A stretch of DNA of 64,000 bases from Spizellomyces punctatus DAOM BR117 (lineage: Eukaryota): assembly GCA_000182565.2 (NCBI GenBank), contig KQ257451.1. One strand, given 5' to 3'. A program made the translations under genes and the position numbers. Below the pieces are notes generated by a model. That model did not search any database. It was not told where the DNA came from and saw nothing but the letters and a program-made list of their open reading frames with translations. This document shows, piece by piece, positions 1 through 64,000 of the stretch (its first letter is position 1; each line of letters starts with the position of its first letter).

Positions 1-2276
1 CTCCCTTTAGCCTTGTACCGCAAGATTGTTTCCTACCTTCTACTTCGCAGTCATGTCGGAAATCCAACAGATATGCGAGTTATCCGTGAGACCACAGGTG
101 ATGAGCGTCGCCACCTTTCAAGTAACATACAACAATCCAGCAGATCCTGACTATCATTGACCTTAGCTGCCTTGGAGTCCGTCTTTCCACAATCTGAACT
201 CAGTACATTCATTTCGCTTTCCAGACAAGAGAAGGAGGCACAGCTGAATGGGCTATCACAGCTTGCAACAGGGATTAGACTCTTCAACAAGCAGTTGAGG
301 AAAGGTGGAGAGGGAGTGGATGACTGTGAGTTATCGGTTGTATTTGTGGTTGTTGGTTACTGCGGTTATATTGACCGTTAGACTGAATTTCGGCGTTTTG
401 GGAGCAGTGCCTGAGTTGTGTAGAAGGGAGCTGCAAGACCTGAGCGAGCGATTGCGAGTACTGACAACCAACACTGAGGAGCTGATTCAAACATATACAG
501 GTAGTGTAAGGACTTTATAAACAGTAAATAAATGTCCATCCCTTCTCAGACGCCCGTGCTTTACAGCTATCGCCGACTACAGCGAAAAAGCCCCCCGTCC
601 AGAACTCGGTGACCTCGCTCTCGCCCGACTCAAATCCTCCCTGGTCTTCCGCCGACAATTTCTGATTTATCTTGATGCACTTCAAGAGCAGACCAACCGA
701 TCTGCGGAAACATTGTCGACACTCAAGGAGCGATTCGAAGAGACAGTGAGGGATTTGAAGACAACGTGTCGCGCAAAGACCGCAGTGCCTGTTGATCAAG
801 TTTATGTGAGTGCATGAACGGCAGCGATTGAACGAACGATATGTTAATGCCAGGGCACCTGCTCCTTGTTCACTGTTGATTCCCAGCCGCAATTTATCAT
901 GCTCGCAAATCTATGGACGAATTACATGGACGAACTATTTTTGCTGGCATTTCGGAAGGGGATTCTCAATAATATAGAGGAACATTCCAAGGTGCGGAAC
1001 TTGTATTCTCAGGAATTTCACACTCGATCTTAATGAACACCATACTCTACCAACATGTATAGGCATTTGCAATGGATATCCCACCCATTACCCTCGCTCT
1101 TTCTCAACCGTTCAAGCAAGATATTGAGCCAGAAATACTACCAGGTAATCAAAAAGTCATCCAAAAAAAGCACGGTAAACGGCAACGCTCACCGAGCACT
1201 CCAAATTGACAGAGCAAAAGGTGATTGCAAATGCTGCAGACTTAATGACGGCAGTTGCGGTGACAGGTCAAAAAGGAGTCGAGGTCGTACACCCCGGCAA
1301 CACGACACAATACTATCGGCTGCCTGTGGAGTATGGTGTAAGTCTAGATAGCAAGAGACGGATATGGCCGGGTCTTTGACGCAATCTTGTGTTTGACTTT
1401 TCTAGGGATTCTGCCCATACACACTCTACAAACGTGACGGGCTGGTTCTCCCAGGAGACAAGAACCTTGGTCTCGTCCGCTGGCGAGATAAACTGTACGC
1501 CTTTGCCACGCTCGATTCGGCCAAAGAGTTTGCTAAAGCTCCGGACCGGTACACCGAAGCCGTTATCACACTCGCCAAGCATTCCCCGTCGTTTGTCCAG
1601 CTTTTGCATTTGTACACGTATTTTCCCACTGTGGAGGCACTGGAGAATGCGAAATCGTTTACGAGGCAAAGGTTGCTGGGGAAGGTGCCGCTAGTCTCCG
1701 AGGTTGGAACACAGGTGGATACACATGTTGTAGATAGACATTTGGATAAGAATTATGAATGGAATGAATGGGAGTTGAGAAGAAAGGCGATCATGTTGGT
1801 GGGTGCTGGATCTATATCTGGTGTAAAAAGTTCATTTGTTTATCTCTTTACTAATGTCTACCTTGGACTTTACAGGTAAACTTGAGAACCAAGCAAACGC
1901 ACTCTGTACAGACCAACTCGAGTCATTTCCGGAGAGAAGCCGAAACTCAACATTACGAGCCACGGTAAAATTCTGCTTCAGCCTGCAGAAAGCATGCGTC
2001 CCCAGTACTAACATGCAGTTCTATAACAGAGCAAAAGAAACCCAAACGAGGCGCACGCAACCCACTCAAACTCCTATCAAAAAAGCATTTCTATCCAACC
2101 TCCGTCACACGCCCGCCTCCAACAACTTTCACGTTGTCGACCTTACTATCGATGTGGATGGCAAGCCGGCTCCATATGGAGGTGGCGGATTTGGAACGAA
2201 GATGGACCTGGAGAGTGCTGCTAAGGCAGGGGCTGGAAGGGTGGTTAGACCAACTGTGGTGGAAAGGGGGGTTTAG
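1..2276 (+). CDS. CFAP206: Cilia- and flagella-associated protein 206 (multi-exon, 5' end outside window)
   Basis: Exon translations AALESVFPQSELSTFISLSRQEKEAQLNGLSQLATGIRLFN, DTHVVDRHLDKNYEWNEWELRRKAI and TNSSHFRREAETQHY match motifs I recognise from the CFAP206/FAP206 family. Short GT-AG introns separate the exons; stop at 2276. Confidence 0.85.
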
Positions 2277-2456
2277 GAGGAGTAGTCTTTTAAGTGCTCT
2301 GATTTGTACAACTCGGTTTCAGAAGGAGCGATGCACCGGGGTATTAATGACAAAACTAGACGGAGAACAGTTGATAGGATAGTAGCAAAAAGTATGATTG
2401 ACGATCCTGACAATTTGGATTAAAAAGGAAAGACTCGAATAAAAGGTCCTCAATGA

Positions 2457-4794
2457 TCATTTCATTTGAGGGTCATCCACGTCCTCCTTCTTTTCCAATC
2501 TCTCTAACCTCTCCATCAAACCTTTGAGCATAATTTCCATGGCTCCATCGCCACTTCCCTTCCCTTCACCTTCTTCCTTTGCTCCGAAAGAGAAGGCCCC
2601 CCCATTGACATTCGCGCTTGGTGGCCCTCCTCGGAATCCCCAATGAGCGGCAGAAGACGATGCAGTCCCTCCCGCCGGCGGTGTGATTCCGCATTTTTCT
2701 TCTACGACCGCAAGCCGTCGGTCTAGCCGCGTCAAGGCTGCCCCAAACTTTTCTCCATACTGAGCTTGCATTTCCCGGAAATGACTTCGAACAAGCCCTT
2801 CAATCATCTGTCCTGCGCCTTGAAGCGATTGCAGCATAGCACCCGTGCGACGAAGCTGTCCTTGAAGGGTTGACTGCAGACGTAAATTTTCTTCGGCGGA
2901 ATCGTACATCGATTCAAAGGTAGCCAAAAACGCTTGGCGGGAAACAGGAGGATAGCCATGTATTGATGCTGTCGGGTAGGCGGAGCTAGGAGACGGAGGT
3001 GGCAGATGTTTGGAACTGGTTTGGGCGATGGGTGGGAGAGGGGATCGAGGATGTGCGTCCCGGTCGCCTCCAGCTCCGAATCCTGTGCTAGGTGCCTCCC
3101 GATCTCGCTGCTGTTGCTGTTGTTGTTGCTGCTGTTGCTGTTGCATGTGAGGAGGTAAGGGCAATTCCCTGGACGGAAATTCACCCGCTCGAGGTGACAT
3201 CAACTGTTGCCCAGAGCTCAAATTTGAAGTGTGCAATATGGGATTATAGCGAGATGCTTCAGGCCCTCGCGGTGTAATCTTTGATGACTTGCCGGGAGCT
3301 GGGTTCAAGTGTCTTGGTGATAAAAGTGATGCTCCAGATGGAGATCCAAGAACCCTTCCGGGATGCAGAACGCTTGGTGGATGTGAAGCACCATGAGGGC
3401 CGTCGGCTGGTGCTGTCATAGCGCCCCCTCGATTGCTTTGTGCACTCTCTCCGGTCCATATCGTTAGATTCTTTGAATTTCGGTATTTCGGGGACGATGG
3501 TCTGCGAGACGCTTTGTGCGAATCTTGCGGCGGAGAACTTCCCCTCACATCCGCGGACATCGGTCCCCGTTGCTGGTATTGAGCATTCTGACGAGCCTCA
3601 ATAATCGCTTGCTGTTGCTGTTTCAATTTAAGAGTATTTCTCATCTGCTCCATGACATCCACACTGGCACTATTGCTGGAGTTGACATTTGACGATCCGC
3701 GGCCTGGCAAGTTGTGGCCAACTGCTGTATTGATGGAAAGACGCTTCCTTTGTTTTGGTCGGCTGGTTGGAGGTTCTTCCGACCCATTGGGAGATGTATC
3801 CGCGTGTTCTTCCGATTGTGCCGATTCTGAAAGTTCAGCTTCTGAGCGATTTCTTTTCATTCCCGTTTCGTGCGATGCGTGCTGTCTGAATGGCCGATCG
3901 TTGAATGTTAGCACAGCGTGGTAATCAGTTTACAATACAACTGATTTCTCAAACACACGGCAGCTTTACCTAGCTGGACTTGATTCCGTTTCACGACCTT
4001 GACCATGTCCTGGCTTCCCGTGCACCAGTTTCTCGACATTTGCAGAGCTCGACAATCGCTGTGAATTCTCTGATCGATAAGACTGTTCACGCGAACGATC
4101 TCGTTTTGACACATCGTCCTGTCCATGAGTTGGTGATGGGGATCGCCGTATGGCTCTTGCCTAAGACATGAAGAGCAAGTAAGCATGAGTATGAGCATCA
4201 ACCTTAAACCATTTATCGGACTCCCGTCCTTACCTTGGTATCATCATTCTCCTTCTTAGTTTCTTTATCCGCGTCCATCGGAACAGGAGAATCTCTCCCG
4301 TGATCACCGTCTTCGGTTTCAGTTCCGTCAGACATTTCTTCGCCGTCCGACAACGCCTCCAAATCCTCCTCACTTTCGGTGAACGGATGTTTCCAATTAA
4401 AATGCGGGATACTCTTCAACATCTCATCTGCCACGCCATTCTTGATCTGATCTCGAGACAGAACGCAAAATTCCGCCAAAAGGTAGTTTCCAAGTCGCTT
4501 TGCAGCTTCAGCGATAGCCGTTGACGACATGTAAATGTCTCCCGTATTCTCCTTGAAATGATGTAATGACGAAGTGAGGTACTGCTTTGGGATTTTCGCT
4601 GATTTGTGCATATATCCCGGTTCTTTGCGGAAGAACATGACGTCTAAATCTCGAAGACGGTAAAAGTTTGTTTCTGAAGATGGTGATTCGACATCGGGAG
4701 AGCTTTCAGGTTGGACAGGAAAGTAGTAGACGCAGAATGCGTAGCCCATTTGGGCATGAAAATACACGCCGATTTTAAGCTTTGTAATCTTCAT
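2457..4794 (-). CDS. Hypothetical protein with a globular N-terminus, a long Pro/Ser-rich disordered middle containing polyQ, and a C-terminal coiled coil (about 3 exons)
   Basis: ORFs 4213-4794 and 2457-3914 can be linked through a middle exon with GT-AG boundaries. C-terminal heptad-like segment FESMYDSAEENLRLQSTLQGQLRR...LDRRLAVVEEK. No family recognised. Confidence 0.7.
3108..3143 (-). repeat. CAG/CAA trinucleotide repeat encoding 12 Gln
   Basis: (CTG/TTG)n on the + strand; translates to QQQQQQQQQQQQ in ORF 2457-3914. Confidence 0.9.
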
Positions 4795-5372
4795 TGTAAG
4801 TTATTCTCTCATAGACGGTAGGGAGCAAAGTCCCAAGCAGCGCCCACAATTCTCCTTCCTAATTTTGTGTGTCTTGGCGAATCATCAACCTGCAGGATCC
4901 AGGAGAAAAACAACTTAGCAGCTGCCTTGGAATTTCATATATTCTCGGGTGCTAAGCGACGCAAGAATCCCTTAGGACCTATTTTAACGGGGCTGAATGG
5001 GCCAGTACACTCTGCCAGTGCGGTGCAACAGGAGGGAGGATTTGCCGGCACTTGGCTACAGAGCACAAGAGTTCGCGTTGCCCTTCGCGTTGCACCTTAC
5101 TTTGCCTAACGGACTCTCGGAAAATAACACCCACCTCTCTGGCGTACGTTGATGCCGCTGGAGATCTAATCTCGCAATAGACTGACTAGCACCGATGCGT
5201 GCGCGACAATGTCGGAGGGCGGATGGTGCAGAAGGGCCGCTGGTTCGACATGGGGGGAAATAATTCAAATTGGGTCAAATTGCCCCTATTCAATGCGCAT
5301 GTCAGCAATTTGTAAGCAGCGCCATCTTCGGTGCTCTTGGGCTTGTCAACTTGACACAATTCAACAACACAC

Positions 5373-6473
5373 ATGGGTGACATGGAGCAAGAGGACATTT
5401 CACCCGAAAAACTGAAGCTGCTGGAAACTCTTGACAGGGATGCTAAAGAGCAAGATCTGTCTCAGGGAGAGGTCGCCGAAGGTGGACCGGCAAAACGCAC
5501 GAGAGCAGCTACACGTAAACAGCAAGCGTCAGTAGTCGGAGTGGATCGAGGAAAGAAGAGGCGAGGGGATGAAGAAGGCCTTGAGTCTGCCCCATCAACC
5601 AAGAAACGTTCAGGAAATGCCATACAAGTTCCAGCCACTCCACCACGCCAACAGTCTAAAGCCAAACCTCCGTCGCCAGCCAACCACGACCATGAGATTT
5701 TTCCACAAACGCCCAGGAAGCCGCACCCAATAGCCACTCCGATATCCCCGGCATCTCCAGCTTCCAGTTTAGCATCCTCGAGCGAACACGCACACCTGCG
5801 TCCAGCCGATGTATCACCTATTATCATCAATCGCGCGCCCGTGCTTTGTTTATGGGCAGCCAGTGTTGCCGATCGAGAAGGTTGGGAATGGAAGACGTGC
5901 TTATCGATTGGAAAAGCCATCACAACCATGTGAGCCTATTATTTTTTCCTTGTGAAAACTACGACAAGATAACAAATCAGGTCGGATTGCCCCGTCCTAG
6001 GTTTGCACAATCTAAAGGGAAATCTCTTGGCATTTTTGAAAAAGAACAAGGGAGCAGGCATGCAAAGAACGAGGGTGACGACGACGGCAAGGTCAATGTC
6101 TTTGGCACAAGGTTGACCGTTGTGCAAAAGCCCTCCGGGCCAAGAGCGGAACTGGATGGTAAAATATTTGACCCTGTCGAAACAGAGTGGTATTTGCGCG
6201 ACAAGTTTGGTGCGCGGTAAGTCAGTGACCTTTTTGTCCGTTTTGCTGTGCAAGTCTTAATAAAAAAAAAAAATAAAAAGCTATGAAGATGCCCGACGCG
6301 CTTTCAAACATCTCGCTCACCAATTTCCACCCGAATCCATCGGCAGTTGCGGATACCGTCTGTACGAGCAATTTCGACCCGTGGTGTCCAGCGGAGTCAA
6401 AGGTTGGGGGAAGGCCGGCGAGTTGGATTTGAATCTTGTCATGAAATTAGGAGCGTGTCGCGACAGCCTTTGA
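5373..6473 (+). CDS. Hypothetical protein with a disordered N-terminus and a compact C-terminal domain (3 exons)
   Basis: Spliced reading INRAPVLCLWAASVADREG...FAQSKGKSLGIF...YLRDKFGAR|YEDARRAF...GYRLYEQFRPVVSSGVKGWGKAGELDL. Introns about 5930-6000 and 6217-6280. Confidence 0.75.
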
Positions 6474-7924
6474 AAGAAGAAAAGGGGGAAAAGCCTCCTT
6501 TACCTTTTTGCGCAAATGCCCAGGAATTCCCGACTTTGCGCTTTTTGCTGAGACAAAACAGTCTTTTGGCACACGCGAACAACAACAAGAAATGTTGTGT
6601 AGTGTGTGTTTGATACTTGCATCTTGCACTTTCAAGACCTCATCTTCCTTGCAGTGCGCAGACTTGAAATATCCATTACCACATGTCATATCTCTTGTAT
6701 GAATACATGTAACTCTTTGCCGTCATCGTCCTCATCGTTCGCCGTTCATCGCTCATAGTTTGTCTTTACCATGTGAAATCTCCGCTCGGCCCCCAGTTCC
6801 CTCGTCCGTTCTCCCAGCGGCATGGCTTTTTCTTACGCCCTTTTTTTTCCCACCGTCCTGCCCGCCCTACACAGACATGGCGGACATGTGAAAGTTGTTA
6901 CACGGCCAACTTTCACGCGCTCCGGGCTTTTCCCCATGACTTTTGATCTTTTGTTTATGACTGCGCCTTTCAACGAAATGTCTCCCTTTTGGAAATGATA
7001 TTACATAATCGCACATCTTTGTGACACCTTTGGCGTCATAGATATATCCATGCGTTATAATCGGGTATACTTTTATCATCACCCCTGTTACCCCCTTTCT
7101 CTTTCGTTGTTGTGCCTTCGGAAGGGTTGCAGTCGAAGAAACGACGACGACGGATTGAGAAAGATTTCCCACGCTGGTTTTTTTTGTGTTGAGCCATTGC
7201 GGGCAATCTCTCCAACGACGACAAGCAAGCAAGAACAAACACCCACGAAGCAAGCAGACGAGTACGCTCTAGTCTTTCTGGAAAACAAAGACTGGTTACC
7301 TTGTCCCAATACCCTGTTGGTCATTCCCACTCGCGCGTCATCTCCTGTCCACCCAACACACAACGCCATTTCCACGGGACTCTTGTCAAGCACAGCAGGT
7401 TCCTCCTCTTTGGGTTGCACCTTCCGCCGTACGAACGAGTCGCTCTTCTTCTGGTTGCTTCAGCTTTCACATCCCCCGACACGCCAGCTGCAGGTCAAGA
7501 GCCACGGCCCTGTCAAAAAACGCCCGCAGTTGTCCGTTTTCATTTTTTTTCCTTTTTATTTGACGGGCCGCCACTAGACCCCGATACGTTTAAGAACCTT
7601 ATCGTCCTGTTACGCAAATACACGAGGACGCTTCTTCGCACTTTTGATACCCGGCCGCCGGAACATTAAAGAAGTCAATTCTAAACGTGAACGTTGGCCA
7701 CGCCGAGGGGAAATCGTCTTCTTTTGGTCAACGCCGTCGTCTACGGGTTTTGCCGAAGCATTTGTTGTTTCGTCAGGGACTTACTCCATTCTCGATTGGC
7801 ATTGAATTACCTTGCCGGTTTGCATCAACACACAGTCGCTTGTTAGCCCTGCTTGTTCGTCCTCGCCATGGTTGTGCAGCTGCATTCATCGTCGGCAGGT
7901 CATATAGCCACGGCCACTGTCACC

Positions 7925-9105
7925 ATGGAATACCCTATATCTGAACATGTATGCAGATCCCCTCAAATCTCCATAGCAATGCGATCGTCGCCTGTTGTCT
8001 CGCCTACCACATCCCCGCCGCCGTCCCCTCCAACCTTTTGTCACCTTCGACGGACCCCACATCCCTATCAGTTTACTTATGATGCTGGAAATTGCCCAAG
8101 AGAGAAGCCTCATGAACTGAATCACCGGCCACCCACCCCACCGTCGCCTGACTCGTCGGATGAAGGCTCTCGTTCGCCGCGTCACCATCGACCATCACAA
8201 CAGCATCACAGCAAATATTATCGACGGAGCGCTCCATATTCCGAACAAGCTCACGCAACAACCTCCCAACAACAATCCCCGCCCCCCTCAAGTGCCTCTG
8301 CCAGTCAGCAAGAGCAGCAAGGAGCACCAAAGTCACAAGAAGAACCGCCGCAACAGAGCGCGACAGGTGAATCAATACCTGCCGCGTCAACTCGTGCTTC
8401 CAGCTCATTAGTTCGTCGAAGTCTGGACCTCGTCCTTCCCATTGTCCGCATCATCGCCACTGCTGTGGTAGTTGTGATTTGGTTTTCTCTGACCGTGTAC
8501 CTCTTCTTCATGTCGTATGTGGTCTCGGTCGTCTACAGTGTAGTGCGGCGGTGTCCAGCAGTGCTAAGGGCAGCAGTGCGAGGAGCGAAAAGATCGGCCC
8601 ACGTGGCCTGGGGATTGGGCAAAGTTGCCTACCGTGCCGGACGTGAAGCATATGGTACTGCTTCGCGATTGTGGAAGGATTACGCCAGTCCATGGTAAGG
8701 TTTTGTATATAAGGCGCTCCATTTCAAGTTGTGGTACTGATGTATTGTCATTTAAGGATGCCACGACTTTTCCACTGGCCCGAGCCGATACAGCAGCGAA
8801 TGCAAAACAGATATAATGAATCACCACCACCCGACGTGGATGAACCCATTATCGAACCTCCTCCATGGTCACCGATTCCTGATGATTTTCCTACCGAATT
8901 TGAAGGCCCATACACCTACCCCACACCCCAAGCATCGCCAAAGTCAACGCCTCCCTGTTCACCTTTCCTTCAGGATATGGAAGGGGAACAGCCTGCTTCC
9001 CCGCCACCAGGAAAAGCATGGAGATGGTCAGCAGCCAGCGGCAGCAGTGGTTGGAGTTTTGACAGCGGCTATGCTGAAGAAAGGGGCCATGATGACACTC
9101 TCTGA
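7925..9105 (+). CDS. Pro/Ser-rich hypothetical membrane protein (2 exons)
   Basis: ATG at 7925 in CACCATGG context. Hydrophobic stretch LVLPIVRIIATAVVVVIWFSLTVYLFFMSYVVSVVYSVV. Intron 8695-8756 (GTAAGG...TAAG) joins ORF 8731-9105 in frame. Confidence 0.6.
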
Positions 9106-10262
9106 AAGTTGAAGCGCATGACACGAGCAAGACCAAGCAAAAACGGCAGTAGTGAAGTGAGGAAGTATAGATCGGTAGATGATGGTAGATGCACAGTTTG
9201 GCATACCGGATTTTTCTTGCAAGATACCCTGTTGTAGTGTGGGAAACGGATGGAATGTTTTTGTATCCTCTTTGGATCAAACACATGCGGAAACGCGGCG
9301 CCAGACGAACACAGTATCTATCTGGCTGTGATGGAGTAGGGCGTGGCAGACATGGGCATTGCTTTTGTGTCCTCTTCTCTACCTGGGCAGTTGGGAATTT
9401 GTGTAGTCGATTTAGCTTGTGTTGTTTGTGAATCTGTCGTATTCGAGTGTGATGGGCGCTGTGTTTTTCTGTCTGTCATTTATTATTGCTTCTGATGTAT
9501 AAATGCTTTTGAAGTCGTTCTTTTAGCTCTTTTTATGTCATTATTCTACATGTTGCTAGTTTCTTTCACGCTGTCTGAGTTGGTTCTCCACCTACTGGTG
9601 CCGCACTCACTCTATCACCTGGTTGTTGACTTGACCCCTGCGGAACCGGTGAAAGTACTGCGTAGCTTTCGTGAGGCGAGGCGTCTGAAGAATGAAGGCC
9701 AGCTGCGGGGGTTGTAGTGGAGCTTTTGGTCTACAAACAGTGTCAGCGACCAATGTCATTTATAAGCGCAAAATGACATTCCTTACCTTGGCTTCCAAAA
9801 CTGCCAATCTCCGCTCTGTTGCGGAAAGTTTCTCCGATAGGGATGACAAGTGGGTTCTGGAGTGCGATTCTGTGACGTGATAAGGGGACCACAACTCATC
9901 AGATACAGTGATATGGGATGCACATCCGTTGAAACGTACCAAACCGTGTCAAGAACATGGCCATCTGTTTAATCCCGGTGGAAAGTGACTCCACAAGATC
10001 ATTGGCATCTCGATATTCTGTGAGCGGTGGTTGTCGCTGGTGGTTCATTTTGCTGTTGGTCGTCACTCTTGTGTGTTGGACGCAAGTATCGGGTGTTGGG
10101 TATTGCTGATTACGAGATGCGTGCCTTCACGTGATAACATGAGTCATCTCAACAAATGACACGGCCAAACTGCAAGCTTTCCACTTTGCGATATCTGTCC
10201 ACCACCTCTTTATCCCTTCGCATTTATCTTGGTCGTTTTCAAAACGAGCACGACTGACAAAT

Positions 10263-12493
10263 ATGTCTACAGTCACAATCGATCACCCTACAGAAGCGTT
10301 TAAAAAGCTCACGCTCAAGACTACACCGGCCACACCGTTGAAGCACTTGGTGGATACGGCAGTGGAAAAATGGGGATTGGGCAATGCCGAGGGCTTTGGG
10401 TTACGGTAGGCTGATGCTTGTTCGCTCTTCGGGATAGTCTAATGGTTATATTCATTGGAAACATCTCTGCTTTACCAGACACGGAAAGAATAATCTTGAT
10501 TTATCACTGTCGATGCGATTTGCGAATTTGGCTCAAGGGGCTAAATTAAGTCTGGTTCCTATTAAAAATGGACCTGGTAGGCTTGTCTCTGGATTATAAT
10601 CAAAAGTGGGCGTAGGTGTCTAATATTTGCGTGATCTATTGTAGCTGGTCCTATATCGATAGCACTGCAAACACCTGATGGAACTCGGCTGGTTGACAAG
10701 TTTCCAGCATCAACTACCTTATGGAATATTCTGGTGCATTTTGAAACAAGGGATGGGTAAGAATGAGCAGAGGTTTAGGTGCAACTTGCATGTGATTGAA
10801 CTCAAACATGCCTCCAATAGGATTAATTTGACAAAACGAACAAATATTGAAAACAAGATGAAAAAGCCAGTATACATGATGCCTGTTTGTGTACTGATGA
10901 ATAAGGAGGTATGAAGCAAAATATGTAATGTCATTCTTTTGTTTTCGCAATCATTTTAATGTGTGGGCTTGCTCAGTTCTCGACGATTGAATCTTTGAAG
11001 AACACCACATTACAAAAGGCTGGCCTAACATCTGGAAATGGTGTCGTCCGCGTCTTATTACGGGGAACCAGCCTCAGTTTGGAGGATGCGATGCAACATG
11101 CTGAGCAGGTTACCACAAATGACGAAGCGGTGATTGAAGCGACCAAGCCGTCACCCGATGCCCCCGTGGCACATCCACATCTGTCTGCACCAAACCCGGA
11201 GACGGCCCCCACTTCTGTGCAGCCAGCACCGCAGGTCCATGCTCCACCCCCCGTCATGCCAACTCTCCCTCAAAACCAAACAGAACCACAGGCGGCTTCC
11301 GACTTCACCCCCCCATCCTTTGTTCAGATATCATCAAGTGACACGTCCCTAATGGATGTAGACGCCGATTACGTGTCCATCCCACCAGTTGACGTTGATA
11401 CAGGCGCTCAAATGTCTCCCCCTGTCCTTGTGTCCAGACCTTCGTCGCCTCCCACAGAACAAAGAGATACTCTCCCCGAATCGGAACCAGAATCCCTCGA
11501 ATTTGACCGTGAGATTCGGGCGTTCCGTCCACCACCCGAAGGAACTCCATACCCACAATGTAAGCTATTTTCATTTGCAAAAACAGTCCATGGTTGAACA
11601 CTCAAACATCTTTACCAAACCATCTAGTCGACCTTCCCGAGTCTTTTTACGACATTACACCTACTGAACTCAAGCTCCTCCTTGCCCAACACGCCCGGCA
11701 CACAAACCCAGACGCCCCTCTGATGACCAGACAAATGCGCGAAAGGGAATTACAGTTGAATCGCCAACGGTATCCAAAGACGATGGTGAGAATCAGGTTT
11801 GGGGATTGGACGCTGGTTCAACTTCGGTGTTTGAGTATGGAAAAGTGTAAGTACTGCTCAATAAAATTTTATGTGTGCACAGATTATGTCTGATTCCCCT
11901 GAACCCTCAGTATCAACGTTGAAAACGCTTTTGAACCCGCTTCTCAAAACACCATCCCGTCCTTATACACTCTACACAACACCGCCGTTCAAACCACTGG
12001 ATATGAATCAAACCTTTTGGGAAGCGAATCTCGCGCCCGCCGTGTTGATCCATTTCAAATGGGATGATCAGCAGCATGCGCCAAGCGAGGGATACCTCAA
12101 TGATGAATGGTTGGGACGGTTGGAGGATTTGCCGGGAACAACGAGTCATGAAGTGGGCGGGTTGGCCGGCGTGGGAATTAGCAAGGAGGAAGGGACCGAA
12201 AACGGCAAGAAGCGAGCAAAGTGGTTACCTAGTCTTGGTGGGAATGGTGGTGAAGGTGGGCGAACTTTGGGTGGGAATGGTCAGTCTTTAGGGTCTTCCT
12301 CGCAGGGATTGTACGGAGATCAGAGGGATGCAGGACTTGGAAGGTCACCGGGCTCTGGGATGGAGGACGCCAAGGTGGATAAGAAACCAAAATGGTTCAA
12401 AATTGGTATGCCATTACGTCGTTCCCCTCCTTTTTGCAAGGTATTCATATTCACATTTATGTATCATGTATGTTTCAAACAGGTCGCAAGTGA
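10263..12493 (+). CDS. TUG/ASPSCR1/Ubx4-like UBX-domain Cdc48/p97 adaptor (multi-exon)
   Basis: N-terminal TUG-UBL1-like segment KLTLKTTPATPLKHLV...LDLSLSMRFANLAQGAKLSL. Also DLPESFYDITPTELK, PLMTRQMRERE, the UBX start YPKTMVRIRFGD and LYTTPP...LAPAVLIHF. Confidence 0.85.
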
Positions 12494-12658
12494 AAAACGA
12501 AACTTGAAGCAAGACGTGACTGATTTGTAAACAGAATGTACAGCAAATGTATATAAATCGTGATTCACCGTCACTTTCGCATATAGTTGCAGGAGTATGG
12601 AGAAAATCCCAGATCCAAGACTCCGTCATTCTCTATCTACATCCATCATGTCAGACAT

Positions 12659-14827
12659 TTAATGAGTACCATTGGCCGCCTTCTCGTAGGCTGCATTGTG
12701 AGCCTTCTGGGCACGACCAGAGGGATCCTCGGGACAACCTGTAAAAGCAAGTTAGAGGTGGAATGACGACATGGCGGGTTACAAGCAACATACCCCAGTC
12801 TTTTCTCGGAATCCATCTGACTACACTCTCCAAACACGCCTTTTGTGGGAACTTCTGCTCAAAGATTTCCCTATACCAATATGCTTCCTTTGTCGTGGGA
12901 GTGTCGTGGGGAAAGCGCTCTGTGGCTTTTGCAAAGTCCTCATCTGACACCTTGCTGTCAGCATTGTCTTTCAAAGAGTCAATCCAAGAGTATCCGACAC
13001 CATCTGAGAACTGTTCCTTTTGGCGCCAGAGAATGTCGTCGGGTAGATAAGGATCTTCGGGGTTATCAAACGCCTTACGAATCACATATTTCTCAATTTC
13101 ATGATTGTACGGTGCGCGACGGGAGAGTTTATGGTTGGCGGGAACTTGCAGCATGGCAACGTCGAGGAATGCTTTGTCAAGGAAGGGGACGCGGGCTTCA
13201 AGACCCCACGCCATGGTTGCCTTGTTGGCGCGAAGACAGTCAGATGTGTGAAGGTTCTGAATACGGGTGATGCATTCATGGTGAAGTGCTTGTGCTGACG
13301 GGGAGCTGTGGAAATATAGATATCCTAAAATGACAACAAAAAAGCTATGCGTGAGACCGCGAGTTCCATCGTTCAATTTTGATCATACTGGTTAGATACA
13401 TACCTCCAAAGATCTCATCTGAGCCCTCTCCACTGAGGACCATTTTCACGCCCATGGCTTTGATCTTTCGGGATAAAAGGTACATTGGAGTACTAGCACG
13501 GACCGTCGTCACGTCGTATGTTTCCAAGTGCTCAATCACTTCTTCGATTGCATCCAGACCTTCTTGGACAGTGAATGTGAAGCCATGATGTACAGTTCCA
13601 AGGAACGCAGCGACTCGCTGGGCAGCTTTAAGATCAGGCGATCCCGGGAGACCAATAGAGAAGGAGTGGAGACGAGGGAATGCAGATGATGAAGAAAATG
13701 CAGCTGCAAGCGGAATGGATGTGTCAGTTGCAGCACTAAGTTGACACATTTCAACCTGCTCACATTTGATGTCATCATCATCATCCTCTTCGTTGGAGCT
13801 CACTGATCCTGACTCCTCCATACGTCTTTGTCTCACCGCGATCGAAGCGATCAGACTCGAGTCTAGGCCGCCGCTCAACAGCACACCATAGGGCACTTCA
13901 CTCATGAGTCGCTTCTTGACAGATTTCTCCAGTGCCGTTCTAAGGGCCGTGTACATCTCTTTGTCCTGCTCAGGTGACAATGCTTTTTCCTCATCGTCAA
14001 GGCTAGGATATCCCGCAGCAATGTGTCCATACCACTCTGGCTTGTAGTATTGGATGGTTTCTCCGGTTTTGCTGTTGTAGTAGTGACCTGGTGGGAAGGC
14101 GATAATACGATCGCAATCTTCGTTCAGGCATTTCATCTCGGATGCAAACCACACAGAGTTGTCTTCATTGCGCCAGCCTTGATACAAAGTGGTAATGCCG
14201 ACATGGTCGCGAGCAGCGATGTACAGATCCTTCTTTTGATCGTAAAGTACGAAACTGTACATTCCGTCGAGGTGGTTCAAGAGCTCCACGCCCATCTCAT
14301 CGTACTACCGAAAAGAACAGAAAGAGGTAAGAACTCAGATTGGATCCACATCAGCGAATAAGGCTGGAGATCCATACCAAGTGCAAAATGATCTCACAAT
14401 CCGAGTTGGTCTGGAACTTGTGAGGCTTTTTCAATAGCTTACGTAGCGTAACATGGTTGTAAATCTCTCCGTTGACGGTCAAGATGATGGATCCGTCCTC
14501 GTTAGTGAGCGGTTGGGCTCCACTCTCTTTTCGCAAAGAGAATTTAGATATATGTTGAACTAGATAGCTTTCCCATATTAAACGAAACAGTATACCCACC
14601 GACACCAACGATAGCCAATCGCTCGTGGCAGATAATGTTGTTCCCACAGACTTTGACCCCACTCCAGTCAGGTCCACGATGGCGAACCCTATGACGATTG
14701 ACAGATCAGTCCTTTGCCGCAACTCTGTTGATGCCTCTTGCTCTTACTTTTTGCTTAGTTGCACCGCACGAGGGCGGAAAGAATCAGTATCCTGGCCACA
14801 GCCAAACACGGCAAATATCCCACACAT
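12659..14827 (-). CDS. ASN1: Asparagine synthetase (glutamine-hydrolysing)
   Basis: N-terminal Ntn motif MCGIFAV, plus [59 protein letters not shown] and [15 protein letters not shown]. Confidence 0.97.
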
Positions 14828-14946
14828 CTTGATGTCAAAAAAGAAAAATAAAAGTGATGGGGATGAGACCAAGAACCGCACCCTTTATCTCGCAGCGCGA
14901 CAAGCCAACTTTCGAAACCAGCGAGTGGCTTCACCATCTCGATCAG

Positions 14947-14954
14947 TGAGTCAT
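14947..14954 (-). promoter_or_regulatory. Gcn4/CpcA-type element ATGACTCA about 120 bp upstream of asparagine synthetase
   Basis: TGAGTCAT on the + strand. ASN genes are established targets of general amino-acid control in yeasts. Confidence 0.5.
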
Positions 14955-15238
14955 TTAGCCTTTAATGATTGGCTTGTTTCATCGGCGCGACGCTTAGCAA
15001 TCTGCTTACTCCAGGCGGTGTTGAAGGGCTTGTTGCCAAAAGGTTTCGTTCTTCTTGGTAAACATGACATTGGGAGAAGGACGCTACCGGGTGATGTTTG
15101 GGCAATGTATCGGACCGTCTAATTGATTGAATGATTTGGGACAAGATATTATGCCGTGATATTACGATGTGGATTTGGGATCAATATTCTAATTGGAATG
15201 TGGGGTTGTAAGAACCGGCAAAACTATTGCTAAGGAAT

Positions 15239-16433
15239 TCAAAATTCGACAACTGAATTGATTGGAACTTTGAAGAATCTGCCATCCCCCTCCTTCTCTG
15301 GAAGATGACCGGCGGCGATGTTGACTTGGAGGGAGTAATGCAAAAGTCGGGGCGGCCCTAAGGTAGAATCGCGTCCCTCCCGCCATGCAATAAACTCCTC
15401 TTCTGTCACCTTGTCGGATATCTGCTTGTTGTTTTGCCGTTGAATGGCAACCGTGCTCTCCCACGAGGCCTATACATAGTGTTACTGTGACTACTGGAAA
15501 TTACAGCTGATATGATGCTTGTCAAACGTACCTCACGTCCAGGCGGAGCATAATCATGCCCCACATAGACTTTGATATTTTCGGCAAGGGCATAAATGTT
15601 GCGAATGCTTTTGTACATGTCCTTTGCGGACCCTCCAGGGAAATCACATCGAGCAGTTCCTACATCCGGCATGAACAACAAGTCACCACAAAACAGTATA
15701 TCGCCAATGAGGAACGACATGGAGTCTGGTGTATGCCCAGGCGTAGCAATGGCACGCACGGTGGCGGTGCCAAGATTGAAGGTGTCATTGTCACGCAGGA
15801 GGCAGTCGAATTGCGATCCGTCAGTTGGAAAAGACGGCGGCAGGGCATATTTTTTGGCAAAGGTGCGTTGCACCTGCGTGATCCCTTCTCCAATGCACAC
15901 TGGAACCGAACCTCCCAGTCGCAATTTGAGGTATTGCGCTGACGTCAAATGGTCCTAGAAATCAAGGCAGTCAGATCAACTGCTATAACATGGGTCCATG
16001 CAATTCGGACGCGTACCGCGTGTGCGTGGGTTTCCAAGATGCGCACCACGTTGTACTGCTTCTCCTCAACGAATGCAAGTAGTTCGTCGGACAGCTTGGT
16101 ATCAATCTTTGTGCCTTCGACTGTGAAGCCTAACACAGGATCAATGATGACAGCCTCTCGGGATGCCACATCTGCGACAATATATGTGCACGTTGAGGAT
16201 ACGCCGTCAAAGAAGGTGTGAACAGTTGGGGATCCCATGGCAGCTTTAGTCGTTCTGTGCAAATGGCATGTACTTGACCTTCTTTGAAAAAGAGGTTGCG
16301 TCGGATACCCTCGAAGAAGTGCTACCTGCTTTATACGAGGACTGTGTACCAACAGACGAAATCCAAGGAGTATAGATTGTCCGCACGCCGCAACTCCAAT
16401 CTGGTGGCTGACCATGTGCGACTGCTTAAGCAT
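15239..16433 (-). CDS. Persulfide dioxygenase (ETHE1/Blh-like metallo-beta-lactamase fold), 3 exons, with a possible mitochondrial presequence
   Basis: Motifs ILETHAHA|DHLTSAQYLK, TPGHTPD, GDLLFMPDVGTARCDFPGGSA, VYVGHDYAP and RDSTLGPPRLLHYSLQVNIAAG. Confidence 0.9.
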
Positions 16434-16663
16434 GGCAACCTACGCTGAATTTCGGAATCACCCCCAGTTTACGGATCCGAGGAACACTCCGAGGCTTCAT
16501 TCCCCGCAAAAGACCCAGACTGACTAATCACACGTGAGTACCCCACAATTATGGATACAACTACCCCACACTCTGATTACCCGCGGAACTTGAAATTTCA
16601 AATCTCGTTGCCATCATAAATAGGTAGAAGTAAGCTTTTGTTTTACGACACTGCATTTAAATC

Positions 16664-17896
16664 ATGTCAAAGACGGCTTCTCATTCTATGACGGGCGCTC
16701 GCAATGTCGCCTTGGGTGCGGTATTCGGTCTCGCTCTCGAGAAGAGCAAAGTCTATCTCCCAGATATTATCATCAACCAGATGCTGCTGCGGCAGTGGAC
16801 AATGGGGCAAATGTTTTTTACTGCTGCGGCTGGGGGAACGTAAGTTGCTACTTGTATACTTTCTTTGCGCGTTCTCATGTCCATCTCGACTACAGGATCA
16901 TTGTGACAATTTTGGAGGCGACGGGCGTGCGCAAGCGATCTTGCAAACCACCTGTTTCGGCAGGACTTTCTGTGCTAGGAGAGTACGGTGCAAACATTGT
17001 AGGCGGCAGTTTATTGGGTGCGGGAATGGCTCTTAGTGGAGCGTGTCCTGGAACCGTCCTTGTTCAGCTGGGAGCAGGACTTGGATCTTCTGTTTACGTT
17101 CTTGTTGGCGCTCTCGGTTCGTCGATTACTTATGGATATATCGCTAGGTGAGCGTGATGGAGTATTTCTATGTCAGTGGTGGCGCGCACTCATATACACT
17201 GATATCGTTAGATGGATCCAAACCTCATTTCCAACCTTTGGAAAGAAAAGCCCGGTGAAAACTGTCGACGGTGCATTGAAGCACAATGCTCTATTCACCT
17301 CCACCATCACCGCAAGTGCCCTCATAGCCGCAGTATATGTCCTTCACAGCATGACATCATGGTCCCACAATGTTATATCAGCATACCAGAACCGCATCTC
17401 GCAGGCGTCCTTCAGCAGCACTTCATCAAGTCTCACGTCGCTAGCGTGGAGTCCCATTGCTGGGGGTGCTTTGGTTGCGTTGCTCCAATTTCCTTCGGTA
17501 ACCCTCTGTGGATCTCCAATTGGTGCATCTGGCAGTTACATGGAACTTGCATCCCGCGTGGTTGCCAAGATTGACAAGAATTGGCGAAAGAATGCCCCAG
17601 TGTACGCAGATTTCATCACATCCAATACTGGACTTCTCTTTGCCTCTGGTGTCATAGTCGGCTCATTTTTGTCGGCGTATACAGGCGGCGCTTGGCCTTT
17701 AAATCGCAGCTTAGAAGGATCATCGCCTATTAAAAGTGTCATTGGTGGGGCTATGCTTCTGTTCGGGGCGAGGATGGCTGGTGGGTGTACGTCCGGACAC
17801 GGAATTAGTGGAATTGCTCAGTTGAGTCTGGCGTCGATCGTTACGGTTGCAGCTATGTTTGCTGGCGGAATTGCAAGCGCCTTCTTGCTTTACTGA
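16664..17896 (+). CDS. YeeE/YedE-family (TsuA/PmpAB-like) sulfur-compound transporter with two fused halves, 3 exons
   Basis: Gly-rich transmembrane helices carrying GAVFGLALEKS, GGSLLGAGMALSGACPGT and GGAMLLFGARMAGGCTSGHGISG. Confidence 0.9.
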
Positions 17897-18134
17897 GTAT
17901 GCATTATCGTGAAGATTTGTCTAGACAGTTAGCGTAGACTATGTATTTGCATCATATCACTCAATATTTAAAAGTAATACACATGCGGTATTACGTTCCT
18001 CAAGATCTTTATTAGAGCCCATGGCCCACCTTTACAACCTTTATAAGCCTTCTCCTTCTGTATCAGATGCCGTATTAGAAAATTAAATATGCTACGTATG
18101 ATGGGCACAACCTATGCAGATATCCTAGACTATT

Positions 18135-21100
18135 CTAGACAAGACCAAACCCTTTTGCATTCTCAATAGCCGTCACCAACCGATCTCTTAGTTTATCCTT
18201 ATCACTGTATTCGGGAAGAAGGAGTCTTCCAAAACAAGTGAGTGCAGTGGGAAGTCTAAGACAAAAAGGTGTGAGAAACGCTGTGGTTGCAGTCAGTTGC
18301 GCTCGCGCCTGCCACAAACCTGTCAGTATCAGGTCCGTTCCGCTGGATGACAAACGTCAATCCACCAAGACCCTTTAAAGGAACCCTATCACTCGCCGTC
18401 ACGAAATTTAATAGTTTCTTCTTTTGCTCCAGTTCCATATCAGAGTGTACAATCTCCCAGAACCATTGAATGACTTCATGATCGGGTCCGTATCCATCGT
18501 CGTACTGGGCACCTTGCTCCAGTTCCGTAAAATCGAGATCAGTCGTGGATGTGCCACAAATCATGAGCTCCAATTCCGACGCACGGCACATCTAGGGACA
18601 AGGGATTCAGTGGACCATCTTGGGTAAAATTATCAGAGTAGTCCATTTTCAACCTACCTTTAGTGCATTTCCACCGCACACTTTGTGAAAGCCTCTTCGG
18701 AAAGCAGAAAACTGACGCCGCACACTCTCCACCACGTAATGATGAATGTACAAATCCACGTATTCCTTCCGATTATCGTTGGTCACCAAAATATCTTCCC
18801 CTCCTTCTACAAGCGGAAAATGCTTGACCTGTCCATATATATCATAAGAGATTTCAAAGGTCCGCAAGAAGACATCTCCAACGTCGCCGTCAGACCACTC
18901 CAAAAGCTGCTGAAGGCCCCTTCCTAGAGTCTAATAGTGGCCAAAATTAAAGAGAGTCCAACGCGAAAATTACCTGTTCACTATGCCACATACCGGCCAC
19001 GCATCCTTGACGTCCTCCAGTGTTGGCGCCTCATCCAAAAGCTTCTTGTACAAGACTTTGGGGAAGTTGACATCCAAAATCACCCCATTATAAAGTGCCA
19101 GTCCAACAATCGTCCCCACAAGCTCAAACTCCTTCTCGGATTCCAAGGACGCCCCGTTTATCCAGCAGTAACGAGTTTCTTGGTCATATAGGAACATGCC
19201 GTATGCGGGGTCGAGGAGCATGCTCACAATAACTTGAAAGAACTCTTTCTGAACGCCGCCCTGGTCCATTCCTTCTTCCCCGCCCCCAATAAACCGCACC
19301 TTGAGTGGCTTTTTTAGGTCGGCCCCCTTCTTGCGTATCTACCGGTTTCCAATTTTAATAACAATGCAACAAAGGATGGCAGCCTAGAGACTGACCTGGT
19401 CTAAGGCATCTTGTACTAGATGCTGTCTCCTTATTTCCAATACAAGGAACGGATTTGTTGCCTGCTTTAAATTGTGCTCCAGTTGCACAACAGATGGCGA
19501 ATCTTGCAAAAATCTCTGCGCATGGACCACCAGCGCTTGATGGACAAAGGCGTCCTCGAATTCCAACGACATTTGAACCATTGCATCGATATGCATGATC
19601 CGGGTCTTTGCAGTAGGATCAAAAAGAAATGGATAATTGAAATACGAAAACTGCGTGACCTGCGACGGATTTTCAAGTGTCCGCTTCCATGTTTTATACT
19701 CGTCCTTGAAGTTAAGCTTACGGTTGAGGGATTCGCTGTAAAACGCAGAAACAGGGACAATGTGCCCATTCTTTGCATTCTCATTCGCAAGGTATAGCAT
19801 GCTGAGAGTTCGCACAGCTGCTACTAGTGCTTCATCCGGCTGTGGGGAAGGATGGAAATGATCTTCTAGATATCGATGAAACACTTTAAGGACCTTTTCG
19901 AATCCTTCTCGGTCATATCTTGAATACCAATTTATCAAAACGGATCGACTCTTTGCTCGCAAAGCTCCGAGGATGAGGCAAAGCTTCTTGAGCAAAGAAT
20001 CATGGTAAGATCTATCTGAAAGCAGAGGAATTTCGAGCAAAATCAAGATTTGCCTCAACCTCTGCGGTTCCCCAGCCTGCAGACGATGCAGGTTGAGTTG
20101 TAATCTCGCCAGCAGGATCTCGAGCGCGTTTACAAAGGGGATAAGAAATGTCTTGCGGGGTTGCACATCGAGAATTAGCTCGTAGGCCTCTCGCACAGCA
20201 GATATATCAAGACCCGAAGGATGCCTTGTCTCAGTTTCCGCCAGAAAACTTCGATTTAGAGCATCACTATCAGAAAAGACTGTTCGGAGCGTATTGACAA
20301 GAAATCGTGGATCTCCCAGGAGTCTATCATCTCCACCCGAGCCATTCTCATGCAATTTCGGCTCAACCGCGGTAGATCGATAGGTAGCGACGGCGGATTT
20401 AAGCAATGGCAGAGTCAGATACTGTAGACTTAGTTGCGGCTCCTCGTCCCCACTTGACGCATCTTGTTCATGGCCATGAGCGGTGACCGGAATCGCCGGA
20501 CTAAAGACAAGATCATGAGCCCTAGTGACATATCTGAGTGGGGAGCCAGTGCGTGGCTTTATTGGAGTTGATGTGTCGGTTTCTGGCAGAGACCCGCTAG
20601 AGTTTGAGCGAGATATCGATGCTACTGGGGTGCATTGGCCCGATGTGGACGAACAGTGTGGTTCTGAGAACCGGTCTAAACCATAAACCGTCATTATATA
20701 AGAGTGCGTAACCTTACTCCGCATCGATCACGCATACCTGAGATGGAACCCAAGCTTGGAAGGTCTGTTGAAGATCTACTACGTATGCTTGACTTATCCA
20801 ATGTTGCGTGGTCGGTGGTAAGTTTGCTCAACAGTCTCAGACCCAAAACGCTGCCATCGTCAAAGGTGAATAAGCCTCGTCGAAGGACATTCTGTTCCTT
20901 GATAGCATCGGTTGGTGAAGAATCAAAAGCTGGTTGCGATATGTTGTCATCGTGATGTACATCATCTAGTTCACTTGTAGAATGCGATCGTTTAAAGGTT
21001 GATGAGCCTAATTCCACGCCGGAGGGATTAAATAAAGATGCGAAGGGGGAAGATGCAAGTAATGACGATAAGAAAGGTCGCGATGGTAGGGTACTTGACG

Positions 21101-21862
21101 GAGAAGATTCCCCGTCGAGCTGATCCGAGGATGGTTCATCCTCATCCATACTGGATCGCGGATCGCCTGTTGTATGATCGGGATATGGTGATCCTTTCCG
21201 AGATGGTCGCGGACTGGACAAGGGAGAACTACGTGGTGTCGATGATGGCGATGAGAATGGAGGTCCACGGGGCGCTGGCGGATCTGTCGGGATACGGGGG
21301 CAAAAGAAAAGGCGCGGGCGTGAGGCGAGCTGCACTGCCATGATGGCGGAGGCATCGGGCGTTAACCGCGGTCCCAGTTTACAGGAAGCACACAGTTTAT
21401 GAGCGCATGATGTATCACCACACCCGACGCTGAGCTGGTAATAATAGCTATTGATAGATATACACGACCATGTTTAATATCTACGAACGGTTGGGCAGCT
21501 TTTTCCAAGTAAACGCACCGTCTAACCGATCTTTCAAATCTCGCCTTTGAGTTACTGGAAGGGCTGTGAGGGTCATCATATGAGCGCTTTGGAGTCGCAT
21601 CCTGAAGCGACTTTGATAGCTGTGGGTCATTCAGAGCTGCTTTGAACGACGCGGAGCGGGGCAAACCACCACTTGCGGGACTACCATCCGTTTTTTTCTG
21701 CTGGTATGCGCTGGTGGAAATCGAGTCACTGTCGTTGGCTGCAGCCGCCTCTAGTAGATAGGCCGCTGTGAGCGGGACTGAATAATGCGATTCAGAGGTT
21801 TCCAGCAATGTGTTCTCTGTTCGTCTTGGAGAACCATTGAGGTGCTTGGGGTGCAATGACAT
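18135..21862 (-). CDS. HECT E3 ubiquitin ligase of the UBE3A/HECTD2/Hul4 type with an N-terminal AZUL Zn-finger
   Basis: Motifs [53 protein letters not shown] and the catalytic RLPTALTCF...[15 protein letters not shown]-like [22 protein letters not shown] near the N-terminus. Confidence 0.92.
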
Positions 21863-22667
21863 TGGCGACCTGCAGTGTGCGAATTCGCCTGCACGTTTCC
21901 CTGGAACTAATCAGGACAGTCGGCAACTTTTTGTCTTTGTGTGTTGTCGTGTGCGTGAATGAGTGACGTTTGTATCTATCTAGCTATGCGTCATGATGGG
22001 AGTGTTTTGCTAATCTGCATGCTGGTTGCGAATGAAAGATTCGCTATCTGCACAGCCACCTGCAACTGTCACTATAAATAAAACTCGTTGTTTCATTGAA
22101 AAAGCCCAAAGAACTTTCAATCGCTGAGGGATATCGGAGGGATCAACAGTTGCATAGACTTGTTTCTTGCAAACGATAGTTTTAACAGTCACCATCATCT
22201 TGTATTCGATATTCCGCCGATATCACCCGCTCATGTTTACATTCCCGTTCATGACCTTTTTAAACAGAATGCATCTAACCTAAACGCAACTCGTTTTTTT
22301 TACAGTCCAATATCTTCATCGTCCATATTTTCTTTATAAAAAAAACCACACACACACAAGCTGTGAAAGAAAATAAAAAAATAAGTCGAAGCGGAATCCG
22401 CCGTATTTCCCAAATGGAGCGCGCTATGCCCGAAATGGTCAACGAAAAAAGTTCGTAATTTGGCATTTCAACTCCTTTTGCCGTTCCAACACTGGCGTTG
22501 ACTTTTTGGACGTTTGAATTTGGAAAGAAACATTTTCAACACTCTTGGCGTTTAAAGGGAGCAGCTTTTGAACCATCGTCCCTTTAGCGTACTGCAAACC
22601 CTCATCCCGCCCTAAATTCCTCATTGGCCAGTTCCTTCTACGAACTCACCTCTGGAACACTTGCATC

Positions 22668-23915
22668 ATGGTCGTTCAGTGGGCTCCTCTCAACCTCCCA
22701 ATGCCGAGGCGGCGTCAGACGGCGTCTGTTCTCATGTGGATATTGTCTATCCCCACCCTCATAGTCATCTTCTTTTACCTTTTGTTCACTCCACAATATA
22801 CCCCATGGGTTCTCGCCTACCTTGTCTTCTTGGCGTTGGACCCAACTCCCGAGACTGGCAGCAGGCGCATTATGCTGTTTCGAAAACTCCCATTCTGGAG
22901 GTGGATTAAAGACTACTTTCCCATAGGCTTGGTCAAGACGGTTGACTTGGACCCGAGCAAGAATTACTTGTTTGGCTATCACCCACACGGTACGCTTGCT
23001 GAAATAATAATTGTTGATAATTTTCATTATATTTACAGGAAGGTGCATTTTTAGGGATTATCGGTATTGGCGCATGGACGAACTTTGCTACTGAGGCTTC
23101 GGATTTCGCTGGGAAATTCCCTGGCATCAACCTTCGTCTGATGACACTTCAAACAAACTTCCACCTGCCCTTGTGGCGTGAAGTCTTACTGTGTATGCTT
23201 TTGCAACGTTTGTATGACCGCGCAGGATCAGTTCTGACTCATTTCATATTCAGGCCTCGGTATCTCTTCCGTAAGTCGACGCTCCTGCGATAACATTCTC
23301 AACAAGGGACCAGGTCATTCTTGCATGATTGTCGTTGGAGGCGCCACGGAATCGCTAGCAGCGTTCCCCTACACGGCGGATTTGACGATCAAGAAGCGTC
23401 TCGGATTCATCAAGGTTGCTCTTCGTAACGGTGCAAACCTTGTACCTGTGTTTTCTTTCGGAGAGAATGGTATTATCTCTTTTTAGCGCCTAGCCGGCTG
23501 TGCTGGTACTTACATCTTGTATGACCAGATATCTGGGATCAAGTTCCTAACCCGCCCGGCTCCATGGTTAGAACCATCCAGGTTTTGTTCCAGCGGTACA
23601 TGACCTTTGCTCCGCCGCTTTTCTTTGGCCGTGGTATCTTCCAGTATAATGTTGGCATCATGCCGTACCGTCGCCCGGTCATATCAGTTGGTAAGTAACA
23701 CGGCCTAATTTGGCTAAAGAGATACAATCAGTTGACACTAGGCCCTTGCCTTCACAGTTGGAAAACCCATAGAATGCCCCAAAATCGAAAATCCCAGCAC
23801 TGAAGTCATCCTTGAATACCAAAAGAAGTATCTTGATGGACTGCAAGCAATATGGGATGAGCATAAAGACAAGTACGCGCCCAAGCGCAAGCGGGAGCTG
23901 CGTTTTATCGAATAG
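22668..23915 (+). CDS. DGA1: Diacylglycerol O-acyltransferase type 2 (DGAT2), multi-exon
   Basis: Motifs WAPLNLPMPRRRQT, YFP, GYHPHG, IVVGGATES, RLGFIKVALRNGANLVPVFSFGEN and PYRRP. Confidence 0.95.
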
Positions 23916-24132
23916 GCCCATGCAATGGGTTTTATATAGTGATGACTAGGACCCTGGACCTCATAGACATTCTGTAGGTCCTCATTGACTGTGAGGGTTT
24001 GAACGGTGGTCTTTCTGTTGTTAGGAAGACCAGGGCGTTCAGTTTGTTACATATTTAATATTATCAGAGTACAAGATGCAGGCAATTCCGGTGTGTCTAT
24101 AATATATTATTTGATGACCAAACTCTAGCTAC

Positions 24133-25707
24133 CTATTTGGCACTGTAAGTATAGAAACCACGACCTGTCTTTTTGCCTAAGCATTCGAAATGATCGGATT
24201 AGCTATGCCGGTGTAGGCAAAAAAGTACCGCAGGGGAAGCAGATACCTAAAAATCCCGCATCGACGTATTTAACTAGCAATGGAGCTGGTCTGTACTTGT
24301 CGTCGCCAAGTTGCGAGTGAAGCACCTTCATAATGGACAAGCAGGTGTCGAGACCAATAAAGTCGGCCAGTGTCAAAGGACCCATCGGAACATTGGTGCC
24401 CAACTTCATGGTAGTATCAATGTCCTCTCGCGTGGCAATTCCCTAACGTTAATTGAATCGTCTGTCAGTAGCGGCAAACGAGAGCGCGTCGACGCTAAGC
24501 CAAAACGCACATCTTGCAAAACAAAAACTGCTTCGTTGATGTAGGGCATCAAAACTCTGTTGGCAATAAATCCTGGCATATCCGAGGACTGGGTTGTCGT
24601 TTTTCCCATGGCGTGCGCAAGCGCCAGAGTAGTTGTGAGGGTTGCCGGCGACGTGGCAAGGCCAGGAATGATTTCGACAAGTTTCATGACGGGGACTTGA
24701 AGGATGGGGCGTGAGACGCATCTGGGGCACATCGTGCCAGGAGGAACTTACCGGGATTCATAAAGTGCATGCCAATCACCTTTGTTTTGCATCGACAAAG
24801 AAACGCAAGAATAAGGATAAAGACAGGTCGACAAAGGAAGAAACTCATACGGGGCCATACCTTATCCGGCCGCTTGGTAGACGCTGCAATCTTGGTGATT
24901 GAAATTGACGATGTATTGGAAGCGAGAATAGCATGCTTTGGTGTGATTTTATCCAAGTTCGAAAATAATTCACGCTTGAGAGATGGGTTCTCTGTTACAG
25001 CCTGACAGAACAATCCAAGTTTACAACCGCTCAGAAACACATGAGGTGACGAGCTCGAACCTTCAGATAGAGCGTACCTCAATTGCAAAGTCGACATTCT
25101 TAAAGTCGTTCATGTCCGTCGTGACCGATATCCGCTTCTTGGCCTGCTCCTTTTCTTCTTCAGAGATCTTGCCCTTCAACACATCTTTCTGCAAGAGGAG
25201 ATCTGGCCGAGAACCTACATTAATTGCGGTGTACACTAGCAAAATGAAGCTCCACCATTGCCAGACAGCGGTAAGCCTGTTTTCGTTTTTGCATCTCGAG
25301 TTTCAGCAGACCCCAAAGAACTAGGACCGCCCAGAAACCCCAAATAATCATGGTAAACGTCTAGAATACATACCCATGAACTTCCACCCTCTGTCCAGCT
25401 GGGTCTTGTTCGCGTCCAACAACACGACAGGCAGCTTGGAAACATGTGCTGCAACCAATCCTATACCGACGCCCATTTGACCGGCCCCCACTACTCCGAT
25501 TCGGCCAATATTGCTGAGGTCGACGGAAGCATCGAGAACACGAGGTGTGGTGTGAAAGCGACCCTGTAAACAAGTAGATTAACAATTTGGTTGGGAAACG
25601 ACGCGACGCTACAGCACTGATGCACGCACAGTCGCCCCCCACGATCGAACGTTTAGGGACCCGGCAGAACGTGCGAAGCAGGACGAGAGACGAGCAGAGG
25701 TGAGCAT
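24133..25707 (-). CDS. 3-hydroxybutyryl-/3-hydroxyacyl-CoA dehydrogenase, probably mitochondrial, multi-exon
   Basis: Rossmann motif [14 protein letters not shown], plus [49 protein letters not shown] and GKKTGRGFY. Arg/Ser-rich N-terminus [14 protein letters not shown]. Confidence 0.93.
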
Positions 25708-26504
25708 GACGATGATGGTTCACACAGCAAGATAGTGCAGAAGAAAAAGTTGTGGTGTCGACCTTCGACTTTGGGCTACGTTGGGAGACGTTTGTTGTAG
25801 GTAATGGGCGGTTCGACTCCGGGCAGGCCAAGGGTGACAGTCCCTTCTGCCCTATTTTAACTCTGAAGAATGGAAAATAAACCAACCAGCTGCAACTTGC
25901 GGCATTTGCAATCCGGATGATATGATAAACCTTTGCCAGAATACAACAGGAGAAGATATAATATATTGCAGAATGGAAGATGAGACGTGGTGACGTGCAG
26001 GTAACGGCCTGCGACGTTAAACTATTTAGCTTCTCCCATTCCGCTAACAGTCCAAAAGAACTCTGCCAGGTCTCAATCAAAAGTTGGTATTTATGTAAAC
26101 GTACAAGGGCACACTAGCACACTGAGGGTAGCGATCTAGCACGCAGAGTGCCTACAGGAACCTCAAAAGTTCATTCCGATGGCCCTATCATTCTACTCCA
26201 CTCACGGAAAACACATATGAATTACCACCATGGTTCGGGAGGACATCCTCCCTCTGATCAAACCTCGCTCGAATGACATGGTTTCGCTTGAAAGCATCCG
26301 TTGAAAACAGTTCTTTGTGGCAAGGCCCATTGAAGAACATGTCAACAGTTGTAAGCGTCATGGTCACGTTGGCGCCCTTAGTCAGCGAACGCGTACGCGT
26401 CCGTCGTGTGTGCCAAAAATGATGAACTAGCATTTCTGTTGCGAAGAGGACAGCATTTGTGCTGGCACACATCTCAGGCGTTTTTCACGGCGAAGTAGCC
26501 TAAA

Positions 26505-29500
26505 ATGGAGAATCGACCGCCCGGAGATCGTCCGGGCGGCCTTCCGCCAGATGATATTCCGATCGCACCTCCAGACGACTACTCCCTAGATGATCGGCCA
26601 TCTCAAGTTTCTGAGCACGTACAGCCGATTAGAGGAGATCGGGAGGCAGTTAAAAGAAAGACGAGAGCGCAGAAATTATGGGATTTGTTGAAGGCGCACG
26701 TTGTAAGTTGGTCGATACTCATTCTGGATTTGCTGTGCTATATTTGTATTCAACCTGCATGTCCTATATTGCAGCAACGCGGGTTTTTCCATTCCCTTTT
26801 GAATACTCGCGCCGGTACCTCGTCCGATTTTCTAACACTTGTGGATCGACTGTGGACATTGGTGCACTTATACTCTCCAAAAAGTGGCCGTCAAACTCAA
26901 AAGGACAGCACGACTGAATTCGTCATGGCTGGATGGGCGCGTATCAAGGCCGAGCAGCATGCTTTGGAACGACAAAGGGCTCGAGCAGTGGACACAGGGA
27001 TGGGTGGGCTTCCTCCGCGCCGGCAGTCTCTTCCCACAGGGTCATTGCACGGGGCGGGTATGTCAGCGGACCAAGACGTGGATCGGGGTGTTACGATGCC
27101 TGACACGATTTCGGAAGAGCGGGAACAAGGTTACGGCCCAACGAATACGCACTTGCCTGGCTTGTTGGCAGGAATAGAGAACGAGGAAGATAAAGGAGGG
27201 GAACCTTACCCAACAGCGCCGGGGAGACGAGGATTAGGATTGGAAGGTCTCAACTTAGATAGCATACCAAGTATTAATGTGAGCAAAGATCTCATGCAAA
27301 TAGCTAAGGGGCTGCATGTTCAACCGTTGGGTATGTTCATATTGGTCTATTCCCATGCTGCTACAGGAACTCATTACACGATCTCTTCAGATGAAGCCGA
27401 TTTCTACACGGTGCAGGTGCATTTCAACCGTGGATGGAAATTGCTCCTGCTTGGACTCAACCAAGCCGAATCATTTGCGCGATATATGGCCATGGTAGCC
27501 TTACGGCGGGCAATTCCCATGATCAACGACACTCTCCTGGATTCCACAACCCGGGAGGTTAGAAAAATATCTGTCGTTCTTTGATGAACCCTCAGGGTTT
27601 CTCGCTTTATTGATGGCCCGATGACTCATGCTTTGACCTGCTGTCCATAGAGCCTCATTCGCGTACTGGTCAACTTGATGGTTTCTGATGAGAGAACGGA
27701 GAATCGTTTGAAGGCGGTATATCTATTAGGCCAATTGGGGTTTTATCTTGGGGCTGTGCGAGAGCATGACCACCTTCTTATGCTGGTGGGTTTGTGAACA
27801 TTTTTTTGCCTGAAGCTTGGACATGCAGGTAACGCCAATTCATCCTCTAGGCATTTAAAGAGCTAGTACGGAGACTCCTCGAAATCCAGTACAAAGAGAA
27901 ACGTAAGCCGGTAATGGTCGCTGTTTCCATGCTTCTGCTCAATCTTGTTGTGCAACGCGGCGCTTAATTCCTTTTACGAACATCAGGCCAACGATCCAGA
28001 TCGCTTTTCAAATGCAGACCGTGCACTTAAGATCTACCTGCTGCATGCGATTGGCAAATTTACACGATTTGTTCACAAACAATCGCGTTTTGCGGAAGAT
28101 GTTGTCATGTACATTCTTCACGAAGAGTTCGACAAAGGAGACTCGAAAGTCAAGCAACCCGTTCAGAAAACTGGCATTAAAGAAATGGATCAGGATCCAT
28201 CCTTGCATGTCGTTCGAGCTTTACTGGGTGTTCTGAACAATGAGGTACTTCTTAAAGCAATGATGGAGTACCAAATAAATTGCTAAGATGGTGAGCGCCA
28301 TACTCAGATGAAACGAACGGATGCGAATCACAAATACGTGGGTGCCATTTTCAAGAAATATGTTCATCCCCTGATGAGGTCGACCGATCAGTCCTTGCAA
28401 ATGATGGCAGTGCAGTTCATCAGGTATGCGAGCACATGCTGACGTTAACAACTTTAATCGCACGCTAATCTCTTTATATCTCAGTAATTGGTTGCCCATC
28501 ATGAACGATGATGCGATTCTGCTTGGGATCGACACAGTTATATCTGGATTAAAAGAAACGAAGGATCTGCATGTGCCAAACTTTGATCGTGCGATGTACG
28601 ACGCCGAGTATCGTGCTCTAGTCAAGGTAGATAACATTGATCGCAATGGGCCTTCGATTCATATCAGTAACATCTCCAGCGTAGCGAACCCGTTCCGAAG
28701 AATCCCGGATGGCAATGCGCTCCAAGTTGCTCCGCCAGCTACTTCAGGTTCCCGGCACGTTCGCAAGATTGGTGCCAGTACCTGACCACCCCGGTTTTTT
28801 TGTCGAAGTCAACTCTAGCATGATGTACACCAAGGGAGTTGCGGTCAATCTTCCCATTCACCCGAAATCCAGCGTGACACTTACCAGACCATTACCGAGC
28901 ATTCCGGGCGTCCCACAGGGTGGTACAACGATTCCGCCAGTCTTCATGGTTAGTAGATCCGTGCTTTTTGTGGGAATGTGCTCTCTGAATATACTTAGGT
29001 TCCGTTATGTAGGATCCTCTTTGGGCAGAAAAACAAAAGCCTCCACAGTATCGATACGAGTACCTTGAGCGTACGGGAGAAGTACCTGGTCTACCATATG
29101 GATATACTTGCGCGCCTGCGCCTCTCGTGGAAGTAAATGAGTCTGCGACACCCGATCAAGCCAGCAAGGAGATCAAGGGCACTCTGAAGGCAGCTGCGGA
29201 TGTTTTATCACAACAACCTGGGACTACTTTAGATTCTGGACGATTCTCGGCTCGGCCTGGACCTCCAGATGCCCGAGCCGTGCGTCGAGCGGCCTTACAA
29301 GCCGTTGACACAGCACCGATGGCTGCCAGTGCTCGAAAAGGATCTGTTATGGCCATGTCTTCACGGCGCGTACCTTCAGGGAACCGGCCAACGTCATCGA
29401 GTCGGCCTCGCCGTGCAAGCACCATGGGGAGCGCAAATGCTGGAGACCTCAGCATGGAAAGGGCAAGGTCACGTTCGGGAAGTCAAGTATCCCTAGTACC

Positions 29501-32500
29501 AAAGAAACGTGCAGGTATTAAGGATCGAGGACCAATACCGCCAGGAACGGCGAGAGTTCCGCAGAAGAGTGACCTCAATCCGTATGACGGCAGGCGTGTC
29601 CCACCTGGGTTTCTCAACATATGCCCCTTTCCCGGATATGATCCTGATCGAGTCGATCGCGCTGCTTTGCCAGTTTCTGCCATTTACGGGAAGCAAATGG
29701 GCCCTGGTCGTGGTCCTCCTGGGGTGGGATCCATGGCGCCAGCGAAACAGAAGGCAATTATTGATGCCAGACCTGGATTTGACGTACCGGAAGGTTTTAC
29801 GGTAGACAGACATCCAGTGCTCTGGCCAAGTCGAATTCCGTATGTTTTTCCACAAAGCTTAACATATTGCTACGACGGACTTTGAAAGTAACCGGCTCCT
29901 ATCTCTATTTAGCAACTTGCGGAGTATGGCGAACCCAACCGACTTCCCGATCAATGCGCCAGTTCTCTTCGACATAATTCAGCCTGGCACCACACATCTC
30001 CAAAGAGTTATGACTCGGGTGACCAGCATCAACAAAGAAATGGCTGCCGTGAGTGTGCAGCGAGAAGCCAATGAAGAGTAGGTTCTTCATATAGACAGCT
30101 TGCATCAGCACTTCTCACACTGACACTTGAACGTACTCAAGCGAAATGCTTTCTGTTGGAGCTACCTTCAATATCTTCATTCGTACACGACAGAACCCCT
30201 CGGAGTGGATTTCGGTCAACTTAGAAGTCGTTGACGACGACTATGTGGACGGTATGTAGAATAGCTTCATGTTACATTACTTTGCGCGCTGCTTATGAGA
30301 CACCTCAGATATTGGTTTTAGCAAACCAAGGCCCTTGGGGACTGCTTCTGGAGCCAGCTCGCTAGCATCCTTGGTGAACATTAAAGATGCTGAGAACCGG
30401 AGCAGCATGGCAAGAAGAACTTCTCAGGCCGCAACTGCGGTACCTGCGCAAGCGCAAGCACAATCAACTGTGCCGCTGCCGGCCGGATTCACATCACAGG
30501 GAGAACCGTATTTTGCCCCCCCTATCAATATGCCGCCTTTTCCGGTTGGGTATACTATCAACAGCATCCCGTACTTTGGCCGTACGTCTACTATCAAGCC
30601 ACCACCTCTGGGAATGACCTCCCTGGGCACCAGGTTTTACTCTGCTGATGGTAAACCACCAGGCGATCAAGCTAGTCGTAACCACTTGGCAGGTTATGAC
30701 AACAGTGGACACCCGTTCTTCATTCCACGAGGCTGTACAGTACCTCCCCCTGCCGGATTCACTACCGATGGGATTGCGTATTATGATATATTTTCCTTGA
30801 TGCACCATCGGGGCGTTATGGTTCTCCCTACGCCCCTCGCCGCTCGAGCAGCCTGGCCGGTATTCGAAGATGAGGAAGAAGACGCGGAAGAGGACGGCAG
30901 TGGATCTCTCAGCAGACTAGGGTCCACGACCAACCTAACAAGGAGAGGCAGTCGGGCTGCTCTCCGGAGGAAAACCGTGCATGCTGTCGATCAAGCACTT
31001 CTTACCGCGCAATTAGTGGAGAGCTTAGAGGAGAGCCAACCGCAGTTGAAGCAGAATTTCCTCAAAGGTCGCCAAAGGGCAGTGGGAGTTGTGAGAAGGG
31101 TTGCGGAATTCGAGCGCTTGCGAGGAAAACCGGACTCGGAAGATATAGACGAGGAACTAAATCTACAAGATCCGGAAGACATCGTGGGCTTCCTTCGAGA
31201 TAGCGAGGATTTAGCATACCTGCGTCCCTCAACAATTCGAGTTAATATTGAGCCTAGTGTTTTGGATTTCCAGAGCGTGCACGCACCCGTTACGAAAGCC
31301 GCCGTGCTTAGATATAGGGCAGGCCGTGGTGACTATGGAGAGAGGGACTTCTTTGTGTCAGTTGAGCCTGTGGACGTGTTTGCCATCAAGCTGTTTCATT
31401 TGAAATTGCAAGGCGAGGGAGTAATGGAGATTGGCGTAACATACTATCCCACCGCCATGAAGACGGACCGAGTTGAAGGTTCTTTGAACCTCATCGACGA
31501 CTCAGGGAAGAAGATGGGCAGTTGCTCGATGGTGGCGCTACGCCAAAGCTTCATTAAAGTGAGCCCGATCTCCATTGATGCGGGATGGACGCTACCGGAT
31601 CGACGAAAGGAGGTTTATGTAAAACTTGAGAATATATCCAGTGGTGCGGCGATGGTCACAATTCAATTACACAGTGAACTGCAAGCATATCAAGCAGAAA
31701 GTCCCACTGGATCCACTCAATGGATGTCTTCAAACGACGAGAAGGAATCAATTTCCAAGGGAGACGACGATGACGGCGCTCCAAGGAAGGTCAAAGCTCC
31801 ACCATTTGTGCTGCCGGTACGTCAACTGAAACTCCAGCCGCACGAATCCAAGACCTTTCCCGTGTATTTTGAACCAACAAAACTTGGTCATTTCGCCGAC
31901 GTGGTGGAAATCAATGGCCCTGGTGGCGATCTGATCCATGTCAAGATTACCGGAATTGCGGGCATCCCTATTGCTGTTTATCCGGAAGGCGAAGAAAATT
32001 CACGAGCAGGTGCAGCAGAACTTACCCGCGAGCGATGCGAGTTCATGAGGAAGTTTAGGAGAGCCGATTCAAAGGAAAAGCTACATGTTGGGCTCACGGC
32101 GGAAGATACTGCTATTTTGAAGAACATGATGTCTGCAACGTCTGACCAAGAATCGCGCAAGGAAGCGCATACAATGGATTTTGGAATATGTTCTGCGGAG
32201 CCGCACGAACGGATGCGATGCTTGACGCTCATGAATTTAGCGGATGTCCCGGTGACTGTTGGCCTCTTCCCTCATCATCCGGCGCTCCGGTGTCCGTATT
32301 TGGTGCGCATTGCTCCGCGCATGGCAAATACAGTGGAAGTCTTCTTCACTGTGTCCGACGGTCCTCCCGCTGTGCGGGGGAACTTACGCACCGCGATCGA
32401 AGTTATATGTCCCGAGTTTCAGAACATTCCGCTAAACATTCGGGCGTACATCGGACAGCCCCTCTTTTTCCCATCTTGGGAGTACGCATTTTTCAAACCA

Positions 32501-35500
32501 TGCCGAATTAACCGACAAGAGCAACTAACAATGACTCTGATCAACGAGTCACAATACCGGCTTCAGTTGGTTGTGGATAATCTAGGATTGCCCGGAGGTG
32601 CTGATCCGATCCGAAGTTACTTTGGCAGCACGTTGTCCTCGCAAGAGAATGACCCAACCGTGATCATGCCTCATTCCACCATCCCCGTTGCATTCACGTT
32701 TTTTGCCCGCGAACGTGGTCCTCTCCTACAAACAATTCAACTGCGCGTCGTTAAGCCATTCAATGTCACACTTCCTGCTGCATTTTTCAACAAACCCTTC
32801 AGTTTGATCGGAATTTGTATTGAACCCTATGTGCATCGTCCTGGAGAGTTACCGGATAGAAATAGCATTGACTTCTTGAGAATGTGGATGTCGCACCCAA
32901 AACGACTGCTGGACGAATATCCTACCCCTGAAGAAAAGGCCCAGCGCTTCGACTTAGCTAAACCAACAAAACCGTACACTCCTGGGAATAACGAATGTGA
33001 TGTCACTTTTGCTAGAGACCCAGTGTCCTTTCGCGCAGGCAAGTTTTCTTTGGCAAGTAACATACCGGGAATGATATTTGATTGATAGGACTGATTGATG
33101 TTCAGGTGTTGCAAAGACCCCTGTTGGCCAAATGACGGATGCAGGTATGCGGCGCTCTCAACTACAGCCAATTCTGGTGCAGAACCGCGGCTCTCAATCC
33201 CGCAACATCATCTTCTTCACCTCTACATGCTTCAGTATCGATCCTAGAGCGAAGATGATGCAACCAGCTGATGCAGAAAATGTGGATGTCATGTTTCTCC
33301 CACCTATAGAAGCAAGCGAGCTGGTTTCATCTTTCGGTTTTGCCGTTGCACTACTTGATCACGACCACACATTTCATGCCATTCAACTGCAGGGGAAACC
33401 TCTCTCTGACTTCCTGGTGTTTCCACCCCCAGGCAAGGATCACACCATTGTGTTGGACTTTGGTCGTGTCGAAGTGTCTACACATTCGTTAGATATCAAT
33501 GTAAAGCACGTCGTACTGTGCAATAGTTATGACACAACGTACTCCTGGAACGTCAAGTTCGTGAGCAGCAAGCAGAAGTTTTCTGCTTTCGATGCTGGTA
33601 TGATAATGGGTGAGCTCCAGACATACGAGACCTTCGCGATACCGTTTCGATTTCACTGCGATACCAGTGGATCGTTCGAAACTATGGCGGAGATCTATAT
33701 CAAGGAGACACTGGATCGTTTAGCGAAGCCTTCGAAGATTGTTACCGTTATCCTTCGAGGCCAAACAGTTAACACTTCCATGGGCGGTCTCCCGGATACC
33801 TTAGACTTTGGAAGCACCGTGGTATTCCAAAAGAAAAGAAGGAAGTTTATGCTCGCAAACAATGGCTCAACAGAGGCGCAAGTAACCATCCTATCTCGAC
33901 CACCGTTTGATGTTACGCCCAAAACTTTCCCTATCGCACCTAAAGGACAACAAGAGATACAAGTAACTTATACTCCTACAGAATCTCGTACAAGCCAGGT
34001 TAAGATGCTCGTTTTCTCGAATCACAAACTGTACCTGATATTGTTAACTGGTACTGGAGGCACCGCGGAGCTGATTTGCGAGAAATATGAGAACAAGGAC
34101 GTCGATTTCGGCTATCAGCGCGAAGGCACTGTTGGGTGGCTATCTTTGTACTTGACAAACAAAGGCACGCTACCCCTGACTTTAAAAGCAGTAACAGCAG
34201 ACAACTTGGACCTCGTCAAGCTGGAATATTTGACTGTTACATCAACAGTCCCGTATGAAGCGAACCGAGGGCCGGGACGCAATCTTAACAATGTTATAGT
34301 TCGTCGGGACTATTGGAGTATTCTGAAGCGTAAATTGGAAGTGTTCACTGTTTTGAAGCAACTCCTGGCTGGAACAACGGGTGTAAAAAAGAGCAAGGCA
34401 AAAGGAAGAAGACAGGACGGGCCATCGGAGGAGGAAGGCAAGCAATTGCGCATCCATCGGACGGACTCTATCAACCCAACCGACCATGTCTTGGTACCTC
34501 AATTACCACAACTGCGGCCGTTTTACTCGTATCACTTCCGACTTGGTTATACCAGCAGATATCAAGCAAAAAAAGACACTAGTCTCATCTTTCATTACAT
34601 GCCAATTACCACGGACGAGGAAGCCGACACGATATCCGCTCTTGTAAAGAGGATGTCTGTTCATGTTGTTGGGAATGTCTATCGTCCGCTGGAGCTTTAC
34701 CCGCCATACCATGACTTTGGTCTGGCACCCGCAGAAGCTTACATACTTCCTGAAGCACGACGGATGGTTCGAAGAGAGCTTGCGGATGCATATGGCGTTA
34801 TGCGAGAAGGTCAAAAGGAAGGCGAAGCAGTGCTTCAGCTGGAGGTGCTGAACATGTCCTTAGAGGCGCAAAACCTTACTCTGCAATCTATCAGCACCGA
34901 ATTCACTGTGAACGGACGAACGTGGACATTGCAGCCAGGTGATAAGATCACCATCCCGATGGAGTTCCATCCTCCAAAAGAGCAAGTTCAATATCACGGC
35001 GAAGCGAGGTTTGTTCACAATTTTGGAACTGCTCTCGTGCGGTTAGCGGGAACGGGCGCCAGTGCGGATCTGTCAACAGAAGAGGTTCTTGATTTTGGCA
35101 GCCTGAAGGTCGGGTCAATAGGTTCAAAAACGCTACGGCTCCACAATAGAGGACTACTGGACTGTAGATATGTTTTGGAAATTGTTCAACCTGGACAAGA
35201 CTTCACGCTCTTGGACGAGGAGCCCTTTGACCGAGAGGGAGTGATCGAAAGTGGAGGAGTTGAATCGCTAGAGGTTGAGTGCAACTGTGAACGTCTTCTG
35301 GAAGGTGCCGCAAGTATCGTAATCAGATGGCTGCGAGTACCTCGCGGTGCCTGGGAAGAGCTTGTAATTCCCCTACTGGTGCAAGTCGGTATGCCTGTCT
35401 TCCGCCTCCAAAATATGGAGCTGGACTTCCATACCACGTACATCAATGTAAACAAAACAATGGAGTTTACAGTGACTAATGATGGAAATGCAACCTGTAA

Positions 35501-38500
35501 TTGGGAAGCGGAAACAGAGAGTCCCGTGCTAGTTATCGAGCCAGAAGGTGGGTCTCTTCAACCCGGAGAGACAGTCTATTTGGAGGTGACATTCGCGCCG
35601 CAAGACTTCGACCCATTGCACCATAACATCAATTTCTATACGGACGCGGGGACGAAGACTTTAATGTGCTACGGTATTGTCGGTGTTCCATACCTCAAAA
35701 TTCCGGAAGAAGACATGTTCATGGATTTCGGCATCGTGGCAATTAACAAACCACATAATCATTCGGTGGTCTTTACCAACACCGGCAAGCGACACATTGA
35801 GTTCGAAATCACCTTGATCGATGTAACGCATGACGGGATTGAAATGGCACCTGAGGATTTTGATGTTTTTTTCATCAATCCCACTCACGACATCATTGAA
35901 CCCGGCGGTACAGTAACTATCACTATGCAGACGATTCCGCGAGAGTATAACGCCATTTATGCCGGTGAATGGATGGTGCGTACCCGCGATGGAGAACAAT
36001 ATCGTGGTCGATTAACAGCAACTGGTGGTAAAGCCATTATCAAACTGGCGCCTCCTACTCTCGCGGCTGAAGAAGCGCTTTCTAAGAAGCCCAAGACCGC
36101 CGAAATGTCGATGAATGCTCCCTCCTCACGAGGAACTGAAGCTAGTGCAGGCTATCTCCCAAGTACTGTTGAGACAGCTCGCCAAACGTTTCAAAATCAC
36201 CTGGACAATTTACAGGAGGTTTTGGCTGGTCTCCGAGCGGCGGAGCTGGACACCAAGAGTGAATTAGAGTCCGTGCTGCCAAAGCCACCTACAGCAGATC
36301 GTCCCGTGTCAACACCACGCTCAGCTAGCGCGAGACGCCGTCAATCGGTGGGTACTCCTGACATAAAGGCTGAGGATGCTAATCTCGAGGAATCTCGGCA
36401 ACGTGGCCTACGCGTTATGGATGGGTCAGACGTACGGGACCGCGCACGAAGAGGAACCGCAGGCCGTGTTGTTAATATTGATAATGAGGATTTATCAGAT
36501 CGGCCAAGAACCGGCCGCCGGTCACGCACCGCTAGAGGAGCAATTGATGCAGATTCCTCTGCCGCGGTGCGGTACATGGACGAATTATCCCAATTGGAGG
36601 ATGAGCTCGATATGGCAATTGGCCTGCGAGATCCCCTCATGTCCCCTATCGCCACAGGAGCCCCAGGTACGCCGAGTAAAAGGACGCCAAGTGGTCTTGG
36701 AAGGTATCAGCCTGGTGCACCGCGTCATCGGAGACCGCAAGCCGCGCGTGAAGCAGTGATTAGGAGCATCCTCTCTGCTAGTGGCGAACGTTCTTCAGAG
36801 CGAGATTCTGAGGAATCACTTCGCACAGGTTCACGAGCATCAGAGAGACTATCCAACCGTAAAAGTGTTGCTAGCTCGGCGGAGATGGAACGACTACAAA
36901 GGCCGATTGAGGATCTTATTCAAACGGCACAGGAGATGATTTCGGATGCGAACAACGCTGTCGATCCAAATGTCCAGCGCACGCTTCTGTCTGCTGCAAA
37001 CGATCGTATTCTTGACAGTACAAGGGGAGTCATCAAGGCCGTGAAGGAACAGTTAGCTAACGCCTGGATTGAAAACCGTGATTTCCTAACAACTGCGTTA
37101 AGACGCCTTCAACAGTCAACCCATGTCATGGAAGCGCTGGGCGAAGCACCCCTCGAAAAGGAGGCTGGCGAGAATGACTTCAACTTAGGATTATTGAAGG
37201 CAGGAGAGCGCAGCGCACCTATTCTACTTTTCAATCTTCCGAACCTCGGAAATCTCGCTTTCGATTTCCACATTAAGCGAAAAGAAGCTGACGCTATGTT
37301 CCCACCAGATTTTGTAATGGACAATGCTGGGGACGTCTTTGTTCTGGATCCGCCCTCTGGTGCCATTGCGCCCCGAGAATCGGTCAATATATCCGCTACG
37401 TTTACGGCCACGACTCCAGGCACATATCAGCAAGCCTACGAGCTAATCTCAGGAGGAGAGGTCGTTCTCACCTTCACAGCAACAGCTCGGGTTGGGTCTC
37501 CCAATCTCGTAATCAGTCCTGCAACTATAGATTTTGGTTTGGTAGGGCGCCAGAAGAGCTCCGTGCGCACATTTCATATTGAGAACACTGGGACATACAA
37601 GGACATATTTCGCATTGAGGCAGTTGTGGCTGCTGCTAACTTGGAAGCAGAGGACTCGCTGCCCACAGCTCTTCCGTTTGTTCTCAGTACATATCGAGGC
37701 GATGTTGAGCCAGGTGCTAGCGAGGCAGTACAAGTCACCTTCTCGGCTCCCCAAGAGGGAACTTATGTCCAAAGGTTTCGTGTCGCCTGGAGTAAGGAAC
37801 CTCTCTTTGTGGAATGTAAAGGCGTCGGTGGTGGATACAGAATTAAGCCGGTTTTCATGTCTGAGAAAGATCAACAATTTGGCGGATTGGATTGGGGCAC
37901 CTGTGTCGTTGGTGTTTCGTATGAGAAGCTGTTCAAGCTGACAAATATTGGGAACGTCGAGGGCACCGTAGATCTATTTCACAGCAATGACTGCTTCCGC
38001 TTTGATGTTGTTCGTGATGCAAAGGGTGCAGTTCATATCCCGCCAGGTCAGGAGGTAGATGTGAAGATGATTTTTTGGCCGTCACGCAGCGAAACAATCA
38101 AGGAAGGAGTACAAGTTCGCCTACCGGAAAACAACATTACCGTCATCCCAGTGCGTGCGATAACAGGGATAACAGAATGGAAAGTGGACGGCGATGCAAA
38201 GTTACTCAACATGCCCGTCTTAGAGATACAGAATCGCACGCTAAAGGTGACAAACACTGGAAACCTGGAGATACCGTTAGAAGTACGCATCGAACCACCC
38301 GAACTTGCGGCAATCGTCGGAGTCAAAGTGCTCAATTGGAAAGAAGGAGAAGCTCTGAAGCCCAACCAAACGGCGAGTGTAGATTTGACTGTTGCTCCTC
38401 AGAAAGCTGCATTGATTGAGGGTACCTTGATTATCACAACCAACCTCGGTAAAGGACCCGTACAAAACAAGCAGCCTTTCAAATTACGGGCATATGAAGA

Positions 38501-41500
38501 GCAACTTGGGGTGGACAATGATGAAGACGCTTCTGTGGGGCGAATCATGATTGGAGATATAGCGTCGGTTTCTAGAACTTTAACGAACTACGGCAGCAGC
38601 AGGATCAAGTACCGCGTACGAATAGAACCAGTGGTAGAAACCGAGGAAGTTGATGCAGAGAAGGGAGATAGTGGGAAAAAAACCAAGCGTGGGAGGCGCA
38701 AAGGAGCAAAGGCAGCCGCGGCGGCTGCAGCCGATAAAGGGAAGACGTGGGCGCAATTAGCTACCCCTTGGAAGATCAAAGGAGCGGCAGGTGTGAATAT
38801 TATAGCCTTCATCGAAATCACATTCACACCGTAAAACCAAAAGAACTAACATCCATACTTTCAGAGGGAATACTGGAAGCAAATCAGACTTTGGATTTTG
38901 AAGCAATATTTCAATCTCTTGATGAAGACGATGATTGGCAAGAAGCAAAGCTGATCATTGAAAAATGCGCTGTGAGTCATCTAAATAATACCTTTTTGTG
39001 GGAGTTAGCACTTTAACTAATCGGATGATGGCAGGATGAGACGACTCAGAGATGGACAGAGGTCACGTCGTTTAAAGTTCTCGGAGCGGGCGGAAACCCC
39101 AAGCTGACGGTCACACCGTCAGAGATCGATTTCAAAGATGCAGGAATTGGCATAACGAGGAAAAGCACCGTTATCTTCAAGAACGAGGTAAAGTTTGTGA
39201 GACGAAATAACTCTCCTGTGTCGTATAACACATTCACACATCTGTAAATAGGGATCTGCCATTGTTAACTATCAAGTGATTCCTCAGTGGGATTGGGATA
39301 GTGTTATCAACTTTGACTCTGACGCCACAATGGAAGGAAAATTGGATCCAGATCAGGAGATACCGTTCACTATACTCTTCAAACCTGATCAGCACGCAGA
39401 ATATGTTACCGAAATTCAGATTAAAACCCAGATTGATGTGAAGATTCTCAAAATCCGAGGCCAAGGTATGCCGCCAGATTTACACAGCTCAATGAATGAT
39501 CTATTAACAATGTGGGCCATGCAGGGGCGGAATACAAAATCTACGCAGAAGGGCTACCGGAGGTAGTTGACTATGGATCAATTGCCATTGGCGAAAGTGA
39601 AACAAAAAAGGTAAACAGGACAGGTTTTTCAACGATATGACACAATATGTTTCTAGACACACAAATTGAAACTCATTTTTGAACTAGCTGGTTATCTCAA
39701 ACGATTGTCCTTACGGCATTCAAGTAAAAGGCACTGCTTTGAAAACTCAAGCTACGGAAGGAGATTCGGCGCCGGAGATTGTCCCGGAACTGCAAGTAAC
39801 TCCTGATATTCTAGACCTTCCTGCAAATCGACGACAAGACGAGAGGTGATAGCACGTTGCCGGTCCTCTTGAGGCATATCTTGAAATTCTCATTGGGCAA
39901 TCTCTAGATCTTCCGAGTCGTTTATTTTACGCCTGCAGGCGGCGGTGCCACTGAATGAAGACGGCTCCGTTGATGCACAAATGGTCACCCACATGGTGCG
40001 CAAAGGACAACGGAGCGCATTCTTCCATCTCATGGTCCTGGGAGGTCAAAAGCACATAGTTCCACTAGTGTATAAGTGGAGTGTAAAGCAGCCTGTAGCT
40101 CTCGTGGCTGGAGCGACTCCAAGAGAGGGTGGTCGCTTTTTGGAGAGTGATAAACTCAAACAAGTTGATTTCGGCGAAGTCGTAAGTGGAGCGTCTGTGT
40201 ATTGTTACACTAGTAGGAATTCTGATCTTGGCCTACAGCGAATGGATAGTGGCTCGGCGATACCTTTTCTCATACATAACCCAAATGGATTTGCAATCAG
40301 GTTTAACGCGACGTGTAACGAAAAGGTAGGCAGAATGTGAGAATAAACAAACAGTGAGCCCCCTTGTTCAGTAACATGATATTTTGATCCTGCAGCAATT
40401 CAAAATCAATCCCGACACGGGTTCTATATCTCCACATGGCTCGAAGGAGTTTACCTGCGAGCTAACCGGATATGAATTCAAAGATGATGCTACCGTTCCG
40501 CAGAGCGAGACTTTCAATGGGATAGTGAATATTTTCACTGATATCGAGGCAATTGACGTTGTGTCCATCACGACAAGTGGTACCTTAGTAGATGTACGTA
40601 TAGTTTTGATCCAAGTTGTGAGTCCAAGTTTAGAAAGGCCTAATCACCATCATATCCAGGAGCCCTTGCCGCTAGAGCCTCCAGAGCCTCTTGATTTCGG
40701 GCCTGTGCAGAGTCTAAAAGCAAGCGAGCTGACCTTTGCTTTCCGCAATCCTGTGCGACGACCAATCAAGTGGAAGTTTCACGTCGACCCACAGTTTGCA
40801 GATATATTCGGTGTTGACGGTATAACTGAGGTGAGGATGCAAATCCGTAATCAGGAAGTTTCAGAAGTTTTGTGAACAACGATGTTATTTCAGGGTGTCG
40901 CTGCTCCACGCCAAGAAACTACCATCAAAATGAAGTTCAAACCACAGCATGCAGCAGATTACATTGCTGCCGGATACTTGGAGACCGAGGAGGGCAGCTA
41001 TCCGGTTCAACTCCAAGGCACAGGTGTTGACCCGGCAGTTGTTCTTGACAAGAGATATGAGGACTTTGGAGTAGTTGGCATGGGTAACCCAGAATTCAGA
41101 GAAATCGAGATCAAAAATCCTACTCTGCTGCCACTGCGAGTTGGGGCAAGAACAACCAGCCCAGCATTCACCACCGACGTAACGTAAGTTAGCTATCCGT
41201 TATTGCGTAAAATTAAGTGACTAGTCGCGGACTGAGCGCCTTCGTACTGCAGTGAAATGACCATTGCACCTGGAGAAACCCGGAAAGTAAAAGTGTTCTT
41301 CAACCCAGCTGTGATCGGCGAATCTCAAAGAGGACGCATCGCGTTCGTTAATCTCGATGATATCGAAGAAGAGCCCTCTTCGCAAGAAGACGAGAAGGAG
41401 GGTGCCAATTATCAAGAGGAAGAGGCAGCGCAAGAGGCCCGTCCACCTCGAGATGTCCACACACCACGTACGCGTCCCTTTACAGGCAAAGAACGCATAC

Positions 41501-42440
41501 TGGATCAAATTGAGCTTCAAGGTGCAGCAGGCGAATTCGGATTTTCTGCAGTGCAAATCGCAGAGGACAACTTGTCGGTTCCTTCGGGAGAAGCTGGAGA
41601 AGGGAACGCCATTCGTCTGAATTTCCCGAAAATTCCTGAGCGGCAGCGAGTGAGGAAACATTTCGAGGTTGAAAACGTTGGAGATACTGTCATCGATCTA
41701 GGAGTGGCTGACGAGAATGGAGAGGCCTTGCTGGAAGAGGGCGAGCGATTCTCGGATTCCACAAAAGTGTCCTACAAGATATCACCTGTAACCGCCCAAA
41801 TCCGACCAAAGACAAGACAGAATTTCACGGTAATAGTTAAAGGTCTCAAACCTGGAGAAGATAAATTTGATTTGACCTTGCGGACTCGGACGCTTGCTGC
41901 ACCGAAATCTATTCCCATCAAAGTTACAGCCAAAGTGGTTGGAGCTATGGAGCTTTTGAGCGAAAGCTTGAGCGCCTTCGTCCGGGCTGATAATAGCATC
42001 GAAGCGATGATTGATTATCAGCGACAGGAAGAATTCAAATACGGTGGCGACACAGACGTATGGAAAGTGCTCCTGCCAATTATCAGAGTCAGCGCGTTGC
42101 TACCAAGCCAGGATTTGAGCTTAATACCAATGTTGGAGGTAAGCGGACGGACAACTCCATTTAGTTTATGATAGCCCGATGTTAATCAAATCGGGATTTA
42201 CAGCCCCATGTGGCCGAACCGGGTATTGAAGCCGTTACGGTGCGTCCCCCCGCTGTACCGCGGGAATTACCACCCAGAGCCAAAAAGTGGTATATGAACC
42301 GGGTTTCCATGGCCCTAGATCAAGGAAATCGAGTTCGCGCCGATGCAGAGACACCAGAAATGCAGCGACGACAGGAAGCGGCCCAATTTATTCAGCCTGT
42401 TGAGAAAAAGGTGTTCCTCGAGAGAACTGCACGGAGGTGA
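26505..42440 (+). CDS. Giant (roughly 4,500-4,800 aa) protein with many tandem ASH/MSP/PapD-like Ig-fold domains, Hydin-like, probably ciliary
   Basis: Contiguous same-strand exons (916 aa and 1900 aa ORFs plus many smaller ones). The junctions I checked (about 29840, 30250 and 33039) splice in frame. Recurrent pattern of LDFG, then L.N.G, then I.PG, then V.F.P (e.g. TLDFGSTVVFQKKRRKFMLANNGS, VLDFGSLKVGSIGSKTLRLHNRG, IDFGLVGRQKSSVRTFHIENTG). Helical N-terminal region. Confidence 0.75.
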
Positions 42441-42542
42441 AAATGCTCTCCTCTTTGTATATATTGTATATATACCCACGCTATGAGGTTAACTACTTAC
42501 AATAAAGAAAAATATACATTTGGGGTCTCTCCGCGGGGTACA

Positions 42543-43325
42543 TCATGCACTATTCGCCGAAATAGACCCGTAGGAGGGCAAGCCCGCAACGGGAAATACG
42601 TGTTTCTTTGATTGTCCCTTGCATGCATCCCAGACCATTTTCCATGTCACAGCGTATATGACGTGACAAAATATCAGCATACAAACTGCAAATTGGGTCA
42701 TCGTCACTGTGAGAAAAGGTAACTCGATAACGGCAGTATTCTTCCCAAAGTGCTCCGCAAGCAGGATGCTACAGCAAACCGTCAGAACGATGATGCATAC
42801 CGTCATGAGGGACATTGCGACCAAGAGAAACTTGTCTTGAATGAGCACACGAATAGGATGTACAGGCACAGCGCGCACAGTATAGGGATCACAACAGCGG
42901 CTGCAACGGTATATACCCGAAAGAGTCGTGTCGGCAGGCTGTGGACTAGAGGTAGGAGAGACGGAGATCTCCTCGGCATCTGCTATGGCTATTGCTTGAT
43001 GTTGGGCCGGAATGGGGTGAGTCGGGTCGGGGACGGGATAGACCCATGGGTCTTGTGACGGAGTGGCAATAGGTGTTGGCAAAGACGTAATGAACCTGTC
43101 CACGCAGTCCTGGTGGATGTACTGGAGATCTGCGTCCTTACAGCCTAGACACACTCGGACAAGCGGGTTTCGCCGGCTTTCTGTGGTTTCCCAACATGCC
43201 CAACAGCGCCCCTTTGGTCCAGTTTGAGGTGGTAATGGAGGGATGAGCAGCGGTGTTTTCTCTGACGGCACGTCGAGTCGCGTAGGAGGAGCTGTGCTTG
43301 AAGAGCCATTGACAAAGCGAGGCAT
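42543..43325 (-). CDS. RING-CH (MARCH-like) membrane E3 ubiquitin ligase
   Basis: C4HC3 pattern CWAC...VCLGC...YIHQDC...CSRC followed by two transmembrane helices; single exon. Confidence 0.75.
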   Translation of the reverse strand: MPRFVNGSSSTAPPTRLDVPSEKTPLLIPPLPPQTGPKGRCWACWETTESRRNPLVRVCLGCKDADLQYIHQDCVDRFITSLPTPIATPSQDPWVYPVPDPTHPIPAQHQAIAIADAEEISVSPTSSPQPADTTLSGIYRCSRCCDPYTVRAVPVHPIRVLIQDKFLLVAMSLMTVCIIVLTVCCSILLAEHFGKNTAVIELPFLTVTMTQFAVCMLIFCHVIYAVTWKMVWDACKGQSKKHVFPVAGLPSYGSISANSA

Positions 43326-44414
43326 GACCTCGTAAGCAGGTAGCTTTTTGTGTTGGCAAAGGGAAGATGGTAGGAATGAAGGCTGACATGATCGATGTCC
43401 CGTGATATCATATGATTTGAGATGTCATGGCAACAAAAATATCAATTTTTGTTCACCTGGCGTATAAAAACCCGCCGAGTTCCTCGTTTTTCTTCCCATG
43501 CTTCTACTGCGACCTCCGCATCTCCTTCCTCCACTTTCTCGTCCGTCAAGCACGTATGGAGGAGCGACATGAATTGGTCGTATATCTTTCACTCTTTAGC
43601 CCGCAGAAGGTAAGTTACCCCCAGCCCTTTATCGGATCCTTCCAATTCTGTGAAGGTTGTCCGTCACTCTAAACTGGGAAGACGCTTGTCCGTTCATTTC
43701 ACTTTGTGGCCTTCTTGCACGCCTAACGGTGTACTCACTCGAAGTGGCCATCATTCGCGAACGGCACATCGGGTCGTTGTTCAGAGGTCAATATGTTACG
43801 TTTGCTTCCGCGTCTAATAGGTTCAACACAATTCGTTTTCTCCCTAATGTGTTGCGTACCCAGACTTCTGGTTGATCGTTTCGCATCTGGTGTGGAAACC
43901 GAATTGATGAACCTATTATACCCGTAAGCTTCCAAGTAAGTTGTCCTCTGCGCGTGTTGCCCTATCGAAGCTCGCCAGGAGGCCTTCCCGTGTCCTTTCG
44001 AGTCAAACTGTGGCAAAAAGTAAAACATGATCTCTTTCTATGGTCGTTGGTGAACTCAATCAGAAAATGTCGTTCAACAACATCACCCAAAAGAGACACA
44101 ATTGGTGAAAGCCATCTCCTGTCTACTTGACAGTTTCACAATGTGGAATGTCATCGTGTTAATGTCAATTAGACGGAGAAGGACCTTCACACATAGCGAG
44201 GATTTGTCCCGCTCGGTATGTTACTCATCCAACAAGACTATTGATCCCACGTTGGTTTCTTGAGTGTCAAAACGAGCGAAGAATAGACTTTTACCAGAGC
44301 GGGCAGCGGATCTTTCCGTCCATCCAGCCATTTCTGTTGGGTTGGTTGAAACATTTGCCCTGCACGGACATACAATGCAACATTTACCTGCCTATGAATG
44401 TCTATGGCCCTAAA

Positions 44415-46799
44415 CTACACTTCTTCACCCCATCTCCTTCCAAGCACCCGCCCACCGTCCACCACTACTTCGACTTCTAGTCCTCTGCTCAAGTAGTTCT
44501 CCCCTGCCACTCCCAGTTTGCAATTTCTGCAGTTGCGCACATGTATTCGCTTTAGCTGCTTCCATTTTTCTTCTGCGAATTTCACAACGCCTGCTTGGGA
44601 GATACCCTCACAAGAATCGATAAAGAGAGTATGGAGTGATCCCAAATGGCGAAGTGCCGGCAACGTGTAATCTGTCAATCCCACATTACCGGTAATATCC
44701 ATTACACGGAGACGCCTGCATCCTTTTTGTGCAAGTTGTATCAGAGACCGGCATTCCGGTGATGAAGCCAAGAAGCCAGACATTGAGTTAATAGACTTTC
44801 GCCGGTCGTTGGCCTTGCTTTTGAGATTATCGACGCGGGCATTTGGGACAGTAGCGCCCAACGCGGCTGGTGATGTTCGGTTTACTCCCAGTAAATGCAC
44901 GGGTGGTGGGCTGGAACGGCAGAGGCGGAGATAGAGTAGCTGGGAGCAGTGTGCTGTGATAGCCTGGGTAGTTCGGGGGTATGTAAAGGAAAAGCTAAAA
45001 TCTATCCATCTATCATGCAAGGGACGCAACATGGGCATGCGATGAGTAAATGTGCTCAAATATTCTCAAACTGGATCTCCAGGCTATGAGAAGACTTACT
45101 GAAGATTTGGGCAATTTTGTGGCACCTGTGATAAGTTCGGTCAGGCATCCAGAAAGAGCCTTTTGAGCAAGCAACAACATACCAGTGCTAGATCTTTGTC
45201 GGTAAACCCCCGAAAGCTGGAGAGTTCCACCTTCTTCAACTTGATGCAAAGCGTAGGATCAGAGACAAGGTATCTGATTCTATTTGAATAGTGCAGTTGC
45301 TGTAGGTCTGTGATAGTAAGCTCTCTCAAATGCAGCAGATTCTTGGATAACGACTTTAATGTTTTGTTGCCGATTTGGACATGGTGAACAAGGAGGCTCT
45401 GGAGAGCTTTCCCAAGTTTCATGGCGACGGGTGATAATCCGGTTGGTGATATTTCGTCTCCATTTAGTTCCAGATACTCCAATACTGGCGCTGCATCGAT
45501 GAGGCCACGTAGGGTATCGTCATTGAAGACCGTGGTGTGCTTACTATGAAACTTGAGCGCTCGCAGCTTGACTAGGGCTTGTGCATGTATAAGTGAGTTG
45601 ATGAGATCGGCAGTAACGCCGATATGAATGGTGGCCTCGAGCGTGTCCAACTGACGAAGATGCTGGGCAACTCCACAGAGCGCTGGTATTCCCGCGCGGT
45701 CTATGACAAGGCTCAGATGCTTGAGATTTTTGCATCCTTTTAGAAGTACCTCTAACCCGTCCGCCGGCAAATCGAACAAAACCATATTCAATCGCAGCAC
45801 TTCTAAAAAAGGGCACACGGAAACCAGCCGACTGGTATCAAAATTGAAAGTGCACCAGAGGAGCCAGAACCCTCTTGTTTGGATTCGAGAATCTTCTCCA
45901 AGCATCATCTCTCGAATTGGCAGCACACTTCGACGGGAGCCGTCAAGGACAGCCCAAGGATATTGTTTTATACGATCTACAGGTAGATCAACTGACTGAG
46001 ACACACGCACCAGAGTCAATGTTTTAGTGAAACGGTTACATGGGACTCACAGCATCCCATGAGATTGAGGGAGGTCAATCCTGACATTCGAAATAATCGA
46101 GCGACGCCGCGCTCAGTAACCCGAAAGAGATAGGACAAGTTTAGGTGCGTCAGATATGGTAGAAAAAAGGAGATAACCTCCAGCCCCGTCTGTAAGGGAA
46201 GAAATGATCAATTGCAAGGCATTTTTCGTCAGAGTGTGTGTAACACGTACATCGTCCACCTGCTCACAATGCGACAAGTCCAGAGCCCTTAACGACTTCA
46301 GTCCTCTCAAGTGGAATAGAGACCCGGAATCAACATTAGCGCAGCCGTTTAGAACCAAATGGGACAGAGATTTGCTTAGGGTACGCCGTATACTCGGAGA
46401 TGCAAAGCTGGCCGGATCAATATCTGTGCAACTCAAATCCAGCTTTGTAAGCTTAGAGAAGCGTCTGGCTCCAATGGGGCGGTGAAATATGCGTTTGAGG
46501 GTTGCATCTACCCGACCTCCCTGCTCTCCAACACTCTTGTCTCCTCCCAAGGAGAACCTATTTGATAGGTCCAACCGCTCCCAAAATGTTGGTGTTCGAT
46601 AAAGGATTTTTTGCCACCTTCGAGATGCACGGCAAGATCGACATCGAGACCGTACGTCTAGATAATAAAATATCCGCTGTAATATCTCCACTGGGAGATG
46701 CTCATCGATGGGAGCCGCCGTTTCTACCGGTATGAGGTCGTCTAGGGCCTCAAGTGCTCTACTGAATGTATCGTCTGGAACCGGAGGTGCTTCGTCCAT
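44415..46799 (-). CDS. F-box/leucine-rich-repeat protein (multi-exon)
   Basis: F-box HLPVEILQRIFYYLDVRSRCRSCRASRRWQKI. Cys-containing LRRs such as LTKLDLSCTDI, LRALDLSHCEQVDD and LHTLFIDSCEGIS. Confidence 0.9.
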
Positions 46800-47083
46800 G
46801 ATTGCAGGCTTCGTGGAGCACACAGAGTAACTCGCTTTCTTTACAAGCTCATGCAAGCAATGCAGCTTTTGACCTTCCAAAGTTCCTAAGTCCAAAGTTT
46901 GGACAACGCCGAAAGCCTCATCAGTGTGATGACGTACACGTGAATAGGTTTACGTGAGTAGCCAAAATAGGGCAAATTGATTATGTAAGCATTGGAAGTT
47001 TGCCATTTGCCTCCCGATCGGCTTACGGGGCGGTTTTTACCTTTCCCACGGACGGCGACGCACTTTCATTCAACAGCACAACC

Positions 47084-48407
47084 ATGTCGGACTCCTCCAT
47101 CAACGCAGAATATGTATCAAGAGGCAAGCGGAACGTTCCCAAAGCTACGTACAAGCAGCGATGGAGAGCAACTGGAGTGTCGAAAGCTCATCCAAGAATC
47201 ACATCCCGTCTCCACATGTTACCGACTGGAAGATCATTGGAAAGAGGCCAGACGGAAAGATCTTCGCATGAAGAAAATGACCCTCCTTCCCGCTTTAAAC
47301 AAGGTTAGCACCGATCTGTCGCATCGTTCAATTCACGCGGCCTTTCATTGCATACGGCACAACGGGATGCGTTTGCTGTGTGGAAGACAGCTCCACGTAT
47401 CAAACAATAAATCTCAGATAATTTTTGTGACCGTAGATATAGTTGAGGTGAAAAGAAATACATCAGATCCCAAAAACCCTACCAGAACTCCCGCAACCTC
47501 TGTCCACGCCCTGTCCCGGAGGACCAACAACCAAATTCTGAAGACCCAGCAAAGTCCTTCAAGAACCGACATTTCCAATATTCTCTCCGGTATTAATATC
47601 ACAAAGCCCGCCTTTCAGGTCTATCGCGATATTGACACGGAGCACGAGAGATGGCAAGGGGAAGGCATTGGCAAAACTGGCATGACCGAAGAAACTAAGA
47701 AATCATCGCAGCGGAAGAGAACAACCGTCAATAGAGACGTCGCTAATAAAACCCCGACATATTCAAGTATTGGTAGTAAGGGGAGCTCGTATCCCCATCA
47801 GCAAACAGAATACACCCCGAGTGACATGTCCTTGTCATCTCCCAGTTCCTCTCGCACGGTGCACAGTAGGAATTTGAGCTCGCATTTGGAAAGTTTACCT
47901 CCACCTTTGCCTATAGTTAAACCACCTCTTTTTCAAATCGCATTGCAAAAGACATCGGACAAGCAACCTTCCAAAATAACCGACTACCGCACGCCGCCAT
48001 CACCATGGGTTTATACGAGCTCCCCTCCGCGGCGTAGGTCAAGACCAGTATCGCGCGTTTGGCAGAATTTGACGTTGATGGCAGGGGAAGATGACAGCCC
48101 GTTCCTTGATCAGGTCTTTCGAAGTCTGCTCCCACAGCCGCGTAGAAGTTGGTCCGACGGCGTTGCGGATGATAATCCTTTCATTGTGACAGAGGAAGTG
48201 CGAGAGGAATTTGGGCCACAAAACCTATTCAGCGACTTTATGGAAAATCAGGATGTAACTTTGGAAGATCCTTTAATTACTGGCCGGGGAGAGTTCACAG
48301 ACATGGGACGGGCAACTGTGGAAGCCCAGCATCCCATCAAGTTACACATGAAGGTACAGATTGAGGCTCTACCAACAACCTGCGACGTTGATGAAATTAC
48401 TATGTAG
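47084..48407 (+). CDS. Hypothetical Ser/Pro-rich disordered protein (probable intron about 47303-47436)
   Basis: 471-codon ORF. ACCATG at 47084 with a GTTAGC...GTAG intron gives an in-frame join. No family recognised; it may be joined to the next gene. Confidence 0.5.
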
Positions 48408-48575
48408 CATGTCGCCTATTAAAGTATAGATTCACCTGTCGAGCTGTATGGTTTAAGCAATTAGACGCGTTACGTCATCTCGCCTAAAGGTCAAGTGTCC
48501 ATTTCTTAAACATGTATTGCGCTTTGCAGCTGTACGTCTCTTGCTTGCTTTTTTTCTACCAAACTAACCGATACG

Positions 48576-49530
48576 ATGCCTCTTGAACACACAATGGAGC
48601 CTCCCAGTCCTGCGCATGCACATGGTCCTCTCATGTCGCCCTCTCATTTTACCGCAGCAGACTTCCCTTCCGAATATGATAACAGTTCAGGTGAGTGTTT
48701 GCATGGCAACCTTCGAGAGAGTGGACGCCTTGCCTGACATACCAGCTTTATGGTCGTCAGATGCTTTTGCTGAGTCCGCAAGCTATGATTTGCCTCCTTA
48801 TGGCTATCGTCGTCTGGAGACCAGAGAGTCGCTCGATACGACAAACACAATGCTTCCCCTCGATGCAGCGCTTGATTCGCCGACCCCGATGGACGTTGAT
48901 GCCACCGCTGAGGCTACTCCATTAGGCAAGCCAAGTATGGAGAACAGCTGCAGCCCGAGACGCTTATCTGTTGCTGTGCCGCAGCCTGGAGGGTTAAAAC
49001 TTGGTCCACTCAGTGCTCGCCGCCTGTCCATTGATCCGTTACGCTACCCAAGCGCGGACAGCGCCGGAACACAAAGAGAGGACGTAGTAGCTACTGCAGC
49101 AGAAGAGTATGATGAGGCTGAGGAGGAATTGGTGGCAGAGGATCCTCTACGAGAGGTACATTCAGGACTGCAGCCGGATGAAGACCTGGGAGATGAAGTG
49201 GACTATGGAGATATGCAGGTCAGGGAAGACGATGAGGGAATAGTGGCGCGTGGCAATGCTGAAAGCGAGTTTGTTCCGGAACTTGAATTTGAAAGGCCAC
49301 TAAGGGGTTCAATAGATGATAGCGATGATGATGATGATGACGACGAGGAAAGGGACCCTGAGGAAGAAGAGCCTGCATATCAGGAAGAGGCAGAAAATGA
49401 CTGGGAAGTAGGTTTGAGGCGAAAGGAACATGATCCGGAGTTTCAGGATGCAGCAGGGTTGGACTATGGGGATGCGCATCCGGACAAACCAGATGATGAT
49501 GAAGGGGATGATCCGTTGGAGGATTTGTGA
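48576..49530 (+). CDS. Hypothetical protein with a very acidic (D/E-rich) C-terminus
   Basis: 315-codon ORF. Probable first exon from ATG 48576 with a GTGAGT...TCAG intron (about 48691-48760). DDSDDDDDDDEE tract. Confidence 0.55.
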
Positions 49531-51254
49531 CTTGATTTGTTTGTACAAAATCTCATTGGAAGAATCTTGTTCTTGACCTCCCACGCTCAGAAAGAAATTT
49601 AAAACCTCTATCCCATGCATTACGCGACAGAACTTGATTGTTTTTGCACAGCTTTGCACTAAAGACCCCGTCGGAATAGTGGCTATTCAACCCGTTCTGG
49701 CGATAACGCATTTGGACCAACTGGTAATAGTGACCGTACCTGACTGTGTTGCAAAACTCAATGTAGAGAGCATGCGCTCTCGAACAATGGTAACTGAACG
49801 GCCCATCTGATAACATTAAGACCGGATTTGCATCCACCGGCTGGGACAATTCCTTGGGAGCATATAACAATATGCATATCTAAACATCAGGCGGCAGCAC
49901 AGGATTTTTGAACAGGTTTAATGTACCCATCATGAACAGTCTGTACAGCCCTCTATCACATTGAGAACTGACTGAAATGTGGCCTCCCATCATCCAATCT
50001 GCAAGCACCTACAGCAGTGCTGTCATCGGATCGCACACTGGATGCCAGAGTCTGCAAAACACAATCCTAATAGCAAATGAAGGGTGGATACTGCATCACT
50101 GGTTTTGGGGGATGATGCTAGTTCTCCTGTGCATAGACATCTCCAACCTGCGATTGATACAGTACGATCACCATCTCTCTCTGTTCATGATTTCTAGTGA
50201 TATTTTCCTCTCGTGCGCCATAGGGTCGTTGTTGTTTTTGTCGTATGTCAAGGCAATAAGAAGAGTCGACCCCAAACTTCCCATGGCTCACAAGTCATCA
50301 ATCACTCGACTTGATTAGCCTGGTAGATTTGCCATCAAAAATGTCTCCATATCGACACTGCAGGAGGCGATACTTCTATAAAATATGGTGCAATTCTTCA
50401 GGCGATTTCGACGAATGATCGAAGCTAACTGTGTCGGGGGAGATGGTCTAGTAGACCTTAGGCACAGCTTAGAACACCTCGTGTTGAAGGTGGCTGTTTC
50501 TTAAGTTGAACATTTGTCATGACGCTGGTCTGTACCAGGTTTTGGACCTTTCTGAGCTAGCCACTGGAATTTCCATTCATTTACTGCAAGTATCTTGTAT
50601 CGAGAGATACTCTGTACACTGAATATCCCCCGCGCAACTCCAGAAGGAGCATGTGCCGAGAGAGAGACTGATCGGATTGTGGAATCAAAAGATTCAAAGC
50701 CCGACGAGGAGATCAACTAGTGCTCATCTTGGCTGCAAAGTCTAACCCTAAGGTTACTTGACCCCAACTAACCTAGGAGAATCTTTACTGTGGGATTCGG
50801 GAGTCTTGTGGCTGCTCTGAGATGGAGAACATGACAGGTCGACGATATCTAGCAACTTTTAGAGCGAATACCATCATCTGGTCTCGTTCCCCGAAATGGT
50901 CGCGGGCTATGAATTACGCTTTGCGCCATCTCTGGAACAGCATCACAAGTTAGCCTGTCCAAGCCTGTCCAAGGAATAACGACACTCATCTGAACCACCT
51001 CCGATGGAGCCCGCCGTGGACGGTAGATCCTGTTTCTAAGCACGGCATGTGGTGGACATCGTTATTAAACGCTTTCTTGTTACTGCGATGCAAAATTCTT
51101 CATGGGGAAGCTGAGTTTGTTCGAATCGCGCGTGCGCTGATGGCCAAACTTCCGCCGCGGACGGCCGAACAAGAGTACAGAATCGAACGCTGGTTTAATA
51201 AACCTGTCTGTTATCCCAAACCGTCATCCTTGTCTGTGGCCATCTAGTTTCAAA

Positions 51255-52251
51255 ATGCACGGCATCGCACGCGTTCTTTTCAGCTGCTTAACTGTTACTC
51301 TCGCCACAGCTCTCCCATGTGAGCGAAGCAACAAAGGTGCAGACTTTGTTGTCTTTGGAGACAGCTGGTCAGACAATGGCAACACATTTGCGTTGACAAA
51401 CAAGGCTTGGCCTACAGCCGCTTACTACCAGGTCAGACAATTCAGGATCTCGTCGTTACAGACATGAGGAGCTGATCTGTTGGCAATTTGCAGGGACGAT
51501 TTTCGAATGGACCGCTCTGGCTCGAGTATCTCGCCGAATCGCAAAAGGTGGACTTGCAAGATTACGCCTTTGGAGGCGCGACTACCAACAATACCCTTGT
51601 CCAAGGATACACCGGTAGTGCCTCCGATATTGCGGTACCCAGTGTGATCGACCAAGTCGCTACATACCTGCCCCACTTTTCTCCCAACAACGTCCACGCG
51701 TTCTGGGCCGGTGGGAACGATGTGTTCTTTGGGCTTTCGGCAGGCGTAACAGGAGATCAAGTTGCTGCCAATTTGTTGTCCAGCGTGGAGAAGCTATCTT
51801 TGTCAGGTGTGATATAGTGACGAACTTGGATTTCCTACAAAACCTCCATTCATTTTCAAGTGACCCAAATACAGGTGCAAAAGCCTTCCTTCTCTTCCAA
51901 CTCCCTGCCTTGGACAAACTGCCTTACTTTGGCACCAAAGAAAATATTCCCCTGCAACCCCTCTTTGCCAAGTGGACCACTGACTTCAACACGGCGTTGA
52001 CTACCCGCGCGGCCGCATTCCGTGCTCAACATCCGGATGCTGCGGTTCAAATCTTTGATACCCACCGCTTCATTGACAGTGATTTGAAGGGCTACGATAA
52101 CGCTCAGGTCGCATGTTTGAATGCAACCACCCAGCAGGCATGTGCCGAACCAGACAAGCATGTGTACTGGGATGCGTTCCACTTTACAACAAGTGTACAC
52201 AAAGATATTGCCAAGGAAGTCGGCAAGCTCGTAAAGGATTGGTTAAAATAG
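51255..52251 (+). CDS. Secreted GDSL/SGNH hydrolase (lipase/esterase), 3 exons
   Basis: Signal peptide; blocks FGDSWSDNGN, GRFSNGPLW, YAFGGAT, WAGGND and YWDAFHFT. Confidence 0.93.
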
Positions 52252-52885
52252 TAGACACATTGTGCTAGAATGCTCTTTAATGTATTTCGATTAAGTTACT
52301 TAATCTGACGATGATAAAATCTAATATAATACTGCTTCCTCCCTCTCTGTCATCGACGGAAGCCGAGGATATATATGTATTAATGGTGCCCTGTGCGGTT
52401 TCCGCTCCAATGGTTCACGCCATTCGTACCCACACCCGTTCCTGTATCACAGAAACCTTGCTGGGGATAGCTCACGACACGACAATTTGGTGTTTGGCAT
52501 TACATTCTTTAGCGTACCCATGTGGGATTAGTGGTCGGGTCGACTGTATACTGGTGTCTGCCTCCCTTCAGGACCCAGCCACCGGAACCAGTTACAAGAT
52601 TTCCTGACGACGACGGGAGCAACCACAACCTTACATGGTATCACTGAAAAGAGGTAGCCAGGTCAAAAGCGTGACATTGCGAGTGTTTGCCATAGGGCCC
52701 TGTGCGTCAAAGCCAAATTGGGCGACAGGAAGTTTTGATGGGCAACATGGGCCAATTCATCAAAACAGCCTATTAGTGACTTGACTGACAATATCTGCGC
52801 TTGGGATCCACATCCATGCACATTTAGGATTAGGTGGTGATGATCCGTGGACATCCCAGTTGTTAAGGCCACACCGTCCTGGAAA

Positions 52886-52966
52886 AATCACTGCGGGGGG
52901 AATTTAAGGCTGGTGCTTTATAAAGTATTCCAAGTAACAATGATTCTAGTCGCAAGGCCAATTGTT
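52886..52966 (+). repeat. Copy 1 of an ~80 bp imperfect direct repeat (copy 2 at 58160-58235)
   Basis: AATCACTGCGGG...TTAAGGCTGGTGCtTTATAAAGTATTCC-AAGTAACAATgATTCTAGTcGCAAGGCCAATTGTT aligns with 58160-58235. Confidence 0.85.
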
Positions 52967-53525
52967 CGAGCGAACGAGAATGCTCTGGAGTGAAGTTGGT
53001 GCGAGCTCGCTTTGAAGTGATTGTCAAGTGCCAACAATTGAATTTCAAGACGGCGAAATGATTGAGCAACAGAACGTTTTCATTACGGAGCTGCTCAGCA
53101 ATCAATAAAACAATTTTGAATCGTATCCAAAGATAACTTATTTAGTAGTTTTTCTGAAGATCGTGAATGCCGTACTACTAATCGTTAACTTTGTATCATT
53201 ATTCGTCAGTGAAATGACGACAGTCGCTCGCAGAACGATTAGTGTGAAGAATATCTCGTCTGCGTTAGATTTTAGAGCGAGCCACGTCCGAGTCTGAGCA
53301 GAGGTGGTAATCGCTGTTGTTGCGAGTAACGGGCCAGCGTTAGCAAATATTTTCTAACATATTGCTATTATCTAAAAGCACAGTATTACAATTTGGAGCT
53401 AACTAGTAGTAGTATATGATTTTAATGGTTCTATGAACTATGTGGAGCATAACATCAAACTGAGAAAGACTATTATAGAAGTGTAAAAGGCACCGTAAAT
53501 TGACCACTAACGTTCATCTAACTAT

Positions 53526-54331
53526 CTAGCATGAAGCGGATTCGTACGACCCTTTCCATTCATCTCTATCCGCAAATTCCTGAGGTGATTCCGTCTGGAA
53601 CCAATCCCAATGCTCTTCAAACGTCGGACCCAAATCATCTCCGTAGCATCTCTCGCCCCAAACCTTCCACTCATTGACATTGTACATATCCCCAGCAAAG
53701 GTCATGTACGCACAGGCCTCATCTTTGATCTGCCTAGCGTAGATACTACTGACACTAGATGCAACACTCCAACCAACCGTCACACCAACTTTGCCCGTGA
53801 TGTCTTTGAGGAGTTTAAAGTCGAAGCCAACGTTGGTCTGGTATTGGGTGGTACGGGTGAGAGAGTAGCTGATGCTGCAAATGCAGGTTTCGCGCCGATG
53901 GCAGCGCATTTCGGAACCGATCTGAATGTACCCCGTACGCCAAGCCCATTCCTGGTTTACTTGGAGTCGAACGTATTCTTCATTGCACCAAAGGCGCCGA
54001 TTGAGGTCTTTGTTGTTCGTCGTGTTTGCTCCTGCGCCAGCAAGCAAGTTGTTGGAGCGGTCTTTGGTGTTGAAAAGGTGGGTATAGCCGGTATCGAGAT
54101 AGATCGTGGTGTTGTCGTGGGCGTCATGACCGGTGACCATGTGCGGAAGCGTTGCATTTTGGTTGATACCGGAGTCTATGAGGCGTAGAGCGTCGTCCTG
54201 AATGAGGTATTTCTTGGTGAAGCTGCGGGTACGCACGGCGGCACCTCAATAGTTTTCGGAGGCGTGGGCGCTGGAACGGCAATGGCAAGTGTGCCGTAGC
54301 ACAGGACAGTCAGGGTTGCGAGCAGTTTCAT
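53526..54331 (-). CDS. Secreted prepro-protein with an aerolysin/ETX-MTX2-like beta-hairpin pattern (2 exons)
   Basis: Signal peptide MKLLATLTVLCYGTLAIA. A 47-nt intron (54244-54198, GT...CAG) joins it in frame to ORF 53526-54236. Dibasic RR precedes LWCNEEY; Cys/Trp-rich mature part. Confidence 0.75.
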
Positions 54332-54993
54332 TCTTGATGATGCGCGTTTTAATGAGTTGCTCCGATGTCTGAGGAAATCCGGAAGTGACATTCCCTTTTA
54401 ATACGCCTCGAGGCAGCGATGGGCCTGTTTAAGCTTGCATCTATTGATTTGTGGAGGGCAACCAACGTGCAAAGGTCTTTCTCACGTTTCGATAGCCTTG
54501 TCGTTGCACCTTTGCCATCCATAGGCGAAGAGACGCCGGGTGAACGCACATATCTGTCCAAAATGAGATTATGACGAGCACTAACAGCCAGTGTTGGAGG
54601 GTGCGGTTGTCGACAAGTTGAGCGAAACTTACATCCTGCCTGCTTCCTTGGCACTTCAGTAAGAGTGTCGTCGTCCGAATTAGTGATAGCAACGGTTCGC
54701 TCGGTTCCGCTCGCAACGCCAACATGTGGAGCCAAGCCGGAGCCGGAACCGCATGCATTGGCTCCAAGCCCACGGCGCGCGGCTAAGCCGTCATCACTAG
54801 TCCGAATCGGGGCAAAGCGGTAAATTAACAACCTACAGAGCTTAATGCGGACTCTGTCAAAAACGTGCATCATCATAAAACTTTGAGCTTGTGAGCCAAT
54901 AAAGGCCCAAAGGCCCAAAGGCTTTCCGTCTGAAATTCCGCGAACGGGCCATTCACTCCTGTCCTTAGACCTTCTCTGGGTACCTTGAAAGTC

Positions 54994-55667
54994 ATGTTGG
55001 GTAAGAGAGTAGTTGGTTGTCGATTAGGGAATCCTTTCCGACGAATCCTTGAACAGTACCATTATTTATCCTCATAATCGCGACCCTTCTGGAGACCGGA
55101 GTTTGCGCCTTTTCCCTAGACGCCTGTGCCCAATCTACGGAAAACCGCTGCATCAGCCTCTCTCCGGCGAACAGCACCATTGTCCAATCCAGCTATCTTC
55201 TCCTGCACCTCACCGGCCTGTCCTCGACGTCATTCTCCGAACCACTGAACTGGGATGGCAAATTTAGCGTCTCCATCACCACCTGGGATCCCACCGTGCC
55301 CCATAAAGGAAACTTTACCATAAAACGTTCCGTGAACGGACGCCAACCAATCGAAGCCTACAACCAAACCCATCGTGTCTCGCCCACTGATGCATTTCCA
55401 ATATATGCGTTTAAAACTAGCGGTGACGGTTGGTTTCCTGAACAAATTGGAACACCCGTTAGCTTCACCTGGAAGTTTGAAGCCAAGTTTGGGGCTTGGG
55501 AACGCAACGAGGCTCTTACGCTTTTGCCGAAAAACGACACTGCGGGAGTCATTGCGAAACCCGATGTCCCGGCATACTCGACCAGCGGCGTTGGGAGGGA
55601 GGTAGCGGTTGGATCAATGGCGTTGATTGTTGTGATGATCAGTTGTTTTAGTGTGCTGGTTCTGTAG
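54994..55667 (+). CDS. Secreted/cell-surface protein with a probable GPI-anchor or C-terminal TM signal (7-nt first coding exon)
   Basis: ATGTTGG|GTAAGA...ACAG splices to give MLVPLFILIIATLLETGVCAFSLDAC..., open through to the hydrophobic tail STSGVGREVAVGSMALIVVMISCFSVLVL*. Several N-x-S/T sequons. The ORF track shows only the 3' part. Confidence 0.7.
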
Positions 55668-56232
55668 CTCTGAATCTAGTTTCGCTTATACGTATCTCAT
55701 AGTCTCGTAGTTTGAACTTTTATGATAGTTCGGTCTCAACGACGTTGGTCAAGATCGTCAATATCAACGAGAAATGTACGGCTGAGAATGAAAAGCAGGT
55801 CCATCATCACAAGGCCGGGAAAATGATGAATATCCCTATCTTTGAGGAAAACGAGCAATACGCACTGCGTGCTGACGCAGAATTTTCAGTGAAAGTGAAA
55901 GCGAACGAAGTGGAGGATTATGCTTGCTGAAAGCCCAGGCAAACCTCTAAAACGCTCGAAGCATGCAAACTTGGAATTTTTCAAATAAATAAATTACCGT
56001 AGAACAACAACTCTTGAAAAAATCAACAATATATTTTTGAAAACATGTATATACACAGCTTCAATGTGATCCCCCAATTCCGACGTCCGCGACCAATAAA
56101 TACTGTAAAGTAGATTCGCTAAGCGCAAATGCAAACAAGACATCAACCATACTTACCATCACATGGCCAAACACTTGTAAGACGCGCGGGGAACCTTGAA
56201 CAGAGAAGGAAACGCATTATTCTTTAGAGAAG

Positions 56233-56677
56233 CAAGGACATGGTCGGCAGACCGCAGGTGTCGGGTTCCGTTCGGATGGTACGCCCACCTTCAGTACCAT
56301 TACACAGCGAGGACGGCTGCCCGAAACAGCCAGGGATGGTGCCCCGCAGGACAACACTCGATCGTCGCTACACACCTTCCAGAGCAGCTCAGGCTATACT
56401 GATACGTTGATCACTCGCTTCCACAAGAAACGCTGGCACCCCGGGGTCCGGCAAACCGACCTCCAGTTGGTCCCTTGGTCCATACAGAGTATGGTCCGCG
56501 GCAACCAACCTTCAGAACAGTTCGCTTTCTCCCGAGACCAGACGTCTCCGCTTCCACGAGGCCACAAACGCACCAGTACCTCTTCACCGCCACTCAGGAA
56601 GGTAGCCATGGTCGGAAGAATTGGGTCCCCGTGTCCGCCCTTCCGCCGCCCAGCACGGCCCGCCTTGCATGCCCTTG
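56233..56677 (-). ncRNA. Intronic structured RNA, copy C (full length)
   Basis: Terminal stem CAAGGGCAUG/CAUGUCCUUG; GUGAAGA...CUGA C/D-like pair; stem GUACUGGUGCGUU/AACGUAUCAGUAU; shares a 78-nt block with copy A. Confidence 0.65.
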
Positions 56678-56889
56678 GAGAAAAGCAAATGCATTGACTC
56701 ACAGGAGCATCCACAAAGCACTAATCCAATCCCTCATCCCGACGTCCACGACCAAATGCATGCTGTAAGGGAAGGGGCGCTCAGTGCCTAGCTCGACATG
56801 AATACGAGACAGCAATCAGACTTACTACCAAATGGCCAAACAGTTGCTGACGTCAAGGGGAGGTAACCTGTAATAAAGAAGGAAAACGA

Positions 56890-57138
56890 AGCTCAGGCCC
56901 CACCAAATACGCTGCAACCTTGACCGTTTCCACGAGAACCCCATTTCGGATCGGCCTCCCTGGCGACACCGAAGTGCGGCTGGGCAGGCGGACCATCCAC
57001 GGGGACCCGCTTCCACGAGATCACAACGCACCAGCAGAGTACCCTTAACCACTACTCAGGAAGGCAGCCATAGTCCGTGCGAGGCCGCCAATCGGGGCTT
57101 CCACTTTCCACTGACGTCCGCCTGACACACTCTTGAGC
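56890..57138 (-). ncRNA. Intronic structured RNA, copy B (lacks the 3' domain)
   Basis: UGGCUGCCUUCCUGAG motif; stem UGCGUUGUGAUC/GGUUGCAGCGUA; two CGU-GGAA-RCG hairpins; ends at CUGAGC just before the 3' splice site. Confidence 0.55.
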
Positions 57139-57579
57139 AAAGGCAAATGCATTCACTCACCAGAGCATGGCAAAGCTGCGACATCCTTGGAAAGACTTAC
57201 GAGCAAGAGCAAGGGAGGCACTGCCGTGGAGGCAAGGTAGAGGGAGGTTTGTGTAATGAGATGAGCTGATGATGTCGGTGACGGGCGTGCTCGTATTGCA
57301 AGGAACTCACCAATTAGCAACAATAATCGTAGAATATGAATATATTGAGAAGCAAGCCTAGACAGCGAATTCCCATTCCCTCCGATTTTCAGCAACCAGC
57401 ATCCAATTGTTGACCCACAGCAGTGCTAGAACAACTATGATCGATTTAGTATCCATGTTCAGAATTGTAAGGCAAGAACAACATACAGTACGAAGCATCG
57501 CAACCACGTGCATGGAGCTGGGAGAAAAAAGGAGACATATCTGTAATAAAGAAGGAAACCGGATTATTCGGTAGAGAAG

Positions 57580-57956
57580 CAAGCACATGGTCGGCGAAAC
57601 CCCCCAGCTCGGGCTTCGCACCTGCTCTTAACCGCTTATCGACAGATATGACACAGCGAGGAAGGCTGCCCGAAACAGCCAGGGATGGTGCCCCGCAGGA
57701 CAACACCCGATCGTCGCTACACACCTTCAAGAACGGCTCAGATGGTGCCGATAACGCTGCAACCATGTCCGCTTCCAGCAGGTTGACTTCCCCAATGCCA
57801 TTATGTCACTAACCGTCCCGCCAGCTGGTTCATGATACTGGGAAAGCCGTCCCCCCTTTCACGAAGGATCACAACGCACCAACACTTCTTCATCGTCCCT
57901 CAGGAAGGTAGCCAGTCTGAATGAACCAGGCATCTTGCGTGCATGCCGAAAGCTTG
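57580..57956 (-). ncRNA. Intronic structured RNA, copy A (full length)
   Basis: UGGCUACCUUCCUGAG motif; AUGAAGA...CUGA pair; stem GUGUUGGUGCGUUGUGAUC/GGUUGCAGCGUUAUCGGCAC; 3' domain 76/78 identical to copy C. Confidence 0.65.
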
Positions 57957-58159
57957 ATGTTCGCATGAGTGAAGGAGTAAAGTGTCTGGGTACTGTCGTG
58001 TAAATATTTGGGATGCACAATACATACATGAGTTGCAACATCTGTGAAATTATTTGCCAAAGGCAATTGCTAGGAACGTTTCATGCACATGCAACCAGCC
58101 AGCATGGTCTGACTTCGTATGGACATTTAGTTTGTCGCGAGTTGCTTGGGTCGAACTTG

Positions 58160-58235
58160 AATCACTGCGGGTTAAGGCTGGTGCGTTATAAAGTATTCCG
58201 AAGTAACAATCATTCTAGTTGCAAGGCCAATTGTT
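58160..58235 (+). repeat. Copy 2 of the ~80 bp direct repeat, in the divergent gap between the ncRNA host and the methyltransferase
   Basis: Aligns with 52886-52966; contains TATAAAG. Confidence 0.85.
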
Positions 58236-58353
58236 TTAAGTAACGTTTGGCAAAATCAGTAGTTCTCTGGTTGCTCGCAAGCAACATGACTAATCAGATC
58301 CCAGCAACGATCATTTCTTGTAGCCAAAAAATGGGCCTTGTCAAAGAATCTTC

Positions 58354-59424
58354 ATGTCGGCGTTGGCCAAGGCCCGCCGAGCGCTTGCACCGCTACTTTC
58401 TCATCTGTCAACATGGATGACTCCATCGGAGCTCGACTCACTCTTGCACGCATACATCCAGCCGCGCCTTACAACGTTCCGCATCAACACGCTGAAAGTG
58501 CCGACGTGTCTGCTAAACATTGACAGTATTCTGCAGCCGATAGAGTCGGCTCTGCATGCGGTTAAAAAACGACCTCAACCTCGCCTGAATAGGTGTGCTT
58601 GGTACCGGAATGCATATATTGTCTCGAATCCGGCAGTTCAAGTCCGCCATCTCGCGCATGTGAATCCGCACAAAGAGGGCCAGATACATTTCCAGTCCTT
58701 GAGTTCTATGCTCACTCCGCTTTGCCTTGGCGCTCAACCTGGTTGGCGAGTGCTGGATATGTGTGCGGCTCCCGGGGGTAAAACGGCCATGATAGCTGAA
58801 TCTGTTGGTGCAAATGGGCGAATAGTCGCCAACGAGTTGGATCCTGCCAGAGCGAAGCGCTTACAAAAGAATATAGACACATTGCTCCCGCCAGAGTTGC
58901 GAGAATGTGTTCATGTGCGGGTTGGCGATGGTCGTAAACTAACTCTTGCAAGTGCTGCGGACACTGCTAATAGTTCTTCTTGCGATCCTTTTGACGCCAT
59001 CATGGTGGACGCCCCCTGCAGCGGAGAAGGAATAATTCAACTCTCGGAGCCATCTAGTTATCGACATTGGTCCTTTGAATGGGTGAAGAAGCATGCCCGA
59101 CTGCAGCAGCAGCTTCTCAGCAATGCATACTCGCTACTGAAACCTGGCGGCGTATTGATTTATTCTACTTGCACCTTGTCACCCGAGGAGAATGAGGCTG
59201 TTATGGAATGGTTTTTGGATGCACACCAAGATATGGAGGTCACCGATCTTGCGCTACCGTTTCTTTCGGCGTGGTCTGGTCGTGATGCCAATTTTAGACC
59301 AGGCTTAACATCATACAGGGGGACATCATTTCGTAAGGTGTTCCAACGTGCCTTACGAGTATTTCCCAGCGTAGAATATGAAGGGTTTTTCGTATGTCGA
59401 ATGCGACGTTGTCCTCAATATTAA
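58354..59424 (+). CDS. NOL1/NOP2/Sun (RsmF-like) RNA cytosine-C5 methyltransferase, intronless
   Basis: Motifs FRINTLK, FQSLSSM, VLDMCAAPGGKT, FDAIMVDAPCSGEG (motif IV Cys), LKPGGVLIYSTCTLSPEENE (motif VI Cys) and EGFFVCRMRR. Confidence 0.95.
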   Translation: MSALAKARRALAPLLSHLSTWMTPSELDSLLHAYIQPRLTTFRINTLKVPTCLLNIDSILQPIESALHAVKKRPQPRLNRCAWYRNAYIVSNPAVQVRHLAHVNPHKEGQIHFQSLSSMLTPLCLGAQPGWRVLDMCAAPGGKTAMIAESVGANGRIVANELDPARAKRLQKNIDTLLPPELRECVHVRVGDGRKLTLASAADTANSSSCDPFDAIMVDAPCSGEGIIQLSEPSSYRHWSFEWVKKHARLQQQLLSNAYSLLKPGGVLIYSTCTLSPEENEAVMEWFLDAHQDMEVTDLALPFLSAWSGRDANFRPGLTSYRGTSFRKVFQRALRVFPSVEYEGFFVCRMRRCPQY

Positions 59425-60151
59425 ACGCAAAATAATTGCTTTTCTAATTTTTAATTTCTGGAAGAACAGTTGGCTGCCGAAGAAAGGGGATATGTCAGCT
59501 TATGGGGTCTTGGCCCCAACACTGACACTGTATCTCTGCTGAACAAAAAGTACGGGGTCGGTCACAGCAATATGTTCTGCATGATCGATCGCCTCGTACA
59601 AAGTTGGTTTGTAACAAAATGGTTACCCAGTTCATTATTGGTGCCTCACGGCCATCAAGCCACCATTGTAGAGCAGGACCCACTTACTTGCAATAGTACA
59701 TTGCGAACCTTTAATGAAGGCAACACGCAAAGCACAATTTCAAACACCTGCAGGTTGCAAGTTGAAAATGCCCCACAAGCGGAGTACTTACCCAGAGACT
59801 TGTTACAAGACTTGATTGCGCTTCAGCAGCACCTCTCAAGATGCCAGGCACATACGCCTTGGAGCTATGCAATCCGTCGACCAAAAACGCCACTTTGTGA
59901 TCATGTCTTCCAATGTGGACAAAGTTTAAAGTTTCTGAAAATAGCCCATCACCGGAGGTCCTTAATTTAAAGCATCCCTTAACGTGTACCATTCAACTAT
60001 GACAGTCCCCCAAAGCATATCAGACTTTAACTGAAGCTAAAATCAAAACATCCTCATTTACATAACCACATTGTCGGACGAATACGCATAAAACGCCCCC
60101 CGGAAAGACATACAAAGTTGCAAGTCGCCCTTCCAAAAAGCAGTATCACCC

Positions 60152-61573
60152 ATGCGCCGAGAAACAAGTCCACCACCAACGCTCCCTCCACCTGGCCCAG
60201 ACGGCTACTACTACCTTCCTAGCGGGACTATCCCGCTAGGAATGATCCAAGGATGGTATTACCTTCCGTTCCATCTTACGCCCTTACAAATGGGGTTTGA
60301 CGCCGTCCTTCTGGTGTTGAGTATGGTCAACATGGGATTGGGGTTCTTGTTCTGGAAATGCTCGAGGAAGGTCCCGGTGAGTGGTTGGTGTAGCTGTCGC
60401 TTGCGCACAAAATATGCATCTCTTTGCTCAATTATCGTTGTTTATCATTCTTCAATGAAAAATAGTGGACACCGGCTAAATGGCTGATTTTGAACATGGT
60501 CTTTATAGACTGGTTACAGACCATCTTCAATACCTTCTGGCTACAAGCTCCCACCATCTTTATTGGACATCATCTCGCAGGTACATATCATCCACCATCA
60601 ATCATTTCGCTCTTCATTGTCAATCTCACTATCCACTGCAGGCCGCATAATGTGCCAGGTCATGGGCTTCGTAAGCACTGTCTGGGGTGCCGCCAGCCAA
60701 CAAGCCGTCTTCCTGTTCACTCTCGAACGATACATTACCATCGTTCATGGGTTCTCATTCACTTTCAAGCATGTCCGAATGGCCATCATCAATGTATGGT
60801 TTTCGGCCATTATTCTGGGTATTTTTCCGTTTGCGGCGCAGAGACATGCCGCTGTGGCTCCTAGTGGGTTGTATTGTAATCCACCATGTGGGTTTGGTTT
60901 ATTTATCAAGTTTTTTGATGGCGATGGTTGTTAATGTTTGTGATTTCTCGTAGGGAGCAATGGCGGGGATTGGGTCGGGATTTTTATAGGAGTGTGCGGT
61001 GTCGGGTTCATTGGAATGAACATGGTCGGCGTCGTATGGATGTATACAAGAATTTACGCCAAGTTTCAATCTACCAGCAAAGAAGTTGCAGCAGCGATGC
61101 GGGACACATTATCCCACACTAAATCGTACAAGTCCGCCGAAGCCACGGATGATGATGCTTCTTTTCCACGATGTGCATCGTCCCTCCCACCCCCAACCCT
61201 CACATCAACGGCACCGTCTACAAGCGGAATCGTGCATCCCACCCGATCCGTCATGGGCGCTCAGCTAGACCGATCCACCGAAACCCGAGATTTATCCTTC
61301 CGCCTCGCCATGCAATCTTTCATCATTATCATAACATATTTCTTGTCCATGTCCCCCATGTGGATATCGATAGGCATCCATCTATTTACGCAGATGCCGC
61401 CGCCTGCTTGGTGGGATTATGTCGCGATCACATCAGCGCATTTATACGCGGTTATGAACCCGGTGCTTTTCCTGACTTTGAACAAGCACTGGACTGTAGC
61501 GAGGACAGAGGTCCTGATGGAGTGGAGGGGGTGGATCAGAAAGGTGGCTGGGCGTTCGAGGGATGAAGCGTAG
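60152..61573 (+). CDS. Class A (rhodopsin/opsin-like) 7TM GPCR, 4 exons
   Basis: TM3 CQVMGFVSTVWG...TLERYITIV, TM4 Trp (NVWFSA), EL2 PSGLYC, TM6 YFLSMSP and TM7 SAHLYAVMNPVLFLTLN. Confidence 0.85.
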
Positions 61574-62995
61574 ATGTTGGGACTGGAGCGTTGTGGTGTA
61601 CAAAGTAGAATGTTAGTTTCGTGTTTATTTTTATTCCATTTGTTTATTTCTCTTCTTGCCCCCACAAGCTGTCTTCAGTTACCCCGCATTTGACGTCGCA
61701 TCAAGCTTTCTCAAATGACGGATCAAACCCTTCAAGTCTGCTCCCATCTTTTCGAATCTATATATGCCCATTTCTAGCAAGCGGCTATCGTTGCCTATCT
61801 CAAACAATACGAAATCTCAAGTTACTCGAAAACAACGCCTGCAATGATCGACAACGTCTACCGCACAAACGTAATGGTCTACTTTCAAACACGCAAGAGT
61901 TTCTATACAGATAAACTTCAAGCGTCGATACGCAACAAGTCGTGTTCCTCTCACTTATCCTAATGTCCCTCAGTTTGGATGGATAAGCCACCTAAACTTA
62001 CCGAAGGAATCTTTTGTTTAAATGCCAACCAGACACTGGTCATGTAGCGTGTCGGTCATTGCAGTTATTGTCAGTATCGCATGAAATCTCAAGATTGAAA
62101 ATTCTCGAGTTGCGATCAGCGTGCGATCAAGTTCCTCTGAAGCGTTTTGAAAATACTGCAAAGTCAGGTTAGTTTGAACAACATTGTTGGAACCACTTTA
62201 CATGTTGACCGTGCGCCCTCACTTGAAATTATGGGTCATCTGTATTGCCCAGTAGTTTGGTTGAAGATGAGTGTCGGGCGATATGGCCAAATTTTGCCTC
62301 AACACAAAGCCAAACAAGTTTCTTTGCTTGGCACTGTGAACCCTGAGATAAAGTTATGTATTAGTCTATGTGCAGGTACATGGATTTGCAGAGTCCCGAT
62401 AGTGGGCAGGCCTCTCTGGGGTCAAGGCGGACTGAGTGTTATTCTGCAGTTTGACAGTGGAGGATTCAAGCTCATCAAAGAACGCTGGTGGTAAGTCATA
62501 TGGGGATGGTTAGGATCAGTCTACAACAGTGAGCCATTCTCTACATTCAACCATACTCCCAGTCGTCTGGCGCTCAAATGACTGCAGTCAGGTTCCCATG
62601 GTCTACTCCGACCGCAGCAGATATATTGCAATAGATAGATACGTAAACAAAAATAAAAGGGTTGAAATTGGAAAACAGTCCTGGAAAACGTTGAGAAATG
62701 GTATATAAACAAAAGGAAAAGGGGAAGAGGGTAACATACAAACTGCAGGGAAACACTCGTCAAATTCTAACTATACGGGAAGGGAAAGAGGGATGAAAGG
62801 AATGCAAGAACCACTAACAGAACGGGGCCAGCCAAACTAAAGGCATTCCGCCATCAACGTGCAATTTATGAACGTTGACCGTTTGGACATCCTAGCTTAA
62901 ATTCTCACGGAAACCGCATTCGCAAAATACAGCCTTGGACGCCGATACCCACGTGTGTTTGCAACAACAGCGACAACGAGAAACTTGAACAATTT

Positions 62996-64000
62996 TTACT
63001 GTCCAAAGTTGAAGCCGCCTTGTGGCACATTCATCTGGTTCGAGAAGGCAAATGTTCCAGTGCTTTGGTCGACCTCCGGCGCCATACCCGTCTCGTCATC
63101 TTCGTCGCTGAAATACTTGTCAATTATGTTGTACGCTTTCTTGTAGATTTCCGCATTGTCGTGAAGTTGCAACTGGTAAATTTTCTCGACACCAGTAGCT
63201 TCCTCAATATAGACTGCCATCTCGTTGGTGCCGGCATGCTCCATTCTTTCCAGTTCACCGACTTTGAGAATATTTTCCAAACCGTCCAATGCTACTTGAA
63301 TAATCTTGTTGTCTCCGCATGTCAAAAGATCGCAAAGCGGCTTGATGCAACCCTGCTGCACAAGGTACCTGCGAAACAATACACGGTCAGAATACTATTC
63401 AAATCTGTACCACGTGAGAAAAAAAGAGCGTACTTGATCTGTTCCGGTTTCGATAAACCACCGGAAGTAGCGTTCGAAATCGCCCAGCAGGCTTCCTTCT
63501 TTGTCTTGAAGTCACCCCGCTGCAGAATGGCAATCAGAGGAGGGATGATGTTTGCATCGATGATTGACTGTATGGTCGCACAGGTTCAGTATATCAAGGT
63601 AAATTACCGTCACGGCGGCAAGGTGCAATGTACCTGAATTTGGGCAGCATTTCCGGCAGTAATGTTAGAGATTGTCCAGCAAGCTTCTTTCCTAATACCA
63701 TCCTTTGGGCTCGTAAGAAGTCCAAGGAGTGCATGAAGAGCGCCGCAGTTGATAACGACTTGGGTCTGGACATCATCTCCAGTAACGATGTTGCCAACAG
63801 AGCGCAATGCAGGAGTTTGAACGGCGTAGGACGGATGGCTATATCGGGACCCATTAGTTTCCACCTTGTGCAACTCGCAATTCAATGTCCATACCCTAAC
63901 AATTCCACAAGACGCCGGCACACACCGGATTCAATAACGGCCTGGATCTTTTCATTGGCGCCGTCCGAAAGATAGGATATGGCCCAGCAGGCATCCGTGA
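62996..64000 (-). CDS. SRP1: Importin subunit alpha (karyopherin alpha), 3' part; runs off window
   Basis: ARM repeats [59 protein letters not shown] and [14 protein letters not shown]-terminal GGFNFGQ. Confidence 0.97.

What the first reader, a model, noticed from the sequence alone, without database searches (positions are those of the whole stretch)
56103..58041. Three paralogous large structured RNAs, each nested in a spliceosomal intron of an apparently non-coding host gene
Seen in sequence: three unusually long introns on the minus strand (487, 293 and 508 nt, against about 50-70 nt elsewhere) have canonical donors (GTATGT, GTGAGT, GTGAGT) and near-identical acceptors (TTTCCTTCTTTATTACAG twice, TTTCCTTCTCTGTTCAAG once). 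Each contains the motif UGGCU(A/G)CCUUCCUGAG, then a long stem whose sequence differs between copies while pairing is kept through compensatory and G-U changes, then CUGAG. Copies B and C have GGAA-capped mini-hairpins at both sides of the inner junction. Copies A and C add an RUGAAGA/CUGA box C/D-like (kink-turn) pair closed by an outer stem, a 78-nt 3' domain (76/78 identical), and a terminal stem that brings the two intron ends together. The G-U pairs work only on the minus strand, which agrees with the splice orientation. The exons encode only a ~34-aa ORF. Inference: this is an intron-encoded ncRNA family in a snoRNA-host-type gene. I cannot match it to U3, U14, SRP, RNase P/MRP or a TPP riboswitch, so it may be undescribed.
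Basis: partly seen in the sequence, partly recalled or inferred. Interest (0 to 1): 0.9.

Follow-up and report, generated by a model that had tools for sequence, protein, structure and literature searches.

The report
Three long structured introns, chytrid non-coding gene
A chytrid fungus gene that seems to code for no protein carries three related, unusually long and GC-rich introns that fold into strand-specific rod-shaped RNAs with a snoRNA-like kink-turn signature and match no catalogued RNA family, but whether they act as stable RNAs is still unproven.

Summary
The sequence features are real. Three paralogous segments lie on the minus strand: A 57541-58027, B 56868-57160, C 56195-56702. 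All have canonical donors, near-identical acceptors and an invariant 16-nt motif found nowhere else in the window. Eight strong donor motifs lie on the minus strand of the locus and none on the plus strand. No spliced ORF exceeds 75 aa.

Folding is minus-strand specific and beats shuffles for A and C, but not for B, which looks decayed. A and C carry a box C/D-like kink-turn signature. Rfam gives no match.

Weak points:
- No orthologues could be fetched, so covariation rests on three paralogues.
- No splice junctions were seen. The only stranded RNA-seq sample shows as much antisense as sense signal.
- After correction for base composition the structure is not exceptional within the window.

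Best reading (about 0.35): an undescribed, lineage-restricted family of intron-hosted snoRNA-like kink-turn RNAs in a non-coding host gene.

Rivals: cis-acting structures in long introns, neutrally maintained hairpin DNA, or small-RNA precursors.

A lead: 10 nt of the motif are antisense to LSU rRNA helix 70, and the divergently transcribed neighbour is an orphan NSUN-family m5C RNA methyltransferase.

The parts
58160..58235 (-). Promoter-like conserved element with CTTTATAA, upstream of putative exon 1. A second copy lies at 52886-52966.
   Evidence: 82-nt match at 88% identity between the two places. The promoter function is inferred.
58028..58165 (-). Putative exon 1 of the non-coding host transcript. 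The 5' end is approximate.
   Evidence: Minus-sense RNA-seq depth is 4.0 at 58000-58083 and falls to 0.14 at 57916-57999, next to the GTATGT donor at 58027.
57541..58027 (-). Long intron A (487 nt), holding copy A.
   Evidence: GTATGT donor and TTTCCTTCTTTATTACAG acceptor. Whole-intron z is -1.79, with 6/100 shuffles as good.
57731..57914 (-). Copy A core. It holds the 16-nt motif (57899-57914), box C-like GAUGAAGA (57887-57894), the rod, and box D-like CUGA (57738-57741) with the 3' stem strand.
   Evidence: MFE -76.6, z -3.66; the plus strand gives z +1.2. A 208-nt contig from an RNA library covers 57731-57938 with 7 differences.
57651..57728 (-). 3' domain of copy A (78 nt), predicted as a three-way junction.
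   Evidence: 76/78 identical to 56302-56379. The fold is predicted and shows no covariation.
56868..57160 (-). Long intron B (293 nt), holding copy B. The motif is at 57055-57070, GGUUAAGG at 57043-57050 stands in place of box C, and CUGA is at 56893-56896. There is no 3' domain.
   Evidence: Core z is -1.0 and whole-intron z is -0.2. Read as a decayed copy.
56195..56702 (-). Long intron C (508 nt, AAG acceptor), holding copy C. Its 5' and 3' flanks pair over about 90 nt.
   Evidence: Whole-intron z is -3.10, 0/100. The end-to-end duplex has z -3.5, 0/200.
56382..56608 (-). Copy C core. It holds the motif (56593-56608), the 7-bp terminal stem GAGUGGC (56589-56595) with GCUGCUC (56382-56388), box C-like GGUGAAGA (56581-56588) and box D-like CUGA (56389-56392).
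   Evidence: MFE -110.5, z -5.14, 0/200; the plus strand gives z -1.0. Stem and boxes were read.
56302..56379 (-). 3' domain of copy C (78 nt).
57435..57486 (-). Predicted short intron (52 nt).
   Evidence: GTATGT ... CATAG. Predicted only.
56763..56825 (-). Predicted short intron (63 nt) in the unit after B.
   Evidence: GTAAGT ... TTACAG. Paralogous to 56103-56156.
56103..56156 (-). Predicted short intron (54 nt) in the unit after C.
   Evidence: GTAAGT ... TTACAG.
58354..59424 (+). Divergently oriented neighbour: a 356-aa NOL1/NOP2/Sun (RsmB/F-type) RNA m5C methyltransferase.
   Evidence: Pfam PF01189 at 2e-40. NCBIfam hits all fall below the equivalog cut-offs. The closest named relatives are Spizellomycetales chytrids.

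Best explanation
The locus is a non-coding, multi-intron transcription unit on the minus strand of a Spizellomycetales-type chytrid genome. It lies head-to-head with an NSUN-family m5C RNA methyltransferase gene. Its three long, GC-rich introns are old tandem paralogues of one RNA module.

The module has these parts:
- a conserved 16-nt 5' element;
- a terminal stem with a box C-like RUGAAGA;
- a variable rod with a GGAA/GGAA loop;
- a box D-like CUGA that closes the stem;
- in A and C only, a 78-nt 3' domain.

I infer that after splicing the cores of C and A are protected by a Snu13/L7Ae-type kink-turn protein and accumulate as orphan snoRNA-like RNPs of roughly 190-230 nt, or longer if the 3' domain is kept. 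B is a decayed copy: it has lost the G of the G.A pair and the 3' domain, and it has no excess structure. The most likely activity is base pairing through the conserved 5' element, possibly with LSU rRNA helix 70.

Shown: paralogy, splice signals, strand-specific structure in A and C, and no known family. Inferred: excision as stable RNA, protein binding and the target.
For: - Paralogy is mosaic. The 16-nt motif is invariant but for one R and the 3' domain is 76/78 identical, while the flanks and rod apices are unalignable.
- Structure is strand-specific. Core z is -3.66 for A and -5.14 for C on the minus strand, against +1.2 and -1.0 on the plus strand.
- The three lowest raw MFEs of 2554 windows in the 64 kb are here, on the minus strand. 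The long introns are GC 0.55-0.62, against 0.40-0.50 for the exons and short introns.
- The kink-turn reading holds from the sequence. C has a 7-bp stem, a GGU bulge with U at L3, GA and AG pairs and CUGA. A has GAU, GA and CUGA.
- The two differences listed for an environmental RNA-library contig (57896, 57898) turn A's 5/7 stem into 7/7, if the other strand is unchanged.
- Host-gene features: 8 strong donor motifs on the minus strand and 0 on the plus strand in 2.2 kb, against a background of 0.65 per kb per strand; no ORF above 75 aa.
- There is no Rfam match.
- The k-mers shared by A and C have depth 5 where the flanks have 2-3, so the element is not high-copy in that run.
Against: - No splice joints were reported, and no stable minus-strand RNA was shown. 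About 6% of one run was read and 97 reads were laid. Over the locus, roughly 19 reads' worth are minus-sense and 26 are plus-sense, with the plus-sense peak (depth about 5.5) over 57832-58000, antisense to copy A.
- The strand of the environmental contig is unknown.
- Box C matches 6 of 7 positions, and no C'/D' pair or internal single-stranded guide was found.
- B fails both the kink-turn and the shuffle test.
- Composition explains much of the stability; the best adjusted z is -2.3.
- Covariation among the three paralogues is weak.
- The conserved blocks can also be read as splice signals: a branch, pyrimidine tract and GAG, then CUG|GUGCGU, flanking a purine-rich 19-23-nt micro-exon.
- No orthologue was obtained.
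Confidence: 0.35

Rival explanations
1. The structures act in cis. In an organism whose introns are about 58 nt, rods and end-to-end helices fold these 300-500-nt introns so that donor, branch site and acceptor come close together, or so that cryptic splice sites are masked. The conserved blocks are splice signals, and no trans-acting RNA results.
For: - In C the 5' 93 nt pair with the 3' 99 nt (z -3.5).
- The acceptor and branch regions are conserved (12/16 and 25/30 between A and C; 18/18 between the A and B acceptors).
- In B the CUGAGC block lies 26 nt before the acceptor, like the CTGAG branch candidate of the short intron at 56763-56825.
- CUG|GUGCGU is donor-like in all three copies and lies inside the conserved helix.
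Against: - The end-to-end helix is not significant in A or B.
- The 3' domain is 97% identical while its flanks are at saturation, which is more constraint than a spacer helix needs.
- The box C/D-like geometry would be a coincidence.
Confidence: 0.25
2. The locus is hairpin-prone repeat DNA without RNA function. A tandemly duplicated unit carries an inverted repeat, either transposon- or introner-derived or created and renewed by template-switch mutations. Strand-biased C-to-T change produces G.U pairs on one strand.
For: - The exons and short intron were duplicated together with the long introns (units B and C, 68-69% identity).
- The rod apices differ more than the neighbouring, presumably neutral, short intron, yet each is self-complementary.
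- CUGAG flanks each core like a target-site duplication.
- B has already decayed.
- Template switching can create and maintain hairpins (10.1101/2021.04.15.439925, abstract in a search listing).
- Introner-like elements are long and stably folded (PMC3609843, abstract in a search listing).
Against: - All 3 copies in the 64 kb lie in one locus.
- The depth of shared k-mers fits two copies of the 3' domain.
- A palindrome decaying neutrally should fold equally on both strands, but the plus strand of A is at z +1.2.
- Invariant single-stranded blocks and the 97% identical domain need selection or recent gene conversion.
Confidence: 0.2
3. The rods are long hairpin precursors of small RNAs, or partners in sense-antisense double-stranded RNA, that feed the RNAi pathway.
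For: - The rods are long, imperfect and rich in G.U pairs.
- Both strands are transcribed over copy A.
Against: - No small-RNA data were available.
- No target-like match was found elsewhere in the window.
- The conserved parts are the base of the rod and the flanking motifs, not the rod arms.
Confidence: 0.1

Closest known systems
Intron-encoded box C/D snoRNAs in non-coding multi-intron host genes (UHG/GAS5-type hosts; the fungal snoRNA clusters are recalled, not looked up)
   Same: One RNA per intron of a host without a convincing ORF. A terminal stem, a RUGAxGA box near the 5' end and CUGA near the 3' end. Tandem paralogues.
   Different: The cores are 184-227 nt, with a fully paired rod where the guide regions should be. 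Box C has A where the consensus has U. There is no C'/D' pair and no Rfam C/D hit even at E<=10. A and C have an extra 78-nt domain.
Long non-methylating C/D-type RNAs that act by base pairing (U3, U8, U13/snR4-type; recalled)
   Same: A kink-turn core plus a conserved single-stranded element outside it that could pair with rRNA.
   Different: No sequence or covariance-model similarity. The other boxes of those families are absent. The target is only a 10-nt lead.
snR13/U15 and snR75, the guides for the helix 70/71 methylation cluster of 25S rRNA (PMC4174444, passages)
   Same: The 10 nt UGGCURCCUU are antisense to the stretch just 5' of their targets, which includes C2278.
   Different: The register differs: the D'-rule target would be G2273, not A2280, A2281 or G2288. 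No Rfam match to those families.
Introner-like elements of fungi (PMC3609843, abstract only)
   Same: Longer than regular introns, stably folded, and carrying their own splice signals.
   Different: ILEs occur in hundreds of near-identical copies in unrelated genes. Here there are three diverged tandem copies in one non-coding locus.
Structured 'zipper' stems in long yeast introns (recalled)
   Same: A helix that brings the donor region and the branch/acceptor region together, as in copy C.
   Different: Those are simple stems, without conserved boxes or an added conserved domain.

Membership tests
Box C/D snoRNA | Box C RUGAUGA next to the 5' strand of a terminal stem | tested here: inconclusive
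   A has GAUGAAGA and C has GGUGAAGA, 6 of 7 positions with U at L3. B has GGUUAAGG, which loses the G of the G.A pair.
Box C/D snoRNA | Box D CUGA next to the 3' strand of the terminal stem | tested here: met
   CUGA is present in all three copies and is followed directly by the stem strand.
Box C/D snoRNA | Terminal stem of at least 4-5 bp closing the two boxes | tested here: met
   C pairs 7/7 including G.U. A and B pair 5/7 (read; consensus pairs).
Box C/D snoRNA | Internal C'/D' boxes and single-stranded guide(s) of at least 10 nt ending 1-2 nt before D or D' | tested here: inconclusive
   The interior is a paired rod. The only candidate is the 5' element followed by CUGA, 7 nt and UGAAGA, which lacks an upstream box C.
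Box C/D snoRNA | Match to a curated C/D family model | tested here: not met
   0 Rfam matches at gathering score and at E<=10.
Box C/D snoRNA | Bound by Snu13, Nop56, Nop58 and fibrillarin; nucleolar | not testable with these tools
   Needs RIP/CLIP and localisation.
Introner-like element / transposon-derived intron | Many near-identical copies in unrelated genes | tested here: inconclusive
   All 3 copies in the 64 kb lie in one locus. Shared k-mer depth fits two copies. No genome is held.
Introner-like element / transposon-derived intron | Longer than regular introns, with stable predicted structure | tested here: met
   293-508 nt against a median of 58.5 nt. z is -3.1 for C and -1.8 for A.
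Protein-coding exons | A conserved open frame or a family match | tested here: not met
   The frames of the three copies hit stops at different places. 10 ORFs have no Pfam hit. Spliced ORFs are at most 75 aa under 8 alternative models.
tRNA or tRNA-like (3' domain) | Cloverleaf recognised by ARAGORN | tested here: not met
   0 genes in 55900-58400.

The most novel reading that the evidence does not exclude
The conserved 5' element (UGGCURCCUU, followed by C and CUGA) pairs with LSU rRNA helix 70 at the stretch that carries m5C2278 and abuts Am2280/2281. The RNAs are co-expressed from a shared bidirectional promoter with the neighbouring orphan NSUN-family m5C methyltransferase. Together they would form an RNA-guided or RNA-chaperoned rRNA base-methylation system, as snR4/snR45/U13 do for Kre33/NAT10 acetylation (recalled). 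The evidence does not exclude this, but it rests on a single 10-nt complementarity and on gene adjacency.
Probability: 0.04. Interest if true: 0.9.

Novelty: new variant of a known kind. Interest (0 to 1): 0.5.

Why it matters
Early-diverging fungi have almost no experimentally described non-coding RNAs. If these are stable RNPs, they would form a new lineage-restricted family of large kink-turn RNAs hosted in introns. They would also give a tractable case of how structured RNAs arise, duplicate and decay within one locus: C is intact, A is partly intact and B is decayed. If the helix 70 lead held, it would link an orphan m5C methyltransferase to an RNA cofactor. If instead the structures act only in cis, they show how an organism with 58-nt introns copes with 500-nt introns.

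Tried and rejected
- Rfam: 0 hits over the whole window at gathering score and 0 at E<=10 on the locus and on single copies.
- Whole-genome search: no genome is held for this window.
- Metagenome scan with GGCTNCCTTCCTGAGN{10,32}TGGTGCG: all 13 loci were judged chance. 12 match only the seed. L005 extends to 67% over 124 nt but lies inside a bacterial glutamyl-tRNA synthetase ORF.
- Earlier findings of this scan: nothing by place, by sequence or by words.
- The protein atlas and cluster look-up gave no taxon. The homologue list did.
- Coding readings were rejected. tRNA was rejected.
- Sequencing runs:
  - No joints were reported.
  - X1 and X7 contigs are identical to the window and colinear across the splice sites. 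Their library type is unknown, so they say nothing about splicing.
- The locus at 52.9 kb has the same promoter-like element, a 9-nt match to the motif and UGAGCU at similar spacing, but no excess structure (z +1.08; alignment). It may be a fourth, degenerate relative and is not counted as a copy.
- Print searches found no description of such RNAs: 'chytrid + snoRNA + intron' and 'Spizellomyces punctatus + snoRNA'. The library is partial and supplements are closed. The supplementary tables of PMC5824354, which may list chytrid snoRNAs and targets, were not seen.
Full report
WHAT IS THERE. On the minus strand of 56.1-58.2 kb lie three related segments: A 57541-58027 (487 nt), B 56868-57160 (293 nt) and C 56195-56702 (508 nt). 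They have GTATGT/GTGAGT donors and near-identical pyrimidine-rich acceptors. The 16-nt motif TGGCTRCCTTCCTGAG occurs three times in the 64 kb, once per copy, against 0.09 expected. A sensitive self-comparison finds no other copy in the window. The exons and short intron that follow B and C are also paralogous at 68-69%, so the copies arose by tandem duplication of whole units.

GENE CONTEXT.
- Between 56000 and 58200 there are 8 strong donor motifs (GTRAGT or GTATGT) on the minus strand and none on the plus strand. The window holds 39 on the plus strand and 44 on the minus strand, or 0.65 per kb per strand, so about 1.4 would be expected.
- Candidate short introns elsewhere have a median length of 58.5 nt (n=20), so the three introns are very long for this genome.
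- The predicted spliced RNA is about 600 nt. Its longest ORF is 75 aa, and the duplicated exons are read in different frames. Eight alternative splice models give at most 75 aa. Ten local ORFs have no Pfam hit.
- An 82-nt element with CTTTATAA just upstream (58160-58235) recurs at 52886-52966, before another short unit without any family match.
- The head-to-head neighbour (58354-59424, plus strand) is a 356-aa NOL1/NOP2/Sun RNA m5C methyltransferase. It reaches no equivalog cut-off. Its closest named relatives are Spizellomycetales chytrids at 53-57% identity, followed by bacteria at about 35%.

STRUCTURE.
- On the minus strand the cores fold as rods: A -76.6 kcal/mol (z -3.66, 1/200 shuffles as good), C -110.5 (z -5.14, 0/200), B -75.7 (z -1.01, 30/200).
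- The plus strands give -43.5 (z +1.2), -68.2 (z -1.0) and -49.9 (z +0.1). The G.U-dependent strand asymmetry is therefore real.
- Whole introns give z -3.10 for C, -1.79 for A and -0.20 for B.
- Only in C do the intron ends pair significantly: -74 against -54 kcal/mol, z -3.5.
- In a scan of 2554 windows of 200 nt, the three lowest raw energies are here. After regression on GC and G+U content the best local z is -2.27, outside the top 25. Much of the stability is therefore compositional.
- The composition itself is odd: the long introns are GC 0.55-0.62 and lie among exons and short introns of 0.40-0.50.
- RNAalifold on the three cores finds 49 pairs, 10 with double changes and about 20 with a broken or gapped cell. 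The covariation term is -0.54. With three paralogues this is suggestive at most.

CONSERVATION MOSAIC (A against C).
- The 5' flank is unalignable.
- The motif block is 24/30 and the next block 22/30.
- The rod is 12-19/30.
- The 3' domain is 76/78.
- The next 30 columns are 14/30.
- The last 76 columns are 21/30, 25/30 and 12/16.
Such sharp changes call for selection or patchy gene conversion.

KINK-TURN READING (from the sequence).
- C has a 7-bp stem (GAGUGGC with GCUGCUC), a GGU bulge, G.A and A.G pairs, A-U and G-C, and CUGA directly before the 3' stem strand.
- A has the same layout with GAU and a 5/7 stem.
- B has U in place of the critical G.
- An environmental RNA-library contig (57731-57938, 7 differences, 2 listed) changes exactly two stem positions, so that A's stem would be 7/7 if the other strand is unchanged.
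- Box C is 6/7 of the consensus. No C'/D' pair or internal guide is apparent.

AN rRNA LEAD.
- UGGCURCCUU is the exact antisense of a 10-nt stretch of the conserved 28S sequence quoted as the R2 target oligo (10.1101/2024.11.11.623112, methods passage).
- I matched that oligo to the residues named in PMC4174444 (U2268, U2269, U2274, A2275, C2278, A2280, A2281, G2288; passages). This places the stretch at yeast 2270-2279 in helix 70, which includes m5C2278, the Rcm1 target (PMC3799443, passages).
- The motif's one variable base (A or G) faces U2274 and pairs with it either way.
- The 10 nt are followed by C, CUGA, 7 nt and UGAAGA, a D'-C'-like layout.
- By my own arithmetic, an exact 10-mer match somewhere in about 5.5 kb of rRNA has a chance of about 0.04.
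- That the chytrid rRNA has this sequence is assumed, not checked.
This is a lead, not a finding.

EXPRESSION.
- About 6% of one RNA run was read and 97 reads were laid.
- A poly(A) tail at 56010 on the plus-strand neighbour shows that first mates are sense.
- Minus-sense depth is 4.0 at 58000-58083 and 0.14 in the next bin, which fits the donor at 58027. It is 0.6-1.5 over 57328-57495 and below 1 inside the introns.
- Plus-sense (antisense) depth is 5.4-5.6 over 57832-57999.
- No joints were reported, and the threshold was 3 reads.
- Contigs of two runs of unknown type are colinear with the genome.
- K-mers shared by the A and C 3' domains have depth 5 where the flanks have 2-3, so there is no sign of a high-copy family.
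Neither splicing nor stable intronic RNA is shown, and antisense transcription is a complication.

RELATIVES. No genome is held. The one metagenome scan gave only chance hits. Earlier notes of this scan hold nothing. The tool for fetching contigs of related proteins is closed. Orthologue-based covariation, the decisive computation, could not be run.

ALTERNATIVES.
- The conserved blocks can be read as splice signals: NGAC, a pyrimidine tract and GAG, then CUG|GUGCGU, around a purine-rich micro-exon of 19-23 nt.
- The rods could be cis 'zippers' for long introns.
- The hairpins could be renewed by template switching (10.1101/2021.04.15.439925, abstract).
- Introner-like elements are also long and folded (PMC3609843, abstract), but they are high-copy.
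- The rods could be small-RNA precursors.

VERDICT. The features are real and match no catalogued family. Structure is strand-specific in two of the three copies, and the third has decayed. I rate the readings as follows:
- intron-hosted snoRNA-like kink-turn RNA family: about 0.35;
- cis-acting intron structure: 0.25;
- neutral hairpin repeat: 0.2;
- small-RNA precursor: 0.1;
- other: the rest.
Interest is moderate (0.5) and would rise sharply with orthologue covariation or a Northern band.

Noticed in passing
window 58160-58235 and 52886-52966, minus strand: An 82-nt element (88% identical) with CTTTATAA and an AACAAT...ATTGTT inverted repeat precedes both the host gene and a second short unit that matches no family. 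It may be a shared promoter. Rfam gives only noise-level C/D hits there (15-16 bits).
   Followed up: partly
window 52440-52700, minus strand: Downstream of the second element lie UGGCUACCU, then CUCUUUUCAG, a 9-nt stretch and GUAAGG, and UGAGCU about 187 nt further on. This may be a fourth, degenerate relative of the module. It has no excess structure (z +1.08).
   Followed up: partly
window 57748-58083, plus strand: Plus-sense RNA-seq depth reaches 5.6, antisense to copy A and to exon 1. It could be an antisense transcript or a long 5' leader of the methyltransferase gene.
   Followed up: no
window 55712-56010, plus strand: A small gene with a weak Ppnp-like hit (E 0.09). Reads place its poly(A) site at 56010. 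It is the most highly covered feature in the stretch that was laid.
   Followed up: partly
window 58354-59424, plus strand: A chytrid RsmB/F-type m5C methyltransferase. Outside chytrids its nearest relatives are bacterial (about 35%, Clostridia and others). Its substrate is unknown.
   Followed up: partly
window 44001-44300, 19901-20150, 36451-36650: These windows have the most negative composition-adjusted folding energies in the window (z -3.2 to -3.9). Several show this on both strands, which suggests inverted repeats.
   Followed up: no
L005 338-464: A bacterial glutamyl-tRNA synthetase motif region happens to match the search pattern and 67% of the next 124 nt. It shows how a short RNA motif pattern can pick up coding sequence by chance.
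   Followed up: yes
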